Assembly: GCA_017452325.1 (NCBI GenBank)
Contig: JAFTMR010000003.1
Span: 1 to 53,036 of the forward strand
Direction: 5' to 3'
DNA: 53,036 nucleotides
Origin: Phascolarctobacterium sp.
Lineage (GTDB): Bacteria > Bacillota > Negativicutes > Acidaminococcales > Acidaminococcaceae
The notes beneath the pieces were generated by a model. It was not told where the DNA came from. It did no database searches and saw nothing but the letters and a program-made list of their open reading frames with translations. Of this stretch, positions 1 to 53,036 are shown piece by piece. The position numbers were made by a program, and so were the translations under genes. How positions within the stretch are numbered: the stretch's first letter is position 1; each line of letters begins with the position of its first letter.

Positions 1-335
1 GGTCCGTACTGGTTCCAGCCTTCCGTACCCTTTGCAAAGAGTAGGTACAGCAGGAAGAAAAAGTTTACGACGGGGATTAAAACTAATAGTCCCCAGTAAC
101 CACTTCTATCCAAGTCGTGGCAACGGCGCACGATGAAGGAGCTGGTTACTACTACGTTAAAGACGGGAGCAATTTTATAAAGAATTGCCATCATGGACAT
201 GGGCAGTACCATATCGCATAACATCAGGAAAAAGCTAACTGCGATACCTAAAAGGAAGGGACGCCAAAAGTAGGGCCAACGGTTGATGCGTCCGTCAAAG
301 CGCAGATAGTCATATTGGAATTGTTCCCAAGTCAT
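1..335 (-). CDS. DUF805-family inner-membrane protein (C-terminal end cut by window edge)
   Basis: Not in the ORF track. Hand translation of the minus strand from ATG (complement of 333-335) gives MTWEQFQYDYLRFDGRINRWPYFWRPF...RRCHDLDRSGYWGLLVLIPVVNFFFLLYLLFAKGTEGWNQYGP. This fits the GRxxR..YW / RRxHD..SGWW / N.YG pattern I associate with DUF805. Confidence 0.7.
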   Translation of the reverse strand, partial: MTWEQFQYDYLRFDGRINRWPYFWRPFLLGIAVSFFLMLCDMVLPMSMMAILYKIAPVFNVVVTSSFIVRRCHDLDRSGYWGLLVLIPVVNFFFLLYLLFAKGTEGWNQYG

Positions 336-349
336 TAGTATCACCTCGT

Positions 350-1153
350 TTATTTATTGTTCTTTTTATTCCAGAAGGCTCTAAATTTTTGAGCCAGTTC
401 TTTTTGTCCAAGCTTGTCGGGCCACAGCTCCTGCGCCTTGGTGCAACGCATTGCCGCTACCAGATGCTCGTACACTTCCGGGTATTGGTCGTTGAGGGCG
501 GCGATATGCTCCTTTACATCTTGGCGGGTGGTGTAGCCATCGTAGGGGCAGGGATTTTTGAGAGGTTTAAGCTGCAGCTTATCTACCAGCTCACGAATTT
601 CCCTTTCCCTGTAATATAAAAGGGGACGCAAAACCGTAAGCCCCGTTCTAGAAAGAGGGGTTACAGGCAAAAAGGTGCGCAGCTGACCGCTGGTAAAGAT
701 ATTCATAAAGAAAGTTTCTACTGCGTCGTCGTGATGGTGGGCCAGTGCCACTTTGTTGAAGCCCAGCTCCAAGGCTCTGCGGTTGGTAGCTGCTCTTCTA
801 AAATAGGCACAGGTAAAGCAGGGCGTATTCCCCTTGTTTTGCCAAGCAGCATTCACGTCCACATCATCGTGGTAATGCTCCAAGCCGTAATGCTTGCAAA
901 ATTCTTCCAGCTCCTTTTTAGGAAAATCCGGTGCGAACATGGCATTGACTGTGTAGCAGGCAAGGTCAAAGGGGATGGGGGAATATTTTTTTATTTCTGC
1001 TAAGGCTGCCGTCAGGAACATACTATCCTTGCCACCGCTTAACCCAATTAAAATTCTGTCGCCGGGGGCAAGCATATCAAATTCTATAATGGCGCGCCAA
1101 AGCTTGCTTAAATCGTCCGCTGGGACGAAGGGATTACGTTTTGCTTCTGTCAT
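350..1153 (-). CDS. PP-loop ATPase, TtcA-family tRNA thiolation enzyme
   Basis: 267-aa ORF with the PP-loop LIGLSGGKDS and a TPCFTCAYFRR Cys motif typical of TtcA-like tRNA 2-thiocytidine synthetases. Confidence 0.75.
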   Translation of the reverse strand: MTEAKRNPFVPADDLSKLWRAIIEFDMLAPGDRILIGLSGGKDSMFLTAALAEIKKYSPIPFDLACYTVNAMFAPDFPKKELEEFCKHYGLEHYHDDVDVNAAWQNKGNTPCFTCAYFRRAATNRRALELGFNKVALAHHHDDAVETFFMNIFTSGQLRTFLPVTPLSRTGLTVLRPLLYYREREIRELVDKLQLKPLKNPCPYDGYTTRQDVKEHIAALNDQYPEVYEHLVAAMRCTKAQELWPDKLGQKELAQKFRAFWNKKNNK

Positions 1154-1189
1154 GATGCATCCTTTGTTTAGAAAATTAGCGGAGCAAAT

Positions 1190-1207
1190 TGTTTCACGTG
1201 AAACATT
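1190..1207. repeat. 18-bp motif TGTTTCACGTGAAACATT (palindromic CACGTG core), copy 1, in the divergent intergenic region between the ttcA-like gene and pcrA
   Basis: An exact 18-mer is shared with 9938-9955. It lies about 37 nt upstream of the ttcA-like start codon. Confidence 0.5.
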
Positions 1208-1399
1208 TGCCCAAGGGGGACATGCCTTTTTACTTTTTTTATTATAACATATTCCTGCGAGGACTTTGTTAAAAAAATTGGTATGTATACAATTGTGGGA
1301 GCGTGCCCCTGTATGCGTTTCTGTGTTATAATAATAGGACTGTAGATAGAAAATAAGCTGTTTCGGCGCAAGAGCGCCAATGGAGGTCTAGGGATTTTT

Positions 1400-5663
<4,264 letters not shown>

Positions 5664-5691
5664 AATTGTTAGAAGCACAGATAAAAGTAAA

Positions 5692-5728
5692 ACGAGTGAA
5701 AGCTTTTGAAAAGCTTTCACTCGTTTTT
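5692..5728 (+). terminator. Rho-independent terminator after ligA
   Basis: 12-bp stem ACGAGTGAAAGC / GCTTTCACTCGT followed by a T-run. A near-identical copy lies at 17645-17682. Confidence 0.8.
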
Positions 5729-5856
5729 GTTTGCTCATCTTAAAACCCAATTTACTCAAAATGACAAAAATGACTAAATTAAATTGCGCTATGAATAAAT
5801 TAGTAGTATCATTAAAATCAGAGAAGAATAAGTTTGGAAGGAATAGAGGAATCAAA

Positions 5857-6915
5857 ATGCGTATTTATGATTATAAAAAAATTTATGATGCACTGTTATC
5901 TAGTGAAATAGTTAGTCTCTTGACAAAAATTCATGAGTTTAAGGGCGAGCAAAATTTGTTTATTGAAGCTAAGTGTGATGTTTTAACTCAACTTGTTGAA
6001 ATTGCCAAGATACAAAGTACAGAAGCTTCCAATAAAATTGAAGGCATCTATACATCTGACGATAGACTGAAAAAAATTGTCCGTGATAAAACAAAACCTC
6101 AAACACGTAGTGAAAGAGAAATTGCTGGTTATCGTGATGTGTTGGCAACCATCCATGAAAATCACGATTATATTCCGCTGAAATCTGCAATAATTTTGCA
6201 ATTGCATAGGGACCTATACAAATTTAGTGGTATTAGTTTTGGCGGTACATACAAAACTAGTAACAACGTAATTTCTGAAAGGGATGCGCAGGGAAATGAA
6301 ACTATACGTTTCCAACCCGTAGACGCTTGGGAGACCACTCCGTCTATTGAAGCAGCTTGTTCTGCTTTTAATGAGGCTTTAAAAAATGATGAATTAGATC
6401 CTCTGATTGTGATACCAATTTTTATTTTAGACTTTTTGTGCATACATCCCTTTAATGATGGTAATGGCAGAATGAGTAGACTTTTAACTTTATTGCTTTT
6501 GTATCGTGCGGGTTACATTGTTGGGAAATACATCAGTATTGAAAAGCTGATAGAACAATCTAAAGAAACTTACTATGAAACTTTACAAGAAAGTTCCATC
6601 GGTTGGCATAAAGGGGATAATACTTACCTTCCTTTTGTGCGTTATACATTGGGAATAATCGTTGCTGCTTATCGTGAGTTTAGCAAAAGAGTAGAGGTTT
6701 TAACGGTAAGTGATATGAGTAAGCCTAAACGAATTGAAGAAATTATTAAAAATACCTTAGGCAAAATTACTAAAACTGAATTGATTAATAAATGTCCTGA
6801 TATTAGCCAAACTACAATTCAAAGAACATTGAATGATTTGTGGAAGCACGGTTTGATTATAAAACATGGTGGCGGTCGCTACACTTCTTACACTTGGAAC
6901 AGGGAGAACGATTAA
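5857..6915 (+). CDS. Fic-family protein (AMPylation-type Fic domain plus C-terminal winged-helix-like region)
   Basis: Fic motif HPFNDGNGRMSRLL. Start placed at ATG 5857 (MRIYDYKK) behind a GGAAGGAATAGAGGA purine tract. The stop lies 1 nt before the hsdM start. Confidence 0.85.
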   Translation: MRIYDYKKIYDALLSSEIVSLLTKIHEFKGEQNLFIEAKCDVLTQLVEIAKIQSTEASNKIEGIYTSDDRLKKIVRDKTKPQTRSEREIAGYRDVLATIHENHDYIPLKSAIILQLHRDLYKFSGISFGGTYKTSNNVISERDAQGNETIRFQPVDAWETTPSIEAACSAFNEALKNDELDPLIVIPIFILDFLCIHPFNDGNGRMSRLLTLLLLYRAGYIVGKYISIEKLIEQSKETYYETLQESSIGWHKGDNTYLPFVRYTLGIIVAAYREFSKRVEVLTVSDMSKPKRIEEIIKNTLGKITKTELINKCPDISQTTIQRTLNDLWKHGLIIKHGGGRYTSYTWNREND

Positions 6916-6916
6916 A

Positions 6917-8422
6917 ATGATTACTGGCGAATTAAAAAATAAAATTGACGGTCTTTGGGATATATTTGCAGCAGGCGGATTAGTAAATCCTCTTGACGTT
7001 ATTGAGCAAATTACTTACTTGATGTTCATTCATGACTTGGATGAAGTAGATAACCTGCGTGCTAAAGAAAGTGCAATGCTTGGCTTGCCCTATCAAAGCA
7101 TATTTGCTGATACAGTTATGATTAACGAGCGTAAGGTGGATGGCAAGCAGCTCAAGTGGAGCGTGTTCCGCGACTTTCCCGCAGGAAAAATGTATTCCGT
7201 AATGCAGGAGGATGTTTTTCCTTTCATCAAACAATTACATGGCGATAAGAACAGTGCTTATTCCAAATATATGGATGACGCAATTTTTAAATTGCCCACT
7301 CCCTTAGTGCTTTCTAAAATTGTAGCAACCTTGGACGAAATTTATAGCCAAATGGCGCAAGTACACGATAGCGACATTCGCGGAGATGTGTATGAATACT
7401 TGCTGTCCAAAATTGCACAATCAGGACGCAACGGACAGTTCCGAACTCCGCGTCACATTATTAAAATGATGGTTGCCTTGATGCGTCCTAATCCTGAAGA
7501 TGTTATTTGTGATCCTGCCTGTGGAACCAGTGGCTTCCTTGTAGCAGCAGGCGAATATTTAAAAGAACATCATAAAGAGGAAATCTTTTTTAATAAACAA
7601 AAGAAAGACCACTACATGAATGGATTGTTCCATGGTTACGATATGGATAGAACTATGCTCCGCATTGGTGCCATGAATATGATGACCCATGGTGTAGAAA
7701 ATCCTTTTATCGAATACCGCGACAGCCTTTCCGACCAGAACCCTGACAGAAATAAATATTCCTTAATCTTGGCAAACCCTCCCTTTAAAGGAAGCCTTGA
7801 CAACGATATTGTTTCTGTTGATTTGCTTAAAATGTGCAAGACGAAAAAGACAGAGCTGCTCTTTTTGGCACTCTTTATCAAAATGCTGCGAGTTGGTGGA
7901 CGCTGTGCCTGCATCGTTCCTGATGGCGTACTCTTTGGCTCGTCTAACGCTCACAAGGCAATTCGCAAAGAACTTATCGAAGGCAACCGCTTGGAAGCAG
8001 TAATCTCTATGCCTTCCGGTGTGTTTAAACCTTACGCTGGTGTATCTACCGGTATTTTAATCTTTACTAAAACCGGTCATGGTGGTACGGATAAAGTTTG
8101 GTTCTATGATATGCAGGCAGATGGTTTAAGCCTTGACGATAAGCGCACTGCCATTAGCGACAACGATATTCCTGATATTATTGCACGCTTCCATAATTTG
8201 GCAGATGAAGCTGACCGCACTCGCACAGAAAAATCTTTCTTTGTTGATGTGCAAGAAATTATCGAAAATGGTTATGACCTTTCCATTAACAAATACAAAA
8301 AGATTGAATACGTACCTGTGGAGTATCCGCCTACGGAACAAATTATGGCGGAACTGTACGAACTGGAAATGGAAATTACCAAAGGTTTGGCAGAATTAGA
8401 GGAGATGCTGAAAGATGACTGA
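6917..8422 (+). CDS. hsdM: Type I restriction-modification system, methyltransferase subunit HsdM
   Basis: SAM motif DPACGTSGFL and catalytic NPPF (LILANPPFKG). Start at ATG 6917 (MITGELKNKI). Confidence 0.95.
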   Translation: MITGELKNKIDGLWDIFAAGGLVNPLDVIEQITYLMFIHDLDEVDNLRAKESAMLGLPYQSIFADTVMINERKVDGKQLKWSVFRDFPAGKMYSVMQEDVFPFIKQLHGDKNSAYSKYMDDAIFKLPTPLVLSKIVATLDEIYSQMAQVHDSDIRGDVYEYLLSKIAQSGRNGQFRTPRHIIKMMVALMRPNPEDVICDPACGTSGFLVAAGEYLKEHHKEEIFFNKQKKDHYMNGLFHGYDMDRTMLRIGAMNMMTHGVENPFIEYRDSLSDQNPDRNKYSLILANPPFKGSLDNDIVSVDLLKMCKTKKTELLFLALFIKMLRVGGRCACIVPDGVLFGSSNAHKAIRKELIEGNRLEAVISMPSGVFKPYAGVSTGILIFTKTGHGGTDKVWFYDMQADGLSLDDKRTAISDNDIPDIIARFHNLADEADRTRTEKSFFVDVQEIIENGYDLSINKYKKIEYVPVEYPPTEQIMAELYELEMEITKGLAELEEMLKDD

Positions 8423-9932
8423 TAAATTATTGTTAGGTGAATCTGTAAATGTTGAATACAAAGAATCAGTACCGGAAAAGAGTATTAAATACATGAAAAC
8501 CGTTGTAGCTTTTGCCAACGGTAAGGGTGGCACGCTTGTTTTTGGTGTTGAAGATGGCACGATGAAAGTGGTTGGCATTGATAAAGAAGAGCTGTTTACT
8601 ACTATGGATGCTATCTCTAATGCTATTATAGACAGTTGTGAACCGATGATTACACCTAATATTTATGTGAGGAATATTGAAGATAAGTATGTTTTGGTGG
8701 TAGAGGTCGCTTCTGGAACTCAAACTCCTTATTGCATAAAATCTTTAGGCATTGAAAAGGGAACTTACATTCGTGTTGGAGGTACTACTCGTTTGGCAGA
8801 GATGCATATGATTCAAGAACTTATTTTGCAAAAGACGAATAGGTATTATGACAATGTTCCTGCTCGTGGTAAGACGTTAACAGAAAAAGAAGTTGAACAA
8901 GCTTGTCGTGAATTTACTGAATATGCAAAAGAAAATTGTGATACGGAAGAAGAAAAGAATAAAATTAGACCTCTTACAAAAAATAAATTGCAAGAGTGGG
9001 GATTGTTGCATGAGTTTGATGGAGAGCTTGTTCCAAGTATAGGTTTATGCCTTTTGCTTGATATTCCTGTAAATGGCATACGCTCTATGGTTAGATGTGC
9101 TATTTTTAGAGGAACGGATAGAGCAATCTTTTTAGACAGCAAAGATTATGAGGGAAGATTATATAAACAAATTGATGATGCCTATGATTTTGTGGTGCGA
9201 AATATACGTGTTGGTGCAGAATTTGTTGGTATTCAAAGAAAAGATGTATACGAACTTCCTCTTGGTAGTATCCGTGAAGCGATTTGCAATGCAGTATGCC
9301 ACCGCAGTTATTTAGAAGATGATGATGTGAAAGTTGCTTTGTATGATGATAGATTAGAAATTACTTCTCCAGGTGGTCTTTATAATGGCGTTACCTTAGA
9401 AAAAATTAGAGATGGTTTTTCTAAAACACGTAATCGTGGTATTGCTAATATGCTTTCATATATGAGAGTAATTGAAAGTTGGGGCAGTGGTATTCCTAGA
9501 ATTTTGCGTGAATGTAAAGAAAGAGGTTTGCCTGAACCTAGCGTTGGTGTTAGTGAAGATTATGTTATTGTTCAGCTGTTCAGGGATGATTATTATGAAA
9601 ATAGTAAAGCATCCGATAAAACTTCTGATAACCCCCCAGAAACTACCCAGAAACTATCCGGAACTACCCAGAACTACCCAGAAACTACCCGGAAAATTTT
9701 TAAAGGTAAGATGAAAGATGGAAGTTTGCTGGGTGAATATGAGGTTAAAATAATTAATCTTGTTTCTTCTAATCATGGTATTACCCAAAAAGAGGTTGCT
9801 TCTAAGTTGGGAATAGATGTGAATTTAACTAAATACTATTTCAAGAAACTTAAAGATGGCAAAGTATTGGAACACCAAGGAGCAAGTAAAAATGGCAAGT
9901 GGATTGTCAATGAGGAGCTGCTTGTTGAGTAG
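8415..9932 (+). CDS. AlbA_2 (Schlafen-like) / divergent ATPase protein with C-terminal wHTH, often annotated as a RecG-like ATP-binding regulator
   Basis: N-terminal ESVNVEYKES..VVAFANGKGGTLVFGVEDG (AlbA_2 signature), a central HATPase-like region (ICNAVCHRSY), a TTQ-rich linker and a C-terminal wHTH (ITQKEVASKLGIDVNLTKYYFKKLKDGKVLEHQG). Overlaps the hsdM stop by 8 nt. Confidence 0.8.
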   Translation: MTDKLLLGESVNVEYKESVPEKSIKYMKTVVAFANGKGGTLVFGVEDGTMKVVGIDKEELFTTMDAISNAIIDSCEPMITPNIYVRNIEDKYVLVVEVASGTQTPYCIKSLGIEKGTYIRVGGTTRLAEMHMIQELILQKTNRYYDNVPARGKTLTEKEVEQACREFTEYAKENCDTEEEKNKIRPLTKNKLQEWGLLHEFDGELVPSIGLCLLLDIPVNGIRSMVRCAIFRGTDRAIFLDSKDYEGRLYKQIDDAYDFVVRNIRVGAEFVGIQRKDVYELPLGSIREAICNAVCHRSYLEDDDVKVALYDDRLEITSPGGLYNGVTLEKIRDGFSKTRNRGIANMLSYMRVIESWGSGIPRILRECKERGLPEPSVGVSEDYVIVQLFRDDYYENSKASDKTSDNPPETTQKLSGTTQNYPETTRKIFKGKMKDGSLLGEYEVKIINLVSSNHGITQKEVASKLGIDVNLTKYYFKKLKDGKVLEHQGASKNGKWIVNEELLVE

Positions 9933-9937
9933 TAAAA

Positions 9938-9955
9938 TGTTTCACGTGAAACATT
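9938..9955. repeat. 18-bp motif TGTTTCACGTGAAACATT, copy 2, 6 nt after the stop of the AlbA_2 gene
   Basis: Exact repeat of 1190-1207. Confidence 0.5.
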
Positions 9956-9961
9956 GCGTAC

Positions 9962-10001
9962 AAAAATAAAGTGGTTATTTCCGATTTGGAAATAACCACT
10001 T
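9962..10001 (-). terminator. Perfect 14-bp-stem hairpin whose U-tract lies on the minus strand
   Basis: AAGTGGTTATTTCC-GATTT-GGAAATAACCACTT preceded on the plus strand by CAAAAATAA. It reads as an intrinsic terminator only for minus-strand (antisense) transcription. Confidence 0.4.
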
Positions 10002-10136
10002 GTGAAATGAACTTGTCGAATTTTTCGAGTAGTCGTTATTTGTTTTAGCAACTGGTGAAGGAAGTTCACTAGTTCAAACGAAAAGCAACTTATTCCAAAA
10101 TGGAATAAGTTGGAGTAATTTATAGTAGAGGTCGAA

Positions 10137-11267
10137 ATGGAAAAATTACTTACAGAAGTTTGCAAAATTCAATATGGTTTTCCTTTTGATTCGTCAAAGT
10201 TCAATAAAAGAGAAGGGATGCCACTTATTAGGATTAGAGACATTAGCTCTGGTTGCACTGAAGCTTATACAACAGAAGAATTTAAAGATGAATATGTAGT
10301 AAAAAAAGGCGATATTCTTATTGGAATGGATGGCGAATTTAATATTGCAAAATGGTCTGGAGAAGATGCGCTTCTTAATCAACGAGTTTGTAGATTGATA
10401 CCATTTAATGTTGATGCCGATTATTTATATTATTTTATGCCTAAAGTTTTAAAAGAAATAGAGACTAAAACATCGTTTGTAACTGTCAAGCATTTATCTG
10501 CAAAGCAGTTGAATGGTATAGTTATATCTTTGCCTACTTTGGAACGGCAAAAATTTGTTGCAACTGTTTTACAAAGGACAGAGAAGTCTATTGACAAACG
10601 CAAGCAACAACTCCAAAAATTGGATGAGCTTGTTAAAGCTCGATTTGTCGAGATGTTTGGAGATCCAGTAAATAACTCTTTGGGTTGGGAAGAACATTAT
10701 TTGGATGAATATATTGAGTTTCTTACTTCTGGCTCTCGTGGTTGGGCAAAGTATTTTGTTGATAATGGCAGTGAGATTTTTATTACTATCAAAAATGTAA
10801 AGAACAGCCATATTGTCTTGGACGCAATACAATATATAAATGCTCCTGATAATAAAGAAGCAGAAAGAACTAAGGTGCAAAATGGAGATTTACTGATTAG
10901 TATAACTGCTGATTTAGGTAGGACTGGTGTAGTTGATGCAGGTATTGCAAATATAGGAGCGTATATAAATCAACACTTATCTTTAATTAGATTGAACAAG
11001 TTAGAGGTTAATCCTATGTATGTTTCGTATTTTTTAGAAACAGAAGGTGGGAAAAAGCAATTTTCTAGTAAAAATCAAAGTGCTGTAAAAGCAGGATTGA
11101 ATTTTGAAGCTATTAAATCTTTAAAGATTTTTATGCCTCCTTTAGAGCTTCAAAATCAATTTGCTGAGTTTGTTCAACAAATCGACAAATCAAAATTGAA
11201 AGTGCAAAAGAGTTTGGATAAACTGGAAACTTTAAAGAAAGCTTTGATGCAGAAATACTTTGGGTGA
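10137..11267 (+). CDS. hsdS: Type I restriction-modification system, specificity subunit HsdS
   Basis: 376 aa with two variable halves separated by conserved helices (LPTLERQKFVATVL...LDELVKARFVEMFG and PPLELQNQFAEFVQQIDKSK...LKKALMQKYFG). Confidence 0.9.
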   Translation: MEKLLTEVCKIQYGFPFDSSKFNKREGMPLIRIRDISSGCTEAYTTEEFKDEYVVKKGDILIGMDGEFNIAKWSGEDALLNQRVCRLIPFNVDADYLYYFMPKVLKEIETKTSFVTVKHLSAKQLNGIVISLPTLERQKFVATVLQRTEKSIDKRKQQLQKLDELVKARFVEMFGDPVNNSLGWEEHYLDEYIEFLTSGSRGWAKYFVDNGSEIFITIKNVKNSHIVLDAIQYINAPDNKEAERTKVQNGDLLISITADLGRTGVVDAGIANIGAYINQHLSLIRLNKLEVNPMYVSYFLETEGGKKQFSSKNQSAVKAGLNFEAIKSLKIFMPPLELQNQFAEFVQQIDKSKLKVQKSLDKLETLKKALMQKYFG

Positions 11268-11277
11268 GGTGAAAAGT

Positions 11278-12165
11278 ATGGACTTTGGAAAAGACTTGGC
11301 CAATATTTCAAAGAAGATTTTAAAACAAAAAGGTATTACCATTAGCAATGAATGGGATGATTACCATATTGTTATGAATTTTTTGGAGATACAAAGACGG
11401 TGGTTGTTTGATTCCAAAGTACCTTGTGAAGTAAAAGTATCTAAGCAGTTGAGCGGCAAAATAAGTACCCTAACTCCTTTAGAATTACAGGTGTATAATG
11501 ATATTGTTAGTCGTATGAAAAATGGGCAACCATTAGAACCTTATATGAGTCGCTTAATATATAACACTAAGGTTAGTAAATCAGACTTTCTATTAAAGAA
11601 TTGGAACATTTATCATTTGCATTTAGAAACAGTTGGGAAGAATAACAAGTTTGAGGGTAAAAGTTCAAATTTGTTATTCTTTCAACCCAAAGATAATGTT
11701 TTACATCTAATTGATATAAAACCGCATCCGAGAGGATGTACTTGGTTTGACAGAGATTTGTTGGAGATAATATTTGATAATTGGCCTAGTTTGCTTAGAT
11801 ATGAGAAAGGAATGAAGCCAACGATAAGTGTACCAGATAAAGAAGTCCACGATGGTTTAAAAAATATGGTAATGATTATAGATTTTCATGATGGAATGTT
11901 GTTTCCAACAAACTTAGGAGTTGCTAGTTCAGGTGATAGTAGTTGGGCGGTTCTACTTACTAATAGAATTTTTAATAGTTTTAGGATTGCTGAAAAAGAG
12001 TTGAGTGAACATGAGGAAAAAATTAAATTAGAAATATTTAATCAAACACATATATATCCAAAGCACCGATTAGATTATGTGCTTAGAATAGTAAATGATG
12101 ATTTTTATGCGTATGAATATCGAGTGAAGAAAAATATATTTTTATTTTCGTTAAAAGAGTTTTAA
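11278..12165 (+). CDS. Hypothetical protein (no family recognised), embedded in the type I R-M operon
   Basis: 295-aa ORF from ATG 11278 with GAGGTG 6 nt upstream (the track lists a TTG start at 11260). It starts 10 nt after the hsdS stop. It contains WNIYHLHLE but I recognise no catalytic motif. Confidence 0.6.
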   Translation: MDFGKDLANISKKILKQKGITISNEWDDYHIVMNFLEIQRRWLFDSKVPCEVKVSKQLSGKISTLTPLELQVYNDIVSRMKNGQPLEPYMSRLIYNTKVSKSDFLLKNWNIYHLHLETVGKNNKFEGKSSNLLFFQPKDNVLHLIDIKPHPRGCTWFDRDLLEIIFDNWPSLLRYEKGMKPTISVPDKEVHDGLKNMVMIIDFHDGMLFPTNLGVASSGDSSWAVLLTNRIFNSFRIAEKELSEHEEKIKLEIFNQTHIYPKHRLDYVLRIVNDDFYAYEYRVKKNIFLFSLKEF

Positions 12166-12181
12166 TGCTGGAGGGTTTGAT

Positions 12182-13162
12182 ATGGATTGGAAAGAAGAAT
12201 TTAAAATATTATATTTTTCACCTAATGTAGCAGATATACCTAAAGCGTTAGAACTGAAAAGAGTAAATATGCCATCCAAGCTATATAGATATCGTCCTTT
12301 GAATAATTTAGAGTATTTTGAAGATGAAGTAGTAAATGCCCATGTTTATTTGGCTAACCCTAAAATGTTTAATGATCCATTTGATTCTTCTTCGGTATTG
12401 CAACCTGAAAACATTAAAACCTCTGAAGAACTAAAAAATAGATTCAAAGAAAGTTTTAAGAATTTCGCAGATAGAAAAGATATAAGATATATTTTCAACA
12501 GTAAGCATTGGTTTGAAAGAATGTGTGGTTATTATGCAAATGTGATAGCTAAAGAGAATAGTAGAAAGACAAAGCATGTAGACGAATTAAAAGATGTACT
12601 TGCTAAAGCCTTGTATAAGGAAGTTGAAAAATGGAATGAGTTTATAAATAGTATGTCTACTTCTTTTTCTAAAGTAACGTGTTTTACTGAAAATAATATT
12701 AATTTGCCTATGTGGAATCATTATGCGAATGCTCATAAAGGCATTTGCTTAGAATATGATATGAGTAATAGTGTTAGTGAGCACCAAATAAAAAGGATGT
12801 TTCCTGTCTTTTATGTAAATGAATTACCAGATGGAATAAGATTAGTGTTTGATGGAAAAATAAATAGATTTAATTCATCTGATTATTTATTGTTACATAA
12901 ACTAATTGACTGGAGCTATGAGAAAGAATGGCGATTGGTTTACGATGCCAGCTTTTGGTATGACAGATTGGTAGATATTCCTGAAAGTTTTTATGATGAA
13001 GGAAGAGTGATTGATTTTATTAAACCTTCTAAAATTTATCTAGGATATCAAATTACTGACTATAAAGAAGCGTTTGTTAGAGAAGTTTGCAAAAAACATA
13101 ATATATATGTAGTAAAGATGAAGTGTACTAACTATGGGTTGAGACCAGAAGATGAGATTTGA
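12182..13162 (+). CDS. DUF2971-like protein
   Basis: 326 aa with YRYR, FNDPFD, MWNHYANAHKGICLEY and WSYEKEWRL motifs that I associate with DUF2971. GGAGGG RBS. Confidence 0.65.
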   Translation: MDWKEEFKILYFSPNVADIPKALELKRVNMPSKLYRYRPLNNLEYFEDEVVNAHVYLANPKMFNDPFDSSSVLQPENIKTSEELKNRFKESFKNFADRKDIRYIFNSKHWFERMCGYYANVIAKENSRKTKHVDELKDVLAKALYKEVEKWNEFINSMSTSFSKVTCFTENNINLPMWNHYANAHKGICLEYDMSNSVSEHQIKRMFPVFYVNELPDGIRLVFDGKINRFNSSDYLLLHKLIDWSYEKEWRLVYDASFWYDRLVDIPESFYDEGRVIDFIKPSKIYLGYQITDYKEAFVREVCKKHNIYVVKMKCTNYGLRPEDEI

Positions 13163-13178
13163 GGTGGAGGTGAAAGGA

Positions 13179-14162
13179 ATGTGTGATCCTAATACGGCAT
13201 TAGAAACAATAGAAGCAACTGCAAAAGCAACTAACACTTTAGGAAAGATAGTGGAAAAGATTTTTGGCCCGTCATGGAAAAAGAAGCAAGCAGATGCAGA
13301 AACTTATTCTGCAGAAGTTATAATGAAAATGATAAGAGATAATCCTGATATGGATATAATTTATAACGATAGTAAATTGTTTATTAAAAAACGTGATGCT
13401 ATTGCGCTTGCAAATAGGGCAGATGAAAGAAAAGCATTGGAATCAGTTAGACAACAATACAATTTGGAAAGTGTAATTGGCGTTGCAGAAGCATCTTTGG
13501 ATAGTAAAGAAAAGGTTAACGATAAAGAGGTAGATGAGGATTTTATAACAAGACTTTTTAATATTGCTAAAGATGCTAATAAGAAAGAGATGCAATTTAT
13601 TTGGGGTAAAATACTTGCTCAAGAAGTGCTTGAGCCTAGAAGTTTCTCGTTGCGAACTTTAGAGACTGTAAGAAATCTAAGTTATAGGGATGCAAAAATA
13701 TACCAGAAAATAGTTCCTGTGGTTTTTAATGGTGCTAGGAAAAAGTTTATTGTTTCTGATGATGCAATATTAACTAAATATGGTATTAAATATGAGGATG
13801 TATTGTTATTAGATGATTGTGGACTGATAAATTCAGCAGGAATGTTGGCTTTAACTTATGGGATAGAGCCTAATTCGGAAATCTATTTACACAATGATGA
13901 ATATGTAATTTTTGTAAAAAATACTAGTGCAAATAAAATAAATTTATCGATAGGTGCATACACACTAAAGGGTTCTGGCGTAGAATTGTTAAAAATACTT
14001 TATTGTGATACAAATTTAAATTATATTAAGGACTTGGTGAGGTATATAAAAAATAAAAATTCGGCTTTGAAAGTGACAGTGCATGATATTCAAAAAGTTA
14101 ATGCGGATGGAAGTTTTAATTATTCAACATTAGATATTAGTAGTAAGTTTGATATACTATAG
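13179..14162 (+). CDS. DUF2806-like protein
   Basis: Start placed at ATG 13179 (MCDPNTALE) behind GGAGGTG. The GPSWKKKQADAE and FIWGKILAQEVLEPRSFSLRTLETV segments resemble DUF2806 as I recall it. Confidence 0.55.
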   Translation: MCDPNTALETIEATAKATNTLGKIVEKIFGPSWKKKQADAETYSAEVIMKMIRDNPDMDIIYNDSKLFIKKRDAIALANRADERKALESVRQQYNLESVIGVAEASLDSKEKVNDKEVDEDFITRLFNIAKDANKKEMQFIWGKILAQEVLEPRSFSLRTLETVRNLSYRDAKIYQKIVPVVFNGARKKFIVSDDAILTKYGIKYEDVLLLDDCGLINSAGMLALTYGIEPNSEIYLHNDEYVIFVKNTSANKINLSIGAYTLKGSGVELLKILYCDTNLNYIKDLVRYIKNKNSALKVTVHDIQKVNADGSFNYSTLDISSKFDIL

Positions 14163-14226
14163 TATATTTTTCTTAAAATCTTTACATAAAGAATCTAAAG
14201 CAGTACGATTGAAAGTGGTGAGCAGT

Positions 14227-17200
14227 ATGACCAATTTCGACTTTCTTCTTAGTGAATCTAAATTTGCTCCATTTGCTGACGTAGCAGTGGCAGCAGAAAA
14301 GATTTTACACATCGACCCTACGTCCACGGTAATGAATTGCCGTAGGGCGATGGAGTTTGCCATCAAATGGATGTATTCGGTAGATAGCAGTCTGGAAATG
14401 CCCTATGATGACAAGCTTGTAATGTTAATGAACAGTGAGGACTTCCGCGATATAGTTGGTGCGGATTTGTGGCAAAGGTTAAATTTGATTCGCCTGATGG
14501 GGAACAAGGGTAACCACAAATACGATAAAAAGATTACGGTGGAAGAAGCTTCCCTCTGTTTGGAAAATTTATATGTTTTTATGGATTTTGTTGCTTATTG
14601 TTATGGTGACGATTATAAGGAAAAACCTTTTGATGCAAGCCTGCTTGTTGAACAGCAAGATGTACCTGTGCCCAGCCAAGCACAACTTGATTTTGAAAAG
14701 TTGCTTGCGGAAAACAAGGCTTTGCGCGAGGAGCTTACCGCTCGTCGTTTAGAGCAGCAGCAGACTTATGTTCCCAAACCGCTGGAACTTTCCGAATACA
14801 AGACCCGCAAAATTTACATTGATGCTATGCTTCGTGATGCCGGTTGGATTGAAGATAAGAACTGGATTAACGAAGTTGAACTTCTCGGTATGCCTAACAA
14901 AAGTGAAGTTGGTTTTGCTGATTACGTTTTGTATGGTGATGATGGCAAGGCTTTGGCGGTTATTGAAGCCAAGCGTACTTGCGTGGATGTTTCTAAAGGT
15001 AGACAACAGGCGAAGCTGTATGCAGATTTGTTAGAGAAAGAGTATGGTCGCAGACCTGTAATTTTTTTGACCAATGGTTTTGATACCCGCATTGATGATG
15101 GTGTTTATCCGGAGCGCAAGGTGGCAACCATTTACTCCAAGCGCGATTTAGAAAAGCTTTTCAACTTGCGCCGTATGCGTAGCAGTTTGAAGCACGTTGT
15201 TGTAGATAAAAATATTGCAGGGCGTTACTACCAAGAGGCTGCCATTAAAGCTGTTTGTGAAAGTATGGATACAAGGAACAGACGCAAGGCTTTACTAGTA
15301 ATGGCAACTGGTAGCGGTAAGACGAGAACAGTTATTGCCTTGTGTGATGTTTTGCAACAACATGGTTGGATTAAACATGTTCTATTCCTTGCTGACCGCA
15401 ACTCTTTGGTGACGCAGGCAAAGCGTAGTTTTGTAAATTTGCTTCCTAATATGAGTGTTACCAATTTGTGTGAGGAAAAGGATAATTATACTGCGGAAGC
15501 TGTGTTCAGTACTTACCAGACGATGATGAACTGCATTGATGATGTCAAGGATGAACAGGGTAAATTGTTTACCAGTGGTCATTTTGATTTAGTAATTTGC
15601 GACGAAGCGCACCGTTCTATTTATAATAAGTATCGTGATATTTTCAATTATTTTGATGCGCCTTTAGTTGGGTTGACTGCAACTCCTAAAGATGAAATTG
15701 ATAAGAACACTTATGAGATTTTTGAATTGCAAAATGGTGTGCCTACTTATGGTTACGAATTGGCACAGGCGGTTAAGGATGGATATTTAGTAGATTATGT
15801 TTCTGTGGAGAGCAAGCTAAAATTTCTGGCAAGTGGTATCCGTTATGATGAACTTACTCCGGAAGAGCAAAGGATTTATGAGGAAACCTTTGCCGATGAA
15901 AATGGCGAATATCCGGAAATGATTGCACCGTCTGCAATTAACAACTGGATTTTTAATGAGGATACTATCCGCAAAGTACTTAATACTTTGATGACGGATG
16001 GTATTAAGATTGATTATGGTAATAAATTGGGTAAGAGTATTATTTTTGCTAAAAATCACACCCATGCGGAAAGAATATTAGAAATTTTTGGCAAGGAATA
16101 CCCTCATTTATATGGTTATGCCAAAGTTATTGATAACTATATTAATTATGCCCAAAGTGCCATTGATGAATTTTCTGATCCTAAGAAGCTACCGCAAATT
16201 GCCATCAGCGTAGATATGCTGGATACTGGCATTGACGTTCCGGAAATTTTAAACTTAGTGTTCTTTAAGCCTGTTTATAGTAAGGCGAAGTTTTGGCAGA
16301 TGATTGGACGCGGTACTCGTCTGTGTCCAGAACTGTTGGATGGCGAGGATAAAAATAAATTTTATATTTTTGACTTCTGTGGGAATTTTGAGTTCTTCCG
16401 TATGAACCAAGGCAGACCTACCGCCAACCAAATTGCTTTGCAGGGAGCAATCTTTAATTTAAAAGCACAGATTGTTTTTAAGTTGCAAGATTTGGCTTAT
16501 CAGACTAAAGATTTAATTGAGTTTAGACAAAGCTTGATTACTGATTTGGTTACCAAGGTGCAGGAGCTGAATAAAGAAAATTTTGCGGTGCACCAACATT
16601 TGCGTTATGTAGAGTTGTATTCTAATCCTGAAAATTATGTTAGCCTTACTTTGGAAAACACCAACGATATGCGAGAACATCTTGCGCCCCTGGTAACTCC
16701 TGATGCTGATGACCCGAAGGCTTTGCGTTTTGATGCGCTGATGTACGGAATTGAACTTGCTTATCTGGCAGGGAAAAGCTATGGACGAGCGCGTAGTGAT
16801 TTGTTCGCCAAGGTGAATGCCATTGCACGAGTTGCCAATATTCCGGAGATTATTGCTAAGTCTGATTTGATTGAGAAGATTTTACACAGCGATTATGTGG
16901 AGAAGGCAGGCATTAACGAGTTTGAATGTATCCGTAAAAACTTGCGTGACTTAATCAAATACATTCCACAAGGCGGTTTTAAGTATGATACTGATTTTAC
17001 AGATGATATTTTGAGTGTTGACTGGAACGATGCGGAACTGGAAAATGATGATTTGAAAAACTACAAGGCTAAGGCAGAGTTTTATGTGCGTAATCATCCT
17101 GACCATATTGCCATCCATAAGTTGCGTAGTAACAAACCTTTGAACAGCGTTGACTTGAAGTCTTTGGAAGACATTTTGTGGAGCGAGGTAGGTACTAAGG

Positions 17201-17514
17201 AAGATTATCTTGCTGAATACGGCGAGAAGCCTTTGGGCGAATTTGTCCGCGAGATTGTTGGTATGGATATGAACGCTGCTAAAGAAGCCTTTGCAGAGTT
17301 TTTGAATGATACCAGTCTGGACAGCAGACAGATTTATTTTGTGAATCAAATTGTGGAATACATCGTTCATAATGGCGTACTGAAAGACTTATCAGTTTTA
17401 CAGGAAACTCCATTTACTGACAAGGGTAGCGTTGTAGAAGTATTTACAGATTTGAGCGTGTGGATGAAGATTCGCAAGGCTATAGAAAGTGTGAACGCTA
17501 ACGCAGTGGCATAA
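14227..17514 (+). CDS. hsdR: Type I restriction enzyme, R subunit HsdR, with an N-terminal DUF4145-like domain and an EcoEI_R_C-like tail
   Basis: Walker A VMATGSGKTRT, DEAH box VICDEAHRS, GLTATP and QMIGRGTR. Start at ATG 14227 (MTNFDFLLSE). Confidence 0.95.
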   Translation: MTNFDFLLSESKFAPFADVAVAAEKILHIDPTSTVMNCRRAMEFAIKWMYSVDSSLEMPYDDKLVMLMNSEDFRDIVGADLWQRLNLIRLMGNKGNHKYDKKITVEEASLCLENLYVFMDFVAYCYGDDYKEKPFDASLLVEQQDVPVPSQAQLDFEKLLAENKALREELTARRLEQQQTYVPKPLELSEYKTRKIYIDAMLRDAGWIEDKNWINEVELLGMPNKSEVGFADYVLYGDDGKALAVIEAKRTCVDVSKGRQQAKLYADLLEKEYGRRPVIFLTNGFDTRIDDGVYPERKVATIYSKRDLEKLFNLRRMRSSLKHVVVDKNIAGRYYQEAAIKAVCESMDTRNRRKALLVMATGSGKTRTVIALCDVLQQHGWIKHVLFLADRNSLVTQAKRSFVNLLPNMSVTNLCEEKDNYTAEAVFSTYQTMMNCIDDVKDEQGKLFTSGHFDLVICDEAHRSIYNKYRDIFNYFDAPLVGLTATPKDEIDKNTYEIFELQNGVPTYGYELAQAVKDGYLVDYVSVESKLKFLASGIRYDELTPEEQRIYEETFADENGEYPEMIAPSAINNWIFNEDTIRKVLNTLMTDGIKIDYGNKLGKSIIFAKNHTHAERILEIFGKEYPHLYGYAKVIDNYINYAQSAIDEFSDPKKLPQIAISVDMLDTGIDVPEILNLVFFKPVYSKAKFWQMIGRGTRLCPELLDGEDKNKFYIFDFCGNFEFFRMNQGRPTANQIALQGAIFNLKAQIVFKLQDLAYQTKDLIEFRQSLITDLVTKVQELNKENFAVHQHLRYVELYSNPENYVSLTLENTNDMREHLAPLVTPDADDPKALRFDALMYGIELAYLAGKSYGRARSDLFAKVNAIARVANIPEIIAKSDLIEKILHSDYVEKAGINEFECIRKNLRDLIKYIPQGGFKYDTDFTDDILSVDWNDAELENDDLKNYKAKAEFYVRNHPDHIAIHKLRSNKPLNSVDLKSLEDILWSEVGTKEDYLAEYGEKPLGEFVREIVGMDMNAAKEAFAEFLNDTSLDSRQIYFVNQIVEYIVHNGVLKDLSVLQETPFTDKGSVVEVFTDLSVWMKIRKAIESVNANAVA

Positions 17515-17633
17515 AATTGTTATAAGTACCGTTATGCTTTGTAGCAGTTCATTTGCTTGCTCGACGTACTTCAAGTACGCCGTCGCTTCACAAATTTCAC
17601 TGCTTCGCGCCTTCCGGCACTTCTAACAATTTT
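17513..17633. repeat. About 120-bp long-hairpin intergenic repeat, copy after hsdR
   Basis: Left arm AAAATTGTTATAAGTACCG and right arm CGGCACTTCTAACAATTTT are inverted repeats, and the interior is also self-complementary. Homologous to 29609-29727, 31159-31279 and 38086-38208. Confidence 0.85.
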
Positions 17634-17644
17634 AATAAGTAAGT

Positions 17645-17682
17645 AAAAAACGAGTGAAAGCAAAAGCTCTCACTCGTTTTTT
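17645..17682. terminator. Bidirectional terminator (hsdR / convergent OMP gene); duplicate of the ligA terminator
   Basis: ACGAGTGAAAGC-AAAA-GCTCTCACTCGT flanked by an A-run and a T-run. Confidence 0.8.
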
Positions 17683-17702
17683 GGCGCTTATAGCAATTTT
17701 TC

Positions 17703-18305
17703 TTAGAACTTAACGGTTACGCCCATCTGCACGCCCTTCGCGCGCACTTCCTGATCTCCGTCCAAAACGTCCTCAAACTTGCCGTCGTAGTAGGACATGT
17801 TCAAGTCGATGTTATTGAAGATGGGTTTGGAGATGCCAATTTCGTAGGATTTGCTTTTGGTACCTACGCCCACATTACCCCAAACAGTGAAGAGTAGGGG
17901 AATGTCAAAATGTGCTTGGAGGCCTGCGTGAGCAGAATTTTTCTTTTTGCCAGAAGCCATGTCAGCGTCAGCACCAAGCCAGCCAGCGTAAGCAGATACG
18001 TTGGGCAGTACTTTGTACATAAGGTTAAATTGTTGCGCGGTCAAATCACCGTCGCTGCCTTTGTACTTGTCCCATTGGTAATTTACCGCCATGTTTTTGC
18101 CAAGGCCAACAGTGGCGCCATAGTAGGAGCTGTCGGATTTGGACATTTTGTAATTGCCACCCTTCAAGCTGGAAGGAAAGGTAATGCCTGCGTCAATGGC
18201 AAATTTGCCTGCGTCATAATTTTTCAGCGGAGCAGCAAAGGCGCTAGCGCTAAAGCAAGCGGTCATGATTGCTGCTGCGGTTAAAGCTGCATAGATTTTT
18301 TTCAT
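17703..18305 (-). CDS. Small outer-membrane beta-barrel (porin-like) protein
   Basis: Signal peptide MKKIYAALTAAAIMTACFSASAFA, alternating beta-strand pattern and a C-terminal ...GVTVKF (terminal Phe typical of OMPs). Start at ATG complement 18303-18305. Confidence 0.7.
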   Translation of the reverse strand: MKKIYAALTAAAIMTACFSASAFAAPLKNYDAGKFAIDAGITFPSSLKGGNYKMSKSDSSYYGATVGLGKNMAVNYQWDKYKGSDGDLTAQQFNLMYKVLPNVSAYAGWLGADADMASGKKKNSAHAGLQAHFDIPLLFTVWGNVGVGTKSKSYEIGISKPIFNNIDLNMSYYDGKFEDVLDGDQEVRAKGVQMGVTVKF

Positions 18306-18450
18306 AAATAAATCACTCCTTATAGAAATATATTTTATCACAAGAAAATTCTATTGCAAGAATTACTCCCTTCACAATCTCTTGAAAGGCTTGTAAAAAT
18401 TTGCAAAACATAGGATAATTAAACTGTATTTCTATGTAACGAAGGCGGAT

Positions 18451-20046
18451 ATGATGAGTGATACTAATAAATTTTTAAAGGGCACCTTAATCTTGGCGGT
18501 GTCTAGCGTTGTGGTAAAGGTTATTGGCTCCCTGAACTGGATTATTCTTTCCAGAGTTTTGGGTGGCGAAGGCATTGGCTTGTACCAAATGGGCTTCCCT
18601 ATTTACCTGATGGCGATTACCGTTTCCAGTGCCGGTATTCCTGTGGCAATCTCCATTATCACAGCAGAAAAGCTCGCCAACAAAGATTATCGTGGCGCTA
18701 AACGAGTCTTTAATGTTTCCCTGCGTCTGCTGCTAATAAGTGGCTTGGTATTTTCGTCAGCACTTTTCTTTGGAGCAGGCTGGTTAATTGAAAACCAATA
18801 CATTCGCGACGCGAGAGCCTACTATTCTATTATCGCTCTTGCTCCGGCGGTGTTCTTTGTAACCTTCCTTGCCAGCTTCCGCGGCTATCTGCAAGGCTGG
18901 CAGATCATGACGCCCACTGCTGTTTCCGAAATTGTGGAGCAGCTGATGCGCGTTATCACTATGCTTGTGTTTGCAGATTTGTTCCTGCCCTACGGCTTGG
19001 CGTACGCTGCCGGCGGCGCAAGTATGGGTGCGGGCGTGGGTGCCTTCTGTGCTTTGCTTGTTTTGATGTGGTTCTACGGACGCTTGAAGAAAAAGTTTCA
19101 AGAGGAGATTGAAGCTCAAGACGAAAGCGCTCCCGTTGAGCCTGCGGGTCAGATTATCAAACGTCTGTTAAAGCTGGCGCTTCCTGTTTCTCTATCCAGC
19201 TTGATGCTTCCCATCGGTGCTAACCTTGACCTGTTGATTGTTCCCCAACGTTTGGAGGCGGCAGGCTTTGGTGTGCGCCACGCGACGGAGCTTTTTGGCT
19301 ACTTAACCGGTATGGCAGTGCCTTTGGTAAATCTGGCTACCATTTTTACGGCGGCTATGACCATCAGCCTTGTGCCTGCCATTTCCGAATCTAGAGCCTT
19401 GGATGACTACGCTGCCATTCGCGATAAGATTCGCATCGGCTTTAGGGTTGCCATGATTATTAGCTTTCCCTGCTTCGTAGGTTTATTCTTTTTGGCAGAG
19501 AAGGTTGCTGCTTTAATTTACAATGCTCCCGGTGCCGCAGGCGCTATTCAGACCATGAGTGCGGGCATTCTCTTTCTTGGCTTGCACCAGATTAGTACGG
19601 GTGTACTGCAGGGCTTGAAGCATACTGCCATTCCCGTAGTGAATATGATTGTGGCAGGCGTGGTGAAGGTTGCACTTAGCTGGTGGCTCACTGCCATCCC
19701 CGAATTGGGTGTGAAGGGCGCGGCTTGGGCGACTGTTGCTGATTTCGCCGTTGCTGCCATTATCAATATGATTTTCATCTACAAGTTCACAGGCTTCTGC
19801 ATGACCTTTGGTAGCGTTGCCAAACCCTTGCTTGCGTCCAGCATCATGGGTGGCGTGATTTTTGTAGTGCTGCATTTTACCGACAGTTTCGGCGCGTGGG
19901 CGATACTCTTCGCCATGTGCGCAGCTGTTCCTACTTACGCAGTTTCCCTGCTGGCTTGCGGTGGCTTGCGTCAGGAGGATTTAGAGCGCATTCCCTTTAT
20001 TGGTCGCAGAATCCTTGCCTTTGGTCAACGGATTGGTATTTTCTAA
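18451..20046 (+). CDS. MOP-superfamily flippase (SpoVB/MurJ-type polysaccharide or lipid II flippase)
   Basis: 531 aa, polytopic, with an N-terminus (KGTLILAVSSVVVKVIGSLNWIILSRVLGGEGIGLYQMGFPIY) typical of SpoVB/MurJ-like proteins. Confidence 0.8.
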   Translation: MMSDTNKFLKGTLILAVSSVVVKVIGSLNWIILSRVLGGEGIGLYQMGFPIYLMAITVSSAGIPVAISIITAEKLANKDYRGAKRVFNVSLRLLLISGLVFSSALFFGAGWLIENQYIRDARAYYSIIALAPAVFFVTFLASFRGYLQGWQIMTPTAVSEIVEQLMRVITMLVFADLFLPYGLAYAAGGASMGAGVGAFCALLVLMWFYGRLKKKFQEEIEAQDESAPVEPAGQIIKRLLKLALPVSLSSLMLPIGANLDLLIVPQRLEAAGFGVRHATELFGYLTGMAVPLVNLATIFTAAMTISLVPAISESRALDDYAAIRDKIRIGFRVAMIISFPCFVGLFFLAEKVAALIYNAPGAAGAIQTMSAGILFLGLHQISTGVLQGLKHTAIPVVNMIVAGVVKVALSWWLTAIPELGVKGAAWATVADFAVAAIINMIFIYKFTGFCMTFGSVAKPLLASSIMGGVIFVVLHFTDSFGAWAILFAMCAAVPTYAVSLLACGGLRQEDLERIPFIGRRILAFGQRIGIF

Positions 20047-20049
20047 ATA

Positions 20050-20090
20050 AAAAGAGCGTTAATCTTTGCGGATTAACGCTCTAATTTTTT
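20050..20090. terminator. Bidirectional terminator between the flippase gene and purC
   Basis: AGAGCGTTAATC...GATTAACGCTCT with flanking A- and T-runs. Confidence 0.75.
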
Positions 20091-20096
20091 ATCTTC

Positions 20097-20780
20097 TTAT
20101 TTTGCAAGAATCAGTTTGGTCAAATCCATGGGGTCAACAATTTTGCCGTCTTTGTAAACGCGCATGTTGCCGCTTGCGATTTCGTCAATGAGGATTACTT
20201 CGTCATTGTTGTAGCCAAATTCAAATTTAATGTCGTACAGATCCAAGCCTTTTTTAGCCAGTTCGTCTGCAACGATACGGGTGATTTTCAAGGTTTGTGC
20301 TTTCATGCTTTCGAACATTTCGCGGTTCATTACGCCCAATGCTTCCAAGCCTTCGCAGGTTACCAGCGGGTCGCCCTTTTCGTCGTTTTTGAAGGTGCAT
20401 TCCACATAACCGCCGGGCAGTTCAGTGCCGTCAGCAATGTAATCTCCGTAACGACGGATGAAGCTGCCGGTTGCTTTCAAACGGCAGATAACTTCCAAGC
20501 CTTTACCGAAAACTTTTGCAGGCAATACTTCCATGGTAGCTTCTTCCAGATTAGCGCCCACATAGTGAGTCTTAACGCCAGCTTCTTTAAGAATTTCAAA
20601 GAAGAGGATGGAAGTTTCCAAGTTTGCTCTGCCAATACCTTCAATGGTCAGGCCTACAGTGTTTTCGCCCGGATCGAACACGCCGTCCTTACCGGTGCAG
20701 TCATCTTTAAATTTCAACAGAACATTACCATTTTCCAGTTGGTAAACGTCTTTGGTTTTGCCAGCATAAAGTTTTTGCAT
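20097..20780 (-). CDS. purC: Phosphoribosylaminoimidazole-succinocarboxamide (SAICAR) synthase
   Basis: [15 protein letters not shown]... is a typical PurC N-terminus. Start at ATG complement 20778-20780 (the track ORF extends further upstream). Confidence 0.9.
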
Positions 20781-20978
20781 AATAACATAACATCCTTTCG
20801 TTGTTATATAAAATTGCTCCATAAAAATATTACCACAAAGCATTTTATAGCTCAACAACTTTTTAGAGATATTTTGAGGACTTCCTCAGAGAACGTTCGG
20901 GTTTTCAAAAAATGTTAACAATTATATTTGTGAAATTATTATATAATATGAGTAGGAAATAAAAGGAGGCTTGGTATT

Positions 20979-22103
20979 ATGTTGAAGAAGGCCGTTTATA
21001 ATAGACAAGACTTTTTGAAATTAAATGGATTGCCCCAACGTTTAAGAATTTGGGCAGAAGATATGGAGCTGGAAGACTACATTCGTGATGAAGCGTTTTA
21101 CCATCGCGACCTGCCTCGCAAAGCACCTCTGGCGTTGGAGCCCTTGAAGGTTGCTGTAATCGGTAGTGGTCCTGCGGGTTTGGGCTGCGCTGACCAGCTG
21201 CAGCGTCTTGGTTACGATGTAACTGTGTTTGAGCGTGACGACAGACCCGGCGGGCTTTTAATGTATGGTGTACCCAATATTAAACTTCCCAAAGATCTGC
21301 TCATGGAAAAAATTACGGAGCTTATCAATAGAGGCGTAAAATTTGTTTTGGGTTGGGAACTGCAGGATGAAGCAGGCTTTGCCAAACTGCAGGAAGAGTT
21401 TTCTGCTATTGTGCTGTGTGTTGGCAGCAGAAAGCCTAAGCTTATCACTAACATCCCGGTTGATAACAAGCAAATCTTCCAAGCTAAAGACTTTCTGACG
21501 GAAGTTACCAAGGATATGCTGAACGGAACTGATTTGATGAATGTTAAAGGCAAGGATGTGGTGATTGTTGGTGGTGGCGATACCGGTGTGGATTGCGCTG
21601 CCATTGCTCTTGCCCAAGGCGCTAACACTGTCCACCAGCTGGAGGTACAGGAGTGCCAAGCAACTGCCAATAGCGTTAAGGACGATTTGTGCAATATCGT
21701 CCAAGGTGATTTCACCATTTCTTATGGCACTCTCTTGAAGCGTCTGATTCGTGACGAAGCAGGCAAGCTGAAAGCTGTGGAAACCGCTCAGGTGGAATGG
21801 CGTAGCGAGCGAAGCGGAGCTATCCCTGATACGGTGGAAGTTCTTGGTAGTGAGAAGATTCTGCGCGCGCAAGTGCTTATCCTGGCTCTTGGCTTTAATG
21901 GGCCAGAAGACGAAATCTTTACTGCTTGCGGAGTGAAGCGTTCGCCGGCAGGTATGCTTGCCGATGGTGGAGAGTACTTCACCACCACCAAGGAAGGAGT
22001 CTTTGCTGCAGGGGATGCCCGTCGTGGTAGTGGCATTGTAGCTTGGGCTTTTACCGAAGGACGTAATGCTGCTATGAAATGCGCAGAATACTTGCGTAGA
22101 TGA
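20979..22103 (+). CDS. GltD-like NAD(P)H-dependent flavin oxidoreductase (glutamate synthase small-subunit family, lacking the N-terminal Fe-S domain)
   Basis: Two dinucleotide folds, VAVIGSGPAGLGCA and VVIVGGGDTGVDCA, and a C-terminal FAAGDARRG. Confidence 0.8.
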   Translation: MLKKAVYNRQDFLKLNGLPQRLRIWAEDMELEDYIRDEAFYHRDLPRKAPLALEPLKVAVIGSGPAGLGCADQLQRLGYDVTVFERDDRPGGLLMYGVPNIKLPKDLLMEKITELINRGVKFVLGWELQDEAGFAKLQEEFSAIVLCVGSRKPKLITNIPVDNKQIFQAKDFLTEVTKDMLNGTDLMNVKGKDVVIVGGGDTGVDCAAIALAQGANTVHQLEVQECQATANSVKDDLCNIVQGDFTISYGTLLKRLIRDEAGKLKAVETAQVEWRSERSGAIPDTVEVLGSEKILRAQVLILALGFNGPEDEIFTACGVKRSPAGMLADGGEYFTTTKEGVFAAGDARRGSGIVAWAFTEGRNAAMKCAEYLRR

Positions 22104-22123
22104 AGCACTGAGGAGGGAAGGTT

Positions 22124-22321
22124 ATGGCTATTCGTTTAAATGAGGATAAGGCGGTGGTGGCGCGTATTCGTGAGGGCTTAAAGCTTAAAGACGGATATTG
22201 CCCCTGTCGTTTAGCCAAAACGGAAGACAATAAATGCATGTGCAAGGAGTTTCGCGACCAGATTGCAGACCCTGACTTTGAGGGCTACTGCCACTGCTTG
22301 CTGTATTACAAAGAAAAATAA
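22124..22321 (+). CDS. Ferredoxin-thioredoxin reductase catalytic-subunit-like protein
   Basis: 65 aa with CPC...CMC...CHC cysteine triads (GYCPCRL, KCMCKEF, GYCHCLLY), like FTR beta chains. GGAGGG RBS, 20 nt after the previous stop. Confidence 0.7.
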   Translation: MAIRLNEDKAVVARIREGLKLKDGYCPCRLAKTEDNKCMCKEFRDQIADPDFEGYCHCLLYYKEK

Positions 22322-22337
22322 ACATTAAAAATTTAAA

Positions 22338-22377
22338 TAAAGGTACTTATCGGTGCGGTAAGTACCTTTATTTTTTT
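22338..22377 (+). terminator. Rho-independent terminator
   Basis: AAGGTACTTA..TAAGTACCTT followed by a T-run. Confidence 0.8.
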
Positions 22378-22431
22378 GACATTTTTGCAAAGTTCGTGTT
22401 AGAATTGTTAGGTTATAATTAGGAGGTACTT

Positions 22432-23094
22432 ATGTCTAAGAAAGGATTAAGACGTTGTTTAGGAATATTGCTGTGCGCAATGCTGGCAGTTCCTTTTTTA
22501 GTGGGCTTTGATGTTGCCAAAAAGATTACTGTAGTAAGTGATGAAATTACTTACGTTGAACAAAATGTAAAAATGCCTGTAGAATATATTTATGATGACA
22601 ATATCGCGAAAGGCATAGATACTGTTGAAGTAGAAGGTAGGAACGGCAGGGAGCGCGTTATCTACAAAACCGTTACCAAAGCAGATGGTAGCGTGAAGGT
22701 AGAAGTGGTAAAACGCGAGATGCTCCAAAAGCCGGTTGCTCAAGTTATCCGTATCGGGGCTGCTCCCAGTGTAAAAACCAAGGATGGCTATAAGCGTTTT
22801 AAAAAGAAGCTTACCGTACAAGCAACTGCCTACTGGACTCACGACCCCGTTGATGCCAGCGGTACAGGAATTGCCTATGACGGTACTCCTGCAGTGCCCT
22901 ACAAAACTATCGCTGTAGACCCCAAGGTTATCCCCCTGCAATCTCAGGTGTACATCCCCGGCATTGGTCAAGTTAGAGCCAACGATACCGGCAGTGCCAT
23001 CAAAGGCAAAATTATTGATATTGCCATGGACAGCCGTAAAGCCGCTTGGAATTGGGGCAGACGTAATATTGAAATTTATATTTTGGAAGAATAA
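22432..23094 (+). CDS. G5 and 3D domain protein (YabE/Rpf-like cell-wall protein)
   Basis: N-terminal membrane anchor, a G5-like segment (VEGRNGRERVIYKTV) and a C-terminal 3D domain (QATAYW..IAVDPKVIPL..NDTGSAIKG). Its position before rnmV-rsmA matches the B. subtilis yabE position. Confidence 0.8.
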   Translation: MSKKGLRRCLGILLCAMLAVPFLVGFDVAKKITVVSDEITYVEQNVKMPVEYIYDDNIAKGIDTVEVEGRNGRERVIYKTVTKADGSVKVEVVKREMLQKPVAQVIRIGAAPSVKTKDGYKRFKKKLTVQATAYWTHDPVDASGTGIAYDGTPAVPYKTIAVDPKVIPLQSQVYIPGIGQVRANDTGSAIKGKIIDIAMDSRKAAWNWGRRNIEIYILEE

Positions 23095-23115
23095 CTTAGA
23101 AATGAGGAACAAATT

Positions 23116-23652
23116 TTGTTAAAGGAAGTGCTTGTTGTAGAAGGCAAGATGGATACGGTTGCCATTAGGAGGGCACTGGAGGCAGACACCATTGAAACCG
23201 GTGGCTTTACCCTCGCACCCCACACTTTAAGGCAAATTGCTGCTGCCTATGAAAAACGGGGCATCATCATCCTGACTGACCCTGACGGAGCAGGCGAGCG
23301 CATCCGTAAATTTTTGACGGAACGTTTCCCCAACGCAGGGCAAGCCTTTATTCCCAAGGTGCAGGCAACTGCCAACAACGACGTGGGCGTGGAGCAGGCG
23401 CAGCCGGAAGCAATCCTTGCGGCTTTGGCGAAGGTGCGCCATCACGAATACAAGCCCCAACAGGAATTTACCATGCAAGATTTGTTCGCCAACGAGCTTA
23501 ACGGTAGCGCAGCAGCTTCTGCTCGTCGTGATGCTCTTGGCGCAGAGCTGGGCATTGGCTACGGTAATGCCAAACGCTTTTTGGAGCGCCTGAATCATTA
23601 CGGCGTAACCCGCTCTGAATTTGAAGACGCACTGGCGAAGATAGGAGAATAA
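23116..23652 (+). CDS. rnmV: Ribonuclease M5 (Toprim domain)
   Basis: VVEGKMDTVAI and IILTDPDGAGERIR Toprim motifs, upstream of rsmA. TTG start. Confidence 0.9.
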   Translation: MLKEVLVVEGKMDTVAIRRALEADTIETGGFTLAPHTLRQIAAAYEKRGIIILTDPDGAGERIRKFLTERFPNAGQAFIPKVQATANNDVGVEQAQPEAILAALAKVRHHEYKPQQEFTMQDLFANELNGSAAASARRDALGAELGIGYGNAKRFLERLNHYGVTRSEFEDALAKIGE

Positions 23653-23656
23653 ATTT

Positions 23657-24508
23657 ATGCAGCATCCCGTAATTGCATCTCCCCAAGTTACGAACCACAT
23701 CCTGCACAAGTTTAAACTGCGTGCGGATAAGAAATTGGGGCAAAACTTTTTGATTGACGAAGATATCGTGCGCCGTATCGTGGAAGCGGCGGAGCTTACG
23801 ACCGAGGACACCGTTTTAGAAGTTGGCCCCGGCATTGGCACCCTTACCCAGGGCTTGGCAGAAAGTGGTGCTAAGGTAGTGGCGGTGGAGCTGGACAAAC
23901 GCCTGCTGCCCGTACTGGACACTACCCTCGAAGGCTACGACAATGTGCGCATTGTAAGTGGCGATATTTTAAAAGTAAACATTATGGAAGAAGTGGGCGT
24001 GGAAAATTTCAAATGCTGCGCTAACCTTCCCTACTATATTACTACCCCCATCATCTTTGCCATTTTGGAAAAACGCTTGCCCATGGAACGCCTTGTTGTT
24101 ATGGTGCAGAAGGAAGTGGCAGAGCGTATGGCGGCGCAGCCCGGTGGTCGTGACTATGGCGCCCTTTCCGTTGCCATCCAATATTATACGGAGCCGGAAA
24201 TTGCTTTCATCGTACCGCCCACCAGCTTTATTCCTGCGCCTGCAGTGGATAGCGCTGTAATAGTATGCAAGCGTCGCGCGAAGCCTCCTGTGGAAGTGGC
24301 GGATGAAGCTCTATTCTTCCGCGTGGTTAAAGCAGCCTTTTCCCTGCGTAGAAAAATGCTGAACAATGCTCTGAAAAACATGGGTATCAACAGCGAGCAG
24401 GTTGCCAAATGGTGTGAGCTTGCCGGCATTGACGGTAAGCGCCGCGGTGAAACCTTAACCTTGGAAGATTTTGCTGCCCTGACCAATACCTTTGCAAAAG
24501 TTAGATAG
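23657..24508 (+). CDS. rsmA: 16S rRNA (adenine1518/1519-N6)-dimethyltransferase
   Basis: KLGQNFLID and EVGPGIGTLT motifs. Confidence 0.95.
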   Translation: MQHPVIASPQVTNHILHKFKLRADKKLGQNFLIDEDIVRRIVEAAELTTEDTVLEVGPGIGTLTQGLAESGAKVVAVELDKRLLPVLDTTLEGYDNVRIVSGDILKVNIMEEVGVENFKCCANLPYYITTPIIFAILEKRLPMERLVVMVQKEVAERMAAQPGGRDYGALSVAIQYYTEPEIAFIVPPTSFIPAPAVDSAVIVCKRRAKPPVEVADEALFFRVVKAAFSLRRKMLNNALKNMGINSEQVAKWCELAGIDGKRRGETLTLEDFAALTNTFAKVR

Positions 24509-24516
24509 TATTCCTC

Positions 24517-24550
24517 AAGCCTCTTTCGTTGAAAGAGGCTTTTAATTTTT
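24517..24550 (+). terminator. Rho-independent terminator after rsmA
   Basis: AAGCCTCTTTC-GTTG-AAAGAGGCTT followed by a T-rich run. Confidence 0.75.
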
Positions 24551-24664
24551 GATTTAAACTATATATTTAAAATGAACAGGTAAAGGTTTTTGTATAACAT
24601 ATACAGTAAAGCTGATAGAATGAAACCATCCATATATAGAAAATTAATGAGAGGATGTATTTAT

Positions 24665-25996
24665 ATGAAAAAACATTTATTGGCTTTAAGTGCGGCTGCA
24701 GTGCTTTTGGCTCCTCAGGCTGTTGGCGCAGAAGGCTTTGCTCTTAACGAATGGTCCGCAGAAGGTATGGCAATGGGCGGCGCCCGTATGTTTGCTGAAA
24801 ACGATGCAGCAAACTTGGCTTATAACCCCGCTTCTATGACAAAAGTAAAAGGTGAGGCTTTCAAAGTAAGCGCAACTTATCTTAGCCCCCATGGTAAGTA
24901 TAAGACTTATGGCAAAAATACCAATGTACCAAATACAGAGGCTGCAACTGCAGGTACTTGTCCTATGGTTCCTTCTGAAAATGAGGGCTTTCAAGAGAGT
25001 GGACACAATAGAGTGCATCCTGGCTGGGTTCCTGGCTCCTATTATGTAAGACAAATAAATGATAAAGAATGGGTTGGTATGGGTATCTGGAGTCGTTTCG
25101 GCATGGTAAGTCAGTTTGAAGCTGGTTCTCTTCCTGGTACTAATTCTACTAGTGCTAAATTAAATGGTCTTAGTTTGGGTGTGAACTATGCTAAAAAAAT
25201 GGATAAAAAATGGACTGCTTCTTTAGGTGCAGAAGTAAACTATGTTGGTTTACAAGTAGATAAGTCTCCCTTGTTAGCTACTATTGGAACTCGTGATGTG
25301 TTTGGTCATGTTCATGTTGAAGGCGAAAGTTATGCTTTAGGATGGAATGCTGCTGCCAATTATACTTTTGACGATAAAAATGAAATTGGTGTAGTTTATC
25401 GTAGCAAAGTAAAACATTCTATGGAAGCGGATTATGATGCAGCTATGGGATCCTATGGTAATCCTGTTGGGGATGCTTATGGTGTAGTAACTTTGCCGGA
25501 AAGCGTAATGATTGGTTATAATCATAAATTTAATGATAAGACTCGTGTGGAATTAAATGGCACTTGGACTCGTTGGAGTCGTTATGGTGCGTTAAATATG
25601 TATATGGATGGTGGTATGGGAGCTATTATGCAGCAACTTCAAGGTACACCTGGGAGCTTTTCAGAGAAGAACTGGGAAGATGGGTGGCGTTATGCAATTG
25701 GTATCGAGCATAAATTAAGTGATAAATACTCCTTGCTGGGTGGTATTGCTTACGATGAATCTGCTATTCCCGAATATCCTGAAATTGGTGCAGACTTTAT
25801 GGTTCCTACTGGTAGACGCATTACTTATACCATTGGCGGTCAATACCATGATAAAGACCAAACTCTCGCTTTGGCAATCGGTTGGATGGATGTTGGCGAT
25901 TTAGATATTGCTGGACAGCATGATGCTTATGACCATGCTGAAATGTATGACAGCTACACTAAAATGGTATCCATCTCTTATCAACGTAATTTCTAA
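24665..25996 (+). CDS. FadL/TodX-family outer-membrane transporter for hydrophobic compounds
   Basis: Signal peptide MKKHLLALSAAAVLLAPQAVGA, then EGFALNEWSAEGMAMGGA, typical of the OMPP1/FadL/TodX family. C-terminal ...SYQRNF. Start at ATG 24665. Confidence 0.8.
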   Translation: MKKHLLALSAAAVLLAPQAVGAEGFALNEWSAEGMAMGGARMFAENDAANLAYNPASMTKVKGEAFKVSATYLSPHGKYKTYGKNTNVPNTEAATAGTCPMVPSENEGFQESGHNRVHPGWVPGSYYVRQINDKEWVGMGIWSRFGMVSQFEAGSLPGTNSTSAKLNGLSLGVNYAKKMDKKWTASLGAEVNYVGLQVDKSPLLATIGTRDVFGHVHVEGESYALGWNAAANYTFDDKNEIGVVYRSKVKHSMEADYDAAMGSYGNPVGDAYGVVTLPESVMIGYNHKFNDKTRVELNGTWTRWSRYGALNMYMDGGMGAIMQQLQGTPGSFSEKNWEDGWRYAIGIEHKLSDKYSLLGGIAYDESAIPEYPEIGADFMVPTGRRITYTIGGQYHDKDQTLALAIGWMDVGDLDIAGQHDAYDHAEMYDSYTKMVSISYQRNF

Positions 25997-26003
25997 TATT
26001 GTT

Positions 26004-26034
26004 AAAAAGGCGTTCCGTAGGGAACGCCTTTTTG
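26004..26034 (+). terminator. Rho-independent terminator
   Basis: AAGGCGTTCC-GTAG-GGAACGCCTT followed by TTT. Confidence 0.75.
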
Positions 26035-26154
26035 TGTGCAAAACCCAGCATCGCTAGATGCTTTAGCTTTAACTCGACTAACAAATTAAAATGAGTTATA
26101 ATTTTTGTAAGAGTATTAAGATTAAAGTTTACTTCAACGGAAAGGAGTGGTCTT

Positions 26155-27303
26155 ATGAACAACAAGTACATATTGATGAATAAGAATCGCCCTTTGGTTG
26201 AGGTGTTTCTTTCTGATGCAGGTTTTATTACGGAAGCAGCTGCTGTCTTTGATAATGAAGCCTTTCCTGTGGGCATAAATCCTGCGGATAGAAAAACGTT
26301 AGTAGCAAAACTTAACGAATGGTGGTATAGCCGCATTATTCCCGCTAGTCGTGATGGCTTGAAATTTGTCCTGCATCTTTACAACGTGGAATCTGCTTCC
26401 ATTCTTAGTAAGCGTAGCTTGGGATTAAGTCTTTCTGACCAATATTGGATTAAGCCTTTCGGTAGTGACTTGGCTTGGGAGGATGTTAATTTTTTTACCA
26501 ATGATTTTTCTACAGAATTAGGGGAATCTTTCTTTAACAGGGGTTCCTCCAAGCCTACCATCAATCCTTTCACTCCAGATGCTTCAAGTAATGGTTGGTT
26601 AAAGAAAAAATGGGTTAAGATAGATGGTCAAACCTATTTGGCAAAGGCTGGTTCTGCTCCTTTACTGCAACAACCTTATAATGAGGTTGCTGTTGCCCAA
26701 ATTGCAGAAGCATTGGCGATTGAATATGTTAATTATAATCTGGTAATTGAGAATAATCGCCCCCTGTGTTTGTGTAAGAATTTTATAGATGTTGATACGG
26801 AACTTGTTCCTGCTCATTTTGTGCGTAGTGTTATGCCAAAAGGCAAGAATGAATCTGATTATCAACACTTCATGCGTTGTGCGGAGTATTTGCAAATTAC
26901 TAATGTCAAAGATTTTCTGAACAATATGATGGCGATAGACTTCCTTGTGGAAAATACTGACCGCCATTATGGAAATTTTGGCTTTATTCGTGATGTTAAC
27001 ACCCTAGAGTTTTTGGGGCCTGCTCCATTATTTGATAATGGTACCAGTCTGTGGTGTGAAGCTTTGAATTTAGAGATAGGCACCTACCAAAAATCAATGC
27101 CCTTTAAGCAGAATCATAAGGAACAAATGAAGCTGCTCACTGCTCCAAGGTTTGCTGTTGATAGGCTGCAAATAGCTGAAAGAATTGTTGAAGATGTTTT
27201 GGGACAAAGTCCTTATCTGGATGCTGATAGGGTACGGCGTGTTACAGAAGCTGTAGGTAATAGGGCAAGAGTGCTTGCGAATACCATAAATACTTTAAAA
27301 TAA
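26155..27303 (+). CDS. HipA-like kinase-domain protein (orphan; no HipB-like gene adjacent)
   Basis: C-terminal-half motif VENTDRHYGNFGFI resembles the HipA_C catalytic loop. The N-terminal region contains W..R.IP.SRDG. Confidence 0.6.
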   Translation: MNNKYILMNKNRPLVEVFLSDAGFITEAAAVFDNEAFPVGINPADRKTLVAKLNEWWYSRIIPASRDGLKFVLHLYNVESASILSKRSLGLSLSDQYWIKPFGSDLAWEDVNFFTNDFSTELGESFFNRGSSKPTINPFTPDASSNGWLKKKWVKIDGQTYLAKAGSAPLLQQPYNEVAVAQIAEALAIEYVNYNLVIENNRPLCLCKNFIDVDTELVPAHFVRSVMPKGKNESDYQHFMRCAEYLQITNVKDFLNNMMAIDFLVENTDRHYGNFGFIRDVNTLEFLGPAPLFDNGTSLWCEALNLEIGTYQKSMPFKQNHKEQMKLLTAPRFAVDRLQIAERIVEDVLGQSPYLDADRVRRVTEAVGNRARVLANTINTLK

Positions 27304-27433
27304 TAAGCTTGAAGAAATTTAAGAGGTAGCTCAAAGGGGTTGCCTCTTTCTGCTTTCTTGCTCCGCACCCTTTTTTGCGATATAATAAATTATCTACTAT
27401 AAATATTTTTAGATGACTTTTAAGGAGAGCAAC

Positions 27434-28204
27434 ATGGCTGTTATATTTTATTTAAGCGGTAGCGGCAATAGCCTTTACGCAGCGCAGCAGATTGCCGGTA
27501 AATTAGAAGCTTGCAGATTGGAAACCATTGGCAGCTACTTGCGTGAACCCTACGCAGTTAAAGACGAAGTGGTTGGTATTGTGTGCCCGGTGTACTGTTT
27601 TGCCCTGCCTCCCGTAGTGGCGCAGTTCTTGGCAAAGCTAAAGGCGAAACCTTCATACACCTTTGGCGTGGTAACCATGGGTGGCAATCAGGGACGTGCC
27701 TTGAAGCAGATGAGCGAAGCCTTGGCGGCGCAAGGTATTACTTTGCAATACGCGCAAACAGTGGTAATGCCGGATAACTTCTTTGGGATTCCCTTGGAGA
27801 AGCGCGAAAAGCTGATTGAAGCTGCTGAACCCACCATCATCCAAATTGCCCAAGACATTGCCCTTGCTAAGAGGGATGTTACTGCGGTTAAGGAAGCATA
27901 CCTGTGGAAGCTGTTTGGTACCTCTGCCAGCTGGTGGTATCTCAAAAACAGATTGAACTTCGAAAATATGACTGTTGATGCCGCTAAATGCGTGGGCTGT
28001 AATATTTGTGCAGATATTTGCCAGATGGAGAACATTACCATGGTTGCAGGCAAACCCACCTTTGGCAACAATTGTGCCAACTGCTTGGGCTGCGTGCATT
28101 GGTGTCCCCAAAGTGCCATCAGTGCCGGCAAGCTCACCTTGGATAATAGCAAGCGCTATGTGCATCCCAAGATAAATTTACCAATGATGAAGGGGGATAA
28201 ATAA
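27434..28204 (+). CDS. EFR1-family ferredoxin (flavodoxin-like domain fused to a 2x[4Fe-4S] domain)
   Basis: MAVIFYLSGSGNS flavodoxin-like N-terminus, then CVGCNICADIC and CANCLGCVHWCP. Start at ATG 27434 behind AAGGAGAG. Confidence 0.8.
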   Translation: MAVIFYLSGSGNSLYAAQQIAGKLEACRLETIGSYLREPYAVKDEVVGIVCPVYCFALPPVVAQFLAKLKAKPSYTFGVVTMGGNQGRALKQMSEALAAQGITLQYAQTVVMPDNFFGIPLEKREKLIEAAEPTIIQIAQDIALAKRDVTAVKEAYLWKLFGTSASWWYLKNRLNFENMTVDAAKCVGCNICADICQMENITMVAGKPTFGNNCANCLGCVHWCPQSAISAGKLTLDNSKRYVHPKINLPMMKGDK

Positions 28205-29610
28205 TGAAAACCTATAATCCGTTTTGCGAAGAAATGTTAGCAGAGCTGCAAGCTGCTCTTGGTGCAGAAAACGTGTGGACTGCTGCTGAGAAGCTTGACC
28301 AATATAAAACTGACGAAGAAACTGACCCGAAAAAGTTTCATTTGCCGGAAGCTGTAGTGCTCCCTGCCAGTGCAGAAGAGGTTGCTGCAGTTGTGAAGCT
28401 GTGTAATAAATATAATGTACCCGTAACCGTTCGTGGTGGTGGTACCAGCTTGGCAGATGGTGCCATCCCTGTTTGCGGCGGCATTGTGCTTCTCACCGAG
28501 CGTATGAACAAAATTATTGAAATGAATACCGAAGCAATGTATATGATTGTTGAAGCTGGCGTGCGTACCATCGACATTCAAAAGATGGCTAACGAAGCAG
28601 GCTTCCTTTACGCCGGTGACCCCTGCAGTGCAGAAAGCTGCCAAATCGGCGGTAACCTTGCGACCAACGCAGGCGGCAACAAGGCTGTACGCTACGGTGT
28701 AACCCGCAACCAAGTATATTCTCTGGAAATGGTAACTCCCACCGGCGAGATTGTAGAAGTGGGCGCGCGTTTGAAGAAATGCAGTACCGGTTACTGCATG
28801 GAACAATTGGTAATGGGCAGTGAAGGTACCTTGGGTATCATTACCAAAGCAACCTTGAAGCTGTTGCCCTTGGCTCCCTACCGCTTCGACATGCTGGCTG
28901 TGTTTGACGAACCTCAAAACGCTATTGACGTTGTTCCCAAGCTTATCAAAGCTGGTGTGAACCCCACCAGTATTGAATACATGGATAATTCCTATGTGCG
29001 CAGCACTGCTGATTACTTGGATTTCAAAGCTGCTCCTCATTATGAAGACGGTATTTACGTAATCATCACTGTTGAAACCTACAACGAAGACGAGCTGGAT
29101 ATGAAGATGGAACAGCTTAACGACTTGTGCGAAGAAGCTGGTGCAGTAGATGTTCTCGAAGCAGATGACCGCATCTGGAGCATGCGTCGTAACTGCCAAG
29201 AATCTGTACGTCTTATCAGCCTTGTTTCCCTGACTGACGACATTGTTGTTCCCGTAGATAAGATTGCGGATACTATCAAAAAGATTATGGAAATCGACAA
29301 GAAGTATCCCTTCCCCGTTCCTGCAAAAATCAATGCTCACGTTGGCGACGGCAACTTGCACGTTGTACTGTGCAAAGGCGAGCTGAGTGACGAAGATTGG
29401 GAAAAACATGTTTACGACTTCCACAAAGAAGTTTATGCTTATGTTTATGAGCTGGGCGGACGTATGGCAGGCGAGCATGGCATTGGTGCTAAAAAGCTTG
29501 GCTATATGGAAGAGTTCACTCCTGCCGGCGAGTTGGATTTGATGAAGAAGATTAAGATGGCTTGGGATCCGAATCTTATTTTGAACCCCGGCAAAATCTT
29601 CAATATCTAA
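28204..29610 (+). CDS. FAD-linked oxidase, GlcD / D-lactate dehydrogenase family (paralog 1)
   Basis: 468 aa with FAD-binding RGGGTSLADGA and a C-terminal GEHGIGAKK...LNPGKIF. The start overlaps the stop of the ferredoxin gene by 1 nt. Confidence 0.9.
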   Translation: MKTYNPFCEEMLAELQAALGAENVWTAAEKLDQYKTDEETDPKKFHLPEAVVLPASAEEVAAVVKLCNKYNVPVTVRGGGTSLADGAIPVCGGIVLLTERMNKIIEMNTEAMYMIVEAGVRTIDIQKMANEAGFLYAGDPCSAESCQIGGNLATNAGGNKAVRYGVTRNQVYSLEMVTPTGEIVEVGARLKKCSTGYCMEQLVMGSEGTLGIITKATLKLLPLAPYRFDMLAVFDEPQNAIDVVPKLIKAGVNPTSIEYMDNSYVRSTADYLDFKAAPHYEDGIYVIITVETYNEDELDMKMEQLNDLCEEAGAVDVLEADDRIWSMRRNCQESVRLISLVSLTDDIVVPVDKIADTIKKIMEIDKKYPFPVPAKINAHVGDGNLHVVLCKGELSDEDWEKHVYDFHKEVYAYVYELGGRMAGEHGIGAKKLGYMEEFTPAGELDLMKKIKMAWDPNLILNPGKIFNI

Positions 29611-29727
29611 ACGCGTTAGAAGCACCGTTATGCTTTGTCACAGCTTGCTTACTCGTTCAACGTACGTCTAGTACGCTATCACTTCGTAAGCTTCGCTGTT
29701 TCGCGCCTTCCGGCACTTCTAACAAGT
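29609..29727. repeat. About 120-bp long-hairpin intergenic repeat, copy after glcD-like 1
   Basis: AAACGCGTTAGAAGCACCGTTATGCTTTGT...CGCGCCTTCCGGCACTTCTAACAAGTT. Begins inside the stop codon. Confidence 0.85.
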
Positions 29728-29761
29728 TAGCACATAAAATTTCTATGAAAGAGTGAATAAA

Positions 29762-31159
29762 ATGACCAAATATAACTCCGTAACCGAAGAAGTCCTCGAA
29801 GCCCTGCGTGCAGCCCTTGGTGCTGAAAACGTAAAGGTTGACGAAGAAACTCTTGACCGTTACAAAACTGACGAAGAAACTGACCCTCGCTACCATCATC
29901 TGCCGGAAGTTGTAGTACTGCCCGGCAGCACCGAAGAAGTGGCAGAGGTTATGAAAATTGCCAATAAATATCTTGTTCCCGTAACTCCCCGCAGTGCGGG
30001 TACCAGTGTTTCCTGCGGTGCAGTGCCTGTGCATGGCGGTATCGTACTGCTTTTGGAACGTATGGACAAGATTATTGAAATGAATACTGACGCTATGTAT
30101 ATGATTGTTGAGGCTGGCGCACGCACCATCGAAATTCAAAAGATGGCTAACGAAGCAGGCTTCCTCTACGCAGGTGACCCTTGCAGTGCGGATAGCTGCT
30201 TGATTGGTGGCAACATTGCTACTAACGCAGGTGGCAACAAGGCTGTACGTTACGGTACTACCCGCCACCAAGTTTATAGCATTGAAGTAGTTACCCCCAC
30301 CGGCGAAATTACCGAGCTGGGTAATCGCCTGAAAAAATGTAGCACCGGCTACTGCCTTGACCAGCTGGTAATGGGTAGTGAAGGTACCTTGGGTATCATC
30401 ACCAAGGCAACCTTGAAGCTGTTGCCCCTGTGCCCCTACAAGCTGGATATCCTCGCAGTATTTACTGACGTGAAGAAAGCAGTTGACCTTGTTCCCAACC
30501 TGATTAAAGCAGGCCTTAACCCCACCAGTATCGAATTTATGGATAATGGTTTTGTGCGTGCGGCAAGTGACTTCACTGAAATTCGCCTGCCCCATTACGA
30601 AGATGGCAGCTACGTAATCGTTACTGTAGAAACCTTCAACGAAGACGAGTTGGAAATGAAGATGGAGCAATTGGACGAAATCTGCACTCAATGTGGCGCG
30701 ACTGACGTTCTGGAAGCAGACGAGCGCGTTTGGAGAGTGCGTCGTAACTGCTTGGAAGGCACTCGCGTTTTGAGTAAGGTAAGCACTTCCGATGACCTTG
30801 TTGTTCCTGTAGATAAAATTGCAGATTGCATTGAGCATTTGAACGAAGTTGCTAAAGATTACAGCTTTAAGCTGCTGTGCCTTGCTCACGCAGGTGATGG
30901 TAACTTGCACTTCCAAATTCTTAAATGCGATATGAGCGACGAACAATGGGAGGATGAGCTGCAACGCTTCCATGCTCAAGCTTACGAATACGTTTATAGC
31001 CTTGGCGGACGTATCAGCGGTGAGCATGGTATTGGTGCGAAAAAGGTTGGCGCAATGGAAACCTACACCGATCCTGTAGAGCTGGAGATTATGAGAACTA
31101 TTAAGAGAGCTATGGACCCGAATAACATTCTCAATCCTGGTAAGGTATTCAACGTTTGA
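29762..31159 (+). CDS. FAD-linked oxidase, GlcD / D-lactate dehydrogenase family (paralog 2)
   Basis: Collinear with paralog 1 and roughly two-thirds identical by eye. Start at ATG 29762 (MTKYNSV). Confidence 0.9.
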   Translation: MTKYNSVTEEVLEALRAALGAENVKVDEETLDRYKTDEETDPRYHHLPEVVVLPGSTEEVAEVMKIANKYLVPVTPRSAGTSVSCGAVPVHGGIVLLLERMDKIIEMNTDAMYMIVEAGARTIEIQKMANEAGFLYAGDPCSADSCLIGGNIATNAGGNKAVRYGTTRHQVYSIEVVTPTGEITELGNRLKKCSTGYCLDQLVMGSEGTLGIITKATLKLLPLCPYKLDILAVFTDVKKAVDLVPNLIKAGLNPTSIEFMDNGFVRAASDFTEIRLPHYEDGSYVIVTVETFNEDELEMKMEQLDEICTQCGATDVLEADERVWRVRRNCLEGTRVLSKVSTSDDLVVPVDKIADCIEHLNEVAKDYSFKLLCLAHAGDGNLHFQILKCDMSDEQWEDELQRFHAQAYEYVYSLGGRISGEHGIGAKKVGAMETYTDPVELEIMRTIKRAMDPNNILNPGKVFNV

Positions 31160-31279
31160 AAATCGCTATAAGCACCGTTATGCTTTGTCGCAGCTTGCTT
31201 ATTTGCTCGACGTACGTTTAGTACGCCGTCGCGGCATAAGCTTCACTGCTTCGCGCCTTCCGGTACTTCTAACGATTTT
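31159..31279. repeat. About 120-bp long-hairpin intergenic repeat, copy after glcD-like 2
   Basis: AAAATCGCTATAAGCACCGTTATGCTTTGTCGCAGCTTGCTTA...CGCGCCTTCCGGTACTTCTAACGATTTT. Begins at the last base of the TGA stop. Confidence 0.85.
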
Positions 31280-31314
31280 GTAGATAATGTATTATTAAAT
31301 TAAGGAGCAGATAG

Positions 31315-32163
31315 ATGAGTACATTCGCAAAGGTCCTGCTGGCGACTGACCTGACGCCGCAGGCCGACAATCTTACCGAGTGTCTGTTCAGCCTTTGCCC
31401 CGACACAGAAACAGAAGTGGTTTTGGCGCACGTCTTTGACGATGATGACGACGCCGACCCTGACGGTAGTAACTTTAAAAAAGTTAGCAGTCGATTGGAA
31501 GGGTACAAGAATGAGCTGGAACAGGCAGGCTATGAAGAAGTAACAGTGGTTACTCCTGTTGGCGACGAGCCTTTTGAAGCAATTTGTGATGCTGGCGAGG
31601 AACAGGAAGCAGATTTGCTGATGGTTGCCTCCCATGGCAAAGGCTTCTTGAAAAGCACCATCATGGGTAGCACTACCTTTGATTTGGCGCGGGCTACCAA
31701 CTTGCCCCTGTTCATTAGCAAAGAGGACGGTAAGGATGCATCCAAACTTTTGGATACTATTTTGATTCCCACAGATTTTTCCAAGAAATCCTTGGCAGCC
31801 TTAAACGTGGTGCGTGGCTTGCGTGAATACGTTGGCAATGTAATTTTCCTGCACGTTATTGAGCGTTGCCGCAGTAAGGAAGATTATAAGGAAAAATATA
31901 GTAATGCCCGTTTGTTCCTGCAAGAGCTGGTGGACGAGCTGAAAATCTTTGGCATCAATGCAGACTATCGCATTAGCCGCGGTGCTGCTTCCAAGGAGAT
32001 TGTGCACCTTTCCCGTCAGGAGCACGCTAAGCTGATTATCATTTCCAAAACCGGCGCAGGTCTTGTTAAAGGCTTGGTGATGGGCAGTACCGCCCAAAAC
32101 GTAGTCCTTAACGCAACCTGCGGTATCCTTTTGTTACCTGCGGAAGATGGCTTGGATGATTGA
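31315..32163 (+). CDS. Universal stress protein, tandem UspA domains
   Basis: Two Usp halves, each ending in a G-x2-G-x9-GS-like motif (ASHGKGFLKSTIMGSTT; SKTGAGLVKGLVMGSTA). Confidence 0.8.
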   Translation: MSTFAKVLLATDLTPQADNLTECLFSLCPDTETEVVLAHVFDDDDDADPDGSNFKKVSSRLEGYKNELEQAGYEEVTVVTPVGDEPFEAICDAGEEQEADLLMVASHGKGFLKSTIMGSTTFDLARATNLPLFISKEDGKDASKLLDTILIPTDFSKKSLAALNVVRGLREYVGNVIFLHVIERCRSKEDYKEKYSNARLFLQELVDELKIFGINADYRISRGAASKEIVHLSRQEHAKLIIISKTGAGLVKGLVMGSTAQNVVLNATCGILLLPAEDGLDD

Positions 32164-32196
32164 TGTAAAAAATTTAACGTTTTCTACAAAAAATCC

Positions 32197-32225
32197 TTGA
32201 CTTCACAAATAAAAGCCAGTATAAT
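32197..32225 (+). promoter_or_regulatory. Sigma-70-type promoter upstream of tRNA-Ser
   Basis: TTGACT, 17-nt spacer, TATAAT. Confidence 0.6.
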
Positions 32226-32301
32226 ACTACTTGCAGTTGTTTTGCTGCAAGTACGTATGTACTGGCACAAAATTGAAAATGGTTTTAAAGTTTTCAACCT
32301 T

Positions 32302-32392
32302 GGAGAGATGACCGAGCGGTTGAAGGTGCACGCCTGGAAAGCGTGTGTACGTGATAAGCGTACCGAGGGTTCGAATCCCTCTCTCTCCGCCA
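32302..32392 (+). tRNA. tRNA-Ser (anticodon GGA), encoded CCA end
   Basis: Hand-folded cloverleaf: acceptor GGAGAGA/TCTCTCC, anticodon stem CACGC/GCGTG with loop CTGGAAA, long variable arm GTACG..CGTAC, and T-arm GAGGG-TTCGAAT-CCCTC. Confidence 0.9.
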
Positions 32393-32429
32393 CTTAAAAA
32401 CGTGCCGCACAAGCGGCTTTTTTAATTCT

Positions 32430-32555
32430 CTGTAGAATCGTGGGTCCGGGTCCTGCGCAATGGTAGCCCGTGAACCAGGTCAGGATCGGAAGGTAGCAGC
32501 CTTAAGCGGATACTATCATGTGCCGCAGGGGTGCCCGGTCTCACGATTGTGCAGG
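32430..32555 (+). ncRNA. ffs: Signal recognition particle RNA (small/4.5S type)
   Basis: Conserved domain IV sequence GTGAACCAGGTCAGGATCGGAAGGTAGCAGCC. The ends pair (AATCGTGGGTCCGGG / CCCGGTCTCACGATT). Located upstream of dnaX as in other Firmicutes. Exact ends are uncertain. Confidence 0.8.
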
Positions 32556-32660
32556 GAATTTTTTATTGCACTGGCTTTGAGAAAAGCTGGTGCTTTTCTT
32601 TTTGTGATGTTTATAATATAATTGTATAACAGTAGAGTTTTCACGAAAGGAGCGACCCCT

Positions 32661-34451
32661 ATGGCTTATGTAGCGTTATACCGCAGATGGCGTCCTCAGG
32701 ATTTTGACACTCTTGTTGGACAACAGGCTGTTAAGACTGCGCTTTCCAATGCTTTGGCAAGTGGCAGGATTGCCCACGCTTATCTCTTTGCCGGACCACG
32801 CGGTACGGGCAAGACCAGTACGGCGCGCATCTTAGCCAAGGCGCTTAACTGCGACAAGGGGCCCACTGCACATCCCTGCGGTGAGTGCCTTAACTGCGAG
32901 CGTATTACTGCAGGCGCGTCCATGGACGTGATTGAAATTGACGCAGCTTCCAATCGTGGTATTGATGAAATAAAAAGTTTGCGCGATCAGACTGCCTATG
33001 CTCCCGTCAATGGCAGATACAAGGTTTTCATCATCGACGAAGTGCACATGCTTTCTACGGAAGCCTTTAACGCACTTTTAAAAACTTTGGAGGAACCTCC
33101 TGCTCACGTAATCTTTATCTTAGCTACTACTGACCCTCACAAAATTCCTGCTACCATTCACTCCCGCTGTCAACGTTTTGACTTCCGTCGCGTTACGGTG
33201 GAAGAGATTACTGACCATTTGGCGATGGTGGCGGAAAAGAGCAGTATTACTGCGGATAGGGAAGCTCTGCGCCTAATCGCTATTCAATCCGAAGGCGGTA
33301 TGCGTGATGCTTTAAGCCTTTTAGACCAATGCGGTGTAATGACCCAACAGATTACTGCTGCTACTGTTCGTGAGGTGTTGGGCATTGTGGGGCGCGAAAC
33401 CCTACGGGAACTGGTACAAGCTATTGGCAGGCAGGACTTATCTGCGACCTTGGCGAAGCTTAACTTCCTGTTGGAGCAGGGTAAGGATGTACGTCAGGTT
33501 TTGACAGAAGCTGCTGAATACCTGCGTGCTCTGCTTTTGTATAAAGCGGCACCCTCCTACCAAGAAGTTTATTTGACAGATACAGCAGAGGCACTTGCAG
33601 AAAGCGCGCCTTTGTTTAATAATGATAGATTGATGGCGGCGGAAGAACGTTTGCACGCTGCGCTAGGTGAGCTGCGTTGGACGGTGCGTCCTCGCATTAC
33701 CGCAGAGCTGTGCCTGTTTGATTTGTGCCGTCAGGAAGGCAGCACTCTTGCTGCTTTGGCGATGCGGGTTGCAAATTTGGAAAGCAGGCTGGCGAGCGGC
33801 GTAGTGCCTTCTGAATTTGGACAGAGCATTCCAAAAGCAAATGCTCCTTCTGAAAAAGTACAGGAGCTTCCCAAACAGAAGGCTCCTTCTCAAAATGGAG
33901 AGCCGGCTTCTAAAATGAAAGCCTCCCTTCCGAATTTGGAGGCTGCTCCCAAAACTGAAACTAAGCCTGCTGTAAAACCACAAGCTTCCCAACCTAAGAC
34001 CCTTGCTTCCGCGTTGACTGATTTGCCCAAGGCTCAGGCGCAGGTTGTGGAAGTGGAAGAATACGGCGGCGACTTCGCTACTGGCGAGGAATACTGGAGC
34101 AAGGCGTTGGAAATCCTTGCTGCTGAAAAGAAAATTGCCATGGTTTCCTGTGCGAAGGGTGGCAAGGTTGTTAGTTATCATGGCGGAGTGTTGCGAGTTG
34201 GCTTTAAGGCAGCTTTCCAATGCGACCGTATGAATAAAGAAGATTACAGAAAGGTCTTTGAAGACGTGCTCTTGCGTATTGCAAGACAGTCCATCAGACT
34301 GGAATGTGTTGTACCCGGTGCAGCCAAGCCGGTAGCTAAGGCTCCGGTAAAAAAAGAACAGGCTCCCTTACCCGAGACGAAGGTGGAAAACGTACCTGAC
34401 GCGGTAAAGAAAGCCCATAATATTTTTGGCGGCACCCTACACGAACTGTAA
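32661..34451 (+). CDS. dnaX: DNA polymerase III subunits gamma/tau
   Basis: MAYVALYRRWRPQDF, Walker A GPRGTGKTS and FIIDEVHML. Start at ATG 32661. Confidence 0.95.
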   Translation: MAYVALYRRWRPQDFDTLVGQQAVKTALSNALASGRIAHAYLFAGPRGTGKTSTARILAKALNCDKGPTAHPCGECLNCERITAGASMDVIEIDAASNRGIDEIKSLRDQTAYAPVNGRYKVFIIDEVHMLSTEAFNALLKTLEEPPAHVIFILATTDPHKIPATIHSRCQRFDFRRVTVEEITDHLAMVAEKSSITADREALRLIAIQSEGGMRDALSLLDQCGVMTQQITAATVREVLGIVGRETLRELVQAIGRQDLSATLAKLNFLLEQGKDVRQVLTEAAEYLRALLLYKAAPSYQEVYLTDTAEALAESAPLFNNDRLMAAEERLHAALGELRWTVRPRITAELCLFDLCRQEGSTLAALAMRVANLESRLASGVVPSEFGQSIPKANAPSEKVQELPKQKAPSQNGEPASKMKASLPNLEAAPKTETKPAVKPQASQPKTLASALTDLPKAQAQVVEVEEYGGDFATGEEYWSKALEILAAEKKIAMVSCAKGGKVVSYHGGVLRVGFKAAFQCDRMNKEDYRKVFEDVLLRIARQSIRLECVVPGAAKPVAKAPVKKEQAPLPETKVENVPDAVKKAHNIFGGTLHEL

Positions 34452-34484
34452 AATTATAATTGTAAATTTAAGGAGGAATTTATT

Positions 34485-34811
34485 ATGTTTCCTGGTGGCG
34501 GCATGGGCAACATGCAAGCAATGATGAAAAAAGTTCAAAAGATGCAAAACGATATGTTGAAGGCACAAGAGGAACTTAAAAAACGTACTGTAGAAGCTAC
34601 TGTTGGCGGTGGCGCTGTAACCGTTGTTGTAAGCGGTCGTAAGGAATTGGTTTCCATTAAAATCAATCCGGACGCAGTAGATCTTGAAGATATTGAAATG
34701 CTGGAAGATATGATTGTTTCCGCTGTGAACGAAGGCATCCGTCAAGCTGACGAAATGTCCGAAAAAGAAATGGCTAAAATTACTGGTGGCATGAAACTGC
34801 CCGGTATGTAA
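34485..34811 (+). CDS. ybaB: YbaB/EbfC-family nucleoid-associated protein
   Basis: 108 aa, located between dnaX and recR. MMKKVQKMQNDMLKAQEEL is a typical N-terminus. Confidence 0.9.
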   Translation: MFPGGGMGNMQAMMKKVQKMQNDMLKAQEELKKRTVEATVGGGAVTVVVSGRKELVSIKINPDAVDLEDIEMLEDMIVSAVNEGIRQADEMSEKEMAKITGGMKLPGM

Positions 34812-34812
34812 T

Positions 34813-35412
34813 ATGGCAAGAATGATTAGGCCCCTGGCTAACTTGCACGAGCAGCTGCGCCGCTTGCCGGGCATCGGCTCCAAGACAGCCATGCGCCTTG
34901 CTTATCATATTATTGATATGTCGGAAGAGGATGTGCGCCGTCTGGCGCAGGCCTTGACCAATGCCAAGGAGCAAATTCACTACTGCCGTTCCTGCTTTAA
35001 TTTGACGGACGGCGATGTGTGCGAAGTGTGCGCTGACCCTACCCGCGACAGGTTTACCGTCTGCGTTGTGGAGCAGCCCCAGGATATTGCTGCCATGGAG
35101 CGTAGTAGGGGTTATCATGGCTTGTACCACGTTTTACATGGAGTGCTTTCTCCCTTGGATGGCATTGGCCCTGACAATTTGCGTATTCGCGAGCTGTTCC
35201 AGCGTTTGCAAAAGGAAAGCGTAGCGGAAATCATTATCGCTACTAATTCTGATGTGGAAGGCGAGGCTACTGCTACCTATCTGGCGCAGCTGTTAAAGCC
35301 TGTTGGAATTAAGGTGAGCCGTATTGCCCATGGCTTGCCCGTTGGCGGCGACTTGGAATATGCAGATGAAGTAACCTTATCCCGCGCTTTGGAAAATAGG
35401 CGCGAAATGTAA
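34813..35412 (+). CDS. recR: Recombination protein RecR
   Basis: HhH N-terminus, Zn finger CRSCFNLTDGDVCEVC and a Toprim domain. Confidence 0.95.
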   Translation: MARMIRPLANLHEQLRRLPGIGSKTAMRLAYHIIDMSEEDVRRLAQALTNAKEQIHYCRSCFNLTDGDVCEVCADPTRDRFTVCVVEQPQDIAAMERSRGYHGLYHVLHGVLSPLDGIGPDNLRIRELFQRLQKESVAEIIIATNSDVEGEATATYLAQLLKPVGIKVSRIAHGLPVGGDLEYADEVTLSRALENRREM

Positions 35413-35429
35413 GAAGGGGAGGGGTTAAT

Positions 35430-35789
35430 ATGGACGAGATTATGAAAATGGCGGCCGAGATGTGGAGTTCCATCAGCTCCCTGGATTTTTTAGATTCCTT
35501 TGGGAATATTGGAAGCTCCTTGGGTAAAATAGGAGATATCGGTGATATTACCTCCTTCTGGCCCTACGTCGTAGGCTTGCTCTTGATTTTGTTTGTTGTG
35601 CAGTTGTTTGAACTGCCCTTCCAACTGGTTTGGAACGGTTTGGTGGGCGCGGCAATGCTGTGGCTAATAAATCTGGTGGGCGGTTTTGTAGGCTTCGGCT
35701 TAAAAATAACAGTCATTAAGGCGCTTATAGCTGGGTTCTTCGGAATACCGGGGGCCTTAGCCATTGTGCTTTTTGAAATATTTGGTTAA
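35430..35789 (+). CDS. bofA: BofA-family membrane protein (pro-sigma-K processing inhibitor-like)
   Basis: C-terminal LWLINLVGGFVGFGLKITVIKALIAGFFGIPGALAIVL resembles BofA. Its position after recR matches B. subtilis. Confidence 0.7.
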   Translation: MDEIMKMAAEMWSSISSLDFLDSFGNIGSSLGKIGDIGDITSFWPYVVGLLLILFVVQLFELPFQLVWNGLVGAAMLWLINLVGGFVGFGLKITVIKALIAGFFGIPGALAIVLFEIFG

Positions 35790-35831
35790 GCATTTAACCG
35801 CAAGAAAAGAGGGGACTGCTTTATGTGTGTA

Positions 35832-36635
35832 ATGCGTAAAGCTATGACCATCGCCGGTAGCGATACCAGTGGTGGCGCCGGCATGGAAGCCGATTTAAAA
35901 ACTTTTCAGGAGCTGGGCGTATATGGCATGACAGCTCTAACCGTTATTGTGACCATGGATCCGCACAATAATTGGTTCCATAATGTGTACCCCATTGAGA
36001 TGCACATCATCGAAAAACAGTTGGAAACAATTTTGGATGGCATTGGTATTGATGCTATGAAGACCGGTATGCTTGGCAGTGCTGACTTGGTAGAACTGGT
36101 TGCTAAAAGCATTGACCGTTACAGCCTGAAAAATGTTGTTATTGATCCGGTAATGGTGTGCAAAGGCATTGATGCCATTATGGTACCCGATGCTGCAGCT
36201 GCCATTAAAAAGTATTTGGTAAAACGTGCAGACGTTATCACTCCCAATACCATTGAAGCTGCCTACCTGGCAGATATGCCTAAGGTAAATTCCTTGGAAG
36301 AAATCAAGGAAGCAGCAGGTCGTATTAAGGAGCTAGGCGCTAGATGCGTTGTTATCAAAGGCGGCGAGCGTATGGAGCGTGACGAAGCGGTAGATGTTTT
36401 CTACGACGGCAAAGAATTTAAAGAGATGTCCGCGAAGAAAATTTATCCTTCCTATAACCATGGCGCAGGCTGCACTTATTCTGCGGCGATTACTGCAGGC
36501 TTGGCAAATGGCTTAAGTGTGGAGGAAGCAGTGCTGCAGGCTAAGGCGTTCATCACCGAAGCTTTGAGACATTCCTTCAAACTTAACGACTTCTCCGGTT
36601 GCACTGACCATTCTGCTTTTAAGAAATCGTTATAA
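35832..36635 (+). CDS. ThiD/PdxK-family kinase (hydroxymethylpyrimidine/phosphomethylpyrimidine or pyridoxal kinase)
   Basis: MTIAGSDTSGGAGMEADLKTF and a C-terminal GAGCTYSAAITAGLA. Confidence 0.85.
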   Translation: MRKAMTIAGSDTSGGAGMEADLKTFQELGVYGMTALTVIVTMDPHNNWFHNVYPIEMHIIEKQLETILDGIGIDAMKTGMLGSADLVELVAKSIDRYSLKNVVIDPVMVCKGIDAIMVPDAAAAIKKYLVKRADVITPNTIEAAYLADMPKVNSLEEIKEAAGRIKELGARCVVIKGGERMERDEAVDVFYDGKEFKEMSAKKIYPSYNHGAGCTYSAAITAGLANGLSVEEAVLQAKAFITEALRHSFKLNDFSGCTDHSAFKKSL

Positions 36636-36653
36636 GCACTTCTAACGATTTTT
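36623..36653. repeat. Collapsed copy of the long-hairpin repeat (left and right arms abutted, no interior)
   Basis: AAATCGTTATAAGCAC|TTCTAACGATTTT. The stop codon and last codons of the ThiD/PdxK gene lie inside the left arm. Confidence 0.6.
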
Positions 36654-36872
36654 AGAATTTAGTATCATAAGCACTTCGTAGAAAATACGGAGTGCTTTTC
36701 TATTTGCAAGAGAATTTTTGCGTGAAAGATATTTATATCATTTTGCAACTGATTATGTAATTATTGTAATCGTTACATACTGTATACATAAGGAAATCCT
36801 CTAGTAATTGTAAAAAGTTTTGGTATAATACCGTAGTAAGAAGACATTTATATTTTATTAGGGGGTCTGTTT

Positions 36873-38083
36873 ATGAACTTATCAACAAAAATTTTAATTG
36901 CCCTTGGCTTGGGTATTATTGCCGGCTTACAGCTTGGCGCTGAAGGTGCTGGCTTTGCCAAAACTTGGATTGGACCTTTGGGTACCATCTTCATGAACTT
37001 AATCAAATGGTTATCGTACCTTTGGTATTCTCTTCCTTGGTTATGGGTGTTTGTGGCTTGGGTGACGTTAAGAAACTGGGTCGCATTGGTTTTAAAACCG
37101 TTGTTCTTTATTTGGGAACTACCGCTTTTGCGATTGCTCTTGGTATCGCATTCGGCGTGTTGGTAGAACCCGGTGCTGGATTGAACATGTCCACTGAAGG
37201 CTTGAAGGTAACTGCGAAAGCAGCTCCTCCCATTATGCAAGTTATTATCGATATTTTCCCCACCAACCCCTTGGGCGCAATGGTTAAAGCTAATATGCTG
37301 CAAATCATCCTCTTCGCTCTCTTTGTTGGTGTAGGTATTGTAGCTGTTGGTGAAAAAGCAGATGCTTTGAAAAACACCATTGATGGTTTGGCAGAAGTTT
37401 GCTACAAAATGGTAGCAATCATCATGTCCTTCGCTCCCTTCGGCGTATTCGGTTTGATTACTCCGGTAGTTGCAGCTAATGGTCCTTCCGTACTGCTTCC
37501 GCTTTTGAAAGTTATCATCTGCGTATACGTAGGCTGCTTGCTCCACGCAATTATCGTTTATGGTTTCATGGTTGCTGTTATGGCAAAAATGTCTCCGATG
37601 GAATTCTTCAAAGCTGCTTCTCCTGCATCCCTCTTGGCATTCTCCAGCTGCTCCTCCTCCGGTACCTTGCCGCTGACCATGGATTGCATGCGTAAACTTG
37701 GCGTAAACCAAAACATTTCTTCCTTCGTACTTCCCTTGGGTGCTACCATTAACATGGACGGCACCGCACTGTACCAAGGTGTATGCGCACTGTTCGTAGC
37801 ACAAATCTACGGTGTTGAATTGACCAGTGCTCAATATGTAACCATTCTTCTGACCGGTACCTTGGCTTCCATTGGTACTGCAGGTGTTCCGGGCGCAGGC
37901 TTCATCATGCTGACCATGATTCTGACCGCTCTTGGTTTGCCCCTCGAAGGTTCCGCTCTTATCGCAGGTATCGACCGTATCCTCGATATGCCCCGTACCT
38001 CTGTTAACGTAACCGGTGACATGGCTGTTACTGTTGTTGTTGATAAGTCTGAGAAGGGCAATGTTGAAGAACCTCTCTACTAA
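36873..38083 (+). pseudogene. Dicarboxylate/amino acid:cation symporter (DAACS, GltP/SstT-like) interrupted by a 1-nt frameshift near 37005-37007
   Basis: Frame 1 (36873) gives MNLSTKILIALGLGIIAGL...GPLGTIFMNLIK then runs off. Frame 3 continues MVIVPLVFSSLVMGV... to 38083. One extra A in the ATCAAATGG run would join them (..NLIKMVIVPLVF..). Confidence 0.6.
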
Positions 38084-38085
38084 TT

Positions 38086-38208
38086 AAAACGTGCTATAAG
38101 CACCGTAATACTTTGTCAAAAAGCAACTTACTTGCTCGATGTACGCACAAGTACACCGTCGCTGCGTAAGTTGCTTTTTTGTGTCTTCCGGTACTTCCAC
38201 CACGTTTT
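38086..38208. repeat. About 120-bp long-hairpin intergenic repeat, diverged copy after the DAACS gene
   Basis: AAAACGTGCTATAAGCACCGTAATACTTTGT...CTTCCGGTACTTCCACCACGTTTT. Confidence 0.75.
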
Positions 38209-38360
38209 ATGATTGCTACTGATTCTTCCGGTACTTCTAAAGATTTTTAGAGTTAGTACAAATGAGTTTATAAAGGCACTCCGCAAAATGTAGTGCCTTT
38301 TGTGTCTTCCGGTACTTCTACCACGTTTTATGGTTACTACTGATTCTTCAAGCACTTCTA
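38177..38360 (+). repeat. Two 63-bp direct repeats (38177-38239 and 38298-38360) built from right-arm fragments of the hairpin repeat
   Basis: TTTTGTGTCTTCCGGTACTTC(C/T)ACCACGTTTTATG(A/G)TT(G/A)CTACTGATTCTTC... occurs twice, 121 bp apart. Confidence 0.75.
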
Positions 38361-38459
38361 CCACGTCTTACCAATTTCACAAATGCAGTAGCAGGATAAT
38401 TTTACATAAGCATAGAAATTTTTTCATAAGATATGTATAATAGTGCGTAGGTGTTTTAT

Positions 38460-39110
38460 ATGGCAGATATGGAAAGATTGATGGAACGACTTTACGAAAA
38501 ACTGCATAGACGTCCTGCAGGTATTGACCGTATGGATAGGCTTTGGGAGGCTGCTGTGCTTTTGCCCATTGTCAAGACGGAAGAGGGGCCTGCTGTTTTG
38601 TTCGAGGTGCGGGCGAAAACCTTGAAGCGTCAGCCGGGAGAAATTTGTTTTCCTGGAGGTAAGTACGAATGTGACGACCGCAGCTTTGAATTTACGGCTA
38701 TCCGCGAAACCTGCGAAGAGCTTGGCTTGCTGGAAGAGGATATTGAAATCTGTGGTGAGCTAGATTCTTTGGTAACACATATGGGGCCCATCATCCATCC
38801 CTTTGTAGGCTTGCTCCACCATCCGGAAAAGATTACCTTTAATCCTGACGAGGTAGAAGAGGTCTTTACCGTACCTTTGGAGTGGCTTTTAAACAATGAG
38901 CCCATGGTGTGCGGGATGGAATTGGCAGATAGACCCTTGGAGGACTTTCCCTTGGAGCTGGTACCGGGAAGGGATAAGGACTGGCGTTATCGTAAAACTT
39001 ATAATGTTTATTTCTATCAGTACAATGGCTATGTAATTTGGGGCTTGACCGCTAGAATGCTCTATGCATTTTTGAAGCGCTGTAAGCCTGTTTTAAATGA
39101 ATTTGCTTAA
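38460..39110 (+). CDS. NUDIX hydrolase, CoA pyrophosphatase-like
   Basis: Nudix box GEICFPGGKYECDDRSFEFTAIRETCEELGL. ATG 38460 preferred over GTG 38451. Confidence 0.8.
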   Translation: MADMERLMERLYEKLHRRPAGIDRMDRLWEAAVLLPIVKTEEGPAVLFEVRAKTLKRQPGEICFPGGKYECDDRSFEFTAIRETCEELGLLEEDIEICGELDSLVTHMGPIIHPFVGLLHHPEKITFNPDEVEEVFTVPLEWLLNNEPMVCGMELADRPLEDFPLELVPGRDKDWRYRKTYNVYFYQYNGYVIWGLTARMLYAFLKRCKPVLNEFA

Positions 39111-39132
39111 ATTGGAAGAGGTTATTTAGTTG

Positions 39133-40239
39133 ATGAAAAAGTTTATAAACGGTACTACCTTGTGCGTTCTGGCTGCCTTGGTTGCTGTGCTGTATATTGT
39201 TATGGGTGGCGGTAAGATTGTTGTTAATGACCCTGTAACTAGTCGCTTGGACCGCAGAGAGCTGCTTTCTGCACGCCAGAACATTTTGGTAATGGGGAAG
39301 GATTTTCGCGATGGTGACGGTCCCAATGGTCGTAGTGACGCTTTCTTTATGCTGATGTTTAATGAGAATACCAAGGTTCCTTATTTAATGTCCATACCTC
39401 GCGATACCCGCGTGCACATTCCCGGTTATGGGTGGGATAAGATCAACCACTCCTATTCCTACGGCGGGTATAAGCTTACTATGCAAACCATGGAAGAATT
39501 TTTAGGAATTAAGATTCATCGACATCTGCTTATTGGTTTCAAAGAGTTTAAGGAAATTGTAGATGACATTGGTGGTTTGGACTTTCCTGTTGCCAAGGAT
39601 ATGTATTCCGTAGATAAATACGATGGGTTCACTGTCGATTTGAAGAAGGGCTTTCAGAATCTTAATGGCGATGAAGCCATCCAATTTGTGCGTTATCGTG
39701 ATGAGGAAGGGGATAATGCCCGTATTCATAGGCAACAGCATTTCATCGTGAAGCTTTATGAAAAAATTGCTGACAACCTGATGGTTATGTACATTGATGG
39801 CTTGTATAAGAAGCTTTTGGCAATGCTGGTCAGCGATTTATCCGTTAGTGACTTGGGGCACATTGGTACCGCACTATACATTCGCGTGCGTGACGGTGGA
39901 CCGGGTATCAATATTGAAACCGTCCCCGGTGCTCCTGCCATTATCAACGGTACTGCTTATTGGGTTCCGGATATGACAGCTTTGCGTACTAAGGTTGCTG
40001 TTATGCAGGGGGTTAAGCCCAGTGACAGATATTTGGAGTCTTCTCGTTTGTTTGAAGAGGAGTATAATAAGGCTATGTTAAAGGTTGCGGAGGGAGACCT
40101 GAGCGGCGAAAGCAAGGCTGCTAAAGACTTGGCTCCCAGCATTCGTAGCAGTGAAGTTTTTGCGGAAGAAGGCGTTGATACCATTGCCAAAGCTATTGAG
40201 AAAAATGGTGGTAGCGCTGATGGTTCTGTAAAATTATGA
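39133..40239 (+). CDS. LCP-family (LytR-CpsA-Psr) glycopolymer transferase
   Basis: N-terminal TM segment, then LMSIPRDTRVHIPGYGWDKINHSYSYGG. Confidence 0.85.
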   Translation: MKKFINGTTLCVLAALVAVLYIVMGGGKIVVNDPVTSRLDRRELLSARQNILVMGKDFRDGDGPNGRSDAFFMLMFNENTKVPYLMSIPRDTRVHIPGYGWDKINHSYSYGGYKLTMQTMEEFLGIKIHRHLLIGFKEFKEIVDDIGGLDFPVAKDMYSVDKYDGFTVDLKKGFQNLNGDEAIQFVRYRDEEGDNARIHRQQHFIVKLYEKIADNLMVMYIDGLYKKLLAMLVSDLSVSDLGHIGTALYIRVRDGGPGINIETVPGAPAIINGTAYWVPDMTALRTKVAVMQGVKPSDRYLESSRLFEEEYNKAMLKVAEGDLSGESKAAKDLAPSIRSSEVFAEEGVDTIAKAIEKNGGSADGSVKL

Positions 40240-40371
40240 TGTGTAGAAATAATAGCCCTGCTTTTAAAAAATATAAGAAAGTATTGAATTATCTATACAA
40301 TAATGAGGGTTTTAGCTTGCATTTTGTATACAATTTTGTTATACTTAACTCAATAAAACAGCCCCTCATTT

Positions 40372-40398
40372 GGCCCTTCTCGCAAGGGCTTTTTTTTT
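40372..40398 (+). terminator. Rho-independent terminator about 130 nt downstream of the LCP gene
   Basis: GCCCTT-CTCGC-AAGGGC followed by T9. Confidence 0.55.
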
Positions 40399-40559
40399 GC
40401 CCATTTTCATATTAACCAGATGATTAAAAGGCTTGCTACATCTAGAGGTATATACTAGGAAAGATTACGGCAAGTATGTGGCAAATGGAAAACTGATATG
40501 ATAAAATATAGATAACTGTAAGTTAAAATCGGTATGTATGCTTTGTAAGGAGGCTTATT

Positions 40560-41420
40560 ATGCGCGACGATATACATATAATTTTAGATAGTATCTCTGA
40601 TGTTCAGGATACTGATTTGATGAATAATCCTCGTATCCATGTGCTGCGTCTTATAGCGCGTCATGGCAATGAAGAATGGTTTGACGGGGATAAGAGTACG
40701 GCAGAGCTTTTTGCCTTGGTTAAGAAAACAGGCAAATTGCCCACTACTTCCCAACCGCCCATTGGTTATATGATTGAAATGTTTACTGACTTGGTTCGCC
40801 AAGGTAAGAAGCTTATCGTAATCAATTGCGACAGTGTACTTAGCGGTACCTATCAAACCTGCTGTACAGCTGCACGTCAGGTAATGGACGAGGTTCCTGG
40901 TGCTGATATTCGCGTTGTGGATAGTAAGGCAGCGGCTTCTTCAATCTGCGGCATGGCAGTTGAGGCGTTGAAGGCTGCGGATGAAGGCAAGAGCCTTGAT
41001 GAAGTAGAAGCCTATGTTCATAACATGGTTAAACGAACCAAAACCTACTTTACTCTGGACACCTTGGAATATTTGGCAAAGGGTGGACGTATTGGCGCGG
41101 TTGGTGCGCTGCTGGGTAGTATTTTTGGTATTCGTCCCATTATCCACGTTTTACCCGATGGCAACATCATTCCCTTTGATAAATGTCGTACTCGCAAAAA
41201 GGCCCTGAAGCGTTTACTAGAAATTGCTGATGAGCAAGGTCCTATCGAGGAAATCTTTATTCCTAACGCTTTGGTTCCGGAAGACGCAGAATACTTGCGT
41301 GCTGAAATGGCGGCGAAGAACCCCGGTGTACCCATCTGGATTACCCAAATAGGTACTCCTCTGGCTGCGCATCTCGGTCCGGGGGCGATTGGACTTTTTG
41401 TACGTCAAAAAGCAAAGTAG
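40560..41420 (+). CDS. DegV-family fatty-acid-binding protein (FakB-like)
   Basis: YFTLDTLEYLAKGGRIG motif. Adjacent to the FakA-like gene. Confidence 0.9.
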   Translation: MRDDIHIILDSISDVQDTDLMNNPRIHVLRLIARHGNEEWFDGDKSTAELFALVKKTGKLPTTSQPPIGYMIEMFTDLVRQGKKLIVINCDSVLSGTYQTCCTAARQVMDEVPGADIRVVDSKAAASSICGMAVEALKAADEGKSLDEVEAYVHNMVKRTKTYFTLDTLEYLAKGGRIGAVGALLGSIFGIRPIIHVLPDGNIIPFDKCRTRKKALKRLLEIADEQGPIEEIFIPNALVPEDAEYLRAEMAAKNPGVPIWITQIGTPLAAHLGPGAIGLFVRQKAK

Positions 41421-41435
41421 AAAGGTGTTTTATGT

Positions 41436-43064
41436 ATGTTTCAAAATAAACGATATATTACTGGTAAACAAATTAAGGATATGCTGTTAGGCGCTTATCA
41501 CAGCTTTGAGAAAAACTACCAAGTTATCAATGACTTGAATGTTTTTCCTGTTCCTGATGGTGATACCGGTACTAATATGATGCACACTATGGCTTCTGTA
41601 GCTCGTGAACTGAGTGCTATGAGTGACGAATCCACTGCTAGCGAAATTGGTCAAGCTGCTGCCAAGAGCGCAATTATGGGAGCACGCGGTAACTCCGGCG
41701 TAATTCTTTCCCAATTGCTGCGTGGTATTGGTCGTGGTTTAGCAGGCAAAAAGAATGTTAGTAATAATGAATTAGGCAAGGCCTTCCAATATGGGGTGCT
41801 TTTTGCGTATCGTAGTGTTTCCAAGCCGGTAGAAGGTACAATTTTGACAGTTGCCAGAGGCATGGCGAAAGGTGCTTATACCGCAACCCGTAACTGTGAT
41901 GATTTAGAAGAAGTGCTTAAAGAAGCTATTAGAGTGGGCAAGCTGGAGCTGGCAGAAACTCCGGAAAAGCTGCCTGCTTTGAAGGCTGCCGGTGTAGTTG
42001 ACGCAGGTGGTCAAGGCTTGATTGCTTTCCTTGAAGGCTGCTTGGCAGGCTTGCGTGGCGAGGACTGCGCAGAGATTAAGGTTACTCAAAAGGCCAACGT
42101 AAAGATGCAGGCTGAAGATGCAGAGCCTTTGGATTTAGAATTCCCCTATTGCACTGAATTTATCGTAAAAGGTGCAAGCGTAGATAAAAAAACTGTGGTA
42201 GAAGCCTTGGACGGCTTTGGTAACTCTATGATTGTAGCTGTTATCGAAGATATCGTTAAGGTACATATCCACAGCAAGAACCCCGGTAACGTGCTGAACA
42301 CTGCTCAACAATGGGGCACCCTCCACGATATCAAGATTGAAAACATGGTTGACCAACACGAAAACCGTATCTTTGCTGATGAGGAGGAAGCTGTGCAAGC
42401 TAATGGCAAGCGTGCCGGCGTAGGCATCCTTTCTGTTGCAGCAGGCGATGGCATTGCAAAAATTATGCGCGAGCTGGGCGCGGCAGAAATTATCAGCGGT
42501 GGTCAAAGCATGAATCCTCCTGTTGAAGATTTTGTAAACGCTATTGAAAATGGCGAATACGAGCAATACATTATCCTGCCCAATAATAAGAACATCATCC
42601 TGGCAGCAGACCAAGTTAAGAAAATGTTGGGTGTATCCAAGGTTGACTATGTTCCCAGTACCAACTTGGCACAGGGCATGACCGCCCTCTTCCACTTTGA
42701 CCCGGAACGCAGTATGGAAGAAAACACCGTAGTTATGGCAGAAGAAGCTAAGGCTGCTACCAGCGGTGCCATTACCATTGCGGTAAGGGATAGTATTGTT
42801 GGTGGAATGCAGGTTCATAAGGGAGAATACCTTGGCCTGCTTAATGATAAGATTTTCTGCACCGGCTTGAGCATTAAGCAAGTACTGGACAAAATGCTGA
42901 GCGCGGGCGATTACGAGCTTATCAGCATGTACTATGGTGAAGATATTACCAAGGAAGAAGCAGAAGAAATAGTTGAACATTTAGAAGAAATCAACGAGGA
43001 TTGGGAAATAGAGCTGTTCTACGGCGGACAACCCCTTTATCCCTTGCTGTTTTCCATGGAATAA
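41436..43064 (+). CDS. fakA: DAK2-domain protein YloV / fatty acid kinase catalytic subunit FakA-like
   Basis: LNVFPVPDGDTGTNM Dak2 motif, 542 aa. Paired with the DegV gene. Confidence 0.85.
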   Translation: MFQNKRYITGKQIKDMLLGAYHSFEKNYQVINDLNVFPVPDGDTGTNMMHTMASVARELSAMSDESTASEIGQAAAKSAIMGARGNSGVILSQLLRGIGRGLAGKKNVSNNELGKAFQYGVLFAYRSVSKPVEGTILTVARGMAKGAYTATRNCDDLEEVLKEAIRVGKLELAETPEKLPALKAAGVVDAGGQGLIAFLEGCLAGLRGEDCAEIKVTQKANVKMQAEDAEPLDLEFPYCTEFIVKGASVDKKTVVEALDGFGNSMIVAVIEDIVKVHIHSKNPGNVLNTAQQWGTLHDIKIENMVDQHENRIFADEEEAVQANGKRAGVGILSVAAGDGIAKIMRELGAAEIISGGQSMNPPVEDFVNAIENGEYEQYIILPNNKNIILAADQVKKMLGVSKVDYVPSTNLAQGMTALFHFDPERSMEENTVVMAEEAKAATSGAITIAVRDSIVGGMQVHKGEYLGLLNDKIFCTGLSIKQVLDKMLSAGDYELISMYYGEDITKEEAEEIVEHLEEINEDWEIELFYGGQPLYPLLFSME

Positions 43065-43133
43065 GAGAAGCAGAGGCTCCGCAACGCGCGGAGCCTTTAC
43101 TGTATGATTCGAATGTAGTTTGAGGGGAATTGT

Positions 43134-43424
43134 ATGGAAGAGATTATTATTTGTATTACTGTAGGCATCCTGCTAGGATGGTTTGATGTGCTTAGCTACA
43201 AGGTAAAAATGTGGCTGAACAAGCTGTCCCTGTGTTGCCTGTACCTGATGCTGGTTTGCTTGGGAGCGAAGATTGGCTGCGATGCTAATTTGTTGGCGCA
43301 GATAGAAACCTTAGGCAAGCAGTCCCTAATCTTGGGGAGCAGTACTATTCTAGGTACGATGGTGATGTTTTATATTATCATTAAGCTTTTTGCCCGCAAC
43401 TTTGACGCAGAGGAGGGCAAATAG
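43134..43424 (+). CDS. LysO-family (DUF340) membrane protein, small subunit-like
   Basis: 96 aa, three hydrophobic segments, immediately upstream of the larger DUF340 gene. Confidence 0.6.
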   Translation: MEEIIICITVGILLGWFDVLSYKVKMWLNKLSLCCLYLMLVCLGAKIGCDANLLAQIETLGKQSLILGSSTILGTMVMFYIIIKLFARNFDAEEGK

Positions 43425-43426
43425 TG

Positions 43427-44023
43427 ATGGTTTATTCTTTGTTTGTAGCCATCATTGGCGGGATTGGTTTGGGGTATTTGTGCTTTGACGTAAGCGATAA
43501 GCCTACCTTGGACACAGTGCTGATGACGGCGTTGAACTTTATGGTTTTGGTAGCAGGCATCGAGATTGGCGGGAATCGCAAGCTTTTGGCAAAGATATGC
43601 ACGCCTAAGAATATGGTGCTGGCTTTTGCCCTGCCTCTTGGAACTGTCATTGGCAGCTTTGCGGGAGGGTATTTAAGTAGCTTCTTAACGGGGCTCAGTG
43701 CTTACGACTCTATTTTGGTAGCCAGTGGCTTGGGCTGGTACAGCCTTTCCTCTGTAGTAATCAGCACCATGCACAGTACGGAGCTGGGAGCTATTGCTTT
43801 CTTAGGCAATATGCTGCGGGAGGTATCCTCTTTCATTTTGATACCAATTTTGGCGCGGTGGCATAGGCTGATGTGCTTTGCTCCTGGCGGCGCGGCGACT
43901 ATGGATTCGCTGTTGCCCTTGGTAATCAACTCTGCAGGTATGCATACAGGTATGTTCTCTTTCATCAACGGGCTAGTGTTGTCCTTGCTTGTTCCTGTGT
44001 TCTTGTCGTTGCTGTTGAGTTAA
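43427..44023 (+). CDS. LysO-family (DUF340) lysine-exporter-like membrane protein
   Basis: About 198 aa, polytopic. The GLGWYSLSSVVIS and GGAATMDSLLP segments resemble DUF340/LysO. Confidence 0.65.
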   Translation: MVYSLFVAIIGGIGLGYLCFDVSDKPTLDTVLMTALNFMVLVAGIEIGGNRKLLAKICTPKNMVLAFALPLGTVIGSFAGGYLSSFLTGLSAYDSILVASGLGWYSLSSVVISTMHSTELGAIAFLGNMLREVSSFILIPILARWHRLMCFAPGGAATMDSLLPLVINSAGMHTGMFSFINGLVLSLLVPVFLSLLLS

Positions 44024-44061
44024 AGGGTATAGTGGAAAATGTTTGCTGTTCATAAAATACG

Positions 44062-44090
44062 TTGACACTATAATCAAAAACAGGTACAAT
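44062..44090 (+). promoter_or_regulatory. Near-consensus sigma-70 promoter with no downstream plus-strand ORF (candidate antitoxin sRNA promoter)
   Basis: TTGACA, 17 nt, TACAAT. Confidence 0.55.
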
Positions 44091-44096
44091 GAAAGT

Positions 44097-44192
44097 ACAA
44101 AAGGCACTACCTAGACGGTTAGCCCTTTAAAAATTGGAAATTACAAAAGATAATCGCCGAGTTTTTCGAGGACTGAGGCGATTATTTTTTTG
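44097..44192 (+). ncRNA. Candidate about 95-nt antisense sRNA, convergent with and overlapping the 3' end of the 30-aa ORF
   Basis: Bounded by the promoter at 44062-44090 and the hairpin ATAATCGCC..GGCGATTAT plus T7 (44150-44192). No ORF. Prediction only. Confidence 0.3.
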
Positions 44193-44274
44193 CTTTGTCG
44201 GAACCAATCATATATCCGATACCGAAGAAAGAAGCGAATGCTCCTAATAATCCAATCAATTCGTTTACAGTCAT
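44182..44274 (-). CDS. 30-aa hydrophobic peptide, candidate type I toxin (BsrG/TxpA holin-like-toxin style)
   Basis: Not in the ORF track. MTVNELIGLLGAFASFFGIGYMIGSDKAKK. AAGGGGG RBS 8 nt upstream, own promoter and terminator. Confidence 0.45.
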   Translation of the reverse strand: MTVNELIGLLGAFASFFGIGYMIGSDKAKK

Positions 44275-44360
44275 GGGCAACACCCCCTTGCTTAATGCAT
44301 AGAGGGTAGCAAAACCCTCTTGCGAGGGCTAACCGCCTGTCATTAGTAGTGCCTAATGAT

Positions 44361-44389
44361 ATTTTAACAAAACATCCGCGAACATACAA
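44361..44389 (-). promoter_or_regulatory. Promoter for the small-peptide mRNA
   Basis: On the minus strand: TTGTAT, 17 nt, TAAAAT, preceded by a TGT (extended -10-like). Confidence 0.45.
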
Positions 44390-44395
44390 GCGAGA

Positions 44396-44434
44396 AACAA
44401 AAAGAAGTTCTCTTGAATAGAGGACTTCTTTTTA
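44396..44434. terminator. Bidirectional hairpin terminator/insulator upstream of the small-peptide promoter
   Basis: GAAGTTCTCT-TGAAT-AGAGGACTTC flanked by an A-run and a T-run. Confidence 0.6.
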
Positions 44435-44436
44435 TG

Positions 44437-44641
44437 CGAATCCCCTACAACTACTTCCGTTCAACAGTGACTCGCGACGCAACATTTTAGTAAAAAATAT
44501 CGTTGCCCACATATTCGCTTCATAGTGCTTCGTAAAAATTTAGAAAGTGCAGCTCAGGATGTGGTCTTAACGATATTTTTCTCGATTTTATTGTTGCTGC
44601 TCGTCACAATCGTTTCACTCAAAGTAGTTGTGAGGGGTTCG
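44437..44641. repeat. 205-bp imperfect palindrome (MITE-like long hairpin)
   Basis: Left end CGAATCCCCTACAACTACTT.. matches the reverse complement of the right end ..AAGTAGTTGTGAGGGGTTCG. The arms remain alignable almost to the centre (shared AAAAATATCGTT, CCACAT). Confidence 0.7.
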
Positions 44642-44704
44642 TTAGATTAAAATGCAGGAGATTTGTTTTGCATGAAGAAATAAAGAGGAAACATATATAA
44701 AAGA

Positions 44705-47191
44705 TTGGTGGGAGTTTTGTTGAAAGGTTTAACTGTAAATGAGGCCTTTAAAATTGCTTTTACAAATATACCCAAAGGGTTAGAATTTAGTTCTAAGGAA
44801 ATAGTTGACTTAGTAAGTAATTTCTATGATGGAGAAAAGAGTAGTATTCTTCCCCGAGATCATTGCTATAATAGTTGGAATAATGGTATCCCTAATATAG
44901 AGTGGTTACCATTGTTTGAGTATTTGTATGATGCAACTGATGATAAAAAGTTTAAATACCTTGGCGAGAACTTTTCTTATGACAGAGAGGTATATCACAA
45001 ACCAAGAAAAGGCGATATCAGATGCATTGGTAAGTGGGATAATGGTGTGTTTAATAAATATGATGGAGAAACAGGATTGGATGATGTATGTATGCTTGAT
45101 AAAAATGTTTTGGAAAGATACTTAAAAAAGTACAAAGAAAACATTGAAGATATAAGGTTTGGAACAGATAGAGAAATTTACAAGTGGGAAGCAGTGGCAC
45201 AATTTCAAAGTGAATGGAATATAGATGCTTCTAACTTTGTAGAAATGTTAGAAAAGGCTTTGGCAAAAACAGAAAATCTATTGACTGTCGGTATGTTTTT
45301 TCCTAAAGGTATGTTATTGGGACTTGCAAGTAAAGAGCCAGAAACAGTTAGAGCAATGTTCAAAGATTTGTATGATGAAAGTAAAGACTTAGAGCAACGT
45401 GTATCCAACTTTATTGCGAAAGCAGATGAATTGCATAAGCGGAATCCAGGTGGGAAAAAGCATTTTCAAGGTACAAGAGCTATTAGTGTATATCTTTGGT
45501 TAAAATATCCAGAAAAATATTATGTGTATCAGTATGCAATTTATAATTCTAATGCAAAAACATTAGGTGCTGATTATGTTATAAAAGGAAATGGAAAGCC
45601 TGAAACAATGATAGAAGGATTTAAATTCTATGATGAAGTGAAGGCTGTGTTGTCTGATGATAAGGAATTAGCAAAATTAAATTATGATAATTCTCTTGAT
45701 GTTTTTAGGGACGAAGCATTAAACACTTTAATTATTGACCTTGGGTTCTATATTTTTAAGCAAAACGAAAATTGGGTGCCAAGTTCAAAAGAATATGAAC
45801 CTAAAATATCTGTCGAACAATGGAGAGCATTATGGAATGATTCAGAAGTATTTGATGATAAATCCAAAATGTTGATGAATCAAATGATGTTTTTTAATGG
45901 TCAAGCTACTTGTTCTCAGTTGGCTGAGAAGTTTTTGGGTAACGCTGGAAAGTTTAGAAGCTATAATAATGCTTTTATGACTTTAGGAAGAAAGGTTTAT
46001 GAGAAAACAAATTGCCCCTTGTATGAAGATGGAGATGGGAAAAATTTTTGGTCTGTTGCTTGCGTGTATAAGAAAGTAGATAAAAAGAATGAGGAGGACA
46101 TTGCTGGTCAATATATTTTCAAACTTCGTGATGAGTTAGTAGAAGCTTTGCAACAAGAAGGATTGCAATTTGGTGGAGCTAATGTGGATATTCCTGTTAG
46201 TGGAGGAAGTGTTATGCCTAAACATCCTAAAAACTTAATCTTATATGGACCGCCTGGTACTGGTAAAACTTATAATACAGTAAATTATGCGGTGGCAATT
46301 ATAGAAAATAAAACTATTGAGGAAATTGCCCAAGAAGAACGAAGGGCAATACTGGATAGATATAACAAATACAAGAATGATGGACAAATTGAGTTCTGTA
46401 CTTTCCATCAGTCTTTTGGATATGAAGAGTTTATTGAAGGTATTAAGCCAGTAGTAGAAAATGGCAATGTGGTTTATAAAGTGCAGGATGGTGTGTTTAA
46501 AGACTTTTGTGAGAAAGAAGTAAGCGATGTGCCAGTGAATAAAGTTTTTATCATCGACGAAATCAATCGTGGTAATATCTCCAAAATTTTTGGTGAACTG
46601 ATTACTTTGATTGAAGACAGCAAGCGCATTGGTGCTGATGAAGAAATGCGTGCTCGTTTGCCTTATTCCGGCGAAAAGTTTGGTGTGCCCAACAATGTTT
46701 ATCTGCTTGGCACAATGAATACCGCTGACCGTTCCATTGCCTTGATTGATACAGCATTAAGACGCAGATTTAAATTTGTGGAAATGCAACCTGATGTTGA
46801 GTTGCTGAAGGGAATTGAAGTAGAAGGCGTTAGAATCAAAGAGCTTCTTGAAATGATTAACAAAAGAATTGAAGTTTTGTATGACCGCGAGCATACCATC
46901 GGACATTCTTTCTTTATGGGATTGAATAATGCTTCAACCATTGCAGATTTGGCAGAGGTTTTTGAATGTAATGTTATTCCGTTGCTGAAAGAATACTTCT
47001 ACAACGACTTTGAAAGAATTGCTGCGGTTTTAGGTGATGATTTGAACAAGAATGATGCTACTGTTAATTTCATTCTAAGGGAAAATGATTACGTTAAAAT
47101 TCCTAACAGCGAAATCGAAGTTCCGCCTGCCTATAAATTTAATTTTAGTGCTTTGGAAAATCCAAAAGCCTACAAAAAGATTTATGAATGA
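44705..47191 (+). CDS. mcrB: McrB-like AAA+ GTPase restriction subunit with a long (about 500 aa) N-terminal region
   Basis: Walker A LILYGPPGTGKTY, FIIDEINRGNISKIFGELITLIE and GTMNTADRSIALIDTALRRRF (the NTAD motif of McrB). No ATG start: TTG 44705 per the track, but TTG 44720 sits 5 nt after GGTGGGAG and may be the real start. Confidence 0.85.
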   Translation: MVGVLLKGLTVNEAFKIAFTNIPKGLEFSSKEIVDLVSNFYDGEKSSILPRDHCYNSWNNGIPNIEWLPLFEYLYDATDDKKFKYLGENFSYDREVYHKPRKGDIRCIGKWDNGVFNKYDGETGLDDVCMLDKNVLERYLKKYKENIEDIRFGTDREIYKWEAVAQFQSEWNIDASNFVEMLEKALAKTENLLTVGMFFPKGMLLGLASKEPETVRAMFKDLYDESKDLEQRVSNFIAKADELHKRNPGGKKHFQGTRAISVYLWLKYPEKYYVYQYAIYNSNAKTLGADYVIKGNGKPETMIEGFKFYDEVKAVLSDDKELAKLNYDNSLDVFRDEALNTLIIDLGFYIFKQNENWVPSSKEYEPKISVEQWRALWNDSEVFDDKSKMLMNQMMFFNGQATCSQLAEKFLGNAGKFRSYNNAFMTLGRKVYEKTNCPLYEDGDGKNFWSVACVYKKVDKKNEEDIAGQYIFKLRDELVEALQQEGLQFGGANVDIPVSGGSVMPKHPKNLILYGPPGTGKTYNTVNYAVAIIENKTIEEIAQEERRAILDRYNKYKNDGQIEFCTFHQSFGYEEFIEGIKPVVENGNVVYKVQDGVFKDFCEKEVSDVPVNKVFIIDEINRGNISKIFGELITLIEDSKRIGADEEMRARLPYSGEKFGVPNNVYLLGTMNTADRSIALIDTALRRRFKFVEMQPDVELLKGIEVEGVRIKELLEMINKRIEVLYDREHTIGHSFFMGLNNASTIADLAEVFECNVIPLLKEYFYNDFERIAAVLGDDLNKNDATVNFILRENDYVKIPNSEIEVPPAYKFNFSALENPKAYKKIYE

Positions 47192-47208
47192 TTTTACGAG
47201 GTATAAGC

Positions 47209-48489
47209 ATGAAAACTTATACTATTTATGAATATCAAAGTTTTGTCTGCAACAAGAGTAATTTACCTACTGGATATAAATCCATAGAATCCGAGAAGAC
47301 CTTTCAAGATTTAAAGCAGTTCATTTTGGAATGTAATGGTAAAAATGGGACAGATGCTTTGGATTTAATGTCCTGTTCCTACAGGAAAGGATTTGGTGAA
47401 GTTATTACAGCCAAGAATTATGTTGGCTTAATTGCTATGCGTTATGGGACTGTAATTGAAATTTTGCCAAAGGTTTCTCAGTCAGATGATTTTAATGCTA
47501 AAAAATTATTGATTGATATGTTGCGAACGGTAAGAGATTTACCATTTAAAGCTTTTAATGCTACGAAGATAGATTATTCACAAGTACCCCTGTTTGAAAT
47601 CTTCATCACTATGTTTATCAACGAAGTAAAGCTTTTGTTGCAGCAAGGTTTAAAATCTGATTACCTTTTACATCAAGATAACGAGAAGTTTTTGAAAGGC
47701 AAGCTACTTTTTGAAAATCATATTAAACAAAATTTGGTGCGTAAGGATAGATTTTTTGTTGAGTACCATCTCTATAATATTGACCGAGTAGAAAACAGAT
47801 TACTGAAAACTACTTTGTGCTTCTTGCTGAAATTTTGTAAGACGGCAAAAAACAAACGTGAGCTACAGATTTTGTTAGATTCTTTTGATGAGGTTAAGCT
47901 TTCACAGAATGTTGATGTAGATTTTACTTTGTGTTCCAAAAGCAGGGATATGAAGGCTTTCGAAAAGGTTTTGCAATGGTGCGAGATTTTTCTGAAAGGG
48001 AACAGTTTTACAAATTCACAGGGCAAGCATCTTGCCACAGCATTACTTTTCCCGATGGAAAAACTTTTTGAAAGCTACGTTGCGGAAAAGTTAAGCAAGA
48101 AATTGTCTTATGGCATCTTTAATGTGCGTAAGCAAGATGGCAAACATCACTTGTTTGAAAAGAAATTTGCTTTGCGTCCGGACATCGTAGTTGAGAAAAA
48201 GGAAGAAGATTTTACCGTAGTTTTAGATACGAAATGGAAACTTCTTTGTTCCGACAGCAGAATTAACTATGGTATCGCTCAAAGTGATATGTACCAGATG
48301 TATGCCTACGGCAAAAAGTATGAGACCGAAAAAGTGGTACTGCTTTATCCGGTGAACGAAAAGGTTACAGATTTGGGAGCTTCCGTCAATTTTCCTTCGC
48401 CCGAAAATGATAACGTAAATGTTCATGTGCGTTTCTTGGATTTATCGCGAAACGATTTCCTTGATGAAGTGGTAGCAGAGTTTTTCTGA
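47209..48489 (+). CDS. mcrC: McrC-like nuclease subunit (PD-(D/E)xK)
   Basis: LRPDIVVEKK..TVVLDTKWK and SDMYQMYAYGKKY. Follows mcrB directly. An alternative start at ATG 47188 overlaps the mcrB stop (ATGA). Confidence 0.8.
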   Translation: MKTYTIYEYQSFVCNKSNLPTGYKSIESEKTFQDLKQFILECNGKNGTDALDLMSCSYRKGFGEVITAKNYVGLIAMRYGTVIEILPKVSQSDDFNAKKLLIDMLRTVRDLPFKAFNATKIDYSQVPLFEIFITMFINEVKLLLQQGLKSDYLLHQDNEKFLKGKLLFENHIKQNLVRKDRFFVEYHLYNIDRVENRLLKTTLCFLLKFCKTAKNKRELQILLDSFDEVKLSQNVDVDFTLCSKSRDMKAFEKVLQWCEIFLKGNSFTNSQGKHLATALLFPMEKLFESYVAEKLSKKLSYGIFNVRKQDGKHHLFEKKFALRPDIVVEKKEEDFTVVLDTKWKLLCSDSRINYGIAQSDMYQMYAYGKKYETEKVVLLYPVNEKVTDLGASVNFPSPENDNVNVHVRFLDLSRNDFLDEVVAEFF

Positions 48490-48503
48490 TGTAGGAGAGG
48501 GAC

Positions 48504-49547
48504 ATGCCATTTTTAATTATTCGTAATGATATTACAAAAATGAATACAGATGCCATTGTGAATACTGCTAACCCCAAACCAGTGGTTGTTACCGGTCTTG
48601 ATAAAGCTATTTATCAAAAGGCTGGTTGGGATGAGCTGCTGACGGCGCGTAAAAAAATTGGTATTCTTGAAGTTGGCAAGGTTGCAATCACTCCTGCCTT
48701 TGCTCTTGCTGCCAAGTACATCATCCACACTGCTGGTCCCGTTTGGCAAGGTGGAAAGCACGATGAAGAAAATTTACTGTGTGCTTGTTATAAAAATGCT
48801 TTGTCCTTGGCGCAGGAGAAGAAGTGCAAGTCTATTGCCATGCCTCTGATTTCCACAGGTAACTATGGCTTTCCAAAAGAGAGAGCTTTTAAAATTGCTG
48901 TTGACGCAATCAAGGCATTCCTTTTGGAAAATGAAATACTTGTGTATTTGGTGGTCTTTGATAAAGATTCCGCACATGTTTCGCAAAAGCTGTTTGCTGA
49001 TGTCAAAAGCTATGTTGACGAAAAATACGTAAAGGCTTCTTTGGAAGATGAATACTGCTGTGAAAAATCTGAGTGTACCGAGTTTAACGTAAGAAGTTTT
49101 GATAGAAGCATAAAAAGCTATTCTGCCAAGACTTATTCTTTGCCGACGGGTACTCTTGCTTGTAACAAGGCAGTGGAAAGAAAATTAGAGGATTTATTGG
49201 CAAATCTTGACGATACTTTTTCCGAAGCCTTGCTAAAATGGATTGATACTAAAAATTTAAGCGACCCTGAAGTTTACAAGCGTACCAACGTGGATAGAAA
49301 GCTGTTCTCCAAAATAAAGAATAACAAAAATTACAAGCCAAGCAAGAATACGGCGATAGCCTTTGCCTTGGCGTTAGAGCTTAATTTGGACGAAACAAAA
49401 GATTTGCTAGGTAGAGCAGGCTATACTTTGAACCATTGTTATAAATTTGATGTTATCGTGGAATATTTCATCCGCAACAAAAATTACGACATTATGGAAC
49501 TGAACGAGGTGCTGTTTGCCTTTGATGAGCAGCTCATCGGTGCGTAA
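48504..49547 (+). CDS. Macro-domain protein fused to a C-terminal HTH-like domain
   Basis: Macro motifs NTDAIVNTAN, IIHTAGPVW and PLISTGNYGFP in residues 1 to about 165. C-terminal SDPEVYKRTNVDRKLFSKIKNNKNYKPSKNTAIAFALALELNLDETKDLLGRAGYTL. Starts 14 nt after the mcrC stop with a GGAGAGGG RBS. Confidence 0.8.
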   Translation: MPFLIIRNDITKMNTDAIVNTANPKPVVVTGLDKAIYQKAGWDELLTARKKIGILEVGKVAITPAFALAAKYIIHTAGPVWQGGKHDEENLLCACYKNALSLAQEKKCKSIAMPLISTGNYGFPKERAFKIAVDAIKAFLLENEILVYLVVFDKDSAHVSQKLFADVKSYVDEKYVKASLEDEYCCEKSECTEFNVRSFDRSIKSYSAKTYSLPTGTLACNKAVERKLEDLLANLDDTFSEALLKWIDTKNLSDPEVYKRTNVDRKLFSKIKNNKNYKPSKNTAIAFALALELNLDETKDLLGRAGYTLNHCYKFDVIVEYFIRNKNYDIMELNEVLFAFDEQLIGA

Positions 49548-49624
49548 ATGTCGCTTGCCATGCGACCACTCCTTTGCTGCAAAGACTTATACTAAAGTCA
49601 ACAAAGCAAAGGAGGTTTCTTTTT

Positions 49625-50269
49625 ATGAAACAATTAACAGAAGTAGTATTTATCTTAGACCGCAGCGGTTCCATGCATGGTTTGGAAAAAGATACCATTG
49701 GTGGCTTCAACAGTATGCTTGCCAAGCAAAAGGAGATTGAAGGGGAAGTGCTGGTTTCCACAGTTCTTTTTGATGACAAGTGCGAGATTTTGCACGACAG
49801 AAGACAAATCAACGACATGCAACCCATCACCGAAAAGGAATATTATGTGCGTGGTTGTACTGCCCTGCTTGACGCTGTTGGTGGAGCCATTCATCACATT
49901 GGTAACGTTCATAAGTACGCTCGCGAGGAAGATAGACCTGGCAAGACCTTGTTCGTTATCATTACTGACGGTATGGAAAACGCAAGTAAGCGCTACACCT
50001 ATCCCAAGGTGAAAGAAATGATTGAACGTCAGCAAAAACGTTACGGCTGGGAATTTATGTTTCTTGGCGCGAATATGGATGCCATAGCGGAGGCACGTCG
50101 TTACGGCATTAGACCGGAGATGGCTACTAACTACGTTTGCGATGAAGAAGGTACTGCTCTGAATTATGAAGCAGTGAGCGAAGCTATTTGCAGTATTCGT
50201 GCGTGCAGACCGATGACTGCGGCGTGGAAGGAAAAAATTGAAAAGGACTATGCCAAACGTGGAAGATAA
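49625..50269 (+). CDS. Small stand-alone vWA-domain protein with an intact MIDAS motif
   Basis: VFILDRSGSM, GCTALLDAVG and VIITDGMEN. Start at ATG 49625 behind AAGGAGG. Confidence 0.8.
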   Translation: MKQLTEVVFILDRSGSMHGLEKDTIGGFNSMLAKQKEIEGEVLVSTVLFDDKCEILHDRRQINDMQPITEKEYYVRGCTALLDAVGGAIHHIGNVHKYAREEDRPGKTLFVIITDGMENASKRYTYPKVKEMIERQQKRYGWEFMFLGANMDAIAEARRYGIRPEMATNYVCDEEGTALNYEAVSEAICSIRACRPMTAAWKEKIEKDYAKRGR

Positions 50270-50306
50270 TGAGTTAATATTCCTTCTAAGTTAATACGCA
50301 TAAACT

Positions 50307-50340
50307 AAAAACCGTTCCTCAAATGAGGAACGGTTTTATT
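50307..50340 (+). terminator. Rho-independent terminator after the vWA gene
   Basis: ACCGTTCCTC-AAAT-GAGGAACGGT followed by TTTT. Confidence 0.8.
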
Positions 50341-50342
50341 AC

Positions 50343-50371
50343 TTTACATACGTAATGTTACGTAGTAAAAT
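50343..50371 (+). promoter_or_regulatory. hicAB promoter with an embedded 16-bp palindromic operator candidate
   Basis: TTTACA, 17 nt, TAAAAT. The spacer contains TACGTAA-TG-TTACGTA (50349-50364). Confidence 0.5.
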
Positions 50372-50391
50372 CATCTTAAGGAGGGATGAAG

Positions 50392-50586
50392 ATGCCACTA
50401 ACTCCCAAAGAGATGATTAGGTTGTTAGAGAAAAATGGATTCATTCATATAAAAAGCAATAATGGATCGCATCAAAAATATTTTAATCCCAAGAAGAATG
50501 TAACTGTCATCATACCATTACATTCACGTGAATTAGGAAAAGGCTTAGAGCAAGCTATCTTAAAGCTTGCAGGGTTGAAACGTTGA
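50392..50586 (+). CDS. hicA: HicA-family mRNA interferase toxin
   Basis: MPLTPKEMIRLLEKNGFIHIKSNNGSHQKY is a typical HicA. ATG 50392 is better spaced from AAGGAGGG than ATG 50386. Confidence 0.85.
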   Translation: MPLTPKEMIRLLEKNGFIHIKSNNGSHQKYFNPKKNVTVIIPLHSRELGKGLEQAILKLAGLKR

Positions 50587-50606
50587 GGCTTGAGAGGTAG
50601 TTAATT

Positions 50607-51002
50607 ATGAAAAAGTATTTTTATCCAGTTATTTTTGAACCGGAAGAAGTGGGGGTTTCCGTATACGTACCTGACCTTCCCGGTTGTTTTACACAAGGCG
50701 ATTCTTTAGAAGAAGCATTGGATAATGTGCAGGAAGCCATGGGTTTATTTTTAGAGGATATTGATCCCAAAGATTATCCTAAGGCTACGAAACCTAACGA
50801 AGTGGATTTAGAAGGACAACAATTTATAATGATGGTCGCTTTCGATAAGTTGGCTTACGATAGGAAATATAATGCTAAAGCTGTGAAAAAGACCTTGTCT
50901 ATTCCTGCATGGCTTAATAATATGGCACAAGAAAGAAATATCAACTTCTCTAATTTGTTGCAAAAGGCATTACTTAATGAATTAGGTGTTACCCAACAAT
51001 AA
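50607..51002 (+). CDS. hicB: HicB-family antitoxin with a C-terminal RHH-like DNA-binding tail
   Basis: YPVIFEPEEVGVSVYVPDLPGCFTQGDSLEEAL is a typical HicB N-domain. Confidence 0.85.
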   Translation: MKKYFYPVIFEPEEVGVSVYVPDLPGCFTQGDSLEEALDNVQEAMGLFLEDIDPKDYPKATKPNEVDLEGQQFIMMVAFDKLAYDRKYNAKAVKKTLSIPAWLNNMAQERNINFSNLLQKALLNELGVTQQ

Positions 51003-51012
51003 TATATTCAGC

Positions 51013-51054
51013 AAAAAAACTCCGTCCCTCGTATGAGGAACGGAGTTAAGTTTT
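51013..51054. terminator. Bidirectional terminator (hicB / convergent metQ)
   Basis: CTCCGTCCCTC-GTAT-GAGGAACGGAG flanked by an A-run and a T-rich run. The stem resembles the hairpin at 50307-50340. Confidence 0.75.
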
Positions 51055-51063
51055 ATGAGCTTC

Positions 51064-51891
51064 TTACCACGCCGGAGTGATGGTACCTTTGAAGTATTCG
51101 TTTACGAATTTTTTGTTTTCAGCGGATTGGTAAACTTCTTGCAGTTGTTTGATGCGCGGGTCGTTTACGTTAGCTTCGCGGGTAACAAAAATGTTCAGGA
51201 ACGGGTTGTCTGCGTTTTCCAGCAAGATGGAATCGTTGGTGGGGTTAAGGCCTGCGGGCAGAGCGTAGTTGCAGTTGATAACAGCAACGGTCAGGTCAGG
51301 CAAGCTGTTGGGAATGATTGCTGCATCCAGTTCGCGGATAACCAAGTTTTTCGGGTTAGCAGTGATGTCCTTAACGTTGGTAACAACATTGGTTTTGTCT
51401 TTGATTTCAATCAAGCCTTTGTCAGCCAACAGGAGCAGTGCGCGACCACCGTTGGAGGGGTCGTTAGGAATACCAACGATTGCACCTTCGGGGATTTCTT
51501 CACCCTTTTTAACTTTTTGGGAATATACAGCCATGGGGAAGTTTACGGTTTTGAAAACTTCTACTAACTTAAAGGAAGGCTCTTTAGCCAAGGTTGCTTT
51601 CAGGTAGGGAGCGTGTTGCATGGAGTTTGCAAAGAGTTCCCCTTGATGGAGAGCAACGTTAGGAGTTACATAATCGGAGAATTCTACAACTTCGATTTTC
51701 AAGCCTTTTTTATCAGCCAATTTTTTTACATTGTCCATAATTTCAGCGTGGGGACCAGCGGTTACACCAATTTTAATGGGAGCAGAGGTATCTGCTTTTT
51801 TGTCAGCTTTCTTATCGCCGCCACAACCTACTGCGAAGGCGGTAAATGCACAAAGTGCTGCGATGCTTAAAACTTTAGCTAATTTCTTCAT
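51064..51891 (-). CDS. metQ: Methionine ABC transporter substrate-binding lipoprotein (NlpA/MetQ family)
   Basis: Lipobox FAVGC. MetQ-like body. Downstream of metI/metN. Confidence 0.9.
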   Translation of the reverse strand: MKKLAKVLSIAALCAFTAFAVGCGGDKKADKKADTSAPIKIGVTAGPHAEIMDNVKKLADKKGLKIEVVEFSDYVTPNVALHQGELFANSMQHAPYLKATLAKEPSFKLVEVFKTVNFPMAVYSQKVKKGEEIPEGAIVGIPNDPSNGGRALLLLADKGLIEIKDKTNVVTNVKDITANPKNLVIRELDAAIIPNSLPDLTVAVINCNYALPAGLNPTNDSILLENADNPFLNIFVTREANVNDPRIKQLQEVYQSAENKKFVNEYFKGTITPAW

Positions 51892-51969
51892 AATAAATTC
51901 CTCCTTAACATTTCTGGGGTACTTTATTTTAAATAGAAAGGCGCGCTATCCTTCTATTTAAAGGTAGAA

Positions 51970-52629
51970 TTACAATTTATTTTTATTGAGCTTCTTGCTC
52001 ATCCAGTCACCGAAGGATTGCATAACCTGAACCATTACGATGAGCACGACAACGGTAACAATCATAACGTCCATTTGGAAGCGTTGGTAACCGTAGCGTA
52101 TTGCCAAGTCACCCAAACCGCCGCCGCCAAGTGCGCCAGCCATTGCGGAATAACCAATTAAGCTGATAATGGCGAGGGTTACACCCAACACGATGGAGTG
52201 GAGTGCTTCCGGAAGTAAAACCTTGGTGATGATTTGCATGGGGCTTGCACCCATTGCTTGAGCTGCTTCGATGATACCGGGATTGATTTCCAGTAAGGAA
52301 GATTCAATGATGCGGGCAATGAAGGGCGCTGCAGAAATGGTCAGCGGAACGATTGCCGCGGTGGTACCAATGGAGGAGCCAACTATCATACGGGTTACAG
52401 GGATGATGGCAACCATCAAGATAATGAACGGAGTAGAACGGGTTGCGTTAACAATTGCGCCTAATACGGAGTTGATGGCTGCGTTGGGAAGGATGTGATC
52501 TTTGCGAGTTACGGTCAAAATCACACCCAGGGGCATACCTACTGCGGTAGCGAGTGCTGCAGAAGCGAAAACCATATAGCAGGTTTCCCAGAAAGATTTT
52601 ATCAAAAGTTCAATCATATCAGGACTCAT
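51970..52629 (-). CDS. metI: Methionine ABC transporter permease
   Basis: Polytopic permease. ATG at complement 52627-52629 behind GGAGGT, overlapping the metN stop. Confidence 0.9.
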   Translation of the reverse strand: MSPDMIELLIKSFWETCYMVFASAALATAVGMPLGVILTVTRKDHILPNAAINSVLGAIVNATRSTPFIILMVAIIPVTRMIVGSSIGTTAAIVPLTISAAPFIARIIESSLLEINPGIIEAAQAMGASPMQIITKVLLPEALHSIVLGVTLAIISLIGYSAMAGALGGGGLGDLAIRYGYQRFQMDVMIVTVVVLIVMVQVMQSFGDWMSKKLNKNKL

Positions 52630-53036
52630 AACCAATTACCTCCGTTTTCAGATTTTGGCTGTGCAGGTAAGCCAAGGCATTATCGATACCTTTGTGGGTA
52701 CCGGAGATTTCGATAATCAAAGTACCAAAAGGAACATCTTTCAGTTGAGCGATGTTACCGAACAGAATACTTACGTCTACATCAAATTTCTTAACCATAC
52801 CGGAAACGATGGGTTCGCCTGCAGAATCTCCCAAGAAGGAGATGCGTACGATGAGCTTGCTGCCTTCAACATATTGGCTATTCAGATTCATATTCCGGAT
52901 GATTTCAGGAAGCTCTGCATTCATAACGCTCTTGGTAAATTCTTTGGTGGTTTCGTGTTGGGGATTGGTGAATACTTCAACCATATCACCTTGTTCAATG
53001 ATGCTGCCATTGTCGATTACAGCAACACGATCACAA
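52619..53036 (-). CDS. metN: Methionine ABC transporter ATP-binding protein, C-terminal part with NIL domain (5' end outside the window)
   Basis: The reading frame is open to the window edge (..DRVAVIDNGSIIEQGDMVEVFTNPQHETTKEFT..), with an NIL-domain-like tail ending at stop 52619-52621. Confidence 0.85.
   Translation of the reverse strand, partial: CDRVAVIDNGSIIEQGDMVEVFTNPQHETTKEFTKSVMNAELPEIIRNMNLNSQYVEGSKLIVRISFLGDSAGEPIVSGMVKKFDVDVSILFGNIAQLKDVPFGTLIIEISGTHKGIDNALAYLHSQNLKTEVIGYES

Follow-up and report, generated by a model that had tools for sequence, protein, structure and literature searches.

An autonomous macro-HTH/vWA gene pair widespread in Firmicutes and its proposed role in the response to ADP-ribosylation

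A macro domain protein with a predicted C-terminal helix-turn-helix (HTH) domain and a small stand-alone vWA protein are encoded by neighbouring genes that form a real and very widespread module of Firmicutes. We analysed this pair in a 53,036-nucleotide stretch of Phascolarctobacterium sp. DNA (the window), where it lies directly downstream of mcrBC. Linkage of the two genes is conserved, an operator/-10 box/hairpin architecture is conserved upstream of vWA, and the pair is autonomous from McrBC, the mcrBC genes having been inserted beside a pre-existing module. Taken as a whole, these data are probably best explained by an autonomous system in which a one-component regulator with a macro domain as sensor controls the vWA gene in response to imposed ADP-ribosylation. 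The module consists of the following features:

48504-49547, + strand: macro-HTH gene, 347 aa, beginning 14 nt past the mcrC stop (48489); assigned by a PF01661 match and by alignment invariants
residues ~1-165 of macro-HTH: macro domain of the MacroD type, from PF01661 and PDB relatives
between the macro and HTH parts of macro-HTH: linker with a conserved SYIDExY motif
residues ~228-339 of macro-HTH: predicted XRE-type HTH with extra helices, from the predicted structure and a fold search
residues 263-271 of macro-HTH: putative recognition helix VDRKLFSKI
49550-49566, no strand assigned: predicted operator GTCGC-TTGCCAT-GCGAC, a 17-bp palindrome of the form GTCGC-N7-GCGAC, centred ~42 nt upstream of the predicted vWA transcription start
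49569-49614, + strand: long hairpin (-21.1 kcal/mol, z -5.7), followed by the U-run GUUUCUUUUU
49588-49593, + strand: predicted -10 box TATACT of the vWA promoter, with a predicted start near A49600 and no recognisable -35 box
49625-50269, + strand: vWA gene, 214 aa, a stand-alone vWA/MIDAS protein and member of the phage family phrog_7371
50308-50337, both strands: bidirectional terminator hairpin (-20.3 kcal/mol, z -7.8) that closes the module

The original prediction had described a macro-HTH reading frame starting 14 nt after the mcrC stop behind a ribosome binding site, and a vWA reading frame following 77 nt after the macro stop behind AAGGAGG. Both gene starts were confirmed, with GGAGAGGG upstream of macro-HTH and AAGGAGG at 49609-49615 in front of the vWA ATG at 49625. 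The strong terminator that it had placed right after vWA was likewise found.

The N-terminal part of macro-HTH matches PF01661 over residues 19-132 with 115 bits against a cut-off of 22 (Pfam, E 2.1e-33), while the NCBIfam macro equivalogs gave only sub-threshold scores far under their cut-offs. By sequence, the closest relatives of residues 1-165 are proteins of the MacroD/YmdB type (E 1e-31 to 1e-27; PDB 9w48, 1spv, 5cb3, 5l9k), which are O-acetyl-ADP-ribose deacetylases or mono-ADP-ribosyl hydrolases. In contrast to these single-domain proteins of ~170-210 aa, macro-HTH carries a 180-residue extension of linker plus HTH and is genetically locked to vWA. The two macro motifs recognised at the outset, NTDAIVNTAN and PLISTGNYGFP, are both present, and N23, G31, D33, G119 and G122 are invariant across 19 macro-HTH homologues. 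MacroD proteins are characterised by the signatures Nx(6)GG[VLI]D and G[VIA][YF]G, which include the catalytic Asn and Asp (PMC8120803). Macro-HTH satisfies them with N23-x6-T30-G31-L32-D33 and G119-N-Y-G122; deviations within the family are minor, the first G of the GG pair being S, T or G and the middle residue of the second motif usually N. With these Asn, Asp and Gly residues retained, the macro domain looks catalytically competent.

The C-terminal third had been proposed to be an HTH module, and the predicted fold is compatible with this assignment, whereas the Pfam scores stay below the cut-offs (HTH_19 with 17.4 bits against 30.2, HTH_26 with 16.4 against 22; E 0.004-0.011). Using the structure model (pLDDT 88.7), a Foldseek search returned XRE-type HTH proteins only. 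The top matches, all of them XRE-type repressors (Stl, DdrO, ClgR, C.BclI, SinR and NatR), reached probabilities of up to 0.99 and ~2 A rmsd over 60-70 residues, but with E-values of 0.2-3. PDB sequence and profile searches with this domain gave nothing relevant. On the basis of the model, we therefore regard the C-terminal domain as a putative XRE-type HTH. A macro-less form consisting of the YIDExY linker and the HTH recurs among the matches to this domain in a search of representative proteins, many of which are short or chimeric metagenomic proteins.

The vWA protein stayed under every Pfam cut-off (vWA-TerF-like, 22.2 bits against 29.4; VWA, 20.2 against 23.8; VWA_CoxE, 19.3 against 26.4), had no match in NCBIfam and gave nothing relevant in PDB sequence and profile searches. 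Its structure model (pLDDT 84) matched the vWA folds of TRAP and integrin I-domains with a Foldseek probability of 1.0 (E 3e-8 to 1e-6), among 321 matches at E<=1e-3. The MIDAS residues, reported before as kept, are D12, S14, S16, T79 and D115, and all five are invariant across 17 homologues, which also share the start MKQLTE. The nearest named relatives are found in Phascolarctobacterium MAGs (77-78 % identity), and identity is still 70-80 % across orders, which is unusually high for an immune effector.

Macro-HTH fusions were found in at least 586 species-level genomes, and vWA follows on the same strand in 69 of the 74 informative loci. The frequent co-occurrence and this spread bear out the earlier view of a conserved, ADP-ribose-linked pair. 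Genes for ADP-ribosylglycohydrolase (ARG; ADP_ribosyl_GH), HD_4 and SseB-Macro proteins recur near the pair in related loci, ARG at position +1 or +2 in ~11 of 80; in the window, no ARG gene lies next to it. The pair had also been put forward as undescribed, and indeed our literature searches turned up neither experimental work nor any other account of fusion, pair or operator, and PADLOC 2.0 gave no match for either protein at E<=0.01.

The 77-nt spacer between the two genes contains the palindrome, the -10 box and the hairpin, which had been overlooked in the first reading. The palindrome at 49550-49566 is the only perfect copy in the window and belongs to the family consensus wTGTCGCyTnnnArGCGACCa, which 59 of 63 loci carry at most 200 nt ahead of vWA. 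It follows vWA rather than macro-HTH: in seven loci in which vWA is 2-4 kb away from macro (L034, L036, L037, L046, L057, L062 and L074) it stays with vWA, and where vWA is missing it precedes ARH (L005), ARH-SseB-Macro (L043) or HD_4 (L069) instead. Three loci (L012, L093 and L100) have two palindromes each, one before ARH and one before vWA. A blind scan of viral contigs with a 14-base operator/-10 pattern was noisy, as 89 of the 93 matches not followed by vWA (including those with no downstream ORF) deviated from the strict consensus; of the 27 strict sites, to which interpretation was restricted, 22 have vWA and one has ARH downstream. No palindrome was found at phage vWA homologues lacking macro-HTH.

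The operator right half covaries with the recognition helix of the HTH domain. The helix DR[KR]LFSKI is paired with the half-site GCGAC in 59/59 loci, and the variant helix S/T-[KR]-QHFSKI with TTGAC or GTGAC in 4/4 distinct loci; this covariation may go back to a single evolutionary event. Downstream of the palindrome, a TAnnnT element lies 15-27 nt after CGAC in all of the 59 loci, a range in which shuffled sequences contain it 34 % of the time, and the distance is exactly 21 nt in 53 of them. Its T, A and final T are invariant columns of the alignment, and the predicted start has a conserved A.

In the long hairpin, the 5' arm CUCCUUUGCU of the promoter spacer pairs with AGCAAAGGAG of the vWA Shine-Dalgarno region, and an inner 5-bp stem encloses the -10 box. 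At least eight contiguous pairs between promoter spacer and Shine-Dalgarno region are possible in 42 of 59 loci, with differing arm sequences; the median fold z is -4.5. RNAalifold on a MAFFT alignment recovered the palindrome but no more than four pairs of the long helix, whose arms shift out of register from one lineage to the next; instead, the helix was assessed locus by locus through complementarity and folding z-scores. The original prediction of a terminator-free stretch from the mcrB start to 50300 is thus wrong, since the terminator-like hairpin at 49569-49614 with GUUUCUUUUU lies within it; a simple terminator scanner misses this structure because of its internal loops.

From these features we propose the following mechanism. 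Macro-HTH would act as a one-component transcription factor whose XRE-type HTH binds GTCGC-N7-GCGAC as a dimer, and its target would be a dedicated vWA promoter with a -10 box, no -35 box and an operator centred ~42 nt upstream of the start. The macro domain would sense a ligand of the ADP-ribose type, presumably free ADP-ribose, O-acetyl-ADP-ribose or an ADP-ribosylated macromolecule, and binding or turnover of this ligand would alter promoter occupancy and switch vWA. Activation is the favoured sign of regulation because of the operator position at ~-42 and the missing -35 box. In other species, the same operator would also switch ADP-ribosylglycohydrolase, HD phosphohydrolase or SseB-Macro genes. 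The long hairpin may serve as a terminator-like insulator that sequesters the ribosome binding site: on transcripts from upstream, here from mcrBC and macro-HTH, it would pair with the vWA ribosome binding site ahead of the U-run and leave them terminated or untranslatable. The own transcript of vWA, in contrast, would start inside the hairpin and lack the 5' arm, so that vWA would be made only from its own regulated promoter. The induced MIDAS protein would be the effector and would most likely bind modified or acidic protein ligands in a Mg2+-dependent manner. As its biological role, the module would most likely respond to ADP-ribosylation that phage or toxin ADP-ribosyltransferases impose from outside. 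More tentatively, macro-HTH may sense the ADP-ribosylation of cell components or ADP-ribose-derived signals that arise under phage or toxin attack and activate, from a promoter insulated from all other transcription, a MIDAS effector that is encoded by phages as well (phrog_7371); it would then belong to a previously unrecognised and very widespread surveillance pathway of Bacillota, many gut commensals among them.

The same wiring may respond to an endogenous trigger, which we regard as possible rather than probable: a general stress, DNA-damage or NAD-metabolite response, with O-acetyl-ADP-ribose from sirtuins or ADP-ribosylated nucleic-acid ends as signals. The pair often lies among housekeeping genes and occupies a conserved chromosomal position between them, and the genes upstream of it belong to 136 different Pfam families, none with more than two members and most of them metabolic. 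Together with the conservation of vWA across orders and the missing PADLOC match, these neighbours speak against defence and in favour of a stress or housekeeping role. Furthermore, genes for 3-methyladenine glycosylase, Y-family polymerase, DNA_alkylation and ArsC/Spx-like proteins are interposed between macro-HTH and the operator-vWA unit in several loci, and phage homologues of vWA are located in replication regions. Against an endogenous trigger, the combination of ARG, HD_4 and SseB-Macro genes nearby with the lack of an ADP-ribosyltransferase or sirtuin is the published signature of systems directed against imposed ADP-ribosylation (PMC9503650). In the window, mcrB, mcrC, hicA and hicB contain no transferase or sirtuin domain according to Pfam, and the other genes in 41436-52984, identified by synteny only, show none. 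In addition, both sides of the pair are, in this lineage, hot spots where McrBC, HicAB and further toxin-antitoxin genes occur, a minority of species carries restriction or candidate defence genes immediately upstream, and integrases adjoin the pair in one locus (L123).

Alternatively, the spacer could act in cis as an RNA, as a riboswitch-like or protein-dependent attenuator on a bicistronic macro-vWA mRNA, with the palindrome recognised as RNA or by another protein and the HTH not binding it as DNA. The palindrome can fold into a hairpin of 5-7 bp, compensatory changes occur in a second helix, where the folding z-scores are strong, and the U-run behind the helix resembles an attenuator. However, the five outer pairs of the palindrome are constant in 59 loci, i.e. 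they show sequence conservation and no covariation, and the three most conserved positions of a -10 box are invariant at a fixed 21-nt distance, which is the signature of a DNA promoter. The element also precedes vWA when it lies kilobases from macro and behind other genes, and the half-site varies together with the protein helix. A permissive Rfam search of 44000-51100 yielded no match except for a chance hit to CRISPR-DR28 (E 0.63). We consider a purely RNA-based element unlikely and retain the reading as operator and promoter.

The position of the pair had suggested that it is read through from mcrBC and possibly extends the McrBC system. The surroundings contain the following features, all of them outside the module:

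44029-48503, + strand: inserted low-GC cassette, missing from the syntenic locus L001, where the alignment jumps from 44028 to 48504
44182-44274, - strand: small type-I-toxin-like ORF within this cassette
44705-47191, + strand: mcrB, DUF7225 and AAA_5 (Pfam)
47188-48489, + strand: mcrC, PF10117
50338-51045, + strand: hicA/hicB insertion (Pfam HicA/HicB), missing from L169, where the alignment jumps from 50337 to 51046

No terminator was found between mcrC and macro-HTH, and read-through into macro-HTH is plausible but incidental; in roughly one species out of four, macro-HTH has an unrelated neighbour no more than 30 nt upstream. The vWA gene, in contrast, has its own operator, -10 box and hairpin over the ribosome binding site and would be insulated from upstream transcription. 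McrBC-like systems lie directly upstream of the pair in two unrelated species as well (L027, with AAA_5 and PF10117 and a 24-nt gap; L013, with AAA_5 and RE_LlaJI and a 32-nt gap), a homologous mcrBC follows vWA instead of preceding macro-HTH in L004, and by a rough estimate, not a computation, this placement is commoner than chance. But these two are the only ones among 80 species-level loci, and the remaining 78 have no McrBC-like genes within 10 kb. Three relatives (L001-L003) have the intact pair within the same flanks (DegV, FakA, two Lys_export genes ... MetQIN) and lack 44029-48503 of the window, and in L169, which is 95 % identical from 48267 onward, McrC is reduced to an 87-aa remnant. 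In both L001 and L169, the homologous terminator hairpin abuts metQ. The difference in GC content between mcrB and vWA that had been noticed at first was borne out as well: it is 0.30-0.39 in mcrBC and 0.45-0.46 in vWA, with 0.38-0.42 in macro and 0.44-0.50 in the flanks. A co-transcribed and functionally coupled McrBC accessory module is thus very improbable, and the other option offered by the original prediction, an independent two-gene system, is the one that holds. The locus is also a warning that juxtaposition in defence islands is not functional coupling, as the module was there before mcrBC, hicAB and the type-I-toxin-like gene were inserted on its two sides.

We rejected, as the least credible of all, a toxin-antitoxin-like pair in which macro-HTH would be the antitoxin, binding DNA and reversing ADP-ribosylation in the manner of DarG/DarT, and vWA the toxin: two genes are arranged together, the first of them predicted to bind DNA, the antitoxin DarG has a macro domain (PMC8120803) reversing ADP-ribosylation in a two-gene conflict module, and the neighbourhood is rich in toxin-antitoxin genes, but the partner is a vWA protein with no ADP-ribosyltransferase or toxin-like features, no DarT-like transferase is present, the macro domain is of the MacroD/YmdB and not the TARG1/DarG type, the operator lies between the genes and not upstream of both, and vWA is far more conserved than usual toxins and occurs alone in lytic phages.

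How bacteria detect and answer ADP-ribosylation imposed by phages or toxins is largely unexplained, and the only proposal that we found is computational (PMC9503650). This work (Iyer, Burroughs, Anantharaman, Aravind 2022, Viruses 14:1977, PMC9503650, section 3.8) predicts 'ARG-centric' host systems that would counter viral ADP-ribosylation. Their parts are an ADP-ribose-sensing HTH factor, a peptide-binding chaperone (vWA, SseB or TY-Chap), ARG, an HD phosphatase and Macro; the ARG enzyme is the core, the sensors are Nudix or WYL domains, and the systems, all of them computational predictions, are placed in actinobacteria, planctomycetes and proteobacteria (PMC9503650). Around the macro-HTH/vWA pair we find the same list of parts, namely sensor-HTH, vWA/SseB, ARG, an alarmone-type HD phosphatase, an extra Macro and occasional restriction nucleases, and likewise vWA with no linked ADP-ribosyltransferase or sirtuin. 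In contrast to the ARG-centric systems, the constant core consists of macro-HTH and vWA, with ARG, the defining core of the published systems, an occasional addition that the window lacks, a macro domain would take the place of Nudix or WYL as a functional analogue, and the pair comes from Bacillota; the published description contains none of the operator, promoter and hairpin found here. The best reading is that the module represents a new variant of these predicted anti-ADP-ribosylation systems.

The predicted logic also resembles NrtR, a Nudix-HTH repressor of NAD genes whose response to ADP-ribose is cited in PMC9503650, in that an ADP-ribose-binding, enzyme-like domain is combined with a DNA-binding domain and a palindromic operator beside the targets. 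It differs in the macro sensor, the C-terminal HTH of putative XRE type and the vWA, ARG and HD genes as targets instead of NAD biosynthesis, and the operator position without a -35 box suggests activation, not repression. In type II Thoeris, the macro domain of ThsA is likewise reported to be the sensor of an ADP-ribose-derived signal which controls an effector in bacterial immunity, but there the output is a fused effector domain rather than transcription, and the pair has no TIR partner.

The module offers a testable handle in hundreds of Firmicute species: its operator spans 17 bp, promoter and transcription start are predicted, the ligand class of the sensor domain is known, and there is one conserved output gene. 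If the surveillance reading is true, it would represent an innate immune or damage sensor at the level of transcription with defined operator, ligand class and output.

The module would also provide a first functional context for the uncharacterised phage family phrog_7371, which the vWA protein matches with E 3e-56. Homologues of equal length and 30-40 % identity are encoded by 220 sequenced phages, where they lie among early or replication genes and have neither a macro-HTH partner nor the operator. Some of them are annotated as 'DNA ligase', with no visible basis. As lytic actinophages and Pseudomonas phages carry these genes in replication regions, the function of vWA may concern DNA metabolism and not modified proteins. 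The hosts of the vWA-bearing phages include Streptomyces, Microbacterium, Pseudomonas and Gordonia, among others.

Re-examination of the window sequence confirmed the reading frames, spacings and motifs of the original prediction. The region is organised as follows:

44705-47191, mcrB (DUF7225 plus AAA_5)
47188-48489, mcrC (PF10117, E 2e-93)
48504-49547, plus strand, macro-HTH reading frame, 14 nt past the mcrC stop
49569-49614, spacer hairpin (-21.1 kcal/mol, z -5.7), followed by GUUUCUUUUU
49625-50269, plus strand, vWA reading frame, with its ATG at 49625, 77 nt past the macro stop
50308-50337, strong hairpin 3' of vWA, followed by hicA and hicB

The macro domain is of the MacroD/YmdB type (PF01661, E 2e-33; PDB relatives, E 1e-31). 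Using published motif definitions (PMC8120803), the catalytic residues Asn23, Gly31 and Asp33 together with the GxYG loop are retained, and they are invariant across 19 homologues. The C-terminal third gave a weak HTH match by sequence. Its AlphaFold model (pLDDT 88.7, eight helices) retrieved XRE-type HTH proteins only in a fold search, among them Stl, DdrO, ClgR, C.BclI, SinR and NatR, with weak E-values and about 2 Å rmsd over 60-70 residues. For the vWA protein no Pfam profile reached its cut-off; a model-based fold search identified a confident vWA fold (E 3e-8), and the MIDAS residues are invariant.

A scan with one genome per species yielded at least 586 macro-HTH homologues, which, among the matches listed, are spread over Clostridia, Negativicutes, Erysipelotrichia and Bacilli as well as single Spirochaetia and Synergistaceae MAGs. 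Carriers that can be cultured include Selenomonas ruminantium, Thomasclavelia spiroformis, Coprococcus comes and Peribacillus asahii. The macro-HTH and vWA families have thousands of members each, and the C-terminal domain alone matched 7,295 cluster representatives. A vWA-family HMM was run on all 80 retained loci. Of the 74 that extend at least 800 nt past macro-HTH, 69 have vWA downstream in the same orientation. Macro-HTH/vWA is a conserved autonomous module. This co-occurrence and the stability of the pair without mcrBC support one of the two possibilities raised in the original prediction, an independent ADP-ribose-linked two-gene system, which we could sharpen into a specific, testable regulatory model.

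The other possibility, an extension of McrBC, is rejected, since relatives with the same flanks lack mcrBC and a McrBC-like system lies upstream in only 2 of the 80 species-level loci: L027 (HsdR, AAA_5 and McrC, 24-nt gap to macro-HTH) and L013 (AAA_5 and RE_LlaJI, 32-nt gap). The pair is therefore not a McrBC accessory. By a rough estimate McrBC-like genes recur upstream beyond random placement, and restriction or candidate defence genes are found there in a few further loci, but the genes at positions -1 and -2 of the 80 loci span 136 Pfam families with a maximum of two members each.

One relative, represented by several contigs (loci L001-L003), encodes macro-HTH and vWA proteins 55 % and 81 % identical to those of the window between the same flanks, namely DegV, FakA and two Lys_export genes upstream and MetQ/MetI/MetN downstream. 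Here, the macro start follows the Lys_export stop after 13 nt, and both mcrBC and hicAB are absent. At the DNA level, window positions 44029-48503 are missing from this relative; their GC content is 0.30-0.39, compared to 0.44-0.50 in the flanks. A 95 % identical locus (L169) matches the window from 48267 onward only, with an 87-aa McrC remnant ahead of the intact pair and without 50338-51045 (hicAB). L004 encodes the same macro protein as L001 and has a homologous mcrBC (McrB 69 % and McrC 93 % identical to the window) downstream of vWA instead. These comparisons identify the pair as a stable element with insertion hot spots on both flanks in this lineage.

Several minor features were observed in these flanks. 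The hicA/hicB insertion (50338-51045) is precise, as judged from its absence in L169, with related 30-nt terminator hairpins at its two ends (50308-50337 and 51018-51047); L169 and L001 have just one hairpin, adjoining metQ. On the minus strand, 44182-44274 is a reading frame for a hydrophobic 30-aa product, MTVNELIGLLGAFASFFGIGYMIGSDKAKK. It has a purine-rich ribosome-binding site, is followed by a hairpin and resembles a type I toxin; it sits in the same inserted cassette as mcrBC. A strong hairpin with a U-run behind it (44399-44433, -18.2 kcal/mol, z -5.4) stands between the Lys_export operon and mcrB; it could be the terminator of upstream transcription or part of an antisense RNA of this small toxin-like reading frame. 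In L001 (9855-10130), a 49-aa reading frame lies between vWA and the metQ terminator, and the next stretch resembles, by eye, a decayed toxin gene, again suggesting a toxin-antitoxin hot spot in the downstream flank.

The spacer between macro-HTH and vWA, 66-141 nt long across taxa, has a conserved architecture of three elements that the original prediction had missed. The first is a palindrome, GTCGC-N7-GCGAC, at 49550-49566 (consensus wTGTCGCyTnnnArGCGACCa), the sole perfect copy in 53 kb. In 59 of 63 loci it lies no more than 200 nt ahead of the vWA start. Where other genes intervene (L034, L036, L037, L046, L057, L062, L074), it stays with vWA and not with macro-HTH. In loci without vWA it precedes ARH, ARH-SseB-Macro or HD_4 (L005, L043, L069), and two palindromes are present where ARH sits between macro-HTH and vWA (L012, L093, L100). 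The phage vWA subfamily without macro-HTH lacks the palindrome, and there is no second copy ahead of macro-HTH.

The second element is a putative -10 box, TAnnnT. Every one of 59 loci has it starting 15-27 nt past the palindrome, and for 53 the distance is exactly 21 nt; in shuffled sequences the motif occurred somewhere in this range 34 % of the time. The T, A and last T of the hexamer do not vary in the alignment, and the would-be transcript start falls on a conserved A. From the position of this box and the predicted start, the palindrome is centred at about -42, and no -35 box is recognisable. Thirdly, the stretch between palindrome and -10 box is complementary to the Shine-Dalgarno region of vWA, with eight or more contiguous pairs in 42 of 59 loci, arm sequences that differ by lineage and a median folding z of -4.5. 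Transcripts entering from macro-HTH, and here also from mcrBC, would fold into this hairpin. Initiation at about 49600 would give a transcript with the 3' arm only, leaving the ribosome-binding site free.

Two observations link the HTH domain to the palindrome. Both the palindrome and VDRKLFSKI (aa 263-271), the predicted recognition helix, are near-invariant, and the few members of a macro-HTH subfamily with the variant helix S/T-[KR]-QHFSKI (L020 10001-11035, L052 3987-5024, L084 1463-2506, L115 and L119) have TTGAC or GTGAC instead of GCGAC as right half-site at an unchanged 20-nt distance to the -10 box. This change is as expected for a protein-DNA pair, though it may represent a single evolutionary event. 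When viral contigs were scanned blindly with the operator/-10 pattern, the gene behind the site was vWA for 22 of 27 strict-consensus sites and ARH for one; sites outside the strict consensus were essentially random. The same C-terminal HTH domain also occurs in macro-less proteins of about 170-250 aa with the conserved YIDExY linker motif (L105 5457-6023, L107 8409-8975; proteins P0301, P0309, P0344, P0346, P0375 and P0387), and the genes in L105 and L107 have their own palindrome copy upstream. Phrog_4031 (626 aa) likewise ends in this domain.

From the HTH fold, the palindrome, the promoter and the covariation, we infer that Macro-HTH is a one-component regulator. It would often be expressed on the back of whichever operon adjoins upstream (a same-strand gene lies within 30 nt in 22 of 80 loci) and would control a dedicated, insulated vWA promoter. 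The putative mode is activation, as favoured by a palindrome centred at about -42 and by the lack of a -35 box. The proposed input is an ADP-ribose-type ligand sensed by the macro domain, which is catalytically intact by sequence and so could also break this ligand down; the ligand, like the function of vWA, is one that we infer. In its logic, NrtR is the closest characterised analogue.

The literature searched contained no description of the fusion, the pair or the operator. Iyer et al. (2022; PMC9503650, section 3.8) predicted ARG-centric host systems countering viral ADP-ribosylation in actinobacteria, planctomycetes and proteobacteria. These consist of ARG, phosphatases including the alarmone-type HD, Nudix- or WYL-HTH sensors and vWA/SseB/TY chaperones, with optional Macro/NADAR domains and restriction nucleases (PMC9503650), and so far exist as computational prediction alone. 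The parts list is shared with macro-HTH/vWA neighbourhoods, where ADP-ribosylglycohydrolase recurs in 11, HD_4 phosphohydrolase in 4 and SseB-Macro fusions in 2 of the 80 loci. In contrast to the ARG core of those systems, the core here is the Macro-HTH fusion with vWA, and ARG is optional. That paper mentions no Macro-HTH fusion, no Firmicute pair and no operator, promoter or hairpin.

The main rival to a response to imposed ADP-ribosylation is an endogenous role in stress or DNA damage. In its favour are the phage distribution of vWA homologues, the very high vWA conservation, the housekeeping contexts of the pair and the DNA-repair genes interposed between macro-HTH and vWA. The window vWA belongs to phrog_7371 (E 3e-56), whose stand-alone members, 30-40 % identical, are encoded by 220 sequenced phages that infect Streptomyces, Microbacterium, Pseudomonas and other hosts, with neither macro-HTH partner nor operator. 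Other recurrent genes are ArsC/Spx-like (5 loci), 3-methyladenine glycosylase (3) and Y-family polymerase (2).

In L036, L037, L046, L057 and L062, DNA-damage genes sit between macro-HTH and operator-vWA, and such genes also accompany the pair in L090 (630-2851). The interposed or adjoining set comprises 3-methyladenine glycosylase, Y-family polymerase, a DNA_alkylation repair protein, S24 peptidase and ArsC/Spx-like proteins, and may point to a DNA-damage connection. Two tyrosine integrase genes directly upstream of macro-HTH/vWA/ARH in L123 (2071-4829) indicate that the module can sit inside or at the edge of a mobile element. In a Lachnospiraceae contig (L007, 11912-16711), macro-HTH/vWA/ARH is followed by a faint WCX match, DUF2828/DUF7788, RtcB and RlaP, an RNA-repair-type cluster recalling the WYL-regulated systems cited in PMC9503650. 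Carriers of the stand-alone vWA, 30-49 % identical over this wider set, are lytic actinophages, Pseudomonas phages and large uncultured phages (L133-L168), for example Microbacterium phage Paschalis with gp62 (L290, 3992-4624). Its phage neighbours are early or replication genes (SSB, AAA_24, DnaB, ThyX, RlaP), and some copies are annotated as 'DNA ligase' with no visible basis.
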